A stretch of DNA of 64,000 nucleotides from Rhodospirillales bacterium (GCA_038143065.1 JAYQLI010000035.1:2144894-2208893); one strand, 5' to 3'. Positions 1 through 64,000 are shown, numbered from the stretch's first letter. Numbers and translations: made by a program. The notes: generated by a model from the sequence alone, not told the origin.

Positions 1-171
<171 letters not shown>

Positions 172-300
172 ATTAAAATACCAGTATCAAGAGTTCAAAC
201 TTTTATGCCAAAAATATCATAAGTAACGATTTTATTAAGGCCGCAAATTAAACGCCACCTGGGATCGATGGGATGCTCCTTAAGTTCTTCTCACTATCCC

Positions 301-1158
301 TTATCTATTGGACGTCTGCGATGTTTTTTGAAACACAAATCGCCGAAATATGCCATCCAATAAGATCATGTGCGGCACAGTCAGCGCTGCAAGACCAATG
401 AAAACTACTCGTAGCAGAGCTGATTCCAAGGTCATCACGGAGGTGCACCACCAAAAAACGATGCCACCTATACCCCAGCTAAATGAGGTAAGAAGCAGCG
501 CTTGTGTGTAAAGCTCGCCCCGAGGCTTGACTGATCTAACAAAGCACCAAATCTGCCAGACATGTCGAGAAGAATGTACAAGGCAAAAATAAAAAGCGAA
601 GCCGACAAGAGGCGGTGCTTGGGAAAATAAGAAGAGGAGTAGTGAGAGTTCTACTAATCCCGCCCGCCAATGGCGGTCCCGTAGTGCCTTCCACGCATAG
701 ATTGCTATCGACAGCACAACAATTAGTGAAATGCTATCGATAACAACCCAAACAGGGGCAGCTGAACCACCAGAAAGATAAGCAAAAATCCGGTCAACCT
801 CGGATCTGTGAAACTGGCTAATACCAGCTACAACCACGCCTCCATGGGCAAACGCCTGCACCCACCGAAGCCAACCACCACTTAGTCGGGCATCACCAAA
901 ACCAAAGTGCAGAATGCTAATAACTAAAAAAACCATCAACGACATGACTGGGAACTGCAGCCACAGATAAACAACCAAAGTAGCAAGGCCAATATACGGC
1001 AAAGTAAAACGCAATAACGAAGCTAATCGTTTAGAGTAGCCCAAATAGATTGCAATTGCCCCGTCAAAAGCACCGTGCGGCAATCCGATTAACACAACCG
1101 ACAATAAGGCGATTAGATTGGCTAGACCAAGACCTGTAACCAGCGCGTCTACTGCCAT
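301..1158 (-). CDS. blh: Beta-carotene 15,15'-dioxygenase (Brp/Blh family)
   Basis: GLPHGAFD, HFG, HSSRH and TVPH His motifs; multi-TM; likely start MAVDAL overlaps the crtY stop (TGATG). Confidence 0.93.
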   Translation of the reverse strand: MAVDALVTGLGLANLIALLSVVLIGLPHGAFDGAIAIYLGYSKRLASLLRFTLPYIGLATLVVYLWLQFPVMSLMVFLVISILHFGFGDARLSGGWLRWVQAFAHGGVVVAGISQFHRSEVDRIFAYLSGGSAAPVWVVIDSISLIVVLSIAIYAWKALRDRHWRAGLVELSLLLFLFSQAPPLVGFAFYFCLVHSSRHVWQIWCFVRSVKPRGELYTQALLLTSFSWGIGGIVFWWCTSVMTLESALLRVVFIGLAALTVPHMILLDGIFRRFVFQKTSQTSNR

Positions 1159-2338
1159 CAAGCATGTCCTGAGGGCGCCTTGTGGCGTGAATAGTTTGGA
1201 ACAAATCCAAATTGGCCGAGTATGAGCAGGACTACTGCTTTCAAAAACACCCATTTTGGCATCGAAAGAACTACTTTTGCTCTTAGCTTCGAGTTGGCTT
1301 CCCCACTAAGGAACAGGGCAAACTCATCGCCACTTAGGGCGCGAGCCATTCGGAGAAATAACCCAGTTGCCACACTAGGCCAATGGCGCAACACAGTGAC
1401 AAACACTTCATCCATCCAAAGATCAAATGTTTTATGAGGACGCTTCACTACCAGCGGTGATCCATGCTTATTGCCCGCAGATTTTGCCAAATCGATGGTC
1501 GCTGCAATTTGTTTTTGGATAAACGTAAATGCATAACCACTGGAAGGCCGAATCGCCCCACCATTGCTACCAATCCCGGTAGTACCCTTTTTATTTGGTG
1601 GTAATCGCCCAAGGGGTATAGCCCCAGCTTCAGTATTGATAATTTGAAAGTCATCAATCCCTAATTCTACCAACAAATATTCACGAATGGCGGATTCAAA
1701 AAAAACATCTGGCTCGCGATGCTGGGCAAACATCGTCGATTCAACTAGCGCTGAGCTGGACGAAAATGGCAATAGGTAAATAAAGTGGATGCCGTGGGAC
1801 TGATCACACCTAAAATCCATCAAGATAGCGGTGGTTGGATCAAAGCTACCTGTTGCCGCATGTATCTCCCAGCCGACGAAATGCTGGATCATTTGGCCTT
1901 TGGGTATCTGCGGGGGCGACTGTCAAGGATCTGGGCCGTCGGATCAGGTTTCACGGTATTTTGGTCAGCAAATATCACGCCACTATTTTTGGCTTGTTGG
2001 CGGCAGTAGGTTTCCCATTTGCTACGGCGCAGAGCGTGATAGCAATGGCTTTCAGATGTCATAACAACACTGCCCTCTGATGTTTTAATACACCAGTTTG
2101 ACCATTTACAATGGGCCAGACCAGCCGCTGTCTCCAACCCTTTAACCTGCCAAAAACCCCAAATGTGGTCTAAAGAGACTGGCGCGTTTTCAGGTCTGAG
2201 GATCATAATTTGGTGGTTAGGCAAAGCATCTGCCTGAGCGGCAAGTGATAGGCCCGCGCACCCATCCCCAATAACATGAACTGATTGAGCGCGATTAGAG
2301 CGCTTCTGCCTAGCTGACTTAGCCAGCTTACCCTGCAT
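1158..2338 (-). CDS. crtY: Lycopene beta-cyclase (frameshifted near 1890)
   Basis: N-terminal VIGDGCAGLSLA FAD motif in ORF 1889..2362; QHFVGWEI, MDFR, ALVEST and PSSGYAF in ORF 1158..1892; position in the PR operon. Confidence 0.9.
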
Positions 2339-3248
2339 GTGGCAAGCCTTGAAGGTGGACATGTAACGCCTGACTATGGGATCTGGGCTTCGGCAACACT
2401 CGTGTCAAAAGAGTGCTCACGGCAATCAATGAACAGCGCAACTTTGAGGCTTTGCTGGTGACTTGGCGTCCCTGATGCCAGGCATATCCATGATTAGCTA
2501 GCTGCACTCCAATTTGACGGTAAACGCGTCCTGCTACCGCGATAGCCAGATGCGCACGCCAGGGTAAGAATCGATATCCCCGCGCTCCACTGATATAGAA
2601 TTGGTCTGCTAAAACCAGCAACCGCTTTACTGCTGCGCGGACATGCTGTGCGGCCGGTTCATCTGGTGCATCTGCAGCAGCGCGGATTGCCTCTGGTGGC
2701 AAACCACCAACCCATTCTCCAGGAATGTATCTTCTACCCATATTGGCGTCTTCTAAAACGTCACGGGCAATATTTGTCAATTGCATCCCAATCCCTAGGT
2801 CAATGGCATATGCTTTGGCATTTTCATTAGCGCAGTTCAAAACCTCACACATAAGCAAACCAACGGTCCCGGCAACCCGATAGGCATAGATCACCAGCTC
2901 TTTTTCGCTAACAAGACAAACGTTATTTGCGGAGTCTTGAAGCAACCCATCTATTAAGGCTGTGAGGACATTTTTTGAAAAGTTCATGTCACGCATAAAG
3001 GATTGGAAGCTGGCAAAGGCTAGATCAGTGCTGGATTTATTTTGGATAAGATCGGCGTGAATACGAGCTAGACGTGCAGGCCCATCAGGAATATCACCGT
3101 CTGCCATGTCATCCAAAAGGCGACAAAAAGCATAGAGCCGTGCTGCATTGTCTCCCATCTGGGCACCGAGAAATTTGCTCGCCCAGTAAAAGCTCTTGCC
3201 ATTCGCCATCAGCGAATCTTGAGGTTTTAACATTTCATTACAGGTCAT
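2328..3248 (-). CDS. crtB: Phytoene synthase
   Basis: GKSFYWAS, LYAFCRLLDDMAD, YAYRVAGTVG and MQLTNIARDVLED motifs. Confidence 0.95.
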   Translation of the reverse strand: MTCNEMLKPQDSLMANGKSFYWASKFLGAQMGDNAARLYAFCRLLDDMADGDIPDGPARLARIHADLIQNKSSTDLAFASFQSFMRDMNFSKNVLTALIDGLLQDSANNVCLVSEKELVIYAYRVAGTVGLLMCEVLNCANENAKAYAIDLGIGMQLTNIARDVLEDANMGRRYIPGEWVGGLPPEAIRAAADAPDEPAAQHVRAAVKRLLVLADQFYISGARGYRFLPWRAHLAIAVAGRVYRQIGVQLANHGYAWHQGRQVTSKASKLRCSLIAVSTLLTRVLPKPRSHSQALHVHLQGLPHAG

Positions 3249-3295
3249 CCCTTCATCCCCTAACTAAGATGGATGCTAAAACAATTATCTCTTAG

Positions 3296-4853
3296 TCACT
3301 TGTCCTCACGCGCCCGCTCTTCTTCATTAATGAGTGCTGCGACCACCTTAGCAGAACACAGGACGCCTGGTATTCCCGCTCCTGGATGAGCGCCAGCAGC
3401 GGAAAAATAAAGATTTGGGATATGAGGGTCGCGATTGTGATACCGAAACCAAGCCGATTGTGAAAAAATTGGCGCAATTGAAAAGCCAGCGCCGTGCATG
3501 GATCGGTAATCAGACTCAAAATCTTTGGGTGTCATCCAGAAAACATCGCTAATTACGTCTTCTAGTCTGGGCATTATGGTCTCACTTAACGCCTCTACAA
3601 TTCGGGTGCGCAATTCTGGACCTTTAACTTTCCAGTCTACATTTCCAAGCAGATTGGGCACGGGACACAAAACGTAAAAACTATCACAACCTTCTGGTGC
3701 AAAGCTGGTATCGGTCGCAGTCGGTCTATGCAGATAAAGAGAAAAATCATCCGCCAGCACCTTTCGGTCAAAAATATCGGAGAGCAATTCCTTGTAGCGC
3801 GGCCCCATCCAAATGGTGTGATGCGCCACATTCGAATAACGCTGACGAGTCCCGAAAAACAACACATACAAGCCCATCGAATACTGGGTCATCGCTTCGG
3901 GGAGTAAACGCTTTCTTTTATTTACACCGGGTAACATCTGTGCATAGACCGTTGGCGGATCGCTATTGCAAATAATCCGTTTGGCGCTGAAAACCTCGCC
4001 ATTGGCGGCGCGAGCGCCCGTTGCGTAGCCCCGATTAAGGGTAATTTCCGTAACATCTATGCCTAATCTTACATCTACCCCTACCCGTTCCAGCAGGTTA
4101 TGCAATTCAGCCACCAGTTTGCCAGTACCCCCCATACAAAAGAACACGCCCCAGCGGCGTTCCAGATAATGGATAAGACTGTAGATAGAGGTCGTAGTGA
4201 ATGGATTTCCTCCGACCAGCAATGGGTGAATGGAAAACACCTGACGTAACAATGGATGCTGGATATGCTTATTAACAATACCTGCAACTGTCCTGAAGCT
4301 ATGTAACCGCAATAGCGATGGTATCTGCGCTGCCATCGTCCAGAACTTCACAAATGGCCTCGCGGCAAGCTTCTCAAAACCAACCTCAAAAATGTCCTTT
4401 GAGATTTTCAATAACCTAGCGTAGCCCGCAACGTCTGGGGCATGAAAACGCCTAATTTCAGCGTTCGTATCCTCAATTGATGGACGATAGTCAAACTGTT
4501 GGCCATCATGAAAATAAAATCGATACCATGGATCAAGAGGTCTGAATTCAAGATGATCTTCTCGACGTTCTCCAAACAGCGCAAATAACTCATCAAACAA
4601 AAATGGTGCGGTAATAACTGTGGGCCCGGCATCATGGCGAAAACCGCCTTTTTTCAAAAACCTGAGCGCGCCCACCTATAGCTTGAAGTCTGTCAACCAA
4701 TGTAACTGAATAGCCTTTGGCTCGCATTTGTAGGGCGGCTGCAATTCCTCCAAAACCGGCACCAATTACCAAAACATCGCTCTTTGGCCTAGGCGAGCAG
4801 TCAGTGGGGTCGTTTAGAAAATATGTGGTTTCTTCTTGCCACTTCTGGGACAT
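3296..4853 (-). CDS. crtI: Phytoene desaturase (frameshifted near 4655)
   Basis: VIGAGFGG Rossmann motif, DAGPTVIT, HPLLVGGNPF, GAHPGAGIPGVLCSAK. Confidence 0.95.
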
Positions 4854-4867
4854 GGTTGTCGCACTTT

Positions 4868-5908
4868 TTAAGAAGATGTGACTAGATGAGGTGCTAATGC
4901 AGCGACTGATTTTTGGCAAATTTGCTGCAGCAGTAGTTGAACCGGCATAATAACCTCGGTTATTTCGGCAGGCAGAGTTGCAACCAGCTGTTCGCTCTCC
5001 CTTAGCATTGCGTGCATTTTTTTAGCTGCATCATGCATAGCAAATGATTTTATGATTTCACGTTGCCTTATTTCCAGGTCAACATTGCAACCAGAAACGT
5101 ACCAGCTGTCAAAATCGACTTTTTCTTGCTCATCCAGCGCCTCACGATATAGCACAATAACCGCGTTCGGTGCGCGCCGTTTAAGGTCAGAACCAGTGGC
5201 CTCGGCGCCATCTTTACCCATGAAATTGAGAATATCATTAGCGACCTGGTAAGCGCTGCCAAGACATCGGAAATAAGCGTCTATGCTGGCTGTCGCAATG
5301 CCATGTAGCCCCATGGTTAAGACCCCCTCGAGCGGTGCGGTTAACAAAGGAGCAGTTTTATCGGCAGAAATTTGTAAATAGACTGGCCAGCTGCAAATGT
5401 GGGGGGTGCCGAATTCACATGCTTCTCCAAAAGCTGTTGTTTTCATGTGACTAGCTAGTATTTTGACCAGCATTGGAGACTGCGAACGTTGGGCCGCCTC
5501 GGCTGCTAGTTCAAATGACAAGGCAATCATCCAGTCACCCAGCGCTAATGCAACATTATGCCCGTATTTTGCGCATACAGTAGGGTGCCCCCGACGGAAC
5601 TCGTCACCGTCGCAAATATCATCATGGACCAATGAAGCATTATGCAATATTTCAACTGCGACTGCCCAATGTAATGCGGCCGCTTGGTCAACATTTAGCA
5701 AATGCGCGGCCCTTAGCGCCATTCTCGCTCGCAGCATTTTGCCAGTCTTTGCAAAGTGATGCGCAGCTGCTTCGGCCAGAGGTCGTCCAGGCTTTGGCAG
5801 ACGCGCTGCGATAAATTTCACTAATTGATCATTGGTAGACGTTCGAATGAAAGAGGCTTGTGCGTTGCTGGCGATATTGTCACTCGCTATTGGCGACAAA
5901 TCCTTCAT
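4868..5908 (-). CDS. crtE: Geranylgeranyl diphosphate synthase / polyprenyl synthetase
   Basis: GKMLRA, EILHNASLVHDDICDGD..RRG (FARM), KT motif; first gene after the rhodopsin. Confidence 0.88.
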   Translation of the reverse strand: MKDLSPIASDNIASNAQASFIRTSTNDQLVKFIAARLPKPGRPLAEAAAHHFAKTGKMLRARMALRAAHLLNVDQAAALHWAVAVEILHNASLVHDDICDGDEFRRGHPTVCAKYGHNVALALGDWMIALSFELAAEAAQRSQSPMLVKILASHMKTTAFGEACEFGTPHICSWPVYLQISADKTAPLLTAPLEGVLTMGLHGIATASIDAYFRCLGSAYQVANDILNFMGKDGAEATGSDLKRRAPNAVIVLYREALDEQEKVDFDSWYVSGCNVDLEIRQREIIKSFAMHDAAKKMHAMLRESEQLVATLPAEITEVIMPVQLLLQQICQKSVAALAPHLVTSS

Positions 5909-6041
5909 GGTGACTTGCCCTCGCTATCTAACTGAACCTTTTTGGTTTGACGTCGTTTGGTCCTCTGCGGAGAGTTTGAGACTTAATCGAAGTTACCAAA
6001 ACAGCTTTAGAGGGAATGTTCGCAACAAACTCAAGGTGATA

Positions 6042-6065
6042 GGGGCGGCACAGATAGGCCGCCCC
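6042..6065 (-). other. GC-rich stem-loop just 3' of the proteorhodopsin gene (mRNA stabiliser or partial terminator)
   Basis: GGGGCGGC-N8-GCCGCCCC inverted repeat, no U-tract on the minus strand. Confidence 0.55.
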
Positions 6066-6072
6066 AATCGTA

Positions 6073-6858
6073 TTATTTGGACGCTTCACTTTCGGTGACA
6101 GCAACGTTCCAAATGATTACACCAAACGCAATCTTATTCAGCACATCAGCTAGATTGTAGATCACGTTAAGTGAGTTAGCGGCAACTGACGGATCACCGG
6201 ATGCAAGATATCCGTAGAAGTAGCCAAGTGGGTAAATCGCCCAACCAATGGTCACAATCCAGCGCATTGTAGAGAATGCGGACTTAACCGAAGCGGGGGC
6301 CTGCTCTGCTGACATCTTGCCAGCTTCGCCCATGAAGATTTCATAAAGGATATATGCCCAACCAGCCATACCGATAACAAAGCCAAGCCATACATTTATA
6401 TAGCCAACTTCACCTGCATAACCGCCTATGAGCATGACTAAAGTGCCAATCATCAAACGCCAGAATATTCCACCTGACGCGCTTCCGACAGCACGAAGGA
6501 TCAAATAGAATTCGACCATAAGCAACGGCACGGTGATCAACCAGTCAATGTAGCGATAGACTGTTGGTGTATCGCCTGTGCTTACCCAAACGTCACGCAT
6601 GTAGAAATAGTGTACAGCCGCAACCAAGGTTACTAGACCTGACACGGTTAGTGACGTTTTCCACTTTGCAGAAACACGCTGTGTTTCAAGAAAGAAAAAC
6701 GCTGTCGCTGCGACAAGCGCCATAGATATCAGCCAGAATGAAATTCCGACATAGTCGTCGGCTTTAAGATTTCCACTTGCTGCAAACGCCGTGGCTGGTG
6801 AGGCGACTATTGTTGCTGCTGTCAGAGCAGCAAATTTTCTGCCGAAGATAAATTTCAT
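6073..6858 (-). CDS. prd: Proteorhodopsin, DTE-type proton pump, green-tuned (Leu105)
   Basis: Signal peptide; AAVHY (His75); RYIDWLITVPLLMVE (D97/T101/L105/E108 in GPR numbering); DVLNK (D227 and Schiff-base K231). Confidence 0.97.
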   Translation of the reverse strand: MKFIFGRKFAALTAATIVASPATAFAASGNLKADDYVGISFWLISMALVAATAFFFLETQRVSAKWKTSLTVSGLVTLVAAVHYFYMRDVWVSTGDTPTVYRYIDWLITVPLLMVEFYLILRAVGSASGGIFWRLMIGTLVMLIGGYAGEVGYINVWLGFVIGMAGWAYILYEIFMGEAGKMSAEQAPASVKSAFSTMRWIVTIGWAIYPLGYFYGYLASGDPSVAANSLNVIYNLADVLNKIAFGVIIWNVAVTESEASK

Positions 6859-7308
6859 AAGGTTCCTCCCCTTATTATTCCTAAATCGGTTGTTTTTGAA
6901 CGTCCATTGGTACTTAGAATTCCACTACCATAATCAAAAATTCAAAAATACCAATAACAAAGTAATTTTAAATTTCTAGGTTTAAATTGTGCGACTGATA
7001 AAGAGCTAAGTATTTAAGTAAAAAAAGAGAAAGTTTGCGGCCCATTTTGAGACAACGAAGGTTATACTAAGAGCGGAATAATCATTTATATTTTGCAAAA
7101 CGATCTATTGCGACAGCTGTCTGTAAACTTTTGTTATGGAGGCAAAAATTTGCTGATTTGATGTGGTGGCGAAGTCCAAGGAAGTGAGGATATAGTTTTT
7201 GGACTTCGATGATTTTTTTCCATAGACCCTCTTAAAATCATGAAGTTCGCTGCTTACGCAGCATCTGCTATGGAATTGATAGTTACTATCGAACTTTGAT
7301 TTTAGAGG

Positions 7309-9134
7309 CTATTCGACAGTTACCGATTTTGCGAGATTTCGGGGCTGATCAACATCTGTTCCTTTAGCAACGGCTGCAAAATAAGCCAGAAGTTGCATGG
7401 GAATGGAATAAAGTATTGGCGCTACAAATGGGTCACATGCCGGCATTTCTATGGTGTGGGCGGCATACTCTCCCGCTTCATTTATTCCTTGAGCATCAGA
7501 CACGAGAATTGCTTTACCGCCACGAGCAACCAGCTGGTGAAGGTTCGACGCTGTTTTTTCAAATAAGTTATCATATGGTGCTACGACGACTACAGGTACG
7601 TTTTCGTTAATTAGAGCAATGGGCCCATGTTTCATTTCTCCCGCCGCGTAACCTTCGGCATGGATATAAGAGATTTCTTTTAGTTTTAGGGCTCCTTCCA
7701 TGGCAATTGGGTGTGATGATCCTCGACCAAGGTAAAGCACATCCCTAGCTTCAGCTAAAACAGCTGCTACTGACCGAATTTGATCTTCGTTTGCTAAGGC
7801 TTGAGCTAATAGTGCCGGGGCAGATATCAGTGCGTTGGTAAGGCTTGCAGCTTTTGCTGCAGTGATTGCTTGTCGCCGGATAGCTGTTTCGATTGCAAAA
7901 GCAGCAAGCACCACTAATTGCGTAGTGAATGCCTTTGTAGAAGCCACGCCGATTTCTGGGCCGGCTAAGGTTTGAAGGGAGGCATGACTTTCCCGAGCAA
8001 TAGCACTTTCACATACGTTAACAACGGAAAGGATCGTTTGATCCTGAGATTTTGCGTAGCGGAGCGCTTCTAATGTATCGATAGTTTCTCCAGACTGAGA
8101 AACACAGATAAAGGCTCCGTCTTTTGGCATTGGAGCTTCGCGGTAGCGAAATTCACTTGCGATATCTATATCCATCGGTAATCGAGCGATTTGCTCCATC
8201 CAATATTTGCCCACCGCGCAGGCATAGAATGCGGTTCCGCACGCGCTAGCTGTAAATCTTGATGTTTTTCAAGCTCTATGGGTAGCTTGGGCAACTCAAC
8301 TGACTGAGTTTTATATGAATACAGCGCCCTCAACGTGTCACCAATAACTGTGGGCTGCTCGTGTATCTCCTTTTCCATGAAGTGACGATATTCACCCTTA
8401 CCAATCATTGCTCCCGAAATGGCCGATTGTTTAAGCTCACGCTTAACAGTTTGACCCGTTCGGTTCATGATTTTTACGTCTTGGCCCTCGATGATGACCC
8501 AATCTCCTTCCTCTAGGTATGTGAGGGTAGAAGTTAACGGGGCTAAAGCTAATGCATCGGAACCTAAATAAACCTCTTGGTTGCCGTATCCTAGAACCAA
8601 TGGGCTGCCTTGACGCGCTCCTATCATAAGACTTTCGTGGCCGCTGAACATGATCGCGAGCGCAAAAGCCCCGTCCAACATTTCTAAAGCACGATGTGTA
8701 GCGGCTTCTGGCGAAAGGCCGAGAGTTTCAAGATTGTAAGAAATGAGGCGTGCAACTACTTCTGTGTCAGTCTCTGTTTCAAAAGTAACGCCTTCAGCTT
8801 CCAACTCTCGGCGCAACGATCTGAAGTTTTCAATGATACCATTGTGAACAACAGCTACGTGATCCGTCGCGTGGGGGTGTGCGTTTAGTTCTGAAGGGGC
8901 ACCGTGCGTTGCCCAGCGGGTGTGACCAATACCAATTTTGCCATCAATTGGAGCGTCCTTTAAATGCGTAACTAAATTTGAGAGCTTTCCTTCTGCTCGG
9001 CGGCGTTCAATCGAGCCGTTAAATAAAGTGGCAACCCCTGCTGAGTCATACCCCCTGTACTCAAGTCGCTTGAGGCTCTCGATAAGGTTTGGAACCACAT
9101 CCTCTTGACTAACTATTCCAATAATACCGCACAT
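7309..9134 (-). CDS. glmS: Glutamine-fructose-6-phosphate aminotransferase (frameshifted near 8215-8260)
   Basis: N-terminal MCGIIG, LEYRGYDSAG, GHTRWATHG; C-terminal DQPRNLAKSVTVE. Confidence 0.97.
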
Positions 9135-9167
9135 TCAGATTATGATCTCCACATTAACCTAGGGCCG

Positions 9168-10557
9168 TTATTTATCTTTTTCGTGAGTTTTCCGAGAACG
9201 AAAACGTAGTGCCCATTTGGGGTGGTTTGATTGAGATGCTCTTTCAAGGCTCAAGGCATTATCTTGAACATCTTTGGTTATAGTGCTTCCTGCCCCAACA
9301 ATAGCACCATCTCAATCTTTACCGGGGCCACCAAAGCACTATTTGAGCCAATAAAGGCTTCCCTTACCTATATCAGTAAAATATTTATCAAAGCCGTCAT
9401 AATTACAGGTTATGGTGCCCGCCCCGATATTTGCTTTGGTGCCAACTCGCGCATCTCCTATGTAAGCTAAGTGATTTGCTTTAGCGCCGGCTTCAATAAT
9501 GGATCCTTTAACTTCAACAAAATTCCCAATTCGAGCGGATGCTCCAATTTCGGTTCCAGGGCGAAGCCGAGGCATACGGTCCTACTATTGCTCCGGACGC
9601 GATATTGGCGCCCTCAATATGGCTAAATGCGCGAATGGTTGCGCCTTTTTCTATGATGGTACCAGGACCCAAAATGACATTTGGTTCGATAACGACATCT
9701 TGTCCAACTTTAACATTATGGCTGAAAAACACAGTTTCAGGCGAAATCATCGTCACTCCAGCTGTCATGGCAGCCAATCGAGCCTGATTCTGAAAAACTG
9801 CTTCTGCAGCAGCTAAATCAATCCTATCGTTAACTCCCTGTAATTCGCTTTCTTCGCCTTCAACCACCGCAGCTAGACCTTTGTCAGCACGTAAAAGTGC
9901 TACGATGTCAGTCAGATAGTACTCACCCTTAGAGTTTTTATTTTCAACCTGTTCCAACAGTTTACAAAGTTTTGGGCCATCAACTAGCATGACACCAGAA
10001 TTACAGAGATTGTTTTTTCTTTCTTCTACATTGGCGTCACGAACTTCGACGATCCGATCTAGATAGCCATTTTGATTCAACATCAAGCGGCCGTATGCGC
10101 TTTCTTCCCTAGTTCTCATTCCCAGGACTACGATGTCAGGCGAGTCTTCTGCCATGCGTCGGTCAAGCATTGCTTGCAACGTTGATTGACGTATCAATGG
10201 TGTGTCGCCGAAGAGGATAAAGATATCACCATCAAAGCCTTCATAGAGGGATTTAGCTGCTTTAGCTGCGTGAGCTGTACCAAGGGCTTCTTGTTGAATG
10301 GCCGTAGCGAAAGGGTGGACGGCCTCGATTACTTCGCTGTCACCGGGAGCTACGACAACACAGATTCGTTCAGCATTGAGGCCATTTATCAAATCCAGAA
10401 CATGATTAATCATAGGCTTACCGCCTATTTGGTGTAAGACTTTGGGGAGGCTGGACTTCATTCTTGTGCCCTGACCAGCGGCAAGCAGAATAGCGCCAAG
10501 TGATTTTTTTGATGAATTTATTTGTTGGTTCAAGATGCGATCCAGACTTTCAAACAA
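9168..10557 (-). CDS. glmU: Bifunctional UDP-GlcNAc pyrophosphorylase / glucosamine-1-P acetyltransferase (multiple frameshifts)
   Basis: [44 protein letters not shown]; C-terminus reconstructed to the stop at 9168. Confidence 0.95.
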
Positions 10558-10709
10558 AGTGTTGCTAGAGGCCTTACTTAAGAAATCATGTGATAATTAT
10601 CATTCGCATGTAATTTCCCCAAATTATTTGAAAATCAATGCAACCAAAGGTGTGAAATTTCAAAGACAAGACGAACTTTGTGTTCTTAATATCATTGGAA
10701 AAACGAGCG

Positions 10710-11382
10710 ATGAATAGCCCGCGTGCACTTATATTTGATCTTGATGGGACGCTAACTGATAGCGCTCCTGCTATTGGCCGTGCGCTCAATCGTCTTTGGG
10801 CCGACATGCAGCGGGCGCCGATACCTCAGGTGGCTATCAGGGGATATATTGGCGATGGTCCAGCAGCACTGATCAAATGTGCCCGCAGAGACAGTGGCCT
10901 AGAGCCTGACCCATTAGCCGAACAGGCTGAGGCTAATGAGTTTTTGAGAATTTATGCTGAAGATGGGCCAGGCGGAGAGGTCTTCCCAGGTGCAATTGAG
11001 GTTTGTGAAGAATTAGTTTCAGCTGGTTTAGAGTTGGCAGTTTGTACAAACAAACCTCAAGATGCCGCGTGGCGTTTGCTATCAATGCTAGGGCTTGCTC
11101 CTTTTTTAGTTGGGTGCGTGGGTGGAGATGCAGCGCCATTGCGCAAACCTGACCCTGCCCACGTTTTTGAGACTCTGAAACTTTTCAATAATATTGCGCC
11201 GTCGCAGGCTCTGATGGTTGGAGATGGTTTGCAGGATGTGGCCGCAGCAGAGGCGGCCGGAGTGAACGTGATAGTGGCTTCGTATGGTTACGGGGGTTTC
11301 AACTGCACGCCCTGACTTGCCAAGCATCAAAACGATTAGGGATCTCCCAGAGCTTCTAGAGCTAAAAAGAGATAAACCCTAG
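10710..11382 (+). CDS. gph: Phosphoglycolate phosphatase-like HAD hydrolase (frameshift near 11295)
   Basis: FDLDGTLTDS, CTNKP, KPDP and MVGD motifs. Confidence 0.8.
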
Positions 11383-11441
11383 ATAATTGTTCAATGTCAA
11401 AAAGCGTAAGGTTTAATTAGCCTTTTGTGTAGATGCTTACG

Positions 11442-11654
11442 TTATTGTTTTTGCTCAGCAGTGATGCTGCTTCGGGCTTTGTCAATGGTGGTTAAAACTT
11501 GATCTAAGTCGCCAACAAGGTTCGCGAGAAGTAATATCAACCTACTGTTCAATTGGCGGCTTTCTGAATCGGTGAGATTTTCATGAGCGTCTACCAAAGC
11601 TTCAAAGAGATCATCAGGCTGCGAAACACGGATCTCTTTAGGATACTGTGTCAT
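11442..11654 (-). CDS. DUF2783-family small protein
   Basis: PDDLFEALVDAHENL...LNSRLILLLANLVGD pattern. Confidence 0.75.
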   Translation of the reverse strand: MTQYPKEIRVSQPDDLFEALVDAHENLTDSESRQLNSRLILLLANLVGDLDQVLTTIDKARSSITAEQKQ

Positions 11655-11903
11655 TAGTGTCTCCCGGTAGATCGTGCTAGTGCAGCGTTAAGCCATTCGA
11701 GCGACTTGACTAACCTGATGTGTTCGTGCCGCGATATGTTGGTCGGGGTGGAAAAGATAAGTTGTTCCTTTCCGCATATTATAACGTTCTTTGATTAGAC
11801 CGTTTGGGTCATTTTCCGGTCCAATCTGGATCACAAATATGTCAGTAGGAATATTAGGAGGGGGAGGGGCTATAAATTTTGGATGGGTATAACCTTTAGG
11901 CAT
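11654..11903 (-). pseudogene. C-terminal remnant of an FAD-dependent oxidoreductase/monooxygenase
   Basis: DPNGLIKERY..KGTTYLFHPDQHIAAR resembles the YLxRPDQHVAAR tail; a shifted frame gives LNAALARSTGRH* overlapping the DUF2783 start; no FAD domain upstream. Confidence 0.55.
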
Positions 11904-11977
11904 GGATATAAAAATTTGTGAATGCGACGGCGTTTAAATGGTTTCGACGATAACACCTATCATCTGAAGGTACCCCC

Positions 11978-12547
11978 TCACCCTTTGGCCGCACTTGGTG
12001 TCATTAATAACCGAAACGGTCCAAGCATGGCTAAGGCTATAGCAACCTTAACAAGAAAATCTCCAACCAGAAGAGTAGTCCATGGAACCGAGGTGCCATA
12101 GAACGCCAAGCTGAAAAATAGAGCCGTATCAAGGGCAGAAGCTGCGGTGGTTGACACCAAAGGAGCTCGCCACCACGAACCAACCCTGAGTTGGTCAAAG
12201 ATTTTAACATCCAAAAGCTGAGCAGCCATAAAAGCTGTTACCGAAGCCAAGGCTATTCGTGGACCTGCAAGAATAATGGAAACAACTGCCGCAACACCGA
12301 AGCCAACATACACAACTCGGCGAGCTACTTTTGGTCCGTCTGCACGGTTTATTAAATCAGTTACTAAAAATGTAATTGGGTAAGTCAGTGCGCCCCAGGT
12401 GAGCCATTCATTGATTGGATGTTGAACCAAAATATTGGAGGCAACAATAAGTGATACCATGGCGGCAATCGCAGCAATAAAGCGTTTGTTGCCCCAAGTT
12501 TTTGAGAAAGAGGCATCAGTGAATGTCCTTAGGGCCCAGCATGGCAT
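11978..12547 (-). CDS. VUT (YhhQ) family queuosine-precursor transporter
   Basis: ASNILV, TWGALTYPITFLVTDL, RIALAS..AF..AQLLDV, DTALFF. Confidence 0.85.
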   Translation of the reverse strand: MPCWALRTFTDASFSKTWGNKRFIAAIAAMVSLIVASNILVQHPINEWLTWGALTYPITFLVTDLINRADGPKVARRVVYVGFGVAAVVSIILAGPRIALASVTAFMAAQLLDVKIFDQLRVGSWWRAPLVSTTAASALDTALFFSLAFYGTSVPWTTLLVGDFLVKVAIALAMLGPFRLLMTPSAAKG

Positions 12548-13215
12548 TTTTTTAATTTTTCAAAGCTGAATTCTTGGGACTTACACAAATCAAGGATTAT
12601 TTTTTCCTTATCTGCCACTCGTCCAGCTGCAGCTACAACTTCTCCCGCCACTTCTTTTGGCACTACGACAGCACCGTGCTGGTCAGCATGGATAAGATCA
12701 TCATGCTCGACGACCATACCTGAAACTGTTACTTGGCAACCAAAGTCGAGCATATGAACGTGAGCGTGGCTCGGTTTAATTGAACCGGCGAGAGCCTGGA
12801 AACCTTCTGCCCAGTCTGGGATGTCTCGAATACATCCGTCGGTGACAACGCCAATAGCACCTAGTGCTTTGTGCACATTTGAATTCACCTCGCCCCAAAA
12901 AGCTCCGTGGCCTGCATTTGGGCCGTCTAAATCTTGCAAGATAGCAATTCTTGGCAACTCGCCTTTGGATACATACTCGTAGTAGGAGACCCGCTTATCG
13001 GCTCCAATAGATTTATTTGGACGAACCGACCTGATCATGCCTGTTCGGGCGACGCCTACTATAGGTTTAAGATTAGGAAACGGACAGACTAAAGGTTCCG
13101 TTGTAAAGCCCTGATCTCGAAATTTGTTATCAATTTCTTCCAGAGCATTACACACAGTAGGTGTATCGAGCGCCGCAAGATCAGAAAGTAATTCTGCAGT
13201 AATAACCGTCATCAT
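12529..13215 (-). CDS. RraA/HMG aldolase-like family protein
   Basis: DTPTVCNALE, FWGEVN, VVTDGCIRD, DLIHADQHGAVV. Confidence 0.85.
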   Translation of the reverse strand: MMTVITAELLSDLAALDTPTVCNALEEIDNKFRDQGFTTEPLVCPFPNLKPIVGVARTGMIRSVRPNKSIGADKRVSYYEYVSKGELPRIAILQDLDGPNAGHGAFWGEVNSNVHKALGAIGVVTDGCIRDIPDWAEGFQALAGSIKPSHAHVHMLDFGCQVTVSGMVVEHDDLIHADQHGAVVVPKEVAGEVVAAAGRVADKEKIILDLCKSQEFSFEKLKKCHAGP

Positions 13216-13318
13216 GAGGTTCCTATAAAACTAGCTTTAACAATTCTGTTAGCTTGGCTGATTTAGATAGCCTAAAGGGCTATTTTTAACGAAAATCGGT
13301 ACGTATCCCTTAGGCTGA

Positions 13319-14116
13319 TCATAGACCCAAGACATCATTCATTGTGTATAGACCTGCGGGCTTGCCGTGTATCCAACTGGCAGAACGGACAGCCCCCCGC
13401 ACGAAGAGCGAGCGGTCTGTGCATCTATGAACTAGTTCTAGACGTTCACCTGCGCCTGCAAACATAACGGTATGCTCGCCGACCACATCCGCTCCTCTAA
13501 GGGTTGCGAACCCAATTGCCCCATCAGGCCTTTCTCCTGTCTCACCCTCTCGTGACCAAATTGCTACATCATCTAAGTTCACACCCCTGCCTCTAGCTGC
13601 TGCCTTTCCGAGGCCAACCGCTGTGCCTGATGGAGCGTCAATTTTATGTTTGTGATGCATTTCCATAATCTCGATGTCGTACTCAGGGTCTAGAATGCTA
13701 GCCACACGCTCAACAAGATTCATGAACACATTCACAACAACGCTCATGTTTGGAGCGTAGACAATGGGAATTTTTTTGCCGGCTGAAGCAAGCTCAGCCT
13801 CTTGATTGGCATCTAAGCCAGTAGTTCCTGTCACGTAGGCGGTGTTATGCTTTGCCGCTAATTTAGCATGTTGGGCAGTAGCGGTTGGGATGGAGAATTC
13901 AATTGCAACGTCCACTGTTTGAATGACGGTTTCTGCATCTCCACCAACGATTACCCCAATAGATCCAATCCCTGCAAGTTCACCTACGTCTTGTCCAATG
14001 AGTTCTGAACCAGGCACTTCAGAGGCTGCTGCAACTTCCATGTTATTTGCTTCATGGCAGAGTTTTACGATTAGCCTGCCCATGCGCCCACCCGCACCAA
14101 TAACCCCTACTCTCAT
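13319..14116 (-). CDS. dapB: 4-hydroxy-tetrahydrodipicolinate reductase
   Basis: GAGGRMG, GTTG, EMHHKHKIDAPSGTA. Confidence 0.96.
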   Translation of the reverse strand: MRVGVIGAGGRMGRLIVKLCHEANNMEVAAASEVPGSELIGQDVGELAGIGSIGVIVGGDAETVIQTVDVAIEFSIPTATAQHAKLAAKHNTAYVTGTTGLDANQEAELASAGKKIPIVYAPNMSVVVNVFMNLVERVASILDPEYDIEIMEMHHKHKIDAPSGTAVGLGKAAARGRGVNLDDVAIWSREGETGERPDGAIGFATLRGADVVGEHTVMFAGAGERLELVHRCTDRSLFVRGAVRSASWIHGKPAGLYTMNDVLGL

Positions 14117-14281
14117 TTGCTATGCTCCTTGCAATCGCAAAAAAACTCAACTTATTCTATCTCATAAAAAGGGTATTGCAGGGATTAAAAATCCCTAGGG
14201 TGAGGAACGTAGAATTTTTAAGCACTTCTGAGTGCGAATTACCGTCCCTCAAAACCAACCATTTTTTTTATTGGGTGGAAG

Positions 14282-14358
14282 TGGCGGGAGTGACGGGGCT
14301 CGAACCCGCGACCTCTGGCGTGACAGGCCAGCGCTCTAACCAACTGAGCTACACCCCC
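14282..14358 (-). tRNA. tRNA-Asp(GTC)
   Basis: Reverse complement GGGGGTGTAGCTCAGTTGGTTAGAGCGCTGGCCTGTCACGCCAGAGGTCGCGGGTTCGAGCCCCGTCACTCCCGCCA folds as a cloverleaf; anticodon GTC; encoded CCA. Confidence 0.97.
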
Positions 14359-14440
14359 TTAAGAGGTTTAATTTTTCAAACTCTCTGGATACGGCGGTTA
14401 ATACGGACCACCGTCGTTTTCGTCAATAGGTACTCTTCAC

Positions 14441-15217
14441 TTAGGTTAAGTACACCCCGCCATTTACATGGATTGTTTGCCCGGTGGTGTAGGCCCCCTC
14501 TGGCGTACATAACAGTCGAACCATGCCGGCAATCTCATCAACTGTTCCCATTCTATTCAGGGGAATGCCACGATCATTCATTCCTGGGCGAGCGCCGGCC
14601 GATGCACCGCGGGTTGTGTCAATCATCCCCGGTGCGACGGCATTTACATTAATTCCATGTGGAGCCATTTCTCGAGCTAGCCCCCGCGTGAAACCTTCTA
14701 AACCAGCTTTGGCCGCGTTCACATGGATTCGGTTTAATGTTCCCACGCGATTAGAAATGCCACTAAGAGTAACTATTGCGCCCCCTTCGCCATTTGCAAC
14801 CATATGCTTTGCACAGGACTGGCAAACATTAAAAGCACCATCAAGCGCAACGCTGATTACGCCTTTCCATTCATCAAAGGACATATCTAGGAATGGAGTC
14901 TGTTTACGATGGGCTGCATTTGATACTGCCATATCTATACGGCCAAATTTTTCCATTGCAGCTTCAACCATAGCATCAACAGCAGCGCGATCTGTGACAT
15001 CGGCAAGGAAAGGCAAAGCTTGGATGCCGTAAGTTTGCTCAAGCATCGCAGCTGTTTCATCTACTGCAGCCTGATCAAAGCGACCATTTACAACAATATT
15101 GGCGCCAACAGCTGCTAGATGTTCCGCTATTCGCTGACCAATATTTTTTCCAGCGCCTGTAATTACCGCAGTTTTGCCCGCTAGAATTTTTGCTCCTGGG
15201 TCGATCATCAAGGTCAC
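14441..15217 (-). CDS. SDR family NAD(P)-dependent oxidoreductase
   Basis: TGAGKNIG, VSNAA, VNAVAPG; the catalytic YxxxK appears as VNAAK. Confidence 0.88.
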   Translation of the reverse strand: MTLMIDPGAKILAGKTAVITGAGKNIGQRIAEHLAAVGANIVVNGRFDQAAVDETAAMLEQTYGIQALPFLADVTDRAAVDAMVEAAMEKFGRIDMAVSNAAHRKQTPFLDMSFDEWKGVISVALDGAFNVCQSCAKHMVANGEGGAIVTLSGISNRVGTLNRIHVNAAKAGLEGFTRGLAREMAPHGINVNAVAPGMIDTTRGASAGARPGMNDRGIPLNRMGTVDEIAGMVRLLCTPEGAYTTGQTIHVNGGVYLT

Positions 15218-15232
15218 CTAGCTTCTGTAGTT

Positions 15233-15258
15233 AAAAAAAACGCCGCTCTAAAGCGGCG
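15233..15258 (-). terminator. Rho-independent terminator after tRNA-Val
   Basis: CGCCGC-loop-GCGGCG followed by T8 on the minus strand. Confidence 0.8.
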
Positions 15259-15259
15259 A

Positions 15260-15335
15260 TGGTGGGCGATGACAGACTCGAACTGCCGACATCCTCGGTG
15301 TAAACGAGGCGCTCTACCAACTGAGCTAATCGCCC
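15260..15335 (-). tRNA. tRNA-Val(TAC)
   Basis: Reverse complement GGGCGATTAGCTCAGTTGGTAGAGCGCCTCGTTTACACCGAGGATGTCGGCAGTTCGAGTCTGTCATCGCCCACCA; anticodon TAC. Confidence 0.97.
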
Positions 15336-15399
15336 GAAATGCTATAACCTTTTAGTGATAGGCGGCATACACAAGTGTAAGCCGCCTAACAACTAAAAA

Positions 15400-15672
15400 T
15401 TAATTTAAAGCGTCTTTAAGGCCTTTGCCTGCCTTGAACTTAGGCTGCTTTGACGCCTTGATTTGGATGGTTTCGCCGGTGCGTGGGTTGCGACCAGTTG
15501 TTGCCGCACGGCTTGCTACGGCAAATGTGCCGAAACCAACAATGCGCACATCATCACCCTTTTTAAGGGCGCCCTCGATAGCATTAAAGACGGCATCAAT
15601 GGCATTTCCGGCATCTGCTTTAGTGATACCAGCTTCTTCCGCTACTGCGGCGACGAGTTCATTTTTATTCAC
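15400..15672 (-). CDS. hup: HU DNA-binding protein
   Basis: GTG start (V)NKNELV; GFGTF..RAATTGRNPRTGE..PKFKAGK. Confidence 0.95.
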   Translation of the reverse strand: MNKNELVAAVAEEAGITKADAGNAIDAVFNAIEGALKKGDDVRIVGFGTFAVASRAATTGRNPRTGETIQIKASKQPKFKAGKGLKDALN

Positions 15673-15862
15673 TTGCTGCTCCCCTATTCTGAGTCCATTC
15701 CCACTGGTGGGGTGAACAAAACCAGGTGTTTCTAATAAAGAGCAGAATACAGGCGATCGAGCTGCCGTCAACGCGATAGTGCATTGGATTATCAACAGCC
15801 AACAAAACAAGGCCTCGCAAAAAATTTGTGAGGGGAGCAACATGGTATCTCAGGAGAAGAAT

Positions 15863-16783
15863 ATGAGTGAGCAAACAAAGCGCTACCGGGATGGCCTTGG
15901 CTATGACCATGAATTATATCCTTGGAGCATGCTTAGTGGCCGGAAATCATTAGAATGGCCAGGGAGGCGCTAGAATTGCACTTGCCTGCTTTGTGCACCT
16001 GGAAAATTTCGAAATTGACCCTCCAAGTGGAGCAATTGCCGATCCACGGTTTGGTGGAGCTCTAGGGTCTTACGACCCTGATTACCAAAATCACACTAGG
16101 CGATTACATGGATTGCGTGTTGGGTATTTTCGTGTGTTGGAAATTCTGGAGAGGTACGGGGTTAAGGCAACAATTACCTTCAACTCTTCAGTAGCTGAAA
16201 GTTATCCTTACCTAGTAGAGCGGGCCCTTAAGGGCGACCATGGTTTGGTAGCTAGAGGTGTTTCTGCTCGCCAGATGATTTCTCAAAGCATGAGCGAACA
16301 AGAAGAAAAAAAACACATCAGCATAGTATTGATACCCTTGAGAGGATTTCTGGTCGTTCAGTCAAAGGCTGGGCTGGTCAAGATATGGGAGAAAGCGATA
16401 GGACCCCGAGGATACTCAAGGAGTTAGGATTAACTCACGTTATAGATTGGCCGAACGATGATATTCCATATCCTATGGATGTATCAGGAAAAGGTGATGC
16501 TCCCCTCATTTCTATTCCTAATCAGACAGAATGGGATGATGCTGAACTTTTCGCTGTGCGGCATGTGGATCCCTGGAGATATCCTGAAATATTTCGAAGC
16601 GCCTTTAATCATCTCTACAATGAAGGCGGTCAGATGTTTGGTTTTGGCGTCCATCCATGGATTTTTGGGCAGGCTTTTCGCATTAAATACCTAGAAGAGG
16701 CAATTTCTGCCACCGAGGACATGCCTGGTATTTGGAGGGCCACTTCAGACGAAATTGCAGAATGGACAATTTCAAACCTCTAG
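15863..16783 (+). CDS. Polysaccharide deacetylase / PuuE-like family protein (frameshifted)
   Basis: YPWS..R..LEWP, GLRVGYFRVL, ESDRTP, DWPNDDIPY, HPWIFGQAFR spread over three ORF pieces. Confidence 0.75.
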
Positions 16784-16792
16784 GATTTACGC

Positions 16793-17903
16793 TTAAGCAA
16801 GCCGCATTTTAGTTTTTGAACGGATCATGTCGAAGTCGATATCGGCGCCTAGCCCAGGACGTTCCATAGCATGAACGTGCCCGTCTACGATCTCTATGTC
16901 AGGGTTGAGGCCATATTTTTGAGCGCCAGCAGGTAAGAGTACCTCAAAGAAAGACGTGTTGGGGATGGCCATTGCAAGATGAAGGTTTGCTACATTGTTC
17001 AGAGAATTACCTCCATGGTGGATTTCGTAATTCATTTTAAAAGCCTCGGCGAGGTGGGCTGCTTTTAAGCAGCCAGTAAGCCCTCCTTTCACAGCCACAT
17101 CGCCTCTTAAATAGTCCGTCGCCTGCATTATCAACCAAGGAGCATACGAATAGAGTCCGCCAGGCGAGTACTCAGTTGCCATCAAAGGAATGGAGAGTTT
17201 TTGGCGAAGTTTTGGATAATTTAATAAATCTTCCTCGTCGAGAGGATCCTCAAACCAGTGGAAGTTTAAGTCTTCGATAACACGACCAACCTTAAGAGCC
17301 GCTGGATAGTCATAGGCCCAAGTGCTATCCAACATTAAGCGATAATCATCGCCCACAGAGCGTCTAACTGCATTGCAAACCTTGATGTCCAGATCGGGGT
17401 CAGTGGGGGTGGATTTTGTAGGCGGCCCAGCCATCCTCCATAAATGTGAGTGCTTCTTCAGCATACGCTTCTGGAGTGTTTAGAACGGCAGAAGATGCAT
17501 AAGCAGGGATTTTATCTCTGAACTGGCCAATAAGCTTGGCGATGGGTAACCCAGCAATTTTGCCTGCTATGTCCCAAAGTGCAATGTCGCATGCGCCAAT
17601 TGCACGGAGAGTAGTTGTGCGATTTTTACGATATAGCTTTTTGTAAATGAGCTCTCGGTCTAGTGGGTTTTGACCCATCAGAACAGGCTTCAAATAATGG
17701 ATTAGGCTCTCCCCATCCATCTGGGCGCCACGGTTTGCAGAGCCAAGAAAGGCATGCCCTTCGACACCATCGCGCGTTTTTACTGTTAGTAAGCCAAGTT
17801 GGCTGGCACCAGCAAAAGTGCCTGTATGATTTCCATACTGAGTTGGTGGAATATCGTCCCAGGCAAAGAGGTCCAGGGTAACATCAACTATTACGTCAGC
17901 CAT
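16793..17903 (-). CDS. Mandelate racemase/muconate lactonizing enzyme (enolase superfamily), frameshifted
   Basis: DIALWDIAGK, AYASS, YKIHP, LMLD, WFEDP, ATE, PGLG. Confidence 0.88.
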
Positions 17904-17940
17904 TTGCCCCCCTAATTACTGGGTCCTGCTTTGCCAAGTT

Positions 17941-19899
17941 TTACTCAAAAGTCATGATGGTTTCGTCGGCTTTGAGGCTAACACCAGCCTCTACTACCAC
18001 GCCAGAAACCGTGGATGATTTCTCAGCTCGAAGCACGTTTTCCATTTTCATGGCTTCAACGATCGCGAGAGCTTGGCCAGGTTCAACCGTATCGCCTTCA
18101 GAAACAAGAACTGTCTTGAGCAGGCCTGGCATAGGTGACAACAAGAGGTTCGAAGTGTCCGGTTCCTGCTTCTCAGGCATCAGGTGGTAAAGTGCCGCCA
18201 CACTAGGAGACAGAACAAGCGCCCTCGACTCTGTTCCTCGATGGGTTAGACGGTAGCCAGCACCGTCACGATCGATTTGAATGGTGACACGGGTGCCGTC
18301 AATTTTCCATCAAAAATTAGAGATGCGGGATCAAGATTGCCCTCAAGCCTTATCGGACGCTCACCCAAGTTTACGGTAGCCCCGTCTGCTTCCAGACTAA
18401 CTTTTACATCTCTTCTCTCATCTCCAATGCATACGGTGAACTCTAACTCGTGAGAGATCTCTCTCTCTCGTCGAACTTGGGCCGCATGGCGTGCAGCAGA
18501 GACTGATGAGAGAGCATCCATGCGTGTTGGAACCAGTTCCGTCTCTATAAAACCATCCCTGAACTCTTCATCAATGAAGGCTGTAGAAATTTGGCCTTCC
18601 CGAAATCGATTGTGGTCAACCACAGCCGATAGAAAAGTAAGATTGTGGCGTATTCCCCTGACCTGGAATTTGTCTAGTGCGAGACTCATACGATCTATGG
18701 CCTCTGTGCGATTGGCACCATGGGTAACCAACTTCGCCAGCATAGGGTCATAGAACATCGATACTTCACCGCCCTCGGCGACACCGGTATCTACACGCAC
18801 ATGATTCGTCTCTGCAGGCGGACGATAGCGGGTAAGGCGTCCAATCGATGGCGCAAAATTGCGCGTGGGGTCTTCAGCATACAACCGACACTCGAGTGAC
18901 CAACCGTTGATTCTAAGGTCTTCTTGACCAAAGGATAGGTTCTCACCATTGGCAACACGGAGCATCTGCTCAACAAGATCCAGCCCCGTAATCATTTCAG
19001 TTACTGGGTGCTCCACCTGCAGTCGAGTATTCATTTCCAGAAAATAGAAATCGCGGTTGGGGCCAACAATAAATTCAACCGTTCCTGCAGATTGGTAGCC
19101 CACGGCTTTCGCAAGTGATACGGCTTGAGCACCCATTTTATTCCGAGTTGCTTCATCCAAAAACGGGCTGGGGGCTTCTTCAACAACTTTCTGATGACGC
19201 CGTTGGATAGAGCACTCACGCTCGAACAGATGGACAACGTTACCGTGGCTGTCAGCCAGCACTTGAATTTCAATATGTCTTGGCTCTACTACAAATTTTT
19301 CAATGAAGACGCGATCATCACCAAAACTCGATTTTGCTTCTGAGGCAGCGCGTACAAGCCCATCACGCGTTTCTTCGTCATTAAATGCAATTCGCATCCC
19401 TTTGCCACCGCCACCAGCTGATGCCTTTAGCATTACTGGGTAGCCAATTTCATTGGCTATTTTCACTGCTTCATCGGGATCGGAAATTGCGTCTGCGGAT
19501 CCGGGTACGGTTGATACACCCGCTTCTTTAGCGAGACGTTTTGATTCGATTTTATCGCCCATTGCATCGATGGCATTGGGTGGTGGTCCAATGAATACTA
19601 ATCCTGCCTCTGCAACCGAGCGGGCAAAATTTGCATTCTCAGAAAGAAATCCCGAAGCCGGGATGAATGGCTTCTGCTCCCGTATCCTTTGCGGCCTGAA
19701 TGATCTTGTCTGCGAGCAGATAGCTTTCTGCTGCAGATGGTGGTCCGATATGAACCGCCTCATCAGCCTGCAACACGTAGGGACTATCGATATCTGCATC
19801 TGAGAAGACTGCTACTGTTTTCACACCCATACGCTTCGCCGTTTTAATTACGCGACACGCAATTTCGCCGCGATTTGCGATTAGGATCTTGGAAAACAT
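17941..19899 (-). CDS. pccA: Propionyl-CoA carboxylase alpha subunit (biotin carboxylase + BCCP), frameshifted
   Basis: [49 protein letters not shown] biotin site. Confidence 0.88.
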
Positions 19900-20088
19900 G
19901 CTTGCTCTCTCACTTATGGAACTGTTTTTTTCTTTATACCAACAAAGTTTCCTGCAGCCGCTTTAGCATCGAGAAATAATGGCAGGCCGCGGGGGTCTCT
20001 GTGATTTTTGCCGATCTTAAATATCGACTTGGTCAGAATTTGTCATCTGCTTGGAGAGATCCTTATTAGCTACCTCTCCAGAAAAAAT

Positions 20089-21716
20089 TTAAGCTGTAAT
20101 GCCTGATTTGCTATCAGTGAGAATCATTTCAGCACCCTTTTCTGCGATCATTAAGGTAGGAGAGTTGGTGTTGCCTGAGGTTATTCTTGGCATCACTGAA
20201 GCGTCTGCAATACGAATATTAGCCAATGCTTTGAGGCGTAGTCGCGAGTCTACAGGAGCATCGGAATCCTCTCCCATACGGGCAGTCCCAACGGGATGAA
20301 ATATTGTAGTGGCAATATCGCCTGCAGCACGCGCCAATTCCTCATCACCATCAATGCGTGGTCCAGGCTTAAACTCTTCAGGCTGGTAACGTAGCATTGC
20401 TGGCTGACTGGCGATGTGACGCGTCAGACGAACGGCTTGGGCCGCCACAATGCGGTCAGCTGGGTCAGAAAGGTAGTTTGGGTGAATTTCTGGGGCCTCT
20501 CTGAAATCAGAGGAGGCAGCTCTTACTTCACCACGGCTCTCAGGGCGAAGGTTGCAAACCGAGGCTGTGAATGCAGGAAATGGATGTAGTGGTTCTCCAA
20601 ATTTTCAAGGCTCAGAGGCTGCACGTGATATTGCAGGTTTGGCGTCTCACGAGATGGGTCAGATTTCGCGAAGCAACCGAGTTGGCTTGGGGCCATAGTA
20701 AGGGGCCCACGCCGAAAAAGCGCGTAGTTTAGGCCCATTCCCATCTTTCCCAAAATAGAGTTAGCCTGTTCATTCAATGTTTTTACGCCATTCACTTTGT
20801 ATGCAAGTCGTACCTGCAAATGGTCCTGCAGGTTTCGGCCCAAGCCATCAACATTTGCAACCAAACTGACGCCGATTTTTTGCAGCCACTCGCCAGGTCC
20901 TATTCCAGAAAGTTGAAGGATGTGGGGTGTTCCTATGGAGCCAGCTGCTAAAACAACTTCCCCTGCAACATTCGCCTGCTTAGAAACTCCATCCTGGTTA
21001 AACAGAACGGCAGTAGTTTTCGCTTCTTTGATTTCTAGTTTCTCGACCTGGGCATTGGTAGCGACAACTAGGTTTTGCCTGCCAGCAATAGGTTTCAGGA
21101 ATGCTTTAGATGCGTTCCATCTTACACCACGACGCTGATTTACATGAAAGTAACCAACGCCCTCATTATTGCCGCGGTTGAAATCTTTGACCGCAGGTAT
21201 TCCTGCCTGGACAGCAGCTTCGCGGAAGGCGTCTAGAATTTCCCATGAGAGTCGGGGTTCCTCTACCCTCCATTCTCCTCCTGCTCCGTGCAGGTCATCA
21301 GCACCGCCTTTAAAATCCTCCGTTTTCCGAAAATAAGGAAGGACATCATCCCAGGCCCAGCCCACGGCGCCCAGCTGACGCCAGCCATAATAGTCCCGAG
21401 CCTGACCGCGCATATAAATCATACAATTGATTGATGAGCACCCTCCCAAAACTTTCCCTCGTGGGTAGTCAAGCACGCGGCCATTGAGACCTTCCTCTGC
21501 CACTGTTTTGTAACACCAATCCGTGCGCGGATTCATCATTGTGTACAGGTAGCCAACCGGAATATGTATCCAATGCCAGTTATCTTTTCCGCCTGCTTCA
21601 AGAAGCAAAACGCGATTTTCTGGATTCGCCGAGAGACGGTTAGCAAGTAAACATCCAGCGGTCCCAGCACCTATGACCACGTAGTCGAATAAGCCGATAC
21701 TTTGGCGATCTTTCAT
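20089..21716 (-). CDS. GMC oxidoreductase (choline dehydrogenase-like), frameshifted
   Basis: GAGTAGC, PRGKVLGGCSSIN, NLQDHLQ, FHPVGTARMG, GNTNSPT. Confidence 0.9.
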
Positions 21717-21793
21717 GCCATTACCCTCTTCGCGCAAGATACTTTTACAGGCATATACTTATTTTACAAAAATTCTAAGGGGAAAGCGGCGTG

Positions 21794-22584
21794 ATGGAGT
21801 ATGTGGAGGCTAATGGAGCAGTTTTCGAACCGAGAGGGTTGGGGGTGGTTCAGGTCATCCATTACTGCTGATCCATGAGCTGGGCGGTGACATGATGAGT
21901 TGGGATCCCGCAATTGCAGCGGGTTTGGTAAGTAATCGACCTGCACTACGCATGGATTGGCGTGGTGCAGGTATGTCTGAAAAAATTCGCGGACCATTCG
22001 ACATCGATATTATGTGTGCAGACATCATGAACGTTGTGAAGGAAACAGGTTTTGGTGGTGTTGGACCTATTGATGTACTCGGCATTGCGTTAGGCGGGGG
22101 CGTAGCTATTGGGCTTGCAATTCGCTATCCGGAGCTAGTGCGTCGGATGATTTCTACCAGCTCTGCAATCGGTGGAGCAGGTGCCAGAGACCGCATGTTG
22201 CAACGGGCTGCAGGCGTAGAAAAAGAGGGTATGCGACCTTATTGCGAATCTAGTCATGCTGTTTCTTTCGCTGAACCTCTGCGAACAGATCCAGAATTGT
22301 ATGCTTGGTACCGTAAAAAATGGATATCCCAAGACCCGGCAAGCTTCGCAGCCCATAACAGGATGCTAGCTAATATGGACGAAACTCTAAATCTTGGGAA
22401 AATTAAGGCGCAAACTCTTATCCTCTCGGGTACTCATGACCCCTTGAGGACCCCTCAAGCTGTTAAAGAAATTGCAGATGCTATTCCGGGATCTCAGTAT
22501 GAGGAGTTGGATACAGGCCACTTTATGCATGTACAGACACCGAATCTGTGCGCTACTCGCATTCCGGCATTCCTCGACGCATAG
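21794..22584 (+). CDS. Alpha/beta hydrolase (enol-lactone hydrolase-like), frameshifted at N-terminus
   Basis: LIHELGG, DWRGAG, GIALGG at the nucleophile elbow, TGHF. Confidence 0.75.
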
Positions 22585-22609
22585 AATTTTACTCGAAAGG
22601 ACTTGATCA

Positions 22610-23417
22610 ATGAACGACGTCTATGAGTTATACGCCATAAAATATGGCGAAACTGAAAACCGACCTATGAGTGAAAATTACATAGGTGGAGATCCTCACG
22701 ATACCAGTCAGAATTTGGCTTATTTCATCTGGGTGGCTACGAACAATGAACGGACGTTTGTTATTGATACGGGTTTTAACTACGAAGTAGCAGCCGCGCG
22801 AAGGACGGAAATTAGATCGTTTGCCGCGGGAAGGACTTGACCTGATTGGAATTGATGCAGAGAAAGTTGAGCAGGTTATCATAACACACCTCCATTATGA
22901 TCACGCTGGAACATTTACAGATTTTGGCAATGCTCGGCTGCATTTACAGGACAGTGAAATGGCGATGGCTACGGGGCGGTGTATGTGCCATGCACCCCTG
23001 AGGCTTCCGTATCATGTTGACGACGTATGTGAGATGGTTCGTAAGGTTTATGCCGAGCAAGTAGACTTTCATAATGGCGATCAAGAAATTGCTCCGGGCA
23101 TAAGTTTACATCTCTGTGCTGGTCATGCTGCAGGTCTTCAGTCAGTTAGAGTAAAAACTCGCCGTGGTTGGGTCATGGTTGCTTCAGACGCAACCCACCT
23201 CTACATGAATTTTAAGGACAAAAAGCCGTTTCCGATAATGGTAAACATGGCAGAGATGATGGAGAGTTGGGGAAAGCTAATCCGGCTTGGTGATAGTATT
23301 GATCACGTTGTGCCTGGCCATGATCCTAAGGTGCTTGAATATTATCCAGCAGCGGACCCTAAACTTGAGGGAATTGTTGCTAGATTGGATGTGGCGCCAA
23401 AGGTGTCTATCGCATGA
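22610..23417 (+). CDS. N-acyl homoserine lactonase-family MBL-fold hydrolase, frameshifted
   Basis: VIDTG, THLHYDHAG, GHAAG, ASDA, VPGHD. Confidence 0.85.
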
Positions 23418-24276
23418 CTGACTGGTCAGAGCGCCGTAAAGCCTTCCGGCAAGTAATCGAAGGTCAAGCATGTGTTCATCCAGCATCTATTTTTGATCCA
23501 ATGTCAGCCCGAATTGCTCAGTCAATTGGATTTGAGATAGGGATGCTGGCTGGATCTACGGGATCACTGACTGTCTTAGGTGCCCCTGATTTGATTGTAC
23601 TGACCCTAACAGAATTTGCAGACCAGGCGCTTCGTATTAACCGGGCAGCAGAAATTCCATTGATGGTTGATGCAGATCATGGTTATGGCAATGCATTAAG
23701 TGTTATGCGTACCGTACAAGAACTAGAGACTGCCGGTGTTTCTGGAATGTCGATTGAAGATACGGAGCTACCCCAACCGTTTGGTGAGACTAAACAGCGC
23801 CTTCTTTCCATCGAAGAGGGAGTTGGAAAGATGAAAGCGGCGATGGCCGCCAAGCAAGATCCAAAGTTAGTCGTCGCTGGGCGCACAAGTGCGATCCAAA
23901 TTTCTGGGCTGGAGGAATGTTTGCGGCGAGCAAAAGCCTACGAGGCTTGTGATGTCGATATACTCTTTTTTGTTGGGGTAAAGACGCGGGCAGAATTAGA
24001 TGCGTTGTCTGCTGCTACGACATTACCAATAATGCTGGGGGGGCGACGCCTGAACTTTCGGACAAAGAATACCTCGCTAGTCGGCGCGTACGAATTGCTC
24101 TTCAAGGTCATCAGCCTATCATGGCGGGCATAGAGGCGGTAAGAGCCACTATGCAGGCTCTTCGTGATGGAACCTCACCAAAAGACTTAACTGGCTTGCC
24201 GTTGGCCGAAACTGTAAAAGTTGCTACGCGATCGGCTGATTATGACCGTTGGAGCGCGGATTTTCTCGGCCAATGA
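23414..24276 (+). CDS. Oxaloacetate decarboxylase-like (isocitrate lyase/PEP mutase family), C-terminal frameshift
   Basis: PASIFDPMSARIA, APDL, VDADHGYGNAL, SIEDT. Confidence 0.85.
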
Positions 24277-24554
24277 CACCAGAAAATCTTCGCCTCTCTG
24301 CGGAAGAAGATGCACCGCCAGCAAATCTTTCGCCGCTGCTTTGTGCTCTTTGGTTCGCTGCTAAGAACCAATGGAATGTGGCACATGAGATTGTTCAAGC
24401 AGAAGACGGCAAGGATGCCGCCTGGGTCCATGCCCACTTGCATCGTATTGAGGGCGACCTTGCTAACGCTAGTTATTGGTATCGTCGTGCTGGAAAGGTG
24501 GAACGTTCGAGCTCTTTAAGTGATGAATGGGAAGAGATCGTAACGGCACTATAG
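24273..24554 (+). CDS. Conserved hypothetical helical protein
   Basis: WNVAHEIVQ..AAWVHAHLHRIEGDLANASYWYRRAG pattern; ATGA overlap with the upstream stop. Confidence 0.7.
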   Translation: MTPENLRLSAEEDAPPANLSPLLCALWFAAKNQWNVAHEIVQAEDGKDAAWVHAHLHRIEGDLANASYWYRRAGKVERSSSLSDEWEEIVTAL

Positions 24555-24755
24555 TTCCTCAGTCTAAGGGTAATAGCCGTAGCTCCATCTGGATCGGTTT
24601 AAGCCCTCATCCAGGTGTTAGCCTAAGAGACGGTTTGTGCTTTAGCGGTTCTGGAAAACCTTTTTTGCTTCAAAGTATTGAGGCCTATTTTCCAAGGCGT
24701 GAAAGCGCATTCGCCATAGCGAGCCCCCCAATGTTGGCAATACGAATATCTTTAA

Positions 24756-25973
24756 TCATACAGATTTGCCGCGCTGGGCACGCCCTACCATGGCGAGCGC
24801 GCAGATAGATATAACTCCCAAGGCTGCCAGCGCCGCTGTTGCTGAAATGACTACCCCGTAACCCCCTAACTCCCAAATCAGAGCGCCCATGTGGGGTGCA
24901 AATGCAAATGCAGCCAAATATGGCAATGCTAGCCAACCAGCTATTGATCCAAAATTATCACGCCCAAGAAATTCAGCTGTCAGCGCCGGTTTTAATATGC
25001 TGGTGAGGCCGTATGCGCCGCCCTGCAATACTGCGAATAGGAAGGCTAACTCAGGTTCTCCGCCAGCTGTTAACAGCACCACAGAAGCTATCATCACGAT
25101 TAAAAATGCTGAGCCTGACATGGTTAGTGATTGCACACGCTTCTCGAACAACATCAACATAACCCGACCAAAAACTTGCATCGGTCCAATAGTCGAGGCG
25201 ACAAGGATTGCTGTTTCTCTTGTTATTTGACGCTCTGTTAGGATAGGCATGATGTGGTTGAGTAGGATGCCGTGGTTCAGCGCCATAAAAGGAAATGCGA
25301 TAGCCAACATCCAGAACTGTGGCCGGCGGATTGCTATTTGGACAGCAGCCGTATTCAACGCCTTGACTTCGCTACTGGGTCTATTTCTTGGCTTATCCTT
25401 TTCCACCAAGGCCGTGCCATAAAAAAGGGATGGCACAGCAACAATGGCGGCAATGATGGCAAAGACTAACAGACCAGTCCGCCAGTCAGTCTGCTTAAGC
25501 ATCCAGGCCGTAGTTAAGAAGCATAATGTGGACGCTAAGCCGGCTATCAAGGTGATTTTGGTAATTGCTGGCCTAGCTTTTTCACCAAACGCCCGAGTGA
25601 CTACAGAAAAACATGGCTCATAGAGGCAGCAACCTTGTGCAGCTCCGATTACAGCCCAAACGGCAAGGAATGTCCAAGGGTCACTTACGAAAGAAAGCCC
25701 AGCCAAGGCCAGGCAGCCAATAAAAGCGCCGCCTCCCAGGACCCAGCGACCCAGCCCTTCATCAATCCGGCGACCAGCCCAAGGCGAGACCAAAGCTGCG
25801 GTCAAGATTGCTACGGTTAGTCCTAGTGTTAAATCTGCCTTTTGCCAACCAAGCGTTTCCTCCCAGGTCAGTAGAAGGCCCGCAAAGATGTAGAAGATGT
25901 AGGCCCAGATAACTGTCTCGCCTAGGCCGAGCAGCCATACCCCTAACAATCGTTTATGGCTTGCATCAGTCAT
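24756..25973 (-). CDS. MFS transporter
   Basis: About 12 hydrophobic segments; GRRIDEGLGR motif-A-like. Confidence 0.88.
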   Translation of the reverse strand: MTDASHKRLLGVWLLGLGETVIWAYIFYIFAGLLLTWEETLGWQKADLTLGLTVAILTAALVSPWAGRRIDEGLGRWVLGGGAFIGCLALAGLSFVSDPWTFLAVWAVIGAAQGCCLYEPCFSVVTRAFGEKARPAITKITLIAGLASTLCFLTTAWMLKQTDWRTGLLVFAIIAAIVAVPSLFYGTALVEKDKPRNRPSSEVKALNTAAVQIAIRRPQFWMLAIAFPFMALNHGILLNHIMPILTERQITRETAILVASTIGPMQVFGRVMLMLFEKRVQSLTMSGSAFLIVMIASVVLLTAGGEPELAFLFAVLQGGAYGLTSILKPALTAEFLGRDNFGSIAGWLALPYLAAFAFAPHMGALIWELGGYGVVISATAALAALGVISICALAMVGRAQRGKSV

Positions 25974-26082
25974 TAGAACTGCTAAGCCTGAAAAACTCTA
26001 AGGAACCAGGGTGAGACATAGCGAAACCAAACAAAAATGTTTCGCCATAATCGAAGTCATGGTGATCCAGCGCAAGCCCCTC

Positions 26083-26526
26083 TTATACCAGCCCTAATTC
26101 TTTCAATTCAGCTAGCATCGAGGCTGGCATCGCTGGGTCGATTTCACCTGAGAGTTCGTGAAGATCTTCTGGCGCATCTTTGGCGTCAAGATATCTCCAG
26201 CCTTGGAATGGCCGAGTGGCGCGGGGGACGACTGGGATCAATTCTGGTGCCAGTAAAATGCCACACCGTCGTATCCCATCTTCACCATACACTTCTTCAA
26301 AGTCCAAAATAATTTGGCGAGCTTGCATAACGCCCTTGATTACCCAGAACATGCTCCCACTATTGGCAAGCAGTTCATTGGCTCGCTTTGGCCACATGCG
26401 TGTCACGTGACGGCTGATAGCTGGCTCACCACGTTCCTTGCGTTGGGAGCGGCGCATTGCCTGGATTGTAGCAAGATTATCGATGCTATCTGTGCCTACA
26501 GAGAGTTTTCGGAGATGTAGCGTCAT
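26083..26526 (-). CDS. DUF1489 family protein
   Basis: LHLRKLSVG, HVTRMWPKR, GSMFWVIKG, RPFQGWRYL. Confidence 0.88.
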   Translation of the reverse strand: MTLHLRKLSVGTDSIDNLATIQAMRRSQRKERGEPAISRHVTRMWPKRANELLANSGSMFWVIKGVMQARQIILDFEEVYGEDGIRRCGILLAPELIPVVPRATRPFQGWRYLDAKDAPEDLHELSGEIDPAMPASMLAELKELGLV

Positions 26527-26633
26527 GAGGTAAACTTATAGTTATGATGATGCTCGTCTATGGGATGGATTGTGGATTGTCTAACGGTTAGAGTTTTGTG
26601 GTACATCAATTTTCTTTCAGAGGAGCTCTTCCC

Positions 26634-27260
26634 ATGTCGATAACTCTTTACGGCATAGCTGCCAGTCGCGCGTCGCGCTGCCTTTGGGCGCTAGAAGAAA
26701 CTGGTTTGCCTTACCAACACGTTAAAACAGTGATGCGCAAGGACACTGGGACACCAGAGTTTCTGAAAGTTAATCCTAATGGACGTATACCAGCCCTTGT
26801 TGATGGTGAGGTAGTAGTGTTCGAGTCTTTGGCCATAAATTCTTATATTGCTAGTAAGGCTGGAGGAGACTTGGCGCCTAAGAATTTAGTGGAAAGCGCA
26901 GCTTTAATGCAGTGGTCGCTTTGGGTGATGACGGAAGCTGAAAAGGCCTTGCTCGATGCTATGTTCCATACTCTGGGTATCATGGGTAGAGAGAAAGACG
27001 TCGATAAGGTTGCCGAAGCAGTTTCAATACTGGAGCGTCCATTTAAGGTATTGAATCTAGAGTTAGAAAAAAAGAATTGGATTGTGGGAGATCGCTTCTC
27101 AATAATCGACCTAAACGTTGCCAGCGTTCTCTCGTGGGCAAAGACTGCAAGGTTAGATCTATCTGCGTTTCCTAATATTGAATGTTGGCTTACGGCTTGC
27201 TTGGGACGGCCAGCTTTCGGACGTGTGAGGAAATGCAGAAGGCGGGTTAGCAATTACTGA
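26634..27260 (+). CDS. Glutathione S-transferase
   Basis: SRASRCLWALEE, NPNGRIPAL, FESLAI, FSIIDL. Confidence 0.9.
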   Translation: MSITLYGIAASRASRCLWALEETGLPYQHVKTVMRKDTGTPEFLKVNPNGRIPALVDGEVVVFESLAINSYIASKAGGDLAPKNLVESAALMQWSLWVMTEAEKALLDAMFHTLGIMGREKDVDKVAEAVSILERPFKVLNLELEKKNWIVGDRFSIIDLNVASVLSWAKTARLDLSAFPNIECWLTACLGRPAFGRVRKCRRRVSNY

Positions 27261-28390
27261 CGGAACTGTTTTGACAGCTTCAGGCCCTGACTTTGGTAGT
27301 TGGAGCCCGCACCTTGGCCATAGAGGAGATCCGTAGCGCTAGTAAGGCGCTCAATTGCTACAAAGCCGGCGACCTGCCCGTCATCAACCATAAAGGGCAC
27401 CTCATGGCTGCGGACTTCCAGTACTATTTTTGCACCTATCCTCTTATTGCCCTGATAGCCAAAACCAGGGTCAAAAAAGCCCGCATAGTGGACCCTAAAT
27501 TCCCCTACCAGAGTATCGTAGGCAAACATGTCCGCAGCCCAACCATCGGGAATTGCGACGGTTTCTTTTGTTGCAAGAATATGAAAATGGTCTCTTTCTA
27601 GAATTAGGCCCCTGCCTTCAGGCCGATAAAGTGTTTCCCAGAAATCAGATGGCTCGTAGGCAGCTTTTTGATCCACATCTATAGGTTGATCAGTAGTTCG
27701 GGATTTGTAACCAACAACTCCCGTGTCCAGATTGCCTATAACGTCTACGGAAAGTGCAATTGCTCCATCCCGGACAATGGCATTGCCAACCTCTGGGAGA
27801 ATTACACCATAAGTTTCGTTAAGCTCTCGAACGGCCCGACTTCCAATACTGGGTGTTCCGGTTCGGAAGCGTAGCTGAGCTAGTCTCGAGCCAGGTCGCA
27901 CTATTATGTTAAAAGACCTAGGAGCAATTTCTAACCAAAGTGGCCCAGTGTAACCTTCTTCAACGGTATCAAATTGAACACCAAAATCTGTAATGAGCCG
28001 CGCAAATATATCTAATCTTCCTGTCGAACTTTTAGGATTTGCGAAACCAGACTCGCGCCGTCTTAAGTCTACTGTCTCTTGCAAACGAACTATGTAGATT
28101 GATCCTGTTTTAAGCTCTGCGCCCCCTGATAGATCGATGCGCTTGGCGTCAACAGATTTGAGCTTGTCCGCCATAGACCAATCGCGGCCCGGTAGGAAGC
28201 TGGCGGGCACTTCGTAACCTTGGGCTGACAGCCGAAGGTCTAAACTTGCGGGTTGAATTTGATCGATATCGAAAGGTGTCTCGGCACGAATTCGACCAAC
28301 TTCAGCGACTTGGCGAATGCGTTGCGCAGGCCAAACACCAGTTCCGCCTTCATGTTCGCGAGGAATTTCTGGAAATATTGGTTGCTTCAT
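27254..28390 (-). CDS. dcd: dCTP deaminase (two-domain alphaproteobacterial type)
   Basis: QIQPASLDLRL, ANPKSSTGRLD, GEFRVHYAGFFDPGFG, SNYQSQGLKLSK. Confidence 0.9.
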   Translation of the reverse strand: MKQPIFPEIPREHEGGTGVWPAQRIRQVAEVGRIRAETPFDIDQIQPASLDLRLSAQGYEVPASFLPGRDWSMADKLKSVDAKRIDLSGGAELKTGSIYIVRLQETVDLRRRESGFANPKSSTGRLDIFARLITDFGVQFDTVEEGYTGPLWLEIAPRSFNIIVRPGSRLAQLRFRTGTPSIGSRAVRELNETYGVILPEVGNAIVRDGAIALSVDVIGNLDTGVVGYKSRTTDQPIDVDQKAAYEPSDFWETLYRPEGRGLILERDHFHILATKETVAIPDGWAADMFAYDTLVGEFRVHYAGFFDPGFGYQGNKRIGAKIVLEVRSHEVPFMVDDGQVAGFVAIERLTSATDLLYGQGAGSNYQSQGLKLSKQFRQ

Positions 28391-28471
28391 AGTCAGGGTA
28401 TTTTTGGATAAAGTAGATAACCAATAGACCCGGAATCTGCTCTGAAGCAAAGGCCGGCCTATCCACAGGCG

Positions 28472-28499
28472 CTTGACCTAACCCTGCTTTATCCCACAT
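28472..28499 (+). promoter_or_regulatory. Putative RpoH (sigma32) promoter of hslVU
   Basis: CTTG-N17-CCCACAT upstream of a heat-shock operon. Confidence 0.5.
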
Positions 28500-28533
28500 G
28501 CATGCAGGACAACACATAAAGTTCGGATTCACG

Positions 28534-29093
28534 ATGGCTGATAATGACCCTTTACTTTGGCACGGTACCACTATTCTCGCAGTTAGAAAGAATGGCCGAG
28601 TAGCCATCGCCGGGGATGGGCAGGTGAGCTTAGGCCATACTGTTATTAAGGGTACCGCTAGAAAGGTCCGTAGACTCGCAGGTGGGACAGTGATTGCAGG
28701 TTTTGCTGGTGCCACTGCTGATGCATTCGCTCTTTTTGAAAGACTCGAAGCCAAACTTGAACAGTATCCAGGCCAGCTGGGCGCGCTGCGGTGGAGATGG
28801 CAAAGGAATGGCGCACCGACCGATATCTCCGAAGGTTAGAGGCGATGATGGCGGTTGCTGACGCCTCTACTTCTCTCACCTTGACGGGTGTGGGCGATGT
28901 GCTGGAGCCAGATGATGGTCTAATAGGAATTGGGTCAGGAGGCGGGTATGCTCTTTCAGCTGCTCGTGCACTTTTACCGCTTGAAGGAATGGATGCTGAA
29001 ATGATTGCGCGTCGTAGTCTTGAAATTGCATCAGAAATTTGCGTTTACACTAATAACAACATCGTCATCGAAGCTATGGACGCGGAAGTATAA
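28534..29093 (+). CDS. hslV: ATP-dependent protease subunit HslV (frameshift near 28780)
   Basis: [46 protein letters not shown]. Confidence 0.96.
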
Positions 29094-30405
29094 TGACCAG
29101 CTTTTCCCCCGCGAAATCGTATCAGAACTCGATCGTCACATAATTGGACAGAAAGATGCAAAGCGCGCCGTCGCGGTGGCATTGCGTAACCGTTGGCGTC
29201 GGCGTCAATTGCCCGATAGCCTTAAAGATGAGGTCCTGCCGAAAAATATTTTGATGATAGGGCCTACAGGAGTTGGCAAAACTGAGGGTGCGCGGCGCCT
29301 TGCTCGGCTTGCCGAGGCGCCTTTTATAAAGGTTGAAGCAACGAAGTTTACGGAATTTGGATATGTTGGCCGTGATGTAGAGTCTATCGTGAGGGATCTT
29401 CTTGAAATTGCAGTGCATGCGGCCCGAGAAAAACAGAGAGCGACATTACTTCCGAAAGCAGAGATCGCTGCGGAAGAACGAGTTATAGATGCATTGGTGG
29501 GTGAGGCAGCATCTGAGTCTTCGAGACAGACTTTCCGAAAGAAGCTCCGCGAAAATGAGTTGAATGATCGAGAAATAGAGATCGAACTTCGAGATGGTCC
29601 TGGGGGACCAAAAATGCCGAGCTTTGAGATACCTGGCATGCCGGGAGCTCAAATGGGAGTGATGAACCTAAACGATATCTTTGGTAAGGCGTTTCAGGCG
29701 CCGACCAAGAAGCGCCGCATGACAGTGGGTGAGAGTTATGAGGCTCTTGTTCGTGAAGAGAGTGAAGCATTAGTGGATGAAGATGCTGCTGCTCGCGAGG
29801 CTGTTGAAGCTGTTGAGGAGAATGGCATCGTTTTTCTCGATGAAATCGACAAAATTGCAAGTGCAGCTAACCGCTCTGGTGCCGACGTTTCAAGGGAGGG
29901 TGTTCAGCGGGATTTGCTGCCTCTCATAGAGGGAGCAACGGTGCCTACTAAGTATGGAACCGTAAAAACTGATCATATACTTTTCATTGCCTCCGGCGCT
30001 TTCCACCTGGCGAAGCCGTCGGATTTATTGCCTGAGCTTCAGGGGCGTTTACCTATCCGCGTTGAATTAAAGGCCCTCGAAAGGGATGATTTTGTGAGAA
30101 TTTTACGAGAGCCTGAAGCATCTTTACTCGTGCAATACAAAGCGCTCATGGAAACTGAAGGTGTGACCTTAGACTTTACTGACGATGCGATCGAAGCACT
30201 TGCGGACCTAACAGCGGAAATAAATGCTAGTGTTGAGAATATTGGTGCCCGGCGTCTGCATACTGTTATGGAGAGATTGCTGGAGGAAATAAGTTTTGAT
30301 GCATCTGACCGAAAGGGTGAGTCGATTAAAATAGATGGTGAGATGGTTAGAGACCGTGTCGGAGAACTCGCTAAGGACACTGATCTTTCAAAATTTATCT
30401 TATAA
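29093..30405 (+). CDS. hslU: ATP-dependent protease ATPase subunit HslU (frameshift near start)
   Basis: [41 protein letters not shown]. Confidence 0.96.
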
Positions 30406-30444
30406 ACTTTTGGTTTAATTCAGCCTCTTTAGGGGACCAGATCC

Positions 30445-31327
30445 ATGTCCAATTCCCAGATTGCTCAAATTCCTGGGGTATATCATCGCAAGATTGGCGA
30501 AATCATTGTGACTGCAGTTTCAGATGGCTATCTGGATGGTGATGTAAGCGTTTTGCGGAATATTGATGAAAACGACGCTATGGCAATGCTCAAGGCGAAC
30601 TTTAGAAAGGGTCGCCGAACTTTCGTTAATGGGTTCATTATCCGTTCAAAAGGGCGCACAGCTCTCGTTGAAACGGGTTCAGGTAATTACCTCTTGCCAA
30701 CTGCGGGAAAGCTTTTGTCAAACGTAATTGCGGCAGGGGTAGACCCAAAAGAGATCGATACTGTCCTTTTTAACCCATATGCACCCTGATCATTCCGCTG
30801 GGTTAACCAATATGGCGGACAACTCGCTTTACTTCCCGAATGCTGAACTTGTCGCTCACGAGAATGAGCCGAAGCATTGGCAAGATGATTCAGCTATGGC
30901 CAGGGCTGATGATCGCGCGAAGAAGTTGTATTTTCAGGCGGCGCGAGAGCAAATCACTCCATATGCAAAGCAAAGCCGTTTCTTCCAAAAAGATGAGGAG
31001 GTTTTCCCTGGCGTGACCGCTCTTAGGGCCCATGGTCATACGCCAGGCCATACCTGCTATATGATTGAATCTGGTGGTGAAAGTCTTTTGATTTGGGGCG
31101 ATATCGTGCATGTGCCCGAGATACAAACCGCACGTCCGGAAGTCGCAATAGCTTTTGATACAGATATCGAAGCGGCTATTGCATCACGCCGCCGGATTTT
31201 TGACATGGCTGAGCAGGATGGCCTTTTGGTTGCGGGAATGCACTTACACTTTCCAACTTTTAGCCACTTGGTGAAAAGTGGGGAAGGTTACAGCTTAATT
31301 CCAGAACCTTGGGCCCACGATATGTGA
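30445..31327 (+). CDS. MBL-fold metallohydrolase, frameshifted
   Basis: THMHPDH, GHTPGH, WGDIVH, GMHLHFP. Confidence 0.85.
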
Positions 31328-31374
31328 GGCGGATATGCTCGTGCCTTGACGATACAGGGCAGCGGGCATCTCAA

Positions 31375-31656
31375 TCAGTCAGTACGGCTGGTCACTTCCA
31401 ACAGATGATAGCCAAATTGGGTCTTAACCGGGCCTTGTACTTCGTTGACTGCTGCGCTGAACACAACCCTATCAAACTCTGGAACCATCTGGCCTGGACC
31501 GAATGATCCGAGATCGCCACCACTCCGACCAGATGGGCAGGATGAGTGCTGTTGCGCCAGCTTGGCGAAGTCTTCGCCGTTGGCAATCTTGTCCTTGAGC
31601 TCCTGGCAAAGCTCCTCGGAATCGACCAAAATGTGTCTTGCTGTGGCGCTCGCCAT
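31375..31656 (-). CDS. ppiC: Parvulin-type peptidyl-prolyl isomerase (single domain)
   Basis: ARHILV, HSSCPSG..GGDLG.F.PGQMVPEFD, KTQFGYHL. Confidence 0.93.
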   Translation of the reverse strand: MASATARHILVDSEELCQELKDKIANGEDFAKLAQQHSSCPSGRSGGDLGSFGPGQMVPEFDRVVFSAAVNEVQGPVKTQFGYHLLEVTSRTD

Positions 31657-32145
31657 GGATCTTCCTTTTGAACTTGGAATTGGGTGAAGGATTAACTTCG
31701 GTTGAGATTTGAGATCGTGGATACAGGGTTCTACGTTGTCAATCAACGATAAACAGTTTCTCGTCTATATTGGTGAGCCATCGCTGCACCACGAAATTAT
31801 AGGCGGCCTGGTGCCCCATTTCTGGTTTCAGGATGAATTTGCGGCCATCCTTCTGTTCAGTTTGTAATTGGCCTTACATGCAGAAGATAATCTGAATTCC
31901 ACGCACTAAAGATCAGTCAGATGTCAGGGCAAGTTTTCCAGCATCCGCATATCTGTGTGTCCGAAATCACAAAAAAGATGCGGCTGAATGAGATAGTCAA
32001 TAAAACCATTGGTAGCTGTACATTTAATGCGCCCACTCTTATGTTGCGCGTCTTAATGACTCGGCTATGCGCCTAACAATCTGCTGATCTTGTGGGGAAA
32101 CAGGTTTCCCAGATAATTGATCTCAGACACCCTGAAAGATAGTGT

Positions 32146-34109
32146 ATGACGGATTTCGAAGGCGTGGTTCCGGCGCTTCAAAAGGCATTGATAAAGCGCG
32201 GATATAAGACCCTGACCTCGGTGCAAAATGCGGTCCTCGCGAAGGAAATGCGTGATGCCGATAGTTTGGTTTCGGCACAGACTGGATCTGGAAAGACGGT
32301 GGCTTTTGGGCTGGCTATGGCCCCAACCCTACTGGCGGGTGCTGATATTTTCGGTCCTGCGCGCGCGCCACTAGCGTTGACAGTTGCCCCGACGCGCGAG
32401 CTAGCCTTGCAAGTAATGCGGGAACTAGATTGGCTCTATGAGTTCACGGACGCCTGCGTGACCTCCTGCGTTGGTGGTATGGACATGCGAGCTGAGCGAA
32501 GAGCTTTGGAACGTGGGGCGCATATCGTTGTAGGTACGCCGGGGCGGCTTCGTGACCATATCGAGCGCGGTTCGCTTGATTTGTCTCGGATCAAGGTGGT
32601 TGTTCTGGACGAGGCAGACGAGATGCTTGATCTCGGCTTTCGAGAGGACCTGGAATTCATCCTGCAGGCCGCGCCGGAAAATCGAAGAACCCTTATGTTT
32701 TCGGCTACTGTACCCAAGACCATTGCCGCTCTCGCTAAACGCTATCAGCAAGATGCAGTCCGTATCACTACTGCAGGTGAAGAACATCAACACGGCGACA
32801 TTGCATATCGTGCGTTGACCTGTGCCCCAACTGATACGGAAAACGCCATCATCAATGTTTTGCGTTACATGGATCCGACCTCGGCTATCGTTTTCTGCGG
32901 CACTCGGGCAACGGTTAATCACCTGACCAGCCGTTTCACCAACCGTGGAATTTCTGTGGTGGCCCTATCGGGAGAACCGAATCAGAGCGCGCGATCCCAT
33001 GCCCTTCAGGCGCTGCGGGATGGCCGTGCAAGGGTTTGTGTTGCGACGGACGTCGCAGCCAGGGGCATTGATTTACCAAACCTAGAATTAGTGATCCACG
33101 CCGATCTGCCGAGGAATTCGGAATCATTATTGCATCGTAGCGGACGCACTGGGCGAGCAGGCCGAAAGGGCGTTGCCACTTTGATCGTGCCTTACCCTCG
33201 CCGACGACATACAGAACGATTGTTAAGAAATGCAAATATCGAGGCGATTTGGGCTAAACCCCCTTCAGTTGAACAAATTCAGGAGCAGGATCGTCAGCGA
33301 GTACTGGAAGATGCGGACCTGAGTGGCGACTTTACTCAGGATGAGCGCATGTTTGCGAATGAGCTCTTGAATCGCTTCGATGCAGAAGCAGTTGCCATAG
33401 CTTTCCTGCGAAAGTTCATGGCGGGATTGTCGGCGCCAGAGGAGCTTCTGGACGCTTGGCCGGATGGCGGCCGCAGCGATCGCAAAGACCACACAGGACG
33501 CAGCCAAGGTGATGAGAGCAGCAAACGCGGAAGCGATTTTGAGGATGGGGTCTGGTTGCGACTGTCTGTCGGTCGAAACCACAGAGCCGAGCCACGCTGG
33601 TTGTTACCAATGCTATGCCGTCATGGCAACATAACCAAGACTCAGGTTGGCTCCATCAAGATATTCGACGCTGAAACTCATGTGGAACTTCGCCCCGAAG
33701 CGCTTGACAAGTTCTTGCAGGCAATAGGCCCCAGTCGCAAGCTCGAGAAGACTATCACGGTTGACCGAGTTGTTGGCGATTCTGTTTCTGCCGGCACAAC
33801 CGCGAAGCGCAGAGGTGTTTCAGGGGTGCAACACGCCGAGCACGGCGATCTCACGGAGACAGTCCAAGACAAGAATCTACGTCGAAAGCTTCTCACATCC
33901 AAACTAACGACTTTGATACCAAGCCTGGTGAGGCTGCACCGAACCAGCGTAAACCCAAGAAGCTTAAAAATTCTAAAAAACCCAAAGTACATAAAGGCAA
34001 GATAAAAACGAACTTCAAGGAGGCCAAATCTCGCAAAGCCAAGCCTGGGGAAGAAAAGCGAGGACGGGCCAAGCCTAAGAAGGGGCGCAGCAAGAGCCCG
34101 ACTGGATAG
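32146..34109 (+). CDS. DEAD-box RNA helicase with DbpA-type RNA-binding domain and basic tail (late frameshift)
   Basis: AQTGSGKT, PTRELA, DEAD, SAT, HRSGRTGRAG; Lys-rich tail in the shifted frame ends at 34109. Confidence 0.93.
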
Positions 34110-34280
34110 TTTGATCCCGACCCATGGGTACCTTCTGGCGCTTGGTTCCAACACAACATCAGCTGAAAGCCTCTAAGTGAGGCTGCCTTGTATAGATGAT
34201 CGTTGATGCCTAGATCGGACGGGAATTGCTAGCAGTATTGTCCAGATACGTTGATATGAGGGCTGGAGTCTTGAGTAAAA

Positions 34281-34952
34281 CTAGGGATTCCATAATTCTA
34301 AGTCTGCAACGGATGCCCGAATTTTAGTTTTTGTATCGTCGCTATCTGCAGAAATTGCTAAACCAACAAGCGTTGTGATTGGTGAACCAAAAGCAGTTAA
34401 AAAGTCTTGGTCTAAATTTACAGACTCTTGAAACCTTCCCAAGCCAGAGGGGCGTAGGATAATCGTTTTACCCTGATTACCCAGGTACGGCGTTAACAAA
34501 AAATCACCTCGTTTATGAGCTCCTCCAAAAACGTACATTAATACCCTGATGGATTTATTGTCGAGCATTGAAAGCATTGACTTATGTTGCAGGGTTGGTG
34601 CGTCTTTTTCCTCCGCGAATACAAAGTACATTGCAAGATTGCGATCATCGCTTCCTTTAATAGTTAGATCCGTTGGGGGAACAGTTTTAGTTACCTCCCA
34701 TGTCCATGAAGCTTTTTTGGTCGATCCATTTTTGCCCTCTCTCGCAGACCAAATCATCGACACGGTTTTGTCAGATTCAACCAACACCTGGTTCATATTG
34801 GTTATGTATTTATTTGATGAGAACACTGAAAATTTTTGATGGGCCCAGCCATCAAAATTGATCGACTCTGCTAATGCTGGATTGATGATAAATACCAACA
34901 TGGCTAGCAGGCACCGAAGTATCTTCCCCGCTGAAAACAATGAATTATTCAT
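34281..34952 (-). CDS. DUF3047-family exported protein
   Basis: Signal peptide; SWTWEV, KGSDDR, AISADSDDT. Confidence 0.7.
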   Translation of the reverse strand: MNNSLFSAGKILRCLLAMLVFIINPALAESINFDGWAHQKFSVFSSNKYITNMNQVLVESDKTVSMIWSAREGKNGSTKKASWTWEVTKTVPPTDLTIKGSDDRNLAMYFVFAEEKDAPTLQHKSMLSMLDNKSIRVLMYVFGGAHKRGDFLLTPYLGNQGKTIILRPSGLGRFQESVNLDQDFLTAFGSPITTLVGLAISADSDDTKTKIRASVADLELWNP

Positions 34953-35004
34953 TCGCTCTTTATGTTCAACTGCAACTAAAGATTAGTTTTAAGCAAAACA
35001 AAAA

Positions 35005-35772
35005 TCATTCCATCACAAGACCACCATCTACATAAATCGTTTGTCCAGTGATGAAAGCCGACCAGGGTGAAGCTAGAAAAAGTACTGGCCCCGCTATGTC
35101 TTCGGGCTTCGCTATACGTCGCAACGGGGTGGCAGAGATAATATCTTCTTTGATATTTTCTCGCACCCTTTCGCTCGCTTTAGTTGGGTAAACTAACCCA
35201 GGGGCAACAGTGTTGACGCGTATTCCAAGGGGGCCAAGTTCAGCTGCTAGTGTGCGCGTAAACCCTACTAGGGCTGCCTTTGCAGTTGCATAGTCGTGGT
35301 ATGGGACGACGGGTCTCGCAATCAGATCAGTGGCAATGTTAATGATGGATCCGTCGGCGCGGGTTAACATGTTTGGAACCGCTGCTTGCACCATATTATG
35401 AGCGGCCTGCACCGCACCCTCAAATTGGCTCTGGTAATCTTGCCAATCTAGGTCCCAATGAAGTTTCCTGCGCTCTGGGTCAAACTCATATGGTCGAAAA
35501 GCATTGTTAACTAGAACGTCGATCTTCCCAAAGGCTTCAATGGTCTCGGAGACTAAGTTTGTTGCACCGTGTTTATTTGTAACATCAGAGCAGATTGCTA
35601 ATGCTACTCCGCCGTTTGTCTCGCAGGCTGCAACAGTTGCTGCCGCGGTTTCGGCATTGGTTAAATAATTTACACCAACGTTGGCCCCTTCGCGCGCAAA
35701 AGCTTGAGCAATTGCCGCTCCTATCCCGCGACCAGCACCAGTGACGAGGACACTTTTTCCGCTAAAATTCAT
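35005..35772 (-). CDS. SDR family oxidoreductase, last gene of the TPP-riboswitch operon
   Basis: TGAGRGIG, VNNA, YATAK (YxxxK), ITGQTIYVDGG; starts 5 nt after the binding-protein stop. Confidence 0.9.
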   Translation of the reverse strand: MNFSGKSVLVTGAGRGIGAAIAQAFAREGANVGVNYLTNAETAAATVAACETNGGVALAICSDVTNKHGATNLVSETIEAFGKIDVLVNNAFRPYEFDPERRKLHWDLDWQDYQSQFEGAVQAAHNMVQAAVPNMLTRADGSIINIATDLIARPVVPYHDYATAKAALVGFTRTLAAELGPLGIRVNTVAPGLVYPTKASERVRENIKEDIISATPLRRIAKPEDIAGPVLFLASPWSAFITGQTIYVDGGLVME

Positions 35773-35777
35773 AGTTA

Positions 35778-36751
35778 TTATTTCGATATGAGATCGCTAA
35801 AGATAACCTTTTTCATCTCTAATTTAGATTTAATTAGTCCTAGTTCTAAGAAAGTGTCAGCGCCTTTTTGCAAGAGCTCGACGTCAAAATGCCCAAGCCC
35901 TTTAGCTTTAGTCGTTTGTGATTGCGCAGAGAGATTTCGGAGTTTGATGATTGCAAGGTTTACCTTTTCGTTTCGCCCGTTAATTGAGCGCGTTATAGCG
36001 ATTTTTGCCGCTTCTTCCGGCTCAGAAATCATCCACGCAGCACTTTTTTGATATGCTTTTAAAAATCGGCGGAGTAGGGGTTTTTGATCCCTGTAATGAT
36101 TCCGACGAACGACAAACATATCGCTTGGTACATTAAGGCTATCTCTGACCTCTATTACATCGACCTCACCAATGCCCTTTAGTTTAGCAACGTAAAGGCC
36201 TGTGTCGGTTGCTGCAGTGGCATCTACTTGGCCTTGCATTACTGGTGCAAAGTTAAGAAGACCAGTTACCTTAATTTTAACATCAGTCTCCTTAAGCCCC
36301 ACCTGATGCAGTAGGACCTGAAGATTTTGCCGAGTTCCGCTGGAAAGGCTGTATACCCCGATAGTCTTCCCTTTTAAGTCTGCAGGTGTCTTGATACCCC
36401 GACCAACCGGTGAAACCACGTTAAAAACATTTTGGGGGTAGATATTGTAAATGGCTACTAAGTCCTCGCCTTTATCGAGAGCTTGATAGAAAGAGGCTGG
36501 ATCTGTGAACGCTACATCCGCTGCTCCTGAGAGCATATTAGCAATTGCGGACCCCCACCTGCGCCTGGGACGTAGCCAAGGTCTATTCCTTCTGCTTTAA
36601 AAAACCCTTTGTCAGGTTCGGCAAGTATATTGGTGATTTCGCTAATTGGTTTACTCCAACCAGCAATACGTACCTTTTCAAGAGTTGCAGACATGGCTGC
36701 AGAGCTGGTGAAAGAGAACGCTAATATCGCTGCCAATAGAGAATGTTTCAT
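35778..36751 (-). CDS. ABC transporter substrate-binding protein, NMT1/THI5 (ThiY/SsuA)-like, frameshifted
   Basis: Signal peptide; KGFFKAEGID, IKTPADLKGKTIG, GQVDA; TAATG overlap with the permease. Confidence 0.85.
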
Positions 36752-37506
36752 TAGAAGGCGCCTTTCTGACGGCTTTGTAAAATCCGCCTCTCAATTACAA
36801 CTATAATTTGATAAAAAAAGAGGCCCATAAGGGTGATCAGGATAAAAAGAGCGAAAATTAAGGTTGTATCCATCATCCCTTGAGCAGCAATGATGCTAGC
36901 TCCTAGCCCCTTGCTGCCTGCAATAAATTCGCCAACCACTGCGCCTACCAAAGCGAGAACTATCGCAACCCGAATTCCAGCTAGAATTACGGGCATGCTG
37001 GTTGGAAGCTTCAGTCGCAATAAGGTCTGAAGTCTGGTCGCACCCAGCATGCGAAAGAGATCTCTTTTCTCCTGCGGAACATTTGATAAACCCGTTATTG
37101 TGTTTTCAAGCAGTGGAAAGAAACAGATTAGAGCTGTGATAATTACCGTAGAGGTCATCCCAAAGCCGAACCAGATTATAAAAATTGGTCCAAGAGCTAG
37201 TTTTGGCACTACCTGGCTGGCAAGCACGTAAGGCCAAAGGAGACGGCGAAGGCGCGGCATTTCAGCAAGTATCGCGCCAATAAGGAAACCGATAACGCAC
37301 CCAAGGACAAATCCCAGCAAAGTCTCAGCACCAGTTACCCAGAGATGTTGCCAAAGAGCACCAGATACAAGGCCATCCCAAAGTGTTTCTGCAACCGCTG
37401 AAGGCGCGGGAAGCACCAGAGGCGAAACTCCGGAGAGCGACACACCCAGCTCCCAGGCGATCAGTACTGCTACGAGCAGAGCAGAGCTGGATATATGCCT
37501 CAACAC
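36751..37506 (-). CDS. ABC transporter permease (ThiX/SsuC/TauC-type)
   Basis: LPAPSAV, PKLALGP, EAA-like loop FRMLGATR, VVGEF..GLG. Confidence 0.9.
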   Translation of the reverse strand: MLRHISSSALLVAVLIAWELGVSLSGVSPLVLPAPSAVAETLWDGLVSGALWQHLWVTGAETLLGFVLGCVIGFLIGAILAEMPRLRRLLWPYVLASQVVPKLALGPIFIIWFGFGMTSTVIITALICFFPLLENTITGLSNVPQEKRDLFRMLGATRLQTLLRLKLPTSMPVILAGIRVAIVLALVGAVVGEFIAGSKGLGASIIAAQGMMDTTLIFALFILITLMGLFFYQIIVVIERRILQSRQKGAF

Positions 37507-38266
37507 TGTCCCGCCCCTAATAGCATTGCCGACCTTACTTTCCGGCAGAGTTTGGAAAAGTGGGCTTCATATCGTAAGTCTGAGCCTCGTGGTCTAGGAA
37601 GGTCTATTTCGACTTCGTGTGTAATAAGCCCTCCTTCCATAACTAAGATTTTGTCTCCCAGGTATGCTGCTTCTCCAATATCGTGGGTGCCAAAAATTAC
37701 TGTCGTGGCGCTGGCTTCAACCAGATTGATTAATACGTCTTGGAGATCCTCACGGGTTAATGCATCAAGAGCAGCGAATGGTTCGTCCATCATTAGGACG
37801 GGGGGGGAGGTAACAAGAGATCGGGCAAGCGCTGCCCGGCTTTGTTGCCCGCCCGAAAGTTGTTCTGGATAACGTTGAGCAAGATGCTTGATGCCAGCGA
37901 GTTCCAGCAGTTCGAGCGCAAATTTTTCATCTGATTTATTTACAGAGCCTTTAAGACTTATCGGTAGTAAGACGTTATCAATTACTGTTAACCATTCTAG
38001 AAGGGATGGCGTTTGAAATACAAAACCAACATCTGAAGATGGTCCATCGACAGGGCTATCGCCAATTTTAATTGAGCCGGACGATGGTGCCAGCAGGCCG
38101 GCAGCCACTTTTAAACATGTAGTTTTCCCGCATCCACTTCTGCCAACCAAGCAATAAAACCCGCCTTTGGGAATGTTAAAGTCAATTCCCAAAAGACCTT
38201 TTTTGTTCCATTAGAAAAGGTATAGCTAACTTTTGATAGGGTAATTGAAGTTGAGTTAGTCTGCAT
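37500..38266 (-). CDS. ABC transporter ATP-binding protein (ThiZ/SsuB-type), frameshift near start
   Basis: GRSGCGKT, LSGGQQ, MDEPFAALD; likely start MQTNS overlaps the luxC-like stop. Confidence 0.9.
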
Positions 38267-39706
38267 AACTGGCCAAATCTTCAGCAGCAGTTTCAGCGCG
38301 AGCCTCTATTTCGGTTATTCTTACTAGGTCAAGCAAATTGAAACGCCCATCGTGGTGCCAGCCGGCTTCTGGTGAGGTCATATCGCCAAGAGCAGTAACC
38401 CGCGTCACCCCGACTTCACCTAACATGGAGGCGAGGTGGAAAAGACGTTCTGGTGTCGCAGAGATTGCCGCCGTTTGGATCAATGTTTTGTAGGGCTTGG
38501 ATAATATTGGCGTTTCTTCAAGGTCGTCGACGGCAACAATTCTGATAGTACGATTAAGACCACTCGGCCTCAGTGCACGGTCTTGCAGTTGAATTGAGAC
38601 AGTCCAATTACCGTTGCATGGTTCTACGACTTTACCACCCAGACGTGTCTCTTCTGCCATACGCCATTCTACTAAGCTGGATGCCTCGGCAAGAGAGAGG
38701 GGGCGCCGTGGGAATTTTCCTCATAACTTGCAAGTGATTGGGCTATGTAAGTTCCAAACGTTTCTGGTGAAATTGCACCACCTTTTTCGACGAAGAAAAC
38801 ATGCGGCGAGTAACATCCCTGCTGGTCATATCGTACAACGTCGTATGCAGCCTTTCTTGCAGTTGAAGAGCCGCGGGAGGGATCAAGGGCTTCTCTCCCA
38901 ATTAGGCCAAAGCTGATTTTATGGCCGTGAGCTAGAAAGCGCGTCGATGCTGGGGCTTGCGCTGCTAATGCTGCGATCGCCGTGTCTCCCCCGTATGCAA
39001 GTGCAACATCTGCTTCCCTAAATAGTCCGGCCTCAAGTTCTGTATTGCCGCCCTGCCACCAGACCAGTGCTATCGTCTTCGCGAGTTCAGGATCGGTTTC
39101 CGCTAAAACGTCATGAAACCACCCTGCAATAAAGGGCTCTGCTGTCGCAACCTTTCCAACGCTTGCGGCCTTCACTAACAGTCCAGCAATCAGTGTCCAA
39201 AGAGGCAGACCAGGAACATTTCCTGCCCAAACATGTGCTAAGAGATCAGGTCCAAAGGCACGACCAAAGCCTCCTTTAACAAGTGGCTGGAATTTGTCGA
39301 GAATACCTGGGTTTGGAAAGTCTTCGGTGATGAAACGCTGAAGTTGCGGTTTTCTGAACGTTTTGAGATAGCCAGTAAGGCCAATCCGCACCATTTCTTC
39401 GTCATAGCCAGTCACTATTGGCAGCAAATGCTCCATTTTTTTTCGAACTGGGTGGCTTCTGTCGAGAAGACGGGCCACTGTCTGGTCAATAGCAGTAAGA
39501 ACCCTATCGACAGGCCAAGTTTTGACACTGTTTCTCGCGTTGAGCCGAACTTTGGAGGCGATGGTTCTCAGATCTGCGGACTGCAAATTTGGCGTTAATG
39601 CAATTAAGCTCTTTTTACCATCTCCGCCATATTGCCTGGGCTCCCAATGAATCCTCTCTGGGTCAAGCCCATGAAGGCGGCCTACGTATTCAACGTCTGT
39701 TGTCAA
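38256..39706 (-). CDS. LuxC-family acyl-CoA/acyl-protein reductase (frameshift near 38715)
   Basis: HVWAGNVP, AYGGD, HGHKISFG, YDQQGCYSP (catalytic Cys), GWHHDG. Confidence 0.9.
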
Positions 39707-40784
39707 TTTGCCGCCGCCGATATCAAAAATTCATCGACCGCCATTGAACACCCCTGAGCCTCGGCACCACTAACGCGCCCATGGAGCATGAAACCTTCAT
39801 CCACCTCAACCCCTGCATCTTCTGTCAATATAGTGGTTACTATATTGAAGTGGGCGAGGTCTGTGTGCGCAAGAACACCAGTCGTGCCCTTGGGGAGGGA
39901 TGAGCCTGTGAGAGGGTCAACGACACGTGTTTTTATCCAATGGGGGCCGGATTTAACAGACGGACAAACGGCATTACCATTGTCATAGAATTGGGTGCTG
40001 AGCTCCGTCATTCCATACATATTGATGCAGTTTGCGCGAGAGACCCCAAAAGCATTTTGAAGGGCATCATAAAATGTATCCAACTCTAACTCTCGGGATT
40101 GGCCTTTAAAACCTCCAGTATCGAGAAGGCGGCTGCCAGGCGGTAGTTGGAAGCGTCTTCCTGACGTTCCATTTCATCTAAAACATGGACGAAGCTGAAA
40201 CTGGCGCCCAGCAAACCGTATGATACACCATTTTCCTCTGCATCTTCCAAGCTGCGGAATAAGCGTTCGTACTCGATGCCATTACTCCCAACAAAGTGGG
40301 AGCTTCTCTCGGAGCCAAAGCATTGCTTGGCGAGTTCAAGATAATGGGCGAGTGAGGAATTCGGCATAGCCACAGGTGGCGGAAAAAGGATGCCAATTTT
40401 TAGTTTTTCTCTATTGCCCATGAAACGTTCGAGGAAATTATGGCGCATTGATGCATTATATACGGCCAAGGTTGGATGGTAGCTTTTCCCTCTTTTCCCA
40501 CCCTGTGTTGTGCCACTTGTCATAAAGGTGGCTTCTGCATTTGTTGGAGAGGAGCATGTAAGGTCAAGCGTCTTGAAGGCGCTAATGGGGACAGCGGGAA
40601 TATCTGCCCAGTGTCGCACCGTTTTGGGTGTTTTTCCTCTTGCTAAGCAAAATTTTTTGAACGGCAGATTATGTTCAAATTGATATGCAAAAATTGAAAG
40701 CGCCATCTGATCGAAATCGGCTTCGACAGCATTTTTATTTTCGATGAAGGTTAGGAGTTTGCTAACAACTTCAGCCTCATCCAT
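39703..40784 (-). CDS. LuxE-family acyl-protein synthetase (frameshift near 40140)
   Basis: FMTSGTT P-loop, DTGGFKG (shifted frame), NMYGMTELS, TED, GR..GCS C-terminal Cys; TTGA overlap with the luxC-like gene. Confidence 0.9.
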
Positions 40785-40842
40785 CGCGCTATCTCCACTT
40801 AGAGGATGACACTAGGAGAGGGATAGGCCGCATCTTTAGAGT

Positions 40843-40967
40843 CCCATTCCCTCCGCCGGTATAATCCGGTTCAGGTTCAAAGGGTCATCGTGCTGACACT
40901 CAATTTTAGTCAAAGACCAATGGTGTCTATCGATATCTCAGCCCTTAAAGCAGGGCCCCCCTACGGT
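40843..40967 (-). ncRNA. TPP (thiamine pyrophosphate) riboswitch
   Basis: Minus strand reads GGGG..GCCCT-AAGGGCTGAGA-(insert)-ACCC-TTTGAACCTGAACCGGATTATACCGGCGGAGGGAA, with all THI-box core elements in order; about 60 nt upstream of the luxE-like start. Confidence 0.93.
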
Positions 40968-40976
40968 AAGCTTCAG

Positions 40977-41006
40977 ACGCTAAGTGGAAAACTGCTCTCG
41001 CGTCAA
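40977..41006 (-). promoter_or_regulatory. Putative sigma70 promoter for the TPP riboswitch operon
   Basis: TTGACG-N18-TAGCGT immediately 5' of aptamer P1. Confidence 0.5.
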
Positions 41007-41111
41007 GATTTATATGATATTTTTGCCGGCCTTATTTTCGAGTTTATCGCAAAAGCAAAAAACACATTTTATGGTCGAAGAGTCTAATTGTGCTCTCCTA
41101 TCTCTGGCTTA

Positions 41112-41962
41112 TTAAGCAATTAAAACTCCTTTGGCGTCGTCTGACGCGATTGTACAACGCCAGTGAACACGACGCTCTTCGATGGGATAATCTGCTGTTG
41201 CAGAATGGAGTGTGCAACGATTGTCCCAGGTAACCAGATCACCAACTTCCCACTTGTGTCGATATTCTGCCCCCGGTGCGATTTGGTATTGTTCGAGTTC
41301 TTGAAAAAGATCCTTCGCCTCTTGATCAGATAATCCAACGATCCGCAGTAAATGTGTAGGATTGAAGTAAAGAGTTTTTCGTCCAGTCTCACTATGGGTG
41401 CGAGTTAAAGGATGTCGCACTGGCGGAAGGTTTCTGTCCTCTGGCTCAAGCAGTTCCGAACTTTTTCGAGATACACCTCCATAAACATAATCTGCTTTCA
41501 AGTTTTGAATTCTCGTCTTAAGGGTATTTGGCAAGGTGTTATAAGCCATAGCCATGTTGGCAAAGAGCGTGTCTCCACCTCTTGATGGGATCTCCAAGCC
41601 AAAAAGTTGTGTGGCTTTGCACCCCTTTGGATCCCAAGGACCATCCGTGTGCCATCCGTGTCCGCGCGCATATACCGGTCTATTTACAGTCCCATCAGCA
41701 TTGCGAGCATTTGTGCCCATGACCGTCAATTCGGGATGATTTGGATGACGAGATTTTTTTACTAAGTGTGGAAAAATTTTGCAAAGCGTCGGCCGTAGCT
41801 GAGAAAGTCTTCAATTGTAAGTTCTTGACCACGAATGCAGATCACACCAGCTTCCAGCCAGGCTTCATAGATCAGCTGAAATTCACTGTCGCTTATGCTT
41901 CGAATATCTATATCGGTGACGATTGCTCCACAGCCAGGACTGGCCTTTTCAATATGCACCAC
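41112..41962 (-). CDS. TauD/TfdA family Fe(II)/2-oxoglutarate dioxygenase, frameshifted
   Basis: GWHTD, GGDTLF, HPL.RTH.ETGRK, WDNRCTLH. Confidence 0.9.
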
Positions 41963-41969
41963 CCATCTC

Positions 41970-42963
41970 CTAATGCAGCTCGCTTTTGATTTCACCAATC
42001 AGTTCAATTGCTTTGATTACATCCTTTTGGGCCAATCCAGGCCACTGAAGCCTAACTATTAGGTGATTGACCCCAAGTTTTTGGTTAAGCCATTGGATCC
42101 TATCTTTCACCATAGCCTTATCGCCAATAATGAAACGAGCTGCTTGGAAAGCATCAAAAGCCTCTTCGAAAGGTTGCCCTGCAACATTGGCGCTACCCCA
42201 CGATGCGTAAGCTGAATACTTGTAAAGCAAGGGTTTCTTGGCAATAGCAAAAGCCTGTTTAGCCGTAGTAGCGACAAAGCATTCCCGTATCATTGGTTTT
42301 TCAGTGGGAGGGCCAAGATTTTTGCTTCGCGTTCTTCATCATAAATCGCGTAATTGCGTTCCAACTGATCCCAATCAGCAGATGGGCTAACTAGCCAGGC
42401 ATCAGCTATTCGAGCAGCACGACGTATTGCGGGTTCTACGCTTGCTCCGATCCAAAGAGGCAGGAGGATCCATTTTTGGGTCTAACAGAGGCGCCAACGT
42501 CTGTTAGCTGAAAGAACTGGCCCTTATGAGAAATGCGGTCCTCTGACCAGAGGCGTCGAATGACGTTGATTGCTTCTGTCGTCCGAGCGGCACGCTTATT
42601 AAAATTGACTCCAAAGGCCTCGAATTCTGCCTTTCGATATCCTAGGCCGACGGCAAGAATATAACCACCTCTGCAGATCCAATCGAGTGTTGCTGACTCT
42701 TCGGCCACTTGAACAGGGTTAGTCATACCTAGGAGCCATATACCTGGGCCCATTCGCATATTCCCCGCTTCTGCAGCAAGTCGTGCTAACAGAATATTAG
42801 CCTGAAACATCTGAAGAGGCTGCGTCAGGTAGTGGTGTGGTGCTATGATAGAGGAAAAACCACATTCGCGAGCAGTGCGCACCTGAGCCAACAAATTTTC
42901 AGTTGCATCATCTAAAGGCGCGTCATCTGAAAATTGTGGATTTATGTAGAGGCCAAAGTCCAT
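41970..42963 (-). CDS. Luciferase-like (LLM class) flavin-dependent oxidoreductase, frameshifted
   Basis: MDFGLY, PHHY, NPVQVAEESATLD, GLGYRKAEFEAFG. Confidence 0.85.
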
Positions 42964-42986
42964 TTGACATCTCTTTCTTGCAGAAA

Positions 42987-44021
42987 TCAGTTTATTTTGT
43001 AGGTGCGAACCGCTGTGTCGTGGAACAGCTGACGTTTTTCGTCGACGCTGTAATCCAGAGTGAGATGCTTGAAAGAATTCCAAAGAGTGTTGTAGCTGCA
43101 ACTGGTCATATCTACAGGAAAGTTTGACTCGAACATGCATCGACTGGTGCCGAAGTGTTCAATGGTATGTTCGTACCAACGTCGAGTTGCCTGCATTAAA
43201 GTTTTGCTAGTTGGTGGTGTGTTATGATACTCCCAGCCAAAGCCGTTGATATCCATATTGATACCACCAAGTTTTGCTAACACATTTTGACAGGTTGCTA
43301 GATCAGCTATTTCTTTCTGCCAGATTGGAAAAATGTCGTCAGCTTTACCCTCATAAGGTCCAATTCCAAGGGGGCCTCCAAAGTGATTTAGAATGATAGT
43401 CGTATCTGGAAATGCCCGTGCTAGTGCTGTCACTTCTTTAAGTTGTGTGTGATAGCACCAGGCTTCAAAAGTCATATTTCTGGGAGCTAATTCGGCAAAC
43501 CCTTCTCTGAATTTTGCATTTGAAAATCGGTCGGGCCCGGATGCATCTTTGGCGCTACGAATCGAATTGTCAGCATCCCACTGGCCCTGGCAGCGAATTC
43601 CACGAAATCGGCCTCCGCCTGCTTGAACATGGGCATCAAGAACTTCGCCAACAGCACTGCCAATATTTAAATTGGCTGAGCCAACGATGGCCGCTGCAAC
43701 CCTGCACTTCCCGTACAAGCCAGAAGCACTCATTGCTGCGATACCATTTACGAACTCTGTTTCTCCAACGCACTTCATGTGCTCTGGACCACTTGCCCTG
43801 TACATCGCTGAGCATTCAATGAACACAGTGCTGAGGATGTTATGACCAGAATTTAAGTCCGACAAAATTTCATCAAGAAGATATTTCGGCGCTACGCGGT
43901 CATGGCGAAACTCCCACAAGTGATGATGAGGATCACAGATCGGCAATTCCGGTTCCAAAGTATCTTCGATGACTTTGTCTAACCATGGTTTATTTTTTGA
44001 AGGAGTCATCATGCCATTCAT
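42987..44021 (-). CDS. Amidohydrolase family protein (Amidohydro_2)
   Basis: DPHHHLW, LNHFGGP, RCMFESNFPVD. Confidence 0.88.
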   Translation of the reverse strand: MNGMMTPSKNKPWLDKVIEDTLEPELPICDPHHHLWEFRHDRVAPKYLLDEILSDLNSGHNILSTVFIECSAMYRASGPEHMKCVGETEFVNGIAAMSASGLYGKCRVAAAIVGSANLNIGSAVGEVLDAHVQAGGGRFRGIRCQGQWDADNSIRSAKDASGPDRFSNAKFREGFAELAPRNMTFEAWCYHTQLKEVTALARAFPDTTIILNHFGGPLGIGPYEGKADDIFPIWQKEIADLATCQNVLAKLGGINMDINGFGWEYHNTPPTSKTLMQATRRWYEHTIEHFGTSRCMFESNFPVDMTSCSYNTLWNSFKHLTLDYSVDEKRQLFHDTAVRTYKIN

Positions 44022-44137
44022 TTTGAAAATTCCCGACGTTACAGCGTGCGCTCGTTAGATATTATCCTCAAGTTGTTTGATTGCATTTAATTGCCGCTAT
44101 CCAATAGGCTGTGGTGATAAATTGGGAGAAAATCCTC

Positions 44138-44936
44138 ATGGAAACTACGACTTCAATTCGTGCTGAAGTTCGCTATGTGAATGCTGAATGGAAAGGTCGA
44201 AAAGAAATTCCTCGAATAGGGTCAAGGAAACACGACGGGCTAACACATCCCGTAAGTCGATAGATATTTACGATGCTCGTCCAGGCCTTGCGAATGGCGA
44301 GATCACGCTGGACGGTTCAGGTTTTACGCTCGCAAAGTTTGTGCACGCCGTAGAAGATTTTCGGGATATTGAGGCCACAGCCCGCCGGTACTACCCAGCT
44401 GTTGAAAAGTTGGTGGCCAATCTTTCTGGAGCAAAGGAGGTATTTGTCCGGGATCATTTGGTCCGAACAGAGATTCCGATTGATTTCAATGATGGATACG
44501 CACGATTTGTTCATTGCGACTATAACATGAAGCGATTGAGGGAGATGTCGGAGTCTTTGTTGGAGACTAGGGTATTGAGCCGAATAAAGACTGGACCTAC
44601 GCATGGTTTAACACCTGGCAGCCTTTTGACAACCCAGCCGTCAACAATCCGCTGGCTTTTATAGATTGGCAGTCATTGCCAGAAGATGACGTAATTGACT
44701 ACTTTTATACAGGTCGAAATAGAGAGAGTTTTGTAGCCGCCCCCGTTTATAATCCAGATCACGTTTGGCGCTATGTGCCGTCAATGTCGCCAGATGAAAT
44801 TCTGATTTTTAAACAGATGGACGGAAGGCGTAATGCATCTGTTTATTGCCCTCATACCTCTTTTGATAATCCTGAAGCTCCGGACGATGCTCCTCCGCGT
44901 CGAAGTGTTGAGACACGGTTGCTGGCAGTGTTTTAG
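44138..44936 (+). CDS. CmcJ/NvfI-family Fe/2OG oxidoreductase, frameshifted
   Basis: TLDGSGF, FVHCDY, NTWQP..NPLA, CPHTSF, RRSVETR. Confidence 0.75.
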
Positions 44937-45024
44937 AGAGATTAAAGAGAGACATTGCTAAATAAAAAATCTTTAACTTAGGTAAAAATTAGGCGTGGTT
45001 CAGTATGCAGAACTGCCGACTCAT

Positions 45025-46142
45025 TTAACGAATTTGTGAAGAATTCGCAGCATCAATCGCTTCAGGTAGAGCCCTTTCAAATGCGGCCAAGTTTTCTGGG
45101 AGACCTGCACTGACTCGAATACAGCGATCTTGAGGCGCTGCAAACGGCATCCGGACAAAAATACCTCTGGCGACAAGTTCATTCAAAATGGCACGCGCAA
45201 AAGCGCCGTCTCTACCGCAGTCTATGGCGACAAAGTTGGCTGCACTGTCCAGGGGTTGGAGATTATTTGCAGCGGCGATGCGCCCAATCTCAGAGCGGGA
45301 TGTTTCAACTAGTTTTCTTACATTGAGTAGCCAGTTTTGATCCCGCACCGAGGCAAGAGCGCCAGCCTGGGCGATACTGTTCACACCAAAGTGGTTACGT
45401 ACTTTATTGAATGCTAAAGCCAGCCCTGCCTCGGCAATTCCATAGCCTACTCTCGCACCAGCCACACCAAAGGCTTTAGAAAATGTGCGGAACCTAATAA
45501 CCCGCGGGTTGTCTACATCGATGGGAGGCGCCGTTAACTCTGGAGCAAACTCAATGTAGGCTTCATCAAGGCAAAGGATTGAGCCTTCTGGCACTGCGTC
45601 AATCATTGTTTGAACGGAATTTGCGTTATGCGAACTTCCCATTGGGTTATCTGGATTAGCTAGGTAAATTAGTGCTGCAGAGTTTGCCATAGATGCAGCA
45701 AGTAAGGCTTCGAGATCTTCTTTGTCGTCTTTGTAGGGCACTAATTCTAGTCGCCCCCAAAGCCTGCTACGTGATAATTAAAGGTCGGATATGCCCCTAG
45801 CGAAGTTACTACTGGGGTCTGCTCAGAGACCGTCAACCTAACTAGATTTCCCAAAAGAGCATCAATACCCTCGCCAACTACGATGTTATCGGGCCGTACT
45901 CCATGCAACTTGGCCAACTCTTGCTTCAGGTCATAATTCTCAGGGTCGCAATAACGCCAGACTTCTGAAGCAGCTAGCCGCATGGCTTCCAAAGCTTTAG
46001 GTGATGGGCCAAATACGCTTTCATTAGCTCCTATACGAGCTTGAAATGGGTTGCCTATTTGCCGTTCCTGAGTTTCAGGTCCAACGAACGGCACGGTTGA
46101 GGGCAATGATGCAGTCAGTGATGTGAATGGATAGTTTTGCAT
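45025..46142 (-). CDS. PLP-dependent aminotransferase class I/II (HisC-like), frameshifted
   Basis: RIGANESVFGPSP, ANPDNPMG, LDEAY, RTFSKAFG.AG.RVGY. Confidence 0.88.
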
Positions 46143-46225
46143 CTATGGCCTTAGATTGGCTGAAATTTAGACTGGTTTATCGCAGCCGATAGAGCCGCTA
46201 AACTTTAACCCTAGCTATATCAAAA

Positions 46226-46561
46226 TCATGGCTCACCTGGAGCTGGATCAAAATGTTCTTCTAGTTTGTTTTTAACGTCCACCCAGTCATCCGCATCGGA
46301 GGGACTGTCTCCTTTTCGGGTGATGTTAGGCCAAGACTCTGAGTAGTCTCTGTTAAACTCTACCCATTTCTCTGCCCCTACTTCCGTATCAGGCTTGATA
46401 GCTTCAATCGGACATTCTGGCTCGCACACACCACAGTCAATACATTCGTCGGGATGGATCACAAGCATATTTGCGCCGACGTAGAAGCAGTCTACAGGGC
46501 ATACTTCCACGCAATCCATGTATTTGCACTTAATGCAGTTATCTGTGACGACGTAGGTCAT
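46226..46561 (-). CDS. fdxA: 7Fe ferredoxin
   Basis: [38 protein letters not shown]. Confidence 0.95.
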
Positions 46562-46718
46562 TGGCTGCTAGCTTCCTAAAGTATGAGAATTAACTTTACA
46601 GGCGGTATATCGCGACCAGAACTTGCAATCAATCAAAGTTGCGTCCGAAAAGTTTGGCCATTCAGAAGCAATAAATTATCCTCACGGCGACTCACAAGTC
46701 CATGGAGACAAAATCCCG

Positions 46719-47765
46719 ATGCCAAAAGCTTTCTTGACAACCGTTGTAGGATCAATGCCGAAGCGGCCCTGGCTTATGAGAGATAGAATAGCCTTGGATG
46801 GTAAAAAGGACCATTTTGGCAAGGGCCCCGAGTGGGTTTTGGAGGGCGCAGCACTTTCCGAAGCACAAGATGATGCTGTACGCGTCGTTGTCTCTCAGCA
46901 AGAGCAAGCAGGGATCGATATTATATCCGATGGGGAGCAACGTCGGACTAATTATGTAACGACTGTAGTTAGAGGCTTGGATGGTTTTGACTTCGAATCA
47001 TTAAAGGAAAAAACCATGCGAGCCGGCCGTCGCAAAGTAATGGCTGCTCGCTGCATCGGAGAGATAAAACATACCAGGCCTTTAGTTGTTGACGATGTAA
47101 AATTTCTTAAAAGCGTCACAAATCGTAAAATCAAAGCAACCTTGCCAGCACCCATGACGATTGTGGACAGTATTAATAACGACTTCTACGGTGATCCTAA
47201 GTCTTTCGCTTTTGCATGGGCAGAGGAAATTAATAAAGAGGCAAGGCTTTTAGAGGCGGCTGGTGCCGATGTTATCCAGTTTGATGAGCCAGTTTTCTCT
47301 CGTTATCCGGACGAAGCGGCAGATTGGGGTATTGAAGCGCTTGATCGTTGCGTCGACGGCCTATCTGTAACAACAGCAGTGCATATTTGTTACGGATATC
47401 CCCAACCTGGCTTGGAACGGCCTATACCTGACGCCTATCCAACAGTTGTTGCCGCGCTTGAGCGCTCTAAAATTGATCAACTTGCCTTGGAGTTTGAGGG
47501 TTCAAAACTCAATCCAGAAATTTTGAAATTATGCCCAACAAAGACAGTTTTGTTTGGCTGTGTTTTCAATTCTGATGGAGTGATGGAGACCGCTGAACAT
47601 GTTGCAGACAGACTGTTAAAAGCGGCCGAAGCCTTGTCGCCAGAACAGATCCAGGCGGCTCCTGATTGTGGTCTTGCGCCAATGTCACCTGCTAAGGCTT
47701 TTCAGAAGTTAAAGGTAATGTGTGAAGGAGCAGCGCTTGCTCGGAAGCGTGCAGGTTTGGAATAG
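46719..47765 (+). CDS. Cobalamin-independent methionine synthase II family (single-barrel MetE-like)
   Basis: TTVVGS, DGEQRR, IQFDEP, HICYG, PDCG Zn ligands; no N-terminal barrel. Confidence 0.85.
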   Translation: MPKAFLTTVVGSMPKRPWLMRDRIALDGKKDHFGKGPEWVLEGAALSEAQDDAVRVVVSQQEQAGIDIISDGEQRRTNYVTTVVRGLDGFDFESLKEKTMRAGRRKVMAARCIGEIKHTRPLVVDDVKFLKSVTNRKIKATLPAPMTIVDSINNDFYGDPKSFAFAWAEEINKEARLLEAAGADVIQFDEPVFSRYPDEAADWGIEALDRCVDGLSVTTAVHICYGYPQPGLERPIPDAYPTVVAALERSKIDQLALEFEGSKLNPEILKLCPTKTVLFGCVFNSDGVMETAEHVADRLLKAAEALSPEQIQAAPDCGLAPMSPAKAFQKLKVMCEGAALARKRAGLE

Positions 47766-47777
47766 GAGGGTCAAAAG

Positions 47778-48959
47778 TTGCCTATTATAAATCGCATAGC
47801 CGAACTGAAGGAGGAAATGACCGAGTGGCGTCGAGAAATGCATATGCATCCCGAGACAGCTTTTGAAGAGGAGTGGACGAGCGCGTTTATACTCAGACGC
47901 CTAGAGACCTTTGGTATGGACGAAATTCATACTGGCATCGCTAAAACAGGCATTGTCGCAGTTTTGAAGGGTCAAGAAGAGGGACCGGCAATAGGTCTGC
48001 GTGCTGACTTTGATGCGCTTGAAATCCTTGAATTAAATGACGTTTCCTACAAATCAAAAATCCCGGGCAAAATGCATGCATGTGGTCATGATGGCCACAC
48101 TGCGATGCTCCTTAGGGCAGCCAAATACATGGCTGAAACGAGAAATTTTCGGGGAACAGTATATTTCATTTTCCAACCTGCGGAGGAGAATGAGGGCGGC
48201 GGTCGAGTGATGGTGGAGGACGGTCTTTTTGATCGGTTTCCGATGACAGCTGTTTATGGCATGCATAATTCACCAGGTGTGCCGATTGGCCATATCACTA
48301 TGGGATCCGGCCCAATGATGGCAGGGTACGACATATTCGAAATAATAATTGATGGTTATGGTACCCACGCGGCCCGTCCGCATCAGGGCGTTGATCCTGT
48401 GATCATTCAGGCGCAAATTGTTATGGCACTGCAAACGATTGCTTCAAGGCAAACTGATGCATTGGACAGTGTGGTCCTTTCTATTACGCAGGTACACGGA
48501 GGTGACACCTGGAACGTGATACCGCAGCAGGTCATCCTCAGAGGCACGGTGAGGTGTTTTTCCCCCCAGGTCCAAGACCTGGTTGAAGACAAAATGCGAA
48601 AGCAATGTGCGGCAATTGCCCAGGCTTTTGATGCAAATGTCACCGTCAATTATGAACGTCGCTACCCACCAACGATCAATGATCCGGAACAAACAAAATT
48701 TTGTGCTGAGGTGGCTTGTGATCTTGCAGGCCCAGATAACGTGAACACTAATGCTCGACCAGTGATGGGATCAGAGGATTTTTCATTTATGTTACAGGAA
48801 AAGCCTGGGTGTTACATACGTATGGGCAATGGAGGGCCAGGTGAATTTGGATCTGTTGTTGTTCATAATCCACGATATGATTTTAATGACGATGCGTTGC
48901 CGTGGGGGGCTAGCTATTGGGCGCAGCTTGTAGAAAAGGCTCTGCCACGGCAAAAGTAA
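47778..48959 (+). CDS. M20 family amidohydrolase (hippurate hydrolase-like)
   Basis: HPETAFEE, LRADFDAL, MHACGHDGH, FQPAEE, GSEDFS. Confidence 0.92.
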   Translation: MPIINRIAELKEEMTEWRREMHMHPETAFEEEWTSAFILRRLETFGMDEIHTGIAKTGIVAVLKGQEEGPAIGLRADFDALEILELNDVSYKSKIPGKMHACGHDGHTAMLLRAAKYMAETRNFRGTVYFIFQPAEENEGGGRVMVEDGLFDRFPMTAVYGMHNSPGVPIGHITMGSGPMMAGYDIFEIIIDGYGTHAARPHQGVDPVIIQAQIVMALQTIASRQTDALDSVVLSITQVHGGDTWNVIPQQVILRGTVRCFSPQVQDLVEDKMRKQCAAIAQAFDANVTVNYERRYPPTINDPEQTKFCAEVACDLAGPDNVNTNARPVMGSEDFSFMLQEKPGCYIRMGNGGPGEFGSVVVHNPRYDFNDDALPWGASYWAQLVEKALPRQK

Positions 48960-49118
48960 AAAAGCTATCGTCAGCTGAAATTGGTTGATGTTTTCAACCA
49001 AGAAAAAGGTTGGCTTTGTCAGTTAAAATTCGTCGAGGGGATCAAGCTCCGAGTTACCTGCAGCAATAGCCTTAGAATAGAAACCTAGGATAATTAAAAA
49101 GCTTTAAGGGATAAATCA

Positions 49119-49495
49119 ATGCCTATTTCTAAAGAACATCTTGAGTTTGTTGTTCCTGATATGAGCGAAGGTTGGGAGACCCCTGCAGGATATCCCGTGG
49201 GTATCAAACAGAAAATTCTTGCTGGATCTCTCGATGATATAAAGAAATCAGGTAGCCGTACCCGGCTTCTGCGTTTTGATCCAGGTGTTTTCACAACAGA
49301 GCCATTTGTGCATGAACACTGGGAAGAGGTATATGTCCTCTCAGGAGATCTTTGGGTTGGCAATGATCAGCAAGGCAATGGCGGTAGAAAGTGTGATCGA
49401 ATACTTACGCTTGCCGACCGCCAGGAGCTTATCATGGTCCCTTTAAGTCTGAGGGCGGCTGCATGCTTCTTGAAATCCATTATTACGATTCATAG
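49119..49495 (+). CDS. Cupin domain protein (ChrR-like), frameshifted
   Basis: RTRLLRF.PG, HEHWEEVYVLSG, RPPG..HGPF in the shifted frame. Confidence 0.78.
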
Positions 49496-49537
49496 CCAGT
49501 GCTATGTGAGCTGAGTAAGATGGCACTGAAAAAGAAC

Positions 49538-50740
49538 CTAGAGGCTAAATACGGCGCCTGAATCTAAGCCCTTGCGTATTTCATCATCTGAAAAACCAAA
49601 CTTAGCCAAGATTTCTTCTGTATTTGCCCCCTTAGCAGGGGCTGGGTATCGTGTTTCAGCATAAGCTCCATTCAGTTTTATGGGCGTTCCCATAGCAAGC
49701 GGTGCGTTAGGCGCCATTGTCTCTACTATAGGTAGCCAACTTGTAATTGCAGTGTCAGATGCAACGTCACCAAAGTCATTAATTGGTCCGGCAAGAATGT
49801 CAGCAGCTTGTAGCCTCTCTATCCACTCTTTTGCTGAGGCTGAAGCTAGCATTGGCTCAATTATTTCATCAATTTTCTTCCGATTTGCTACCCGATTAGC
49901 GTTAGTTCGATATCTTGGATCATCAATCAAGGGTTCTAGTCCCATCACACCGCAAAATTTAGCCCAGTGGGAGTCTCTCAGAATAGCTATAGAGATATAT
50001 CGACCATCGCCTGCTCTGTAAGCACCAGCTGGTGCGAGGTTCATATTCGAATTTCCTTGCCTTTTAGGAGGAACGCCAGAAGCAAGGAAACGTGTGTAGC
50101 CTGCGGTCATCATTCCCAGCGCTGCAGCCATAAGGCTTATCTCAATATTTGCACCGCCGTTACCTGATAAGCGATTATAAAGTGCAAGAAGAATTCCCTG
50201 CACGGCAGCATTGCCGGCGGCCATATCTATTAGCGGAAAACCCACTCTTGTAGGAGGGCCATTTGGTTCACCAACCAGGCTCATCAGCCCACTCATAGCC
50301 TGAATAATTGTATCGCTTGCAGGCTGTTGCGCGTAAGGACCTTCCAATCCAAAGCCTGAAATAATGCAATAAATCAAATTAGGATTTATGGATTGGCAGT
50401 TGGAGTAATCGAAACCTAATTTTGCCATCACACCGGGGCGATAATTAGAGATCAAAATATCTGCCTGGCTGATCATACGAGAGAGAATTTTGGCCCCGTC
50501 CGCTGTTCCTGCATTTAGGCCAATATTTCGCTTGTTTCGGTTCAGAGAAATAAACTGTCCATTCTCTTGCCCATCCACTTCGTTGTGGTCTGCAGGGCGG
50601 GACCAATCACCAGCCGGCCTTTCAACCTTAATTACATCGGCTCCCATATCAGCAAGAGCCATGGCGGCATAGGGGCCTGCAACACCCTCTGTCATGTCTA
50701 TGACGGAAATTTTTTCTAGGATTCCGTGGCCTATTTTCAT
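49538..50740 (-). CDS. Class III CoA-transferase (CaiB/BaiF)
   Basis: AGPY...LADMGADVIKVE, NRNK, NYRPG, SGFG..GPY, QAMSG. Confidence 0.92.
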   Translation of the reverse strand: MKIGHGILEKISVIDMTEGVAGPYAAMALADMGADVIKVERPAGDWSRPADHNEVDGQENGQFISLNRNKRNIGLNAGTADGAKILSRMISQADILISNYRPGVMAKLGFDYSNCQSINPNLIYCIISGFGLEGPYAQQPASDTIIQAMSGLMSLVGEPNGPPTRVGFPLIDMAAGNAAVQGILLALYNRLSGNGGANIEISLMAAALGMMTAGYTRFLASGVPPKRQGNSNMNLAPAGAYRAGDGRYISIAILRDSHWAKFCGVMGLEPLIDDPRYRTNANRVANRKKIDEIIEPMLASASAKEWIERLQAADILAGPINDFGDVASDTAITSWLPIVETMAPNAPLAMGTPIKLNGAYAETRYPAPAKGANTEEILAKFGFSDDEIRKGLDSGAVFSL

Positions 50741-50908
50741 TTTATTCTCTCTTTTTAGGGGTGCCAGCTTGAATTTGGCCTAGTATAACACCTAACATAA
50801 GAAGTTAAGAATTTAGGAGTCCGCATACCGTCCACATATCCAGGATAATGGAGGCGTGGGTTTGGGAGCGACAATTGATCAACTGCTAACTAGTTAGGAA
50901 GCAACGGC

Positions 50909-53167
50909 ATGGACGCGGTAACGCAAGATAACAAATGGATTGGTAAAAGCACGATCCGTCCCGACGGCGTCGATAAAGTTACGGGCATGGCCCGTTACGG
51001 TGCAGACGGAGATATGCCCGGTATGGTTTGGGGAAAGGTTCTGCGCAGTCCCCATGCTCACGCAAAAATTAAGTCAATCGACACATCTGCCGCGGAAGCG
51101 ATGAAGGGTGTGTTGGCTGTTATGACTGGTGATGACCTCCCAGTTCTCCCGCTTGATATCCCGCGCCCGATGGGTCCACAGGATCTTCGTTGGGTTTGTC
51201 GCAATACTATTGCTCATGACAAAACCATGTATGTGGGCCATGCTGTGGCGGCAATTGCAGCTACTTCTCAACCAATTGCAGAAGCGGCTCTTGCTGCCAT
51301 AAAGGTAGACTATGAAGTTCTACCTCATGTGGTTGAAATTGAAGACGCCATAAAAGAAGACGCGCCTATCGTACACGATTGGATCCGCACGTCTGGCGTA
51401 GAGCCAGCACCTCAAAAACCGTCAAATATAGCTTCGGTTCTTACAGAGAAGGCAGGCGATGTTGAGGCAGGCTTTGCTGCCGCCGAAGTTATAATTGAGA
51501 GGACTTTCAAAACAGCCGCTGTTCACCAAGCTTACATTGAGCCGCATGCATGCACGGTCCATTACGGAAAGGATGGACAATCGACAATTTGGTCGAGTAG
51601 CCAGGGACAATTCATGGTCCGTTACGTAACTTCTGTGCTAACTGGCATGGCAGTCGGTGACATTAAGGCAATTCCAGCAGAGATCGGTGGTGGTTTCGGT
51701 GGTAAGACCATTGTTTATCTCGAGCCTCTGGCAATGGTGCTCTCAAAGAAGTGTGGGCGCCCTGTGAAGATGCAGATGTCTCGCGAGGAAGTATTCCGTG
51801 CGACTGGTCCAACTTCTGGCTCCGTAAGCCATATTAAGCTGGGCGTTTCTAAAGAGGGAAAGATAACGGCTGTCGAGACCGACTACTATTATCAAGCAGG
51901 AGCTTGGCCTGGGTCTCCAGTAGCCAGAGCAGTGTATTTCCCATATTCCAGTTATAAGATTGATAATGCAGTAGTTCGCGGTTTTGACGTCGTGTCGAAC
52001 CGCCAAAAAGTTAATGCTTACCGTGCTCCAGGAGCGCCTGGGGGCAACTATCCTCTTGAATGCGCGCTTGATGAGGCAGCCGATAAGCTTGGTATAGATC
52101 CTCTCGAATTGCGTAAAAAGAATATGATTGGGGCAGATGAACCAACTTTCTTTGGCGCAAAGATTGGCACTCACGGCATGTTGGAATGTATTGAGGCGAT
52201 TGAGCAACATCCTAATGCCAAGATCCCTCTTGGTCCGAACCAAGGTCGTGGGGTTGCTGTTGGCTACTGGGGTAATGCTGGTGGCGAATCCAGTGCTCAG
52301 CTTCATATCAACGAAGATGGGACAGCCCTTGTTATCTCTGGCCATCCAGATGTAGGTGGTAGCCGGGCATCTATGGTCAATATTGCTGCAGAGCTTTTGG
52401 GGATAGACTACCGCAAAGTTCGAGCTCAGATCGGAGATACCAATGCGGTTGGCATAAGTGCTGTCACCGGCGGAAGTCGCGTAACGTTTGCGTCGGGTAT
52501 GGCTGTCAACCAGGCTACACGTAAAGTCATCGACGTGTTGCGTTCTAGAGCTGCTGCAAAGTGGGGCATTGATGTTGAGGCCGTGGAGTGGGCAGATGGC
52601 GAAGCTCGCCCAGCCGGTCAAAATGCGGGCGAGTTTGATCCTCTTACACTTGAAGATATTGCCGGTGCTGGTGGAGAGCCTATTGCAGCGTCAGTATCGA
52701 TCAATGCAACAGGTCATCAGGGTTCATTCGCAGCCCAAATGGTTGATGTGGAGGTTGATCCAGAAACTGGGCATGTGAAGGTTCTTCGTTTCACCGCCTC
52801 ACAGGATGTGGGACGCGCGATCCATCCGGACTATTGTGCAGGTCAGATCCAGGGCGGAGTTGTTCAAGGTATTGGTTGGGCTCTTAATGAAGAGTACATC
52901 TATGCAAAGAACGGTGATGTCGATAACGCGGGCTTCCTTGATTACCGAATTCCGGTTGCCAGTGATCTTCCTAACATCACCCCAATAATGGTCGAGGTGC
53001 CAAACGATAAGCACCCATACGGCGTTAAGGGTGTTGGTGAAACCACTATCGTACCTCCTCTGGCCGCTATCGCGAATGCGGTTTCGCATGCGATCGGTCG
53101 TCGGATGACGGAGCTTCCAATGGCACCACCTAAAGTTCTGGCGGCCATAAGTGCTTCAGAAGATTAA
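50909..53167 (+). CDS. Xanthine dehydrogenase family molybdopterin-binding (large) subunit
   Basis: LRSPHAHA, HQAYIEP, GGGFGGK, AYRAPG, GQIQGG, KGVGE. Confidence 0.92.
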   Translation: MDAVTQDNKWIGKSTIRPDGVDKVTGMARYGADGDMPGMVWGKVLRSPHAHAKIKSIDTSAAEAMKGVLAVMTGDDLPVLPLDIPRPMGPQDLRWVCRNTIAHDKTMYVGHAVAAIAATSQPIAEAALAAIKVDYEVLPHVVEIEDAIKEDAPIVHDWIRTSGVEPAPQKPSNIASVLTEKAGDVEAGFAAAEVIIERTFKTAAVHQAYIEPHACTVHYGKDGQSTIWSSSQGQFMVRYVTSVLTGMAVGDIKAIPAEIGGGFGGKTIVYLEPLAMVLSKKCGRPVKMQMSREEVFRATGPTSGSVSHIKLGVSKEGKITAVETDYYYQAGAWPGSPVARAVYFPYSSYKIDNAVVRGFDVVSNRQKVNAYRAPGAPGGNYPLECALDEAADKLGIDPLELRKKNMIGADEPTFFGAKIGTHGMLECIEAIEQHPNAKIPLGPNQGRGVAVGYWGNAGGESSAQLHINEDGTALVISGHPDVGGSRASMVNIAAELLGIDYRKVRAQIGDTNAVGISAVTGGSRVTFASGMAVNQATRKVIDVLRSRAAAKWGIDVEAVEWADGEARPAGQNAGEFDPLTLEDIAGAGGEPIAASVSINATGHQGSFAAQMVDVEVDPETGHVKVLRFTASQDVGRAIHPDYCAGQIQGGVVQGIGWALNEEYIYAKNGDVDNAGFLDYRIPVASDLPNITPIMVEVPNDKHPYGVKGVGETTIVPPLAAIANAVSHAIGRRMTELPMAPPKVLAAISASED

Positions 53168-53194
53168 GACTTAAAAAGATACTAAATTATGCAG

Positions 53195-53232
53195 CGGCAG
53201 CGTCATTATTATGACGCTGCCGTTTTTCTTTT
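53195..53232 (+). terminator. Rho-independent terminator
   Basis: CGGCAGCGTCAT-loop-ATGACGCTGCCG followed by a T-tract. Confidence 0.85.
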
Positions 53233-53244
53233 CTCATCTAAATT

Positions 53245-54011
53245 TTATGTTCTTAGCACCGAGTAGGCGCGGCTTAGGACGCCAACCGAAGCAACTAATG
53301 AGAGATAATAAAAAAGCAATACCCCTACAAATACCAGGTATTGGCTACCTACCGCAGCCCCTAAGGCCGTCAAAGCCATAACAAGTATGGCTCCCAGGAA
53401 TCCTAGAGTTAACCAAGTTACAATTAACGCTTGTGCAATTTGCGCGGTATAACCCTTTACCAAACCCATTGCATCTACAAAACCTGTTTGGTTCCCTAAT
53501 GCAGCGGCCGGCATTGCTAAGCCAAGTTTAGCCCAAATGAAGGCATATCCACTGATCACAAAAACCGCGGTTATAATCATTCCAAATACAGAACTGGCCA
53601 TAAGCACAGGAGCAAAAATCTGGGTTACGATGTTAATGGCCATCATGCAAAGCCATATTGTTATAAGCCTCCCAAGGTACCGCCATTCACGAATATCCCA
53701 TCCAAAAAGGCGCCCATTTTCGCGTTGCACTTCACCAGTTACTAGAAGTCGATGCCAACCAGTAAATGCAGGCACCAGTGCTAACGTGGCGAAGAGTGAA
53801 CCGAAGCTCATGTGACCAATAATTGTCAGCAATTCTGATTCTAAACCTTTGCTGCTCTCCGAGGGGGAACTGCCAATCGAGCCATCACAGCAAAGAGTAC
53901 AAGGACCAGTAGTGAGGGAGTGCAAAGAGTTAGAAGTGTTCCAAAGCGGGTGAATAGATTACTCAGGGCATATCCCATAAGATCTCTTACACTTAGTGTT
54001 TTTTCAGCCAT
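53245..54011 (-). CDS. Hypothetical integral membrane protein, frameshifted
   Basis: Multiple TM segments; WHRLLVTGE pattern; N-terminus MAEKTLSV in another frame. Confidence 0.6.
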
Positions 54012-54098
54012 TTAATTAACTCTTCCTTGCTCTTCCACCGGGACGTCCCGCAGCAGAACGTTTATCTTATTTTTATAATGCTGGAGAAAACTTTGAAT

Positions 54099-54929
54099 AT
54101 GTCAAAAGCTGATCCTATCCCTGCAATTGCAGAAGCTGAAGCGACAGGAGAGATTAAGACCTTATATCAGGATATAAAGGAGGTTACAGGAGTTGGCGTA
54201 GTCAATCTTGTGTGGCGCTGCTTGGCAACTGTCCCAGGGGCATTGCCCTATGCCTGGAATATGGTTAGGCCTGCCTATGCGTCAGGTATTATTGCCGCTG
54301 AGGCTCATGCCTTTCGACGTGGGCTTCGACCACTAGATATGGCTCTAATTCCCAAAGCAGCACTTGCCGCTGCAGGGGTCGATAGCCTTGGGCTTTATAA
54401 CATAAGGGCGATTTTAGATTCTTATGACCGGACTAATGCAATGAATTTAGTCGGATTGAGCGCGCTACTTGCATGTTTGGATGGTGATAGTGGAGTAAAA
54501 CCTGTCTTATCCCAGTCGGTAAAAGAGCCAGCCCTCCCGTCTTTACCACCATTGCCATCTTTGGATGTGCTGGATCCTCAACTGCGTAGTCTCATCGAAA
54601 TATTAAATGACCTTGGCGAAACTGATGGTCGTGTCATTGCTAGTATGTATCGTCATCTTGCTTATTGGCCAGGTTATCTTGGCATTATATGGGCACAGCT
54701 TTCGTCATTAGCAGAAGATGGTCGGCTTGGGGCCGCAATTAGTGGCGCTAGAGCAGCCGGTCGTGCTCATGCTAATCAAATTGTTTCAGCTATGCCCGTT
54801 AGCGATAAAAGCCTTGAACCTGCAATTGAGCGTCACCTCAGAGACACTGTAATGCTCTTTACTGAGCATCCAATTGCAAAAATGAGTGCCATCTGTCGTG
54901 CGCTCGCAACTGTTACGCCTGCCCCTTAA
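54099..54929 (+). CDS. DehI (group I haloacid dehalogenase)-fold protein
   Basis: Internal duplication: EAEATGEIKTLYQDIK..RCLATVPGAL..AW and ..YRHLAYWPGYL..IW. Confidence 0.65.
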   Translation: MSKADPIPAIAEAEATGEIKTLYQDIKEVTGVGVVNLVWRCLATVPGALPYAWNMVRPAYASGIIAAEAHAFRRGLRPLDMALIPKAALAAAGVDSLGLYNIRAILDSYDRTNAMNLVGLSALLACLDGDSGVKPVLSQSVKEPALPSLPPLPSLDVLDPQLRSLIEILNDLGETDGRVIASMYRHLAYWPGYLGIIWAQLSSLAEDGRLGAAISGARAAGRAHANQIVSAMPVSDKSLEPAIERHLRDTVMLFTEHPIAKMSAICRALATVTPAP

Positions 54930-54946
54930 ATTTGCTGGAGAAAAAA

Positions 54947-55801
54947 ATGGAAGTCAGAACGCTAAATTCCGCAGTTGGTGCAGAAATTGTCGATTTGGAT
55001 ATCAACAACATCACTGAGGCCGAATTTGGTTGTCTCGTTGAGGCTTGGGACTCTCATGGCGGCCTTTTATTCCGAGATCAAAGACTTTCAAATGATGCTC
55101 TCGTAGAGTTTGCTGCTCGCTTTGGTGAACTAGAGGCTGCCCCCGTGATGGAAAATGGTCGCACTCCAGTGCCAGGGTACCCGGAAATATACGTCGTCTC
55201 TAATGTTCTTGGGGCAGATGGGAAGCCAATAGGAAGTTTAGGTGCGGGCGAGGCCGTTTGGCATACTGACATGTCTTATTTGGAAAACCCTCCAGATGCA
55301 TCCATGCTTTATGCTCTCGAAGTCCCGCCAACTGGAGGGGATACTTGGCTTGCCGGTATGTCAGCTGCTTACGAAGGTCTTCCGGATCAACTCAAAGTTG
55401 AAATTCGCGGCAAACGAATAAAACACGATGGTACCTTTAACTCCGGTGGGTTCAAGCGCGCGGGCGTAGAGGTTAGAGAGGATCCACGTGAAAGCATTGG
55501 CGCATATCACCCCATAGTTTGTGCGCATCCAAGAACAGGCCAACCAGCGCTGTATCTTGGCCGCCGAAGATTAGCTTATGTTGAAGGGTTGGAGCTTGCA
55601 GATTCCGAAGCTTTATTAGATCAGCTTTGGGCTCATGCGACGAAGCCAGAATATGTATTCTCTCACAGTTGGCGTGTGGGTGATCTTTTGATGTGGGATA
55701 ATCGTGCCACCCTTCATCGACGAGACCCTTTTGATGCTGATGCTCGAAGAATTATGCACCGCACTCAAATCAAGGGTGCCACAGCGCCCCTCGCAGCCTG
55801 A
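54947..55801 (+). CDS. TauD/TfdA family dioxygenase
   Basis: WHTDMSY, GGDT, HP.TG.PALY, WDNRATLHRR. Confidence 0.92.
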   Translation: MEVRTLNSAVGAEIVDLDINNITEAEFGCLVEAWDSHGGLLFRDQRLSNDALVEFAARFGELEAAPVMENGRTPVPGYPEIYVVSNVLGADGKPIGSLGAGEAVWHTDMSYLENPPDASMLYALEVPPTGGDTWLAGMSAAYEGLPDQLKVEIRGKRIKHDGTFNSGGFKRAGVEVREDPRESIGAYHPIVCAHPRTGQPALYLGRRRLAYVEGLELADSEALLDQLWAHATKPEYVFSHSWRVGDLLMWDNRATLHRRDPFDADARRIMHRTQIKGATAPLAA

Positions 55802-56001
55802 ATTTAAAGCTGGGTTTAATTTATGAAAAATGAATCTTTTTTCCGTTTCTTAAAATGTGAGTGCTGGTAAAATTTCAGTAGCTCAACAGCAAGTGTGTTT
55901 TCCATTAACTACATGAATATATTTAAAATTTTGATTAATTTTGAGGAATTCTTTGTTCAGGATGGTGTGACGGCTACAATTCAGGCTATAAAACGATTCT
56001 G

Positions 56002-56077
56002 GGGCCTGTAGTTCAGTGGTCAGAACGCGCCGCTCATAACGGCGTTGTCGCAGGTTCGAATCCTGCCGGGCCCACCA
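56002..56077 (+). tRNA. tRNA-Ile2(CAT), lysidine-type
   Basis: GGGCCTGTAGTTCAGTGGTCAGAACGCGCCGCTCATAACGGCGTTGTCGCAGGTTCGAATCCTGCCGGGCCCACCA; CAT anticodon; paired 1:72 (not initiator); C4:G69 and C5:G68 TilS determinants. Confidence 0.88.
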
Positions 56078-56080
56078 AAT

Positions 56081-57171
56081 TCACGCGCCTTTAGGCGTTG
56101 GCATGCCCAAAGCTGCCGCGTGCCTTGCGTCAAAATCCTGTTCTTTTATGCCGTGGTTATGGCCGCGTATGCCTCCCCGCACGGTTCCGGGAATCGTGGA
56201 CCTATAGAAATCCCCCAACTTTCCGGAAGTTCAGGGCTGTCGGGTGGGGCGATCCATAAACGCCACAAAAGTCGCTTTTTTTCAGGCTCGGCAAAATCCT
56301 CATAGTCGGTGCGACTGTGCAACATGCAGTGGTTATTAAAGATCTGTAAGTCTCCAGGTTGGAGGTTGAGGGTAAGCATGTACTCGGGACGCCGGAGTAT
56401 ATTATCCATCACATCCATTGTTTCGTGCTGTAAGGCAGAAAGCCTTGGCACAGAATCAAACCTTTGGGCGCTTTGGACGCGATTTCGGTTCCACTTTGCA
56501 AAAAGGCGCCCGTCACAAAAGTCGATCAGTGGCTGTCCGTAATATGGACCCTCGTCTTCTGCTTCCTCATTTTGGCGGCTGAAATAAAAGTCAGTTTTTG
56601 CAAGTTCTGCTAGGTCTGGTCGCTCTGCCTCCAATGCGGCGAATGCAGATACGCCACTTGTAAACATTGTTGAGCCCCCTAGCTTTGCCGCATTGTAACA
56701 CCCCAGAGTGGCCATATCCGCGCCATCAACATGAAAATCTAGCTTTGCATTCGACGAGTAGCCTCGGCCTGACGCGGCCCTGTAGTCTACGCCAGCATCT
56801 CTAACAGGTGAGATATACTGGGATGCTTTGCCTTGAGGGCGAGCAACGCCGATATGCAGGCCAATTGCCCAATTCAAAAGTTTAAATTGATCCTCATTCA
56901 TATCTTGTCGAGGTAAATTTTTGACGAGAGCTACGCCCCGTCCATGATGCGCCTGCTTTATCGCTTTTTTTAAGGTTGCTTCAGCTGGCCCAAGTTCAAA
57001 TTCTGAAAGGCTGTATTCGAATAAATCACGATCTGGGTCAAATGCTGCGAGAGTAATATCACGCAGGTGCCGGCTTTCTTTTTCCGTAAGAGGGAATACC
57101 CAGCCTTTATCCGCATCTAGGTCTTTAGTGGTCCAATTTGCGAGTGCTTGTAGTTCGCGAGTGATATTCAT
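56081..57171 (-). CDS. TauD/TfdA (clavaminate synthase-like) dioxygenase, C-terminal frameshift
   Basis: FHVDGAD, GDLQIFNNHCMLHSRT, RLLWRLW; shifted frame ends ...LGMPTPKGA* at 56081. Confidence 0.85.
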
Positions 57172-57186
57172 TGCGCTTAAATCCGC

Positions 57187-58071
57187 TTAAGTGATTAGCT
57201 TGATAGCCGCATTATTAAAATCTTTGGCATTTTCATACATTGCCCAATGCCCTGCATCCGGAATGACTTCAAATCCAGAGAAGGTTGGCAACTTAGCCAT
57301 AAAATTTCGTCTTTCAGTAAGGTACGGAAAGCTAGTTGAATCAAATTCGCCCCATATTCCAGATATTGAGCATGTTAATTTAGGCAATTTATCGACCAGT
57401 GACGGTAATTGACTAATCCAACGACTTTTCGTGACCGCTCGCGTAGTATTCATCACCTGCATGTGTAGAGCTAGCGAATCCACTGTCTTTGGGTCGCGAA
57501 CCATTAGTAGCTCTAGATTGCGGCGGGCAAGACATCGGATTGCTCTTGGGTCCATGTCTCTTTCAAACCGTGCAAGCGGTAAAAACTCTACCCGGCGAAG
57601 TCCCATGCCACTGGCGCCAACTAGTGTCAGGCTCTTTAGCCGTGGGCCCAAGTATGGGGCTACATATCCACTAATTACTCCTCCAAATGAGAAGCCCATA
57701 AGACGTGCTTGTTCGCTTTTGGGTGTAAGTAGTTCAATGCCATTGGCGATAAGCCGTCCAATTTCATCAGGATTGCGGCGGTCCGGAGGGGCATCACTAT
57801 CTCCCAGGCCAGGAATGTCTCCAGCAAAGACTGTAAAATGGCATGCAAGAGCATCCACATTTCTTATCCAGTGGATCCAAGAGCCATACCCTCCATGAAG
57901 CAGGTACAAACAGGGTTTACCTGAACCTTTTCCCCACGCATGCCAGACCATCTCACCGGTCGGTAGTGGCGTAGTGAGCTTTACCGCTTTTGTTAAAGCA
58001 TGCTTAATTTCTGCTTCTGCTGCAGAAGTTACGGCATCCTGCAAGATAAATAGGTTTTCTACTTTGGGCAC
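57187..58071 (-). CDS. Alpha/beta hydrolase
   Basis: LLHGGYGSW, GFSFGG, AGHW. Confidence 0.88.
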   Translation of the reverse strand: MPKVENLFILQDAVTSAAEAEIKHALTKAVKLTTPLPTGEMVWHAWGKGSGKPCLYLLHGGYGSWIHWIRNVDALACHFTVFAGDIPGLGDSDAPPDRRNPDEIGRLIANGIELLTPKSEQARLMGFSFGGVISGYVAPYLGPRLKSLTLVGASGMGLRRVEFLPLARFERDMDPRAIRCLARRNLELLMVRDPKTVDSLALHMQVMNTTRAVTKSRWISQLPSLVDKLPKLTCSISGIWGEFDSTSFPYLTERRNFMAKLPTFSGFEVIPDAGHWAMYENAKDFNNAAIKLIT

Positions 58072-58154
58072 CTGCTTCTTTTTCCCTGCTTTTACAAGTT
58101 ATAAAGATTGCGTACCTTGGAGGAGTCAAACCTTCCGCGCCAGAGGAGCCTTTC

Positions 58155-58820
58155 ATGTTTTACGAAGATCCACGCAATCACGGTCTTGCGTATAATCCAT
58201 TCAAAGCCATCATTGCCCCCCGGCCGATTGCCTGGGTTTCCAGTCAGGACACGGAAGGAGTGCTCAACCTCGCGCCATATAGTTTTTTCAATGCTATGGC
58301 GGATTTTCCTCCTACGATTGTTTTCGCGCCTAATAATCCAAGGCCCGGTGGAGGACGTAAGGACACCCTCGCCAATATCGAGGCCACCAATCAGTTTGTT
58401 GTGAATTTATGCCATTATGACCTAAAGGATCAGATGAATACTTCTTCTGCTCATGTTGATCCTGAGGTTGATGAATTTGCGTTGTCAGGTTTAACACCAG
58501 CCCCGTCGGTCAATGTAAAGCCACCTCGCGTCAAAGAAGCTCTGGCCGCGCTTGAGTGCGAATTCATGTTTCGCGTGCGCCTACCGTCAACTAATCCAAA
58601 AGCTGAGAATAATGCTGTTTTTGGAAAAGTAGTGGGTATCCATATTGATGACTCCATCATTGTTGACGGCCGAGTGAAAATGGAGCTCTACCGCCCACTC
58701 TCTCGCCTTGGATATATGGACTACTCCGTAGTTGATAATGTTTTCGCCATAGACCGTCCGGACCAAGATTTAGATAGCTACGATAAGACAGCGCGCAAGC
58801 ATTCAGACAAGGACAAATAA
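58155..58820 (+). CDS. Flavin reductase-like FMN-binding protein
   Basis: PRPIAWVSS, NLAPYSFFN, KDTLAN, LSRLG..DY. Confidence 0.88.
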   Translation: MFYEDPRNHGLAYNPFKAIIAPRPIAWVSSQDTEGVLNLAPYSFFNAMADFPPTIVFAPNNPRPGGGRKDTLANIEATNQFVVNLCHYDLKDQMNTSSAHVDPEVDEFALSGLTPAPSVNVKPPRVKEALAALECEFMFRVRLPSTNPKAENNAVFGKVVGIHIDDSIIVDGRVKMELYRPLSRLGYMDYSVVDNVFAIDRPDQDLDSYDKTARKHSDKDK

Positions 58821-58880
58821 ATCTAAAGCGAAGATTACTTTGGTGCGGCGGCCCGTCGCCGTTTAATATTTAAGAGTCAG

Positions 58881-58909
58881 CTTGCGGGCGGGCTAGCCCC
58901 TTCCTATAT
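58881..58909 (+). promoter_or_regulatory. Putative RpoH (sigma32) promoter of dnaKJ
   Basis: CTTG-N18-CCTATAT matches the alphaproteobacterial RpoH consensus. Confidence 0.6.
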
Positions 58910-59038
58910 ACCTGTGTCTAAGCTCGGCTCTTTGAGTTGAGCAATCAATGTTAATCTCTGGGTAAAGCAAACGGGGGTTCCAAATGGCCGTGCCGGTGCG
59001 GGCGGTCTCACGGAAACCTGCCTTAAAGGGGGGAACTC

Positions 59039-60964
59039 ATGGCCAAAGTTATTGGTATCGATTTAGGAACTACAAATTCTTGCGTTGCTGTAATGGAAGG
59101 CGCAGACGCCCGCGTTATTGAAAACGCTGAGGGTGGGCGGACTACCCCCTCCATGGTAGCATTCATGAAAGATAGTGAGCGGCTTGTTGGTCAAGCTGCA
59201 AAGCGTCAGGCTGTTACAAACCCAGACAATACCCTCTATGCAATTAAAAGACTGATCGGTCGTCGTTTTGATGATCCAATCGTGCAGAAAGAGATTGGAG
59301 TATCACCGTTCAAAATCGTAAAGGGCGACAATGGAGATGCCTGGGTTGAGGCTGCCGGTGAGAAGTATGCACCTAGTCAGATTTCAGCTTTTATTCTGCA
59401 AAAAATGAAAGAAACTGCAGAAGCTTTTACAGGAGATACAATTTCAGAAGCGGTCATTACCGTCCCCGCATACTTCAATGATGCTCAGCGCCAAGCCACT
59501 AAGGATGCGGGAAAGATAGCCGGGTTGGACGTTTTGCGCATCGTGAATGAGCCCACGGCTGCTGCTCTCGCCTACGGGCTTGATAAGCAAAACACTGGGA
59601 TGATCGTTGTATACGACCTTGGAGGTGGTACTTTCGATGTGTCGATCCTTGAAATTGGTGATGGTGTCTTTGAAGTTAAATCCACAAATGGTGACACACA
59701 CTTAGGTGGCGAAGACTTCGATGGCGCAATCATTGAGTATCTCGCTGCAGAATTTAAGAAAGAGCAAGGCATCGACCTGAAACAGGACCGTATGGCTTTA
59801 CAGCGTTTGAAGGAAGCAGCAGAAAAGGCCAAGATAGAGTTATCGTCCTCTACGCAGACCGATGTAAATCTACCATTCATCACGGCAGACCAATCTGGTC
59901 CAAAACATCTTAACATTCATCTTACGCGCGCCAAGCTCGAGGCTTTGGTTGGTGCCTTAGTTGAACGTACACTAGAGCCCTGCAAAAAAGCGCTAAAAGA
60001 CGCAGGTTTGCGGGCAAATGAAATCGACGAGGTTGTTCTCGTTGGCGGTATGACCCGTATGCCTAAGGTTATCGAAACCGTTAAGGGTTTCTTTGGTCGA
60101 GAGCCACACAGGGGTGTTAACCCAGATGAAGTTGTAGCCGTCGGTGCTGCCATACAGGCGGGTGTTCTTAAGGGTGATGTAAAGGACGTTTTACTCTTAG
60201 ACGTAACGCCGTTGTCATTAGGTATTGAGACCCTGGGCGGTGTGTTTACTCGATTGATCGATCGCAACACAACAATCCCAACCAAAAAGAGCAATGTATT
60301 TTCGACAGCCCAAGATAATCAGGATGCAGTTACTATCCGGGTATTCCAGGGTGAGAGAGAAATGGCCCAGGATAATAAGATGCTAGGCCAGTTTGACTTG
60401 GTAGGCATTCCTCCTGCTCCAAGGGGTATTCCTCAAATTGAGGTCACCTTTGACATTGATGCTAACGGAATTGTCCAGGTAGGGGCCAAAGACAAAGCAA
60501 CTAATAAGGAGCAGACAATCCGGATCCAAGCTTCAGGTGGTCTTTCGGACGATGAGATTGATCGCATGGTGAAGGAGGCGGAGGCCAACGCCGCTGAAGA
60601 TAAAGTGCGTCGTGAGCAAGCTGAAGCGGCTAATCAGGCAGATAGTCTTATACAAACCGTTGAGAAGAATCTGGCTGAGCATGGGGATGCACTTGAGGCT
60701 GAGGATAAATCAGCAATCGAAGCTGATCTTCAAGCACTTAAAGATGCAAAAGAGGCAGGTGATCCAGAAGATGTTAAATCAAAGGTTGAAGCTCTTACTC
60801 AGTCATCAATGAAGCTTGGGGAAGCAATGTACAAGGCAAGCCAGGCCGAAGGTATGGATCCCGATATGGGACAGGAGGGTGACAACGCGGCCGACGGTGA
60901 TGACGGTGTCGTTGATGCTGACTTTGAAGAAGTAAAGGACGACGACCAAAAGAAGTCGGCCTAA
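59039..60964 (+). CDS. dnaK: Chaperone DnaK
   Basis: [26 protein letters not shown]-terminal DADFEEV. Confidence 0.99.
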
Positions 60965-60980
60965 TTGATGCATTCCTAAG

Positions 60981-61007
60981 GCGGGCGAGGGAGATGCCTT
61001 CGCCTGC
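60981..61007 (+). other. Stem-loop between dnaK and dnaJ
   Basis: GCGGGCGAGG-loop-CCTTCGCCTGC. Confidence 0.5.
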
Positions 61008-61033
61008 TAACGTTGCATTCGGGCGTTAAAACG

Positions 61034-62171
61034 ATGGCTCAAGATTTTTATGAAACCCTTGAGTAGCTCGGGGTGCCAGCGATGCAGACATGAAGTCTGC
61101 ATATCGGAAGCTTGCAATGAAATATCATCCCGATAGGAATCCGGGTGATAAAGAGGCAGAGCAGAAGTTCAAAGAATTAAACGCGGCATATGAAGTTTTG
61201 AAGGATGCTGATAGCCGCTCTGCATATGACCGTCTGGGGCATGAGGCCTTTACTCAGCGCCAAGCGGGAGGCGGAGGCCCTGGCGCTGGTGGCTTCGACT
61301 TCAATTTTACATCATCATTCTCAAATATATTTGATGAAGTCTTTGGTGATATGGGCCGACGTGGTGGTGCGGGTAGACAGAGCCAAAGAGGGGCGGATCT
61401 CAGATATAATTTAGAGATATCTTTAGAGGATGCTTTCGAGGGTTCCAAGGTAGATGTCCGAGTGCCGACCCTTGCGGAATGCGAGAGTTGTCATGGTTCA
61501 GGTGCAGAAGATGGCTCAAAACCTATTGGTTGTCCTACTTGTCAGGGCACAGGGCGTGTAAGAGCTAGCCAGGGTTTTTTCACTGTGGAGCGGACTTGTC
61601 ATAGTTGCAGCGGACAAGGACAGATAATTTCAGACCCTTGTAGGTCTTGTGGTGGCCAGGGCAGGGTACGTCGTGAACGAACTTTGAATGTGAATATACC
61701 AGCTGGTGTCGAGGATGGCACCCGAATTCGACTTTCTGGCGAAGGTGAAGCTGGTTTAAGAGGCGCGCCAGCCGGTGATTTATATATCTTCATTGGCGTA
61801 AGGCCTCACAAGCTTTTCGAGCGTGAGGGAGCAGACATATACTGCCGTGCTCCAATTCCAATGGCGACCGCTGCTATAGGTGGACAGATTGAGTGCCCGA
61901 CTATCGATGGAAGTCGTGCCCGTATCACTATCCCGGTTGGTACGCAGACAGGTAAAGGTTCCGCCTGCGTAGCAAAGGTATGAACATATTGAATCAACGC
62001 AATCGCCGCGGAGATATGATTGTTGAGGCATTTGTTGAAACTCCAGTAAACCTAACTAAGCGTCAGGAGGAGCTTCTCAAAGAGTTTGCAGGCGAAAGCG
62101 ATGGAAATCATCCAGAGACGGAGGGCTTTTTTGCCAAGGCTAAAGCCCTTTGGGATGATTTGCGCGACTAG
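61034..62171 (+). CDS. dnaJ: Chaperone DnaJ (frameshifts near 61060 and 61960)
   Basis: HPD motif, G/F region, four CxxCxGxG repeats. Confidence 0.96.
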
Positions 62172-62264
62172 TATTGCAGTCCTTTGAAAGGCTGTGATTG
62201 CTTCTTTGACTTCATACTAATTGGAATTGCGCTCTGCTCTTGATGCTGATCGGATCTTTGGCTG

Positions 62265-62483
62265 TTACTTATGGCGGAATGTAATCCGGCCTTTTGTAAG
62301 ATCGTAAGGAGTCATTTCGACTGAAACTTTGTCTCCCGGCATCACGCGGATACGAAACTTGCGCATCTTGCCTGCGAGACGAGCAATCACTTCATGCTCA
62401 TTCTCGAGTTTTACTCGAAACATTGCATTCGGCAGCTTCTCTACTACCTCCCCGTCGAACTCGATTAGATCTTCTTTTGACAT
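62265..62483 (-). CDS. infA: Translation initiation factor IF-1
   Basis: [32 protein letters not shown]. Confidence 0.98.
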
Positions 62484-62716
62484 AAATTTTCCGTGTGCTG
62501 TTATAAAAATTTGTGTGACCTTAAGGTCGGTCTTTGGTCTCTTCTACACCTTACGGGTGTATGTGAGAAGGTAGCTAGATAAAACATAAGCTGCGATAAA
62601 CTGCCATCTGTATTACGCGAAGAAAAAAGCGGTGCGTTTACCACTGCGTGAGGTCTTGAGTGATCTGTTAGCTAGCAACAATCCATTATGTGGCCTTCGG
62701 TCACTAAAAATCTTCG

Positions 62717-63955
62717 CTAGGTTCTACGGTGAATAAGAGCGGTTCTATTATCGATGAGACGGTTGATTTCTTCATCATCGTATCCCGCTTCTGAGAGGAT
62801 TGCTCTTGTGTCTTCACCATAGAAAGGCGGCGGTCTTCGGGCACTGCCTGGCGTTCTCGAAAGTTTCGCTTGAACGCCAAGTGCATTGTAGCCGTTGCCA
62901 TCACTAACTTTCATCTGCCTGTGCTGTGTATGAGGATGCTCCATGACTTCAGGTATTGAGTTGACTGGGCCTGCGGGCACTCCCTTTTCCAGTAAATTGG
63001 TAGCAAGGTCATCGCATTTGAAGAGCTTCAGCCTAGCTTCTAATTCCTGCTTGACGGCTACCCTATTTTCCGATCGATTTCGATTGTCTTTAAAGCGAGG
63101 GTCGTTGGCTAGTTCTGAAGCTCCAAGAACCTCTGCAAGCTTTGCCCATTGGCCGTTGTTGCCTACTGCGAGAAAGATTTCTTTATCCATGCACTTAAAG
63201 GTATCGTAGGGGTATATGTTTGGATGGGCATTACCAGTGATGGTGGGAGCCTTTCCGCTCATCAGGTAATTGTTGCCTTGGGGATGAAGCAATGCCACTG
63301 CGCTATCGTAAAGTGTGATATCGAGGAACTGACCTTGGTTAGAGCGTAATCGCTCAACGATCGCCATCAGGATTGCAATCGCGGCGTTAAGCCCTGTCCC
63401 CATGTCTACCATTGGGGTTCCAACCCGAACCGGTCCTGAGTCAGGAGAGCCGTTAACACTTAACATACCACTCATCGCCTGAATTACTGCGTCGTAACCA
63501 GGGAAACCGCCCAAGGGCCCCGTTGATCCAAATCCAGTTACTCTGCAATGAATTAGCCTGGGGTATTTCTTAGAGAGCACGTCATCGTAACCTAGTCCCC
63601 ATTTCTCTAGAGTACCTGGTTTGAAATTCTCTATGAGTACATCAGCACTTTCCAAAAGCCGCGAAAGCACAGATTTCCCTTCCTCCGTTGCTAAATCCAG
63701 GCCGATAGAGCGTTTGTTTCGGTTTACACCTTGGAAATAAGCACTTTCGCCGTCTTCTCTAAACGGAGGCCCCCAGTCGCGGGTTTCATCACCCCGGGGA
63801 GGTTCTACCTTAATAACCGTGGCTCCATGGTCTGCTAAGATCATAGTGCAGTAGGGGCCGCCTAGAACGCGAGTAAGGTCAACAACCTTAATTCCTTGCA
63901 AGGCGCCACCTGATTGGGCTTCCAGCCCGGTTGGGCCGTGCAGCGTATTTGACAT
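62717..63955 (-). CDS. Class III CoA-transferase (CaiB/BaiF)
   Basis: DLTRVLGGPY, GDETRDWGPP, NRNK, ENFKPG, GYDAVIQAMSG. Confidence 0.93.
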   Translation of the reverse strand: MSNTLHGPTGLEAQSGGALQGIKVVDLTRVLGGPYCTMILADHGATVIKVEPPRGDETRDWGPPFREDGESAYFQGVNRNKRSIGLDLATEEGKSVLSRLLESADVLIENFKPGTLEKWGLGYDDVLSKKYPRLIHCRVTGFGSTGPLGGFPGYDAVIQAMSGMLSVNGSPDSGPVRVGTPMVDMGTGLNAAIAILMAIVERLRSNQGQFLDITLYDSAVALLHPQGNNYLMSGKAPTITGNAHPNIYPYDTFKCMDKEIFLAVGNNGQWAKLAEVLGASELANDPRFKDNRNRSENRVAVKQELEARLKLFKCDDLATNLLEKGVPAGPVNSIPEVMEHPHTQHRQMKVSDGNGYNALGVQAKLSRTPGSARRPPPFYGEDTRAILSEAGYDDEEINRLIDNRTALIHRRT

Positions 63956-64000
63956 TTATGGAATTTTCCTTGGGCCTTTTCTGAGGTGACAACATAAACT

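Follow-up and report, generated by a model that had tools for sequence, protein, structure and literature searches.

The thiamin-linked short-chain dehydrogenase/reductase (SDR) OarX reportedly originates with Rodionov et al. in 2002. According to a 2024 paper by Oliveira-Filho, Rodionov and Hanson, it was flagged in that year as a thiamin-linked SDR of unknown function, and the authors themselves proposed a reductive salvage with OarX as the reductase, for which the substrates put forward were thiamin acetic acid, 4-methylthiazole-5-acetic acid and the pyrimidine carboxylic acid (PMC11223231). The reduction hypothesis has been put to one published genetic test: as given there, auxotrophs of the OarX-bearing C. 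glutamicum were rescued by none of the three acids, and all tests were negative (PMC11223231). The main text further states that oarX clusters with thiazole genes more often than with pyrimidine genes and occasionally with an ‘acyl-CoA synthetase’ (the sole such mention), and its conclusion allows that the OarX substrate may be a derivative yet to be identified (PMC11223231). The string ‘lux’ has 0 occurrences in this main text, and our literature search found no published link between LuxE/LuxC and thiamin. The idea of reduction is already in print, then, and a partnership of LuxE and LuxC with OarX was not found in print; the first-pass annotation of the locus described below, which knew of no description of such a route, had been anticipated by the 2024 proposal of the same reduction with OarX (PMC11223231).

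The window analysed here is a stretch of 64,000 nt from a Rhodospirillales bacterium (GCA_038143065.1, JAYQLI010000035.1:2144894-2208893). Downstream of a TPP riboswitch, its minus strand carries luxE-like, luxC-like, ABC ATPase, permease, NMT1/THI5-type binding protein and SDR genes (Table 1), the arrangement given by the first-pass annotation and borne out by the family assignments. Likewise as annotated, the six operon genes include neither luxA/B nor luxD, nor any canonical thi enzyme, and a profile search of the whole genome for LuxD (PF02273) returned 0 matches. In L005, an intact relative with 97.5% identity, each of the six genes either overlaps its neighbour or is separated from it by no more than 5 nt (an 11-nt overlap joins the luxC stop and the ATPase start).

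Table 1. Features of the riboswitch-controlled operon, in positions of the window
Feature	Position	Strand	Basis and remarks
TPP riboswitch aptamer (RF00059)	40831-40972	(-)	cmscan match
Short leader, aptamer to luxE start, 46 nt	40785-40830	(-)	fold
luxE-like acyl-protein synthetase, 360 aa intact	39703-40784	(-)	PF04443; window ORFs 40086-40784 and 39703-40083
luxC-like acyl-thioester reductase, 483 aa intact	38256-39706	(-)	PF05893; window ORFs 38672-39706 and 38256-38660
ABC transporter ATPase, 254 aa intact	37500-38266	(-)	PF00005, 9e-29; window ORF 37500-38192; start coordinate 38266 taken from the L005 alignment
ABC transporter permease, 251 aa	36751-37506	(-)	PF00528, 1e-29
NMT1/THI5 periplasmic binding protein, 324 aa intact, signal peptide	35778-36751	(-)	PF09084; window ORFs 36512-36751 and 35778-36536
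OarX-family SDR, 255 aa	35005-35772	(-)	NF006393, 278.5 bits (cut-off 292); tree; reciprocal best hit

The identification of the riboswitch stood: the aptamer matched RF00059 over the full model (positions 1-105) with 65 bits vs. a gathering score of 54.3 (E 1.7e-10), and it is one of two RF00059 matches in the whole 4.63-Mb genome. Aligned with eight homologous aptamers, its core (CTGAGA and ACCTGA...CCGG...CCGGCG..AGG) is invariant. No terminator-like site was found in the 46 nt that separate its 3' edge from the luxE start on the same strand as the genes. In the minimum-energy fold of this leader a hairpin takes in the GGAG and AUG region (fold z-score -1.5), and judging from the fold the leader is probably a translational expression platform.

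Four of the six window genes are interrupted, which would fit an operon of decaying, functionless pseudogenes. However, all four breaks are homopolymer length differences (1-nt deficits at 40159, 38714 and 36551, and a 2-nt excess at 38199-38200): luxE is broken by GGG>GG at 40159 relative to L005 and four public runs, luxC is split by an absent A and the binding protein by an absent G at the next two sites, and the two surplus A shift the first ~24 ATPase codons out of frame. All four sites are intact in L005 and in contigs of all four runs (three DNA and one RNA-library, from four studies), among them the X1 contig, which otherwise has 11-12 differences per ~3 kb. Over 12.5 kb, 11 of the 14 indels relative to L005 are 1-nt deficits in the window that affect neighbouring genes too. 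The operon frameshifts are assembly errors and the genes are not pseudogenes; decay is a highly improbable reading, and the repair of the operon that the first-pass annotation had thought necessary is not needed. The same kind of splitting was seen in many other genes of the assembly.

Of 80 related alpha-, beta- and gammaproteobacterial loci, 75 have the riboswitch; their homologous aptamer precedes luxC by ~1.2 kb in the same orientation. With our own model R1, 67 of these aptamers scored 82-140 bits and those of eight Polaromonas loci 28-42 bits; Rfam confirmed the aptamer in eight of nine loci checked (the ninth reached 50.2 bits, E 9.6e-9). Among the 79 loci having sufficient upstream sequence it was missing in four, which speaks against the scheme proposed below. 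The order luxE-luxC-...-SDR was kept in 72/72 loci reaching far enough, with ATPase, permease and binding protein between luxC and the SDR in 55 of them and absent in 17, and the flanks are unconserved (397 flanking ORFs fell into 258 clusters). Because riboswitch and gene order recur in 75/80 loci, a chance arrangement is excluded. As a control for exclusivity, one sample of 400 Pseudomonadota genomes was searched: 30 contained a LuxC-family gene, and 8 of these also carried the SDR at an identity of at least 57%. Where LuxC was coupled to the SDR, the riboswitch was found in 8/8 cases, vs. 0/21 (by R1) or 0/20 (by Rfam) of the remaining LuxC loci, so that the enrichment of TPP riboswitches at luxEC clusters foreseen by the annotation was recovered. 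The riboswitch-luxE-luxC-oarX linkage is conserved and exclusive. It is not the seawater speciality it had been taken for, since its hosts include soil, plant and ice bacteria (Azospirillum, Bosea, Pantoea, Polaromonas).

The SDR, treated as generic in the first pass, turned out to be more specific. It scored 278.5 bits with NF006393 (the second-best paralogue of the genome reached 139), and reciprocal searches pair it as best hit with TPP-riboswitch-linked SDRs from another phylum. In the tree, these and the operon SDRs form a joint clade (support 100/99), set apart from seven of its own paralogues by a branch with 100/99, within which the LuxEC-linked SDRs make up a separate subclade (96/96). 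The catalytic YxxxK is kept in 72/72 copies and TG..RGIG in 71/72. All four other-phylum relatives (48-50% identity) have RF00059 upstream, and at two of the three loci whose neighbours were scanned thiT, TPK and thiD adjoin the SDR; thiM was also named among the neighbours of these relatives. One alphaproteobacterial relative lies in the order riboswitch-thiM-thiE-thiD-SDR, and the relatives at L117, L118 and L120 have no riboswitch within 14 kb. With NF006393 (cut-off 292), relatives scored 301.7 and 390.1 bits and the operon SDRs 276-279 bits, and this cut-off was exceeded in one of 14 control genomes. By sequence the window SDR is a member of the OarX family, as defined here via riboswitch-linked relatives, tree and NF006393, and the operon likely supplies candidate partner enzymes for OarX.

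The window fragments of luxE matched PF04443 weakly (22.1 and 20.2 bits, under the cut-off of 24.9), and the intact LuxE of L005 matched it with 64.3 bits over residues 24-352 of 360. For luxC the two pieces gave 2e-56 (38672-39706) and 9e-19 (38256-38660) against PF05893, and the intact L005 protein 279.6 bits. The proteins match PDB 7xc6_E (LuxE-like, E 1.6e-17) and 7xc6_A (LuxC-like, E 2.3e-15, with the catalytic Cys aligned). The thioester chemistry assumed by the annotation is reflected in the cysteines: the LuxE C-terminal motif GR..G...[KQRV]GCS including its Cys was found in 80/80 loci (the window too), and the LuxC catalytic-Cys motif Y[DE]Q.GC in 79/80, the exception, L041, having a gap there; the LuxE Lys motif TGG[FY]K is present in 79/80. 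LuxE of the fatty acid reductase has a flexible C-terminal motif TRxxKGCxLS with the self-acylated Cys364, of which GR..G...GCS in the operon LuxE is the counterpart (PMC9157457). The binding protein is the operon's best conserved gene (58-81% identity across loci), matches PF09084 with 120.7 bits in the window and 156.1 bits in intact L005, and has hydrophobic N-termini in the six copies viewed; the permease is SsuC/TauC-like by NCBIfam, with scores under the cut-offs.

From this evidence we infer, with moderate confidence, that the operon serves a TPP-repressed salvage or repair of an oxidised vitamin B1 acid, the enzymatic steps, the substrate and the mode of the riboswitch being read from sequence. 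When TPP is scarce, the riboswitch would permit expression, and the NMT1/THI5-type ABC importer would bring in a carboxylic-acid derivative of a B1 moiety (in the 55 of 72 complete loci that have it; at the 17 others a different transporter would have to be used, or the acid would arise inside the cell). The LuxE-like enzyme would adenylate the acid with ATP and load it onto its own C-terminal Cys, the LuxC-like enzyme would take over the thioester on its active-site Cys and reduce it with NADPH to the aldehyde, and the OarX-family SDR would convert the aldehyde to an alcohol that re-enters thiamin synthesis. That LuxE-like, LuxC-like and OarX proteins together form a previously unrecognised ATP/NADPH pathway from an oxidised B1 acid, likeliest the pyrimidine one, to a usable precursor is a more tentative proposal, possible and still rather doubtful.

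As for the substrate, the thiamin genes of the hosts were compared. ThiD was found in 38 of 39 operon-bearing genomes, full-length ThiM in only 15 of 38 and TPK in two of 39; ThiC was absent in 10 of 38, also in the window's own genome. The 28 hosts with ThiC are probably prototrophs, and the operon does not track auxotrophy, a point against the salvage scheme. The pattern of gene presence favours a pyrimidine acid giving HMP, in which case 4-amino-2-methylpyrimidine-5-carboxylate would be reduced to HMP and phosphorylated by ThiD, and the binding protein is from the same family as ThiY and THI5, which bind pyrimidines. Against this, the thiazole-biased clustering of oarX described in the main text of the 2024 paper counts against a pyrimidine preference (PMC11223231). 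The window genome keeps ThiE and lacks ThiG and ThiM; therefore, some unrecognised thiazole route must exist, and for this reason the absence of ThiM is a weak argument. Among PDB entries, the binding protein is most similar to the uncharacterised 3qsl and 4nmy, and it also matches 3ix1 (ThiY, 2e-7) and 2x26 (SsuA, 7.6e-7); being about equally far from ThiY and SsuA, it does not narrow the ligand class, which goes against the scheme. Within the scheme, 4-amino-2-methylpyrimidine-5-carboxylate appears most likely, with roughly even probability, thiamin acetic acid and 4-methylthiazole-5-acetic acid jointly somewhat less so, and another B1-derived acid would take a small share.

The three enzymes might instead act on a B1-related compound in something other than acid-to-alcohol salvage: the aldehyde could be the end product, OarX could work on another carbonyl (e.g., a thiazolone or another damage product), or a B1 antimetabolite could be detoxified. 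OarX relatives in other genomes occur without LuxEC, and therefore the OarX substrate need not derive from an acid; the conclusion of the 2024 paper leaves room for another derivative (PMC11223231), and the importer missing from 17 of the 72 complete loci would fit a substrate formed internally. On the other hand, the fixed adjacency of LuxE, LuxC and SDR in all 72 loci fits consecutive steps on one substrate, and shut-off by TPP is not obviously expected of a detoxification. We consider these variants rather unlikely. Further still from salvage, the substrate could be unrelated to B1, e.g., a fatty or sulfonated acid, with the riboswitch letting the cell spare or bypass TPP-dependent enzymes under thiamin shortage. 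Fatty acids are the substrates of the only LuxE/LuxC characterised so far (PMC9157457), the top NCBIfam matches of the transporter are of the sulfonate/taurine type (all under the cut-offs), and TauD-like or luciferase-like monooxygenase (LLM) genes adjoin the operon in some loci. Yet such neighbours are confined to a few loci and are not part of the unit under riboswitch control, the luminescence-orthologue models of NCBIfam are missed by far (LuxE NF052244 with 29.5 of 550 bits, LuxC NF052251 with 64.2 of 750 bits), and other members of the SDR clade belong to TPP-riboswitch-led thiM-thiE-thiD or thiT-TPK-thiD operons, which makes a substrate outside B1 metabolism improbable.

Taken as a whole, the first-pass annotation holds in its anatomy, riboswitch enrichment and cysteines, and it had to be given up on novelty, SDR identity, need for repair and restriction to seawater. 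For the salvage of an oxidised B1 acid, the operon adds what the negative C. glutamicum test may have lacked: a dedicated enzyme to activate the acid, another to reduce the thioester and, in most loci, an importer. Hundreds of species keep the two enzymes linked to OarX under a shared riboswitch, and the stalled OarX hypothesis becomes directly testable in tractable, harmless bacteria. If the proposal is true, oxidised B1 acids would count as hidden vitamers of B1 for the communities of estuaries, seas, soils and plants, and the B1 cycle of waters and soils would gain an extra salvage route and new vitamers; most bacterioplankton are described as unable to make B1 (PMC10881298). The role of OarX would then be an aldehyde reduction that closes several converging salvage routes, fed from acids by LuxEC here and elsewhere by a BluB-like flavoenzyme or by luciferase-like or TauD-like oxygenases. 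The luminescence-type LuxEC reductase would also have a second natural use, with a small piece of a cofactor as substrate. The analysis also corrects database names, e.g., the fatty-acid and bioluminescence labels in Azospirillum lipoferum 4B, where the annotation reads long-chain fatty acid--CoA ligase, acyl-CoA reductase (GO: bioluminescence) and 3-oxoacyl-ACP reductase.

Among known systems, OarX itself shares with the SDR described here a FabG-like sequence behind a TPP riboswitch, relatives that cluster with thiD, thiM, thiE, thiT and TPK, and the hypothesis of acid to aldehyde to alcohol set out in the main text of PMC11223231. It differs in that the gene is here the last one after LuxE-like and LuxC-like genes and usually an ABC importer, and the LuxEC-linked SDRs form a subclade of their own slightly under the NF006393 cut-off. 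The LuxC-LuxE fatty acid reductase of luminous bacteria (PDB 7XC6; PMC9157457) is likewise composed of PF05893 and PF04443 proteins encoded by adjacent, overlapping genes, and the operon proteins retain both thioester cysteines as well as the Lys motif of LuxE. However, similarity to it is low (E 1e-15 to 1e-17), the order in the operon is E then C, luxA/B/D/G are missing and control is by a TPP riboswitch; the LuxEC substrate here is probably a small heteroaromatic acid and not myristate. To our knowledge, none of the operon hosts is luminous. The ThiXYZ importer of pyrimidine precursors, which is under riboswitch control, is similar in its NMT1/THI5 binding protein, SsuC/TauC-like permease, ATPase and TPP riboswitch, although the operon binding protein is only distantly related to ThiY (PDB 3IX1; 2e-7) and no nearer to it than to SsuA. 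The net chemistry proposed here, from acid to aldehyde to alcohol with ATP and NADPH, is that of carboxylic acid reductases (CARs) combined with aldehyde reductases. A CAR is one large enzyme that carries a phosphopantetheine arm, whereas in the operon two small proteins would pass the acyl group from Cys to Cys.

The TPP riboswitch that the first-pass annotation had placed ahead of the operon was recovered by Rfam over the full RF00059 model, followed by six minus-strand genes as described, and luxA/B, luxD and canonical thi enzymes are absent among those six genes. It is the single RF00059 match in the window (Rfam scan), and only one other match lies elsewhere in the host genome (4.63 Mb in 52 contigs, 97.6% complete); LuxD gave zero matches across the whole genome. 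The aptamer ends 46 nt before the ATG. No terminator-like site was found 3' of the aptamer, and the GGAG/AUG region sits in a hairpin of the predicted fold, which is not better than that of shuffled sequences (z -1.5), and translational control of the operon is a guess prompted by a weak hint.

Features of the operon, frame breaks relative to the near-identical locus L005, and tRNA genes of the window
Feature	Position	Strand	Remarks
TPP riboswitch RF00059	40831-40972	minus	65 bits against gathering score 54.3; full model covered
luxE-like		minus	PF04443; first of six genes
luxC-like		minus	PF05893; the two pieces score 2e-56 and 9e-19
ABC ATPase		minus	third of six genes
Permease		minus	fourth of six genes
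NMT1/THI5-family binding protein		minus	PF09084, 1e-34
FabG-like short-chain reductase (SDR)		minus	last of six genes
Break in luxE	40159		GGG>GG against L005
Break in luxC	38714		A5>A4 against L005
Break at ATPase start	38199-38200		two extra A against L005
Break in binding protein	36551		G6>G5 against L005
Three ordinary tRNA genes	14285-14358, 15263-15335, 56002-56074		69-72 bits

In the window, the luxE, luxC and binding-protein genes are each in two pieces and the ATPase lacks its start. In L005, a Rhodospirillales metagenome-assembled genome (MAG) with 97.5% identity over the 6.9-kb operon stretch (window 34201-41100), all six genes are intact (360, 483, 254, 251, 324 and 255 aa) and follow one another with overlaps or with gaps of no more than 5 nt, and every frame-breaking difference between the two is one of homopolymer length. 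Over 12.5 kb (window 31247-46699 compared), the window is one homopolymer base short at 11 of the 14 indels. These deficits are systematic and also strike the neighbours (the TauD-like gene upstream of the riboswitch is split into 41112-41729 and 41762-41998), and across the genome many SDR genes appear as adjacent fragments. The stretch is present in 20 public sequencing runs from 14 studies (estuary, marine, seawater, sediment and salt-marsh samples); in four of these runs, each belonging to a different study, the contigs carried the intact state at all four places, and this includes run X1, with only 11-12 other letter differences per ~3 kb. The pseudogene reading is thus ruled out, the breaks being homopolymer errors: because L005 and all four runs agree, the operon genes are intact in nature, and the “repaired operon” that the first-pass annotation had proposed to express needs no repair. 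Gene calls on this assembly will yield many false pseudogenes. An RNA-library run (X15) has contigs over 35000-37263 and 37321-41000 which are 7-8 kb long and extend into neighbouring genes; as DNA can occur in such a library, it was not counted as proof of transcription.

Database relatives of the LuxC-like protein number more than 2000 at E ≤1e-10, and the best 120 of them are mostly 479-483 aa long. Scanning one genome per species gave at least 533 encoding places, and the best 80 of these were taken as the locus set. They lie in Alphaproteobacteria (Bosea, Azospirillum, Roseomonas, Roseovarius, Yoonia, Cohaesibacter, Asaia and many marine Rhodospirillales MAGs), in Polaromonas (Betaproteobacteria), in Pantoea (Gammaproteobacteria) and on one short contig binned as an actinomycete; in Azospirillum the operon is located on large secondary replicons (e.g., A. 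lipoferum 4B plasmid AZO_p2, 208568-214409, locus L151, genes AZOLI_RS19245-19270). RF00059 was found by Rfam ~1.2 kb upstream of luxC in eight of nine loci tested, and the ninth (Polaromonas) matched with 50.2 bits (E 9.6e-9). A covariance model built from nine aptamers detected the element at that position in 75 of the best 80 loci (82-140 bits in 67 loci, 28-42 bits in 8 Polaromonas loci); the five misses are L071, where the upstream sequence is absent, and L008, L015, L032 and L045, in which Rfam gave no RF00059 even at E 0.01. Among the same best 80 of at least 533 places, 55 loci show the order riboswitch-luxE-luxC-ATPase-permease-binding protein-SDR, 17, including those of Pantoea and marine Rhodospirillaceae, show riboswitch-luxE-luxC-SDR without the importer, and 8 are cut by contig ends; the SDR is present in all 72 loci of sufficient length. 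The flanks are not conserved (258 clusters from 397 ORFs), with no thi genes among the 10 representative flanking proteins scanned from these clusters. The conserved core consists of riboswitch, luxE, luxC and SDR, into which the importer is often inserted, and the operon is strongly conserved and specific.

The co-occurrence of LuxC with TPP riboswitches, a check that the first-pass annotation had called for, was examined in a single set of 400 Pseudomonadota genomes, sampled evenly. Thirty of them carry a LuxC-family gene, and in 8 of these 30 an SDR at ≥57% identity was found, each adjoining a binding protein. The riboswitch model matched seven of the eight SDR-coupled LuxC loci, and the eighth once longer upstream sequence was included; with 8/8 against 0/21 of the other LuxC loci (and RF00059 by Rfam in 0/20 of those tested), the riboswitch is specific to the LuxC clade coupled to the operon SDR. 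In seven control genomes (L127, L129, L131, L133, L134, L136 and L137; six from the genus coded g92, one from another) the LuxC-family match lies inside an open frame of ~820-830 aa, which may encode LuxC fusion proteins; none of these seven loci has a TPP riboswitch.

The LuxE-like and LuxC-like proteins match the solved LuxC-LuxE complex (7xc6_E, 1.6e-17; 7xc6_A, 2.3e-15, with the catalytic cysteine aligned). According to PMC9157457, LuxE adenylates the acid, transfers its acyl group onto Cys364 within the flexible C-terminal motif TRxxKGCxLS and then passes it to the LuxC cysteine, and NADPH releases the aldehyde. In the operon, GR..G...GCS..(E/D)FL forms the C-terminal end of all 80 LuxE-like proteins, 79 of which have TGG[FY]K; Y[DE]Q.GC is kept in 79 of the 80 LuxC-like proteins (L041 has a gap there), and the SDRs have YxxxK in 72/72 and TG..RGIG in 71/72. 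The NCBIfam luminescence-enzyme equivalogs were missed by a wide margin, and judged by sequence the two proteins are distant family members rather than lux gene products.

OarX, which had been flagged in 2002, is described in PMC11223231 as a FabG-like reductase whose gene, in 87 genomes, is clustered with those of thiamin metabolism downstream of a TPP riboswitch. When the operon SDR was searched against 401 genomes from the phylum to which G439 (the source genome of L042, recorded as Actinomycetes) belongs, matches came from 4 genomes. Four matches at 48-50% identity are from three of these genomes, and each has RF00059 directly upstream on its own strand; a single match at 39% identity has none there. 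At the three loci whose neighbours were scanned, the orders are riboswitch-thiT-TPK-SDR-thiD-thiM, riboswitch-thiT-TPK-riboswitch-SDR-BluB-like-thiD and riboswitch-SDR-BluB-like. Searched back against the window's genome, these relatives retrieved the operon SDR at 211-227 bits and the next paralogue at 107-124 bits. In a maximum-likelihood tree, operon SDRs, other-phylum relatives and proteobacterial relatives form one clade (support 100/99) outside which seven paralogues from the window's genome fall; its members are 14 operon SDRs (96/96) and, beside them, the four other-phylum SDRs and four proteobacterial relatives (97/91). One of these proteobacterial relatives is located in riboswitch-thiM-thiE-thiD-SDR, and the three others have no riboswitch within 14 kb. 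The riboswitch-linked relatives score above the NF006393 cut-off of 292 bits (301.7 and 390.1), and the operon SDRs, at 276-279 bits, lie just under it and far above any other SDR model. Taking reciprocal search, clade, riboswitch-linked relatives and NF006393 together, we assign the operon SDR to the OarX family. The protein following the riboswitch-linked OarX in the other phylum (L116:1818-3017 and L114:701-1933) is of nitroreductase fold, scores 255 bits with the BluB (5,6-dimethylbenzimidazole synthase) model against a cut-off of 150, and may be the 'FmnO' partner of PMC11223231.

The operon could be read as importing a B1-derived acid, reducing it to the aldehyde by LuxE and LuxC and to the alcohol by OarX, and returning it to thiamin synthesis. 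ThiD was found in 38 of 39 operon-bearing genomes searched (the sole miss is an incomplete MAG) and TPK in 2 of 39; among 38 such genomes, ThiC was found in 28 (not in that of Roseovarius litoreus), ThiG in 33 and ThiM over the cut-off in 18, of which 15 have a profile-long match (the other three are one 59-residue fragment and two 27-29-bit partial matches inside long frames). Since ThiD is present in nearly all hosts, every host could make use of HMP, a product requiring only ThiD; for free hydroxyethylthiazole or intact thiamin, most hosts would lack the known kinase. The binding protein is of the same family as ThiY and THI5. The window's genome has ThiD (310.7 bits) and ThiE (179 bits), zero matches for ThiC, ThiM, TenA and TPK, and only 22-31-bit partial matches for ThiG; this suggests an organism dependent on both thiamin moieties but lacking a known thiazole kinase. 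Four marine MAGs whose operon has no importer (G031-G034) likewise lack ThiC, ThiG and ThiM. The binding protein is equally distant from ThiY and SsuA, published OarX associations (PMC11223231) lean to thiazole genes, and little weight can be put on the absence of ThiM, as ThiE persists in some hosts with no known source of thiazole; for these reasons the pyrimidine acid is preferred as substrate at only about even odds within the scheme.

The second TPP riboswitch of the window's genome (G000:C35:2015783-2015886, minus strand, 60.5 bits; locus L096, G000:C35:2004000-2016500) precedes a LivK/H/M/G/F-type ABC importer and then a Gfo/Idh/MocA oxidoreductase, and appears to control a second importer-plus-oxidoreductase set. 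In L119, a convergent LIV-type ABC operon adjoins a thiM-thiE-thiD-oarX operon. A luciferase-like FMN monooxygenase gene (SfnG/RutA/SsuD-like, under all cut-offs) is divergent beside the riboswitch in four marine loci (L018:4504-5703, minus strand; L022; L024; L028), and TauD-family dioxygenase genes adjoin it in the window (41112-41998), L005, L040 and L076. Enzymes releasing aldehydes from sulfonates are known in both families; that these neighbours feed OarX is speculation. As operon members, the TauD-like gene and a DUF3047 gene (34281-34952) were rejected, since apart from the TauD relatives near L040 and L076 neither is found beside the operon outside the window and L005.

Database annotation of the operon genes is generic: in the A. 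lipoferum 4B RefSeq record they are named 'long-chain fatty acid--CoA ligase', 'acyl-CoA reductase' (GO bioluminescence, IEA), ABC transporter components and '3-oxoacyl-ACP reductase'. According to a preprint (10.1101/2025.08.11.669332), no member of the sequence cluster of LuxC other than LuxC itself has been characterised. In the literature searched, no paper connected thiamin or a TPP riboswitch with LuxE or LuxC, none on ThiY, ThiXYZ and formylaminopyrimidine had a bearing on the operon, and 'lux' is absent from the main text of PMC11223231; the LuxE-LuxC-OarX operon was not found in print, and the supplements of that paper, which list OarX genomes and their neighbours, may include some hosts. 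Reductive salvage of oxidised vitamin B1 fragments, which the first-pass annotation put forward knowing of no biochemical description of the route, is an unproven candidate function: the operon anatomy stood, and the idea itself was already printed. Oliveira-Filho, Rodionov and Hanson proposed in 2024 that OarX aids the reduction of thiamin acetic acid, 4-methylthiazole-5-acetic acid or the pyrimidine carboxylic acid by way of an aldehyde to the alcohol, and noted occasional clustering of OarX with an 'acyl-CoA synthetase' (PMC11223231). In their Corynebacterium glutamicum test, none of these acids, nor two oxo forms, gave rescue (PMC11223231); the operon described here may explain why such a test would fail in an organism that has only OarX.
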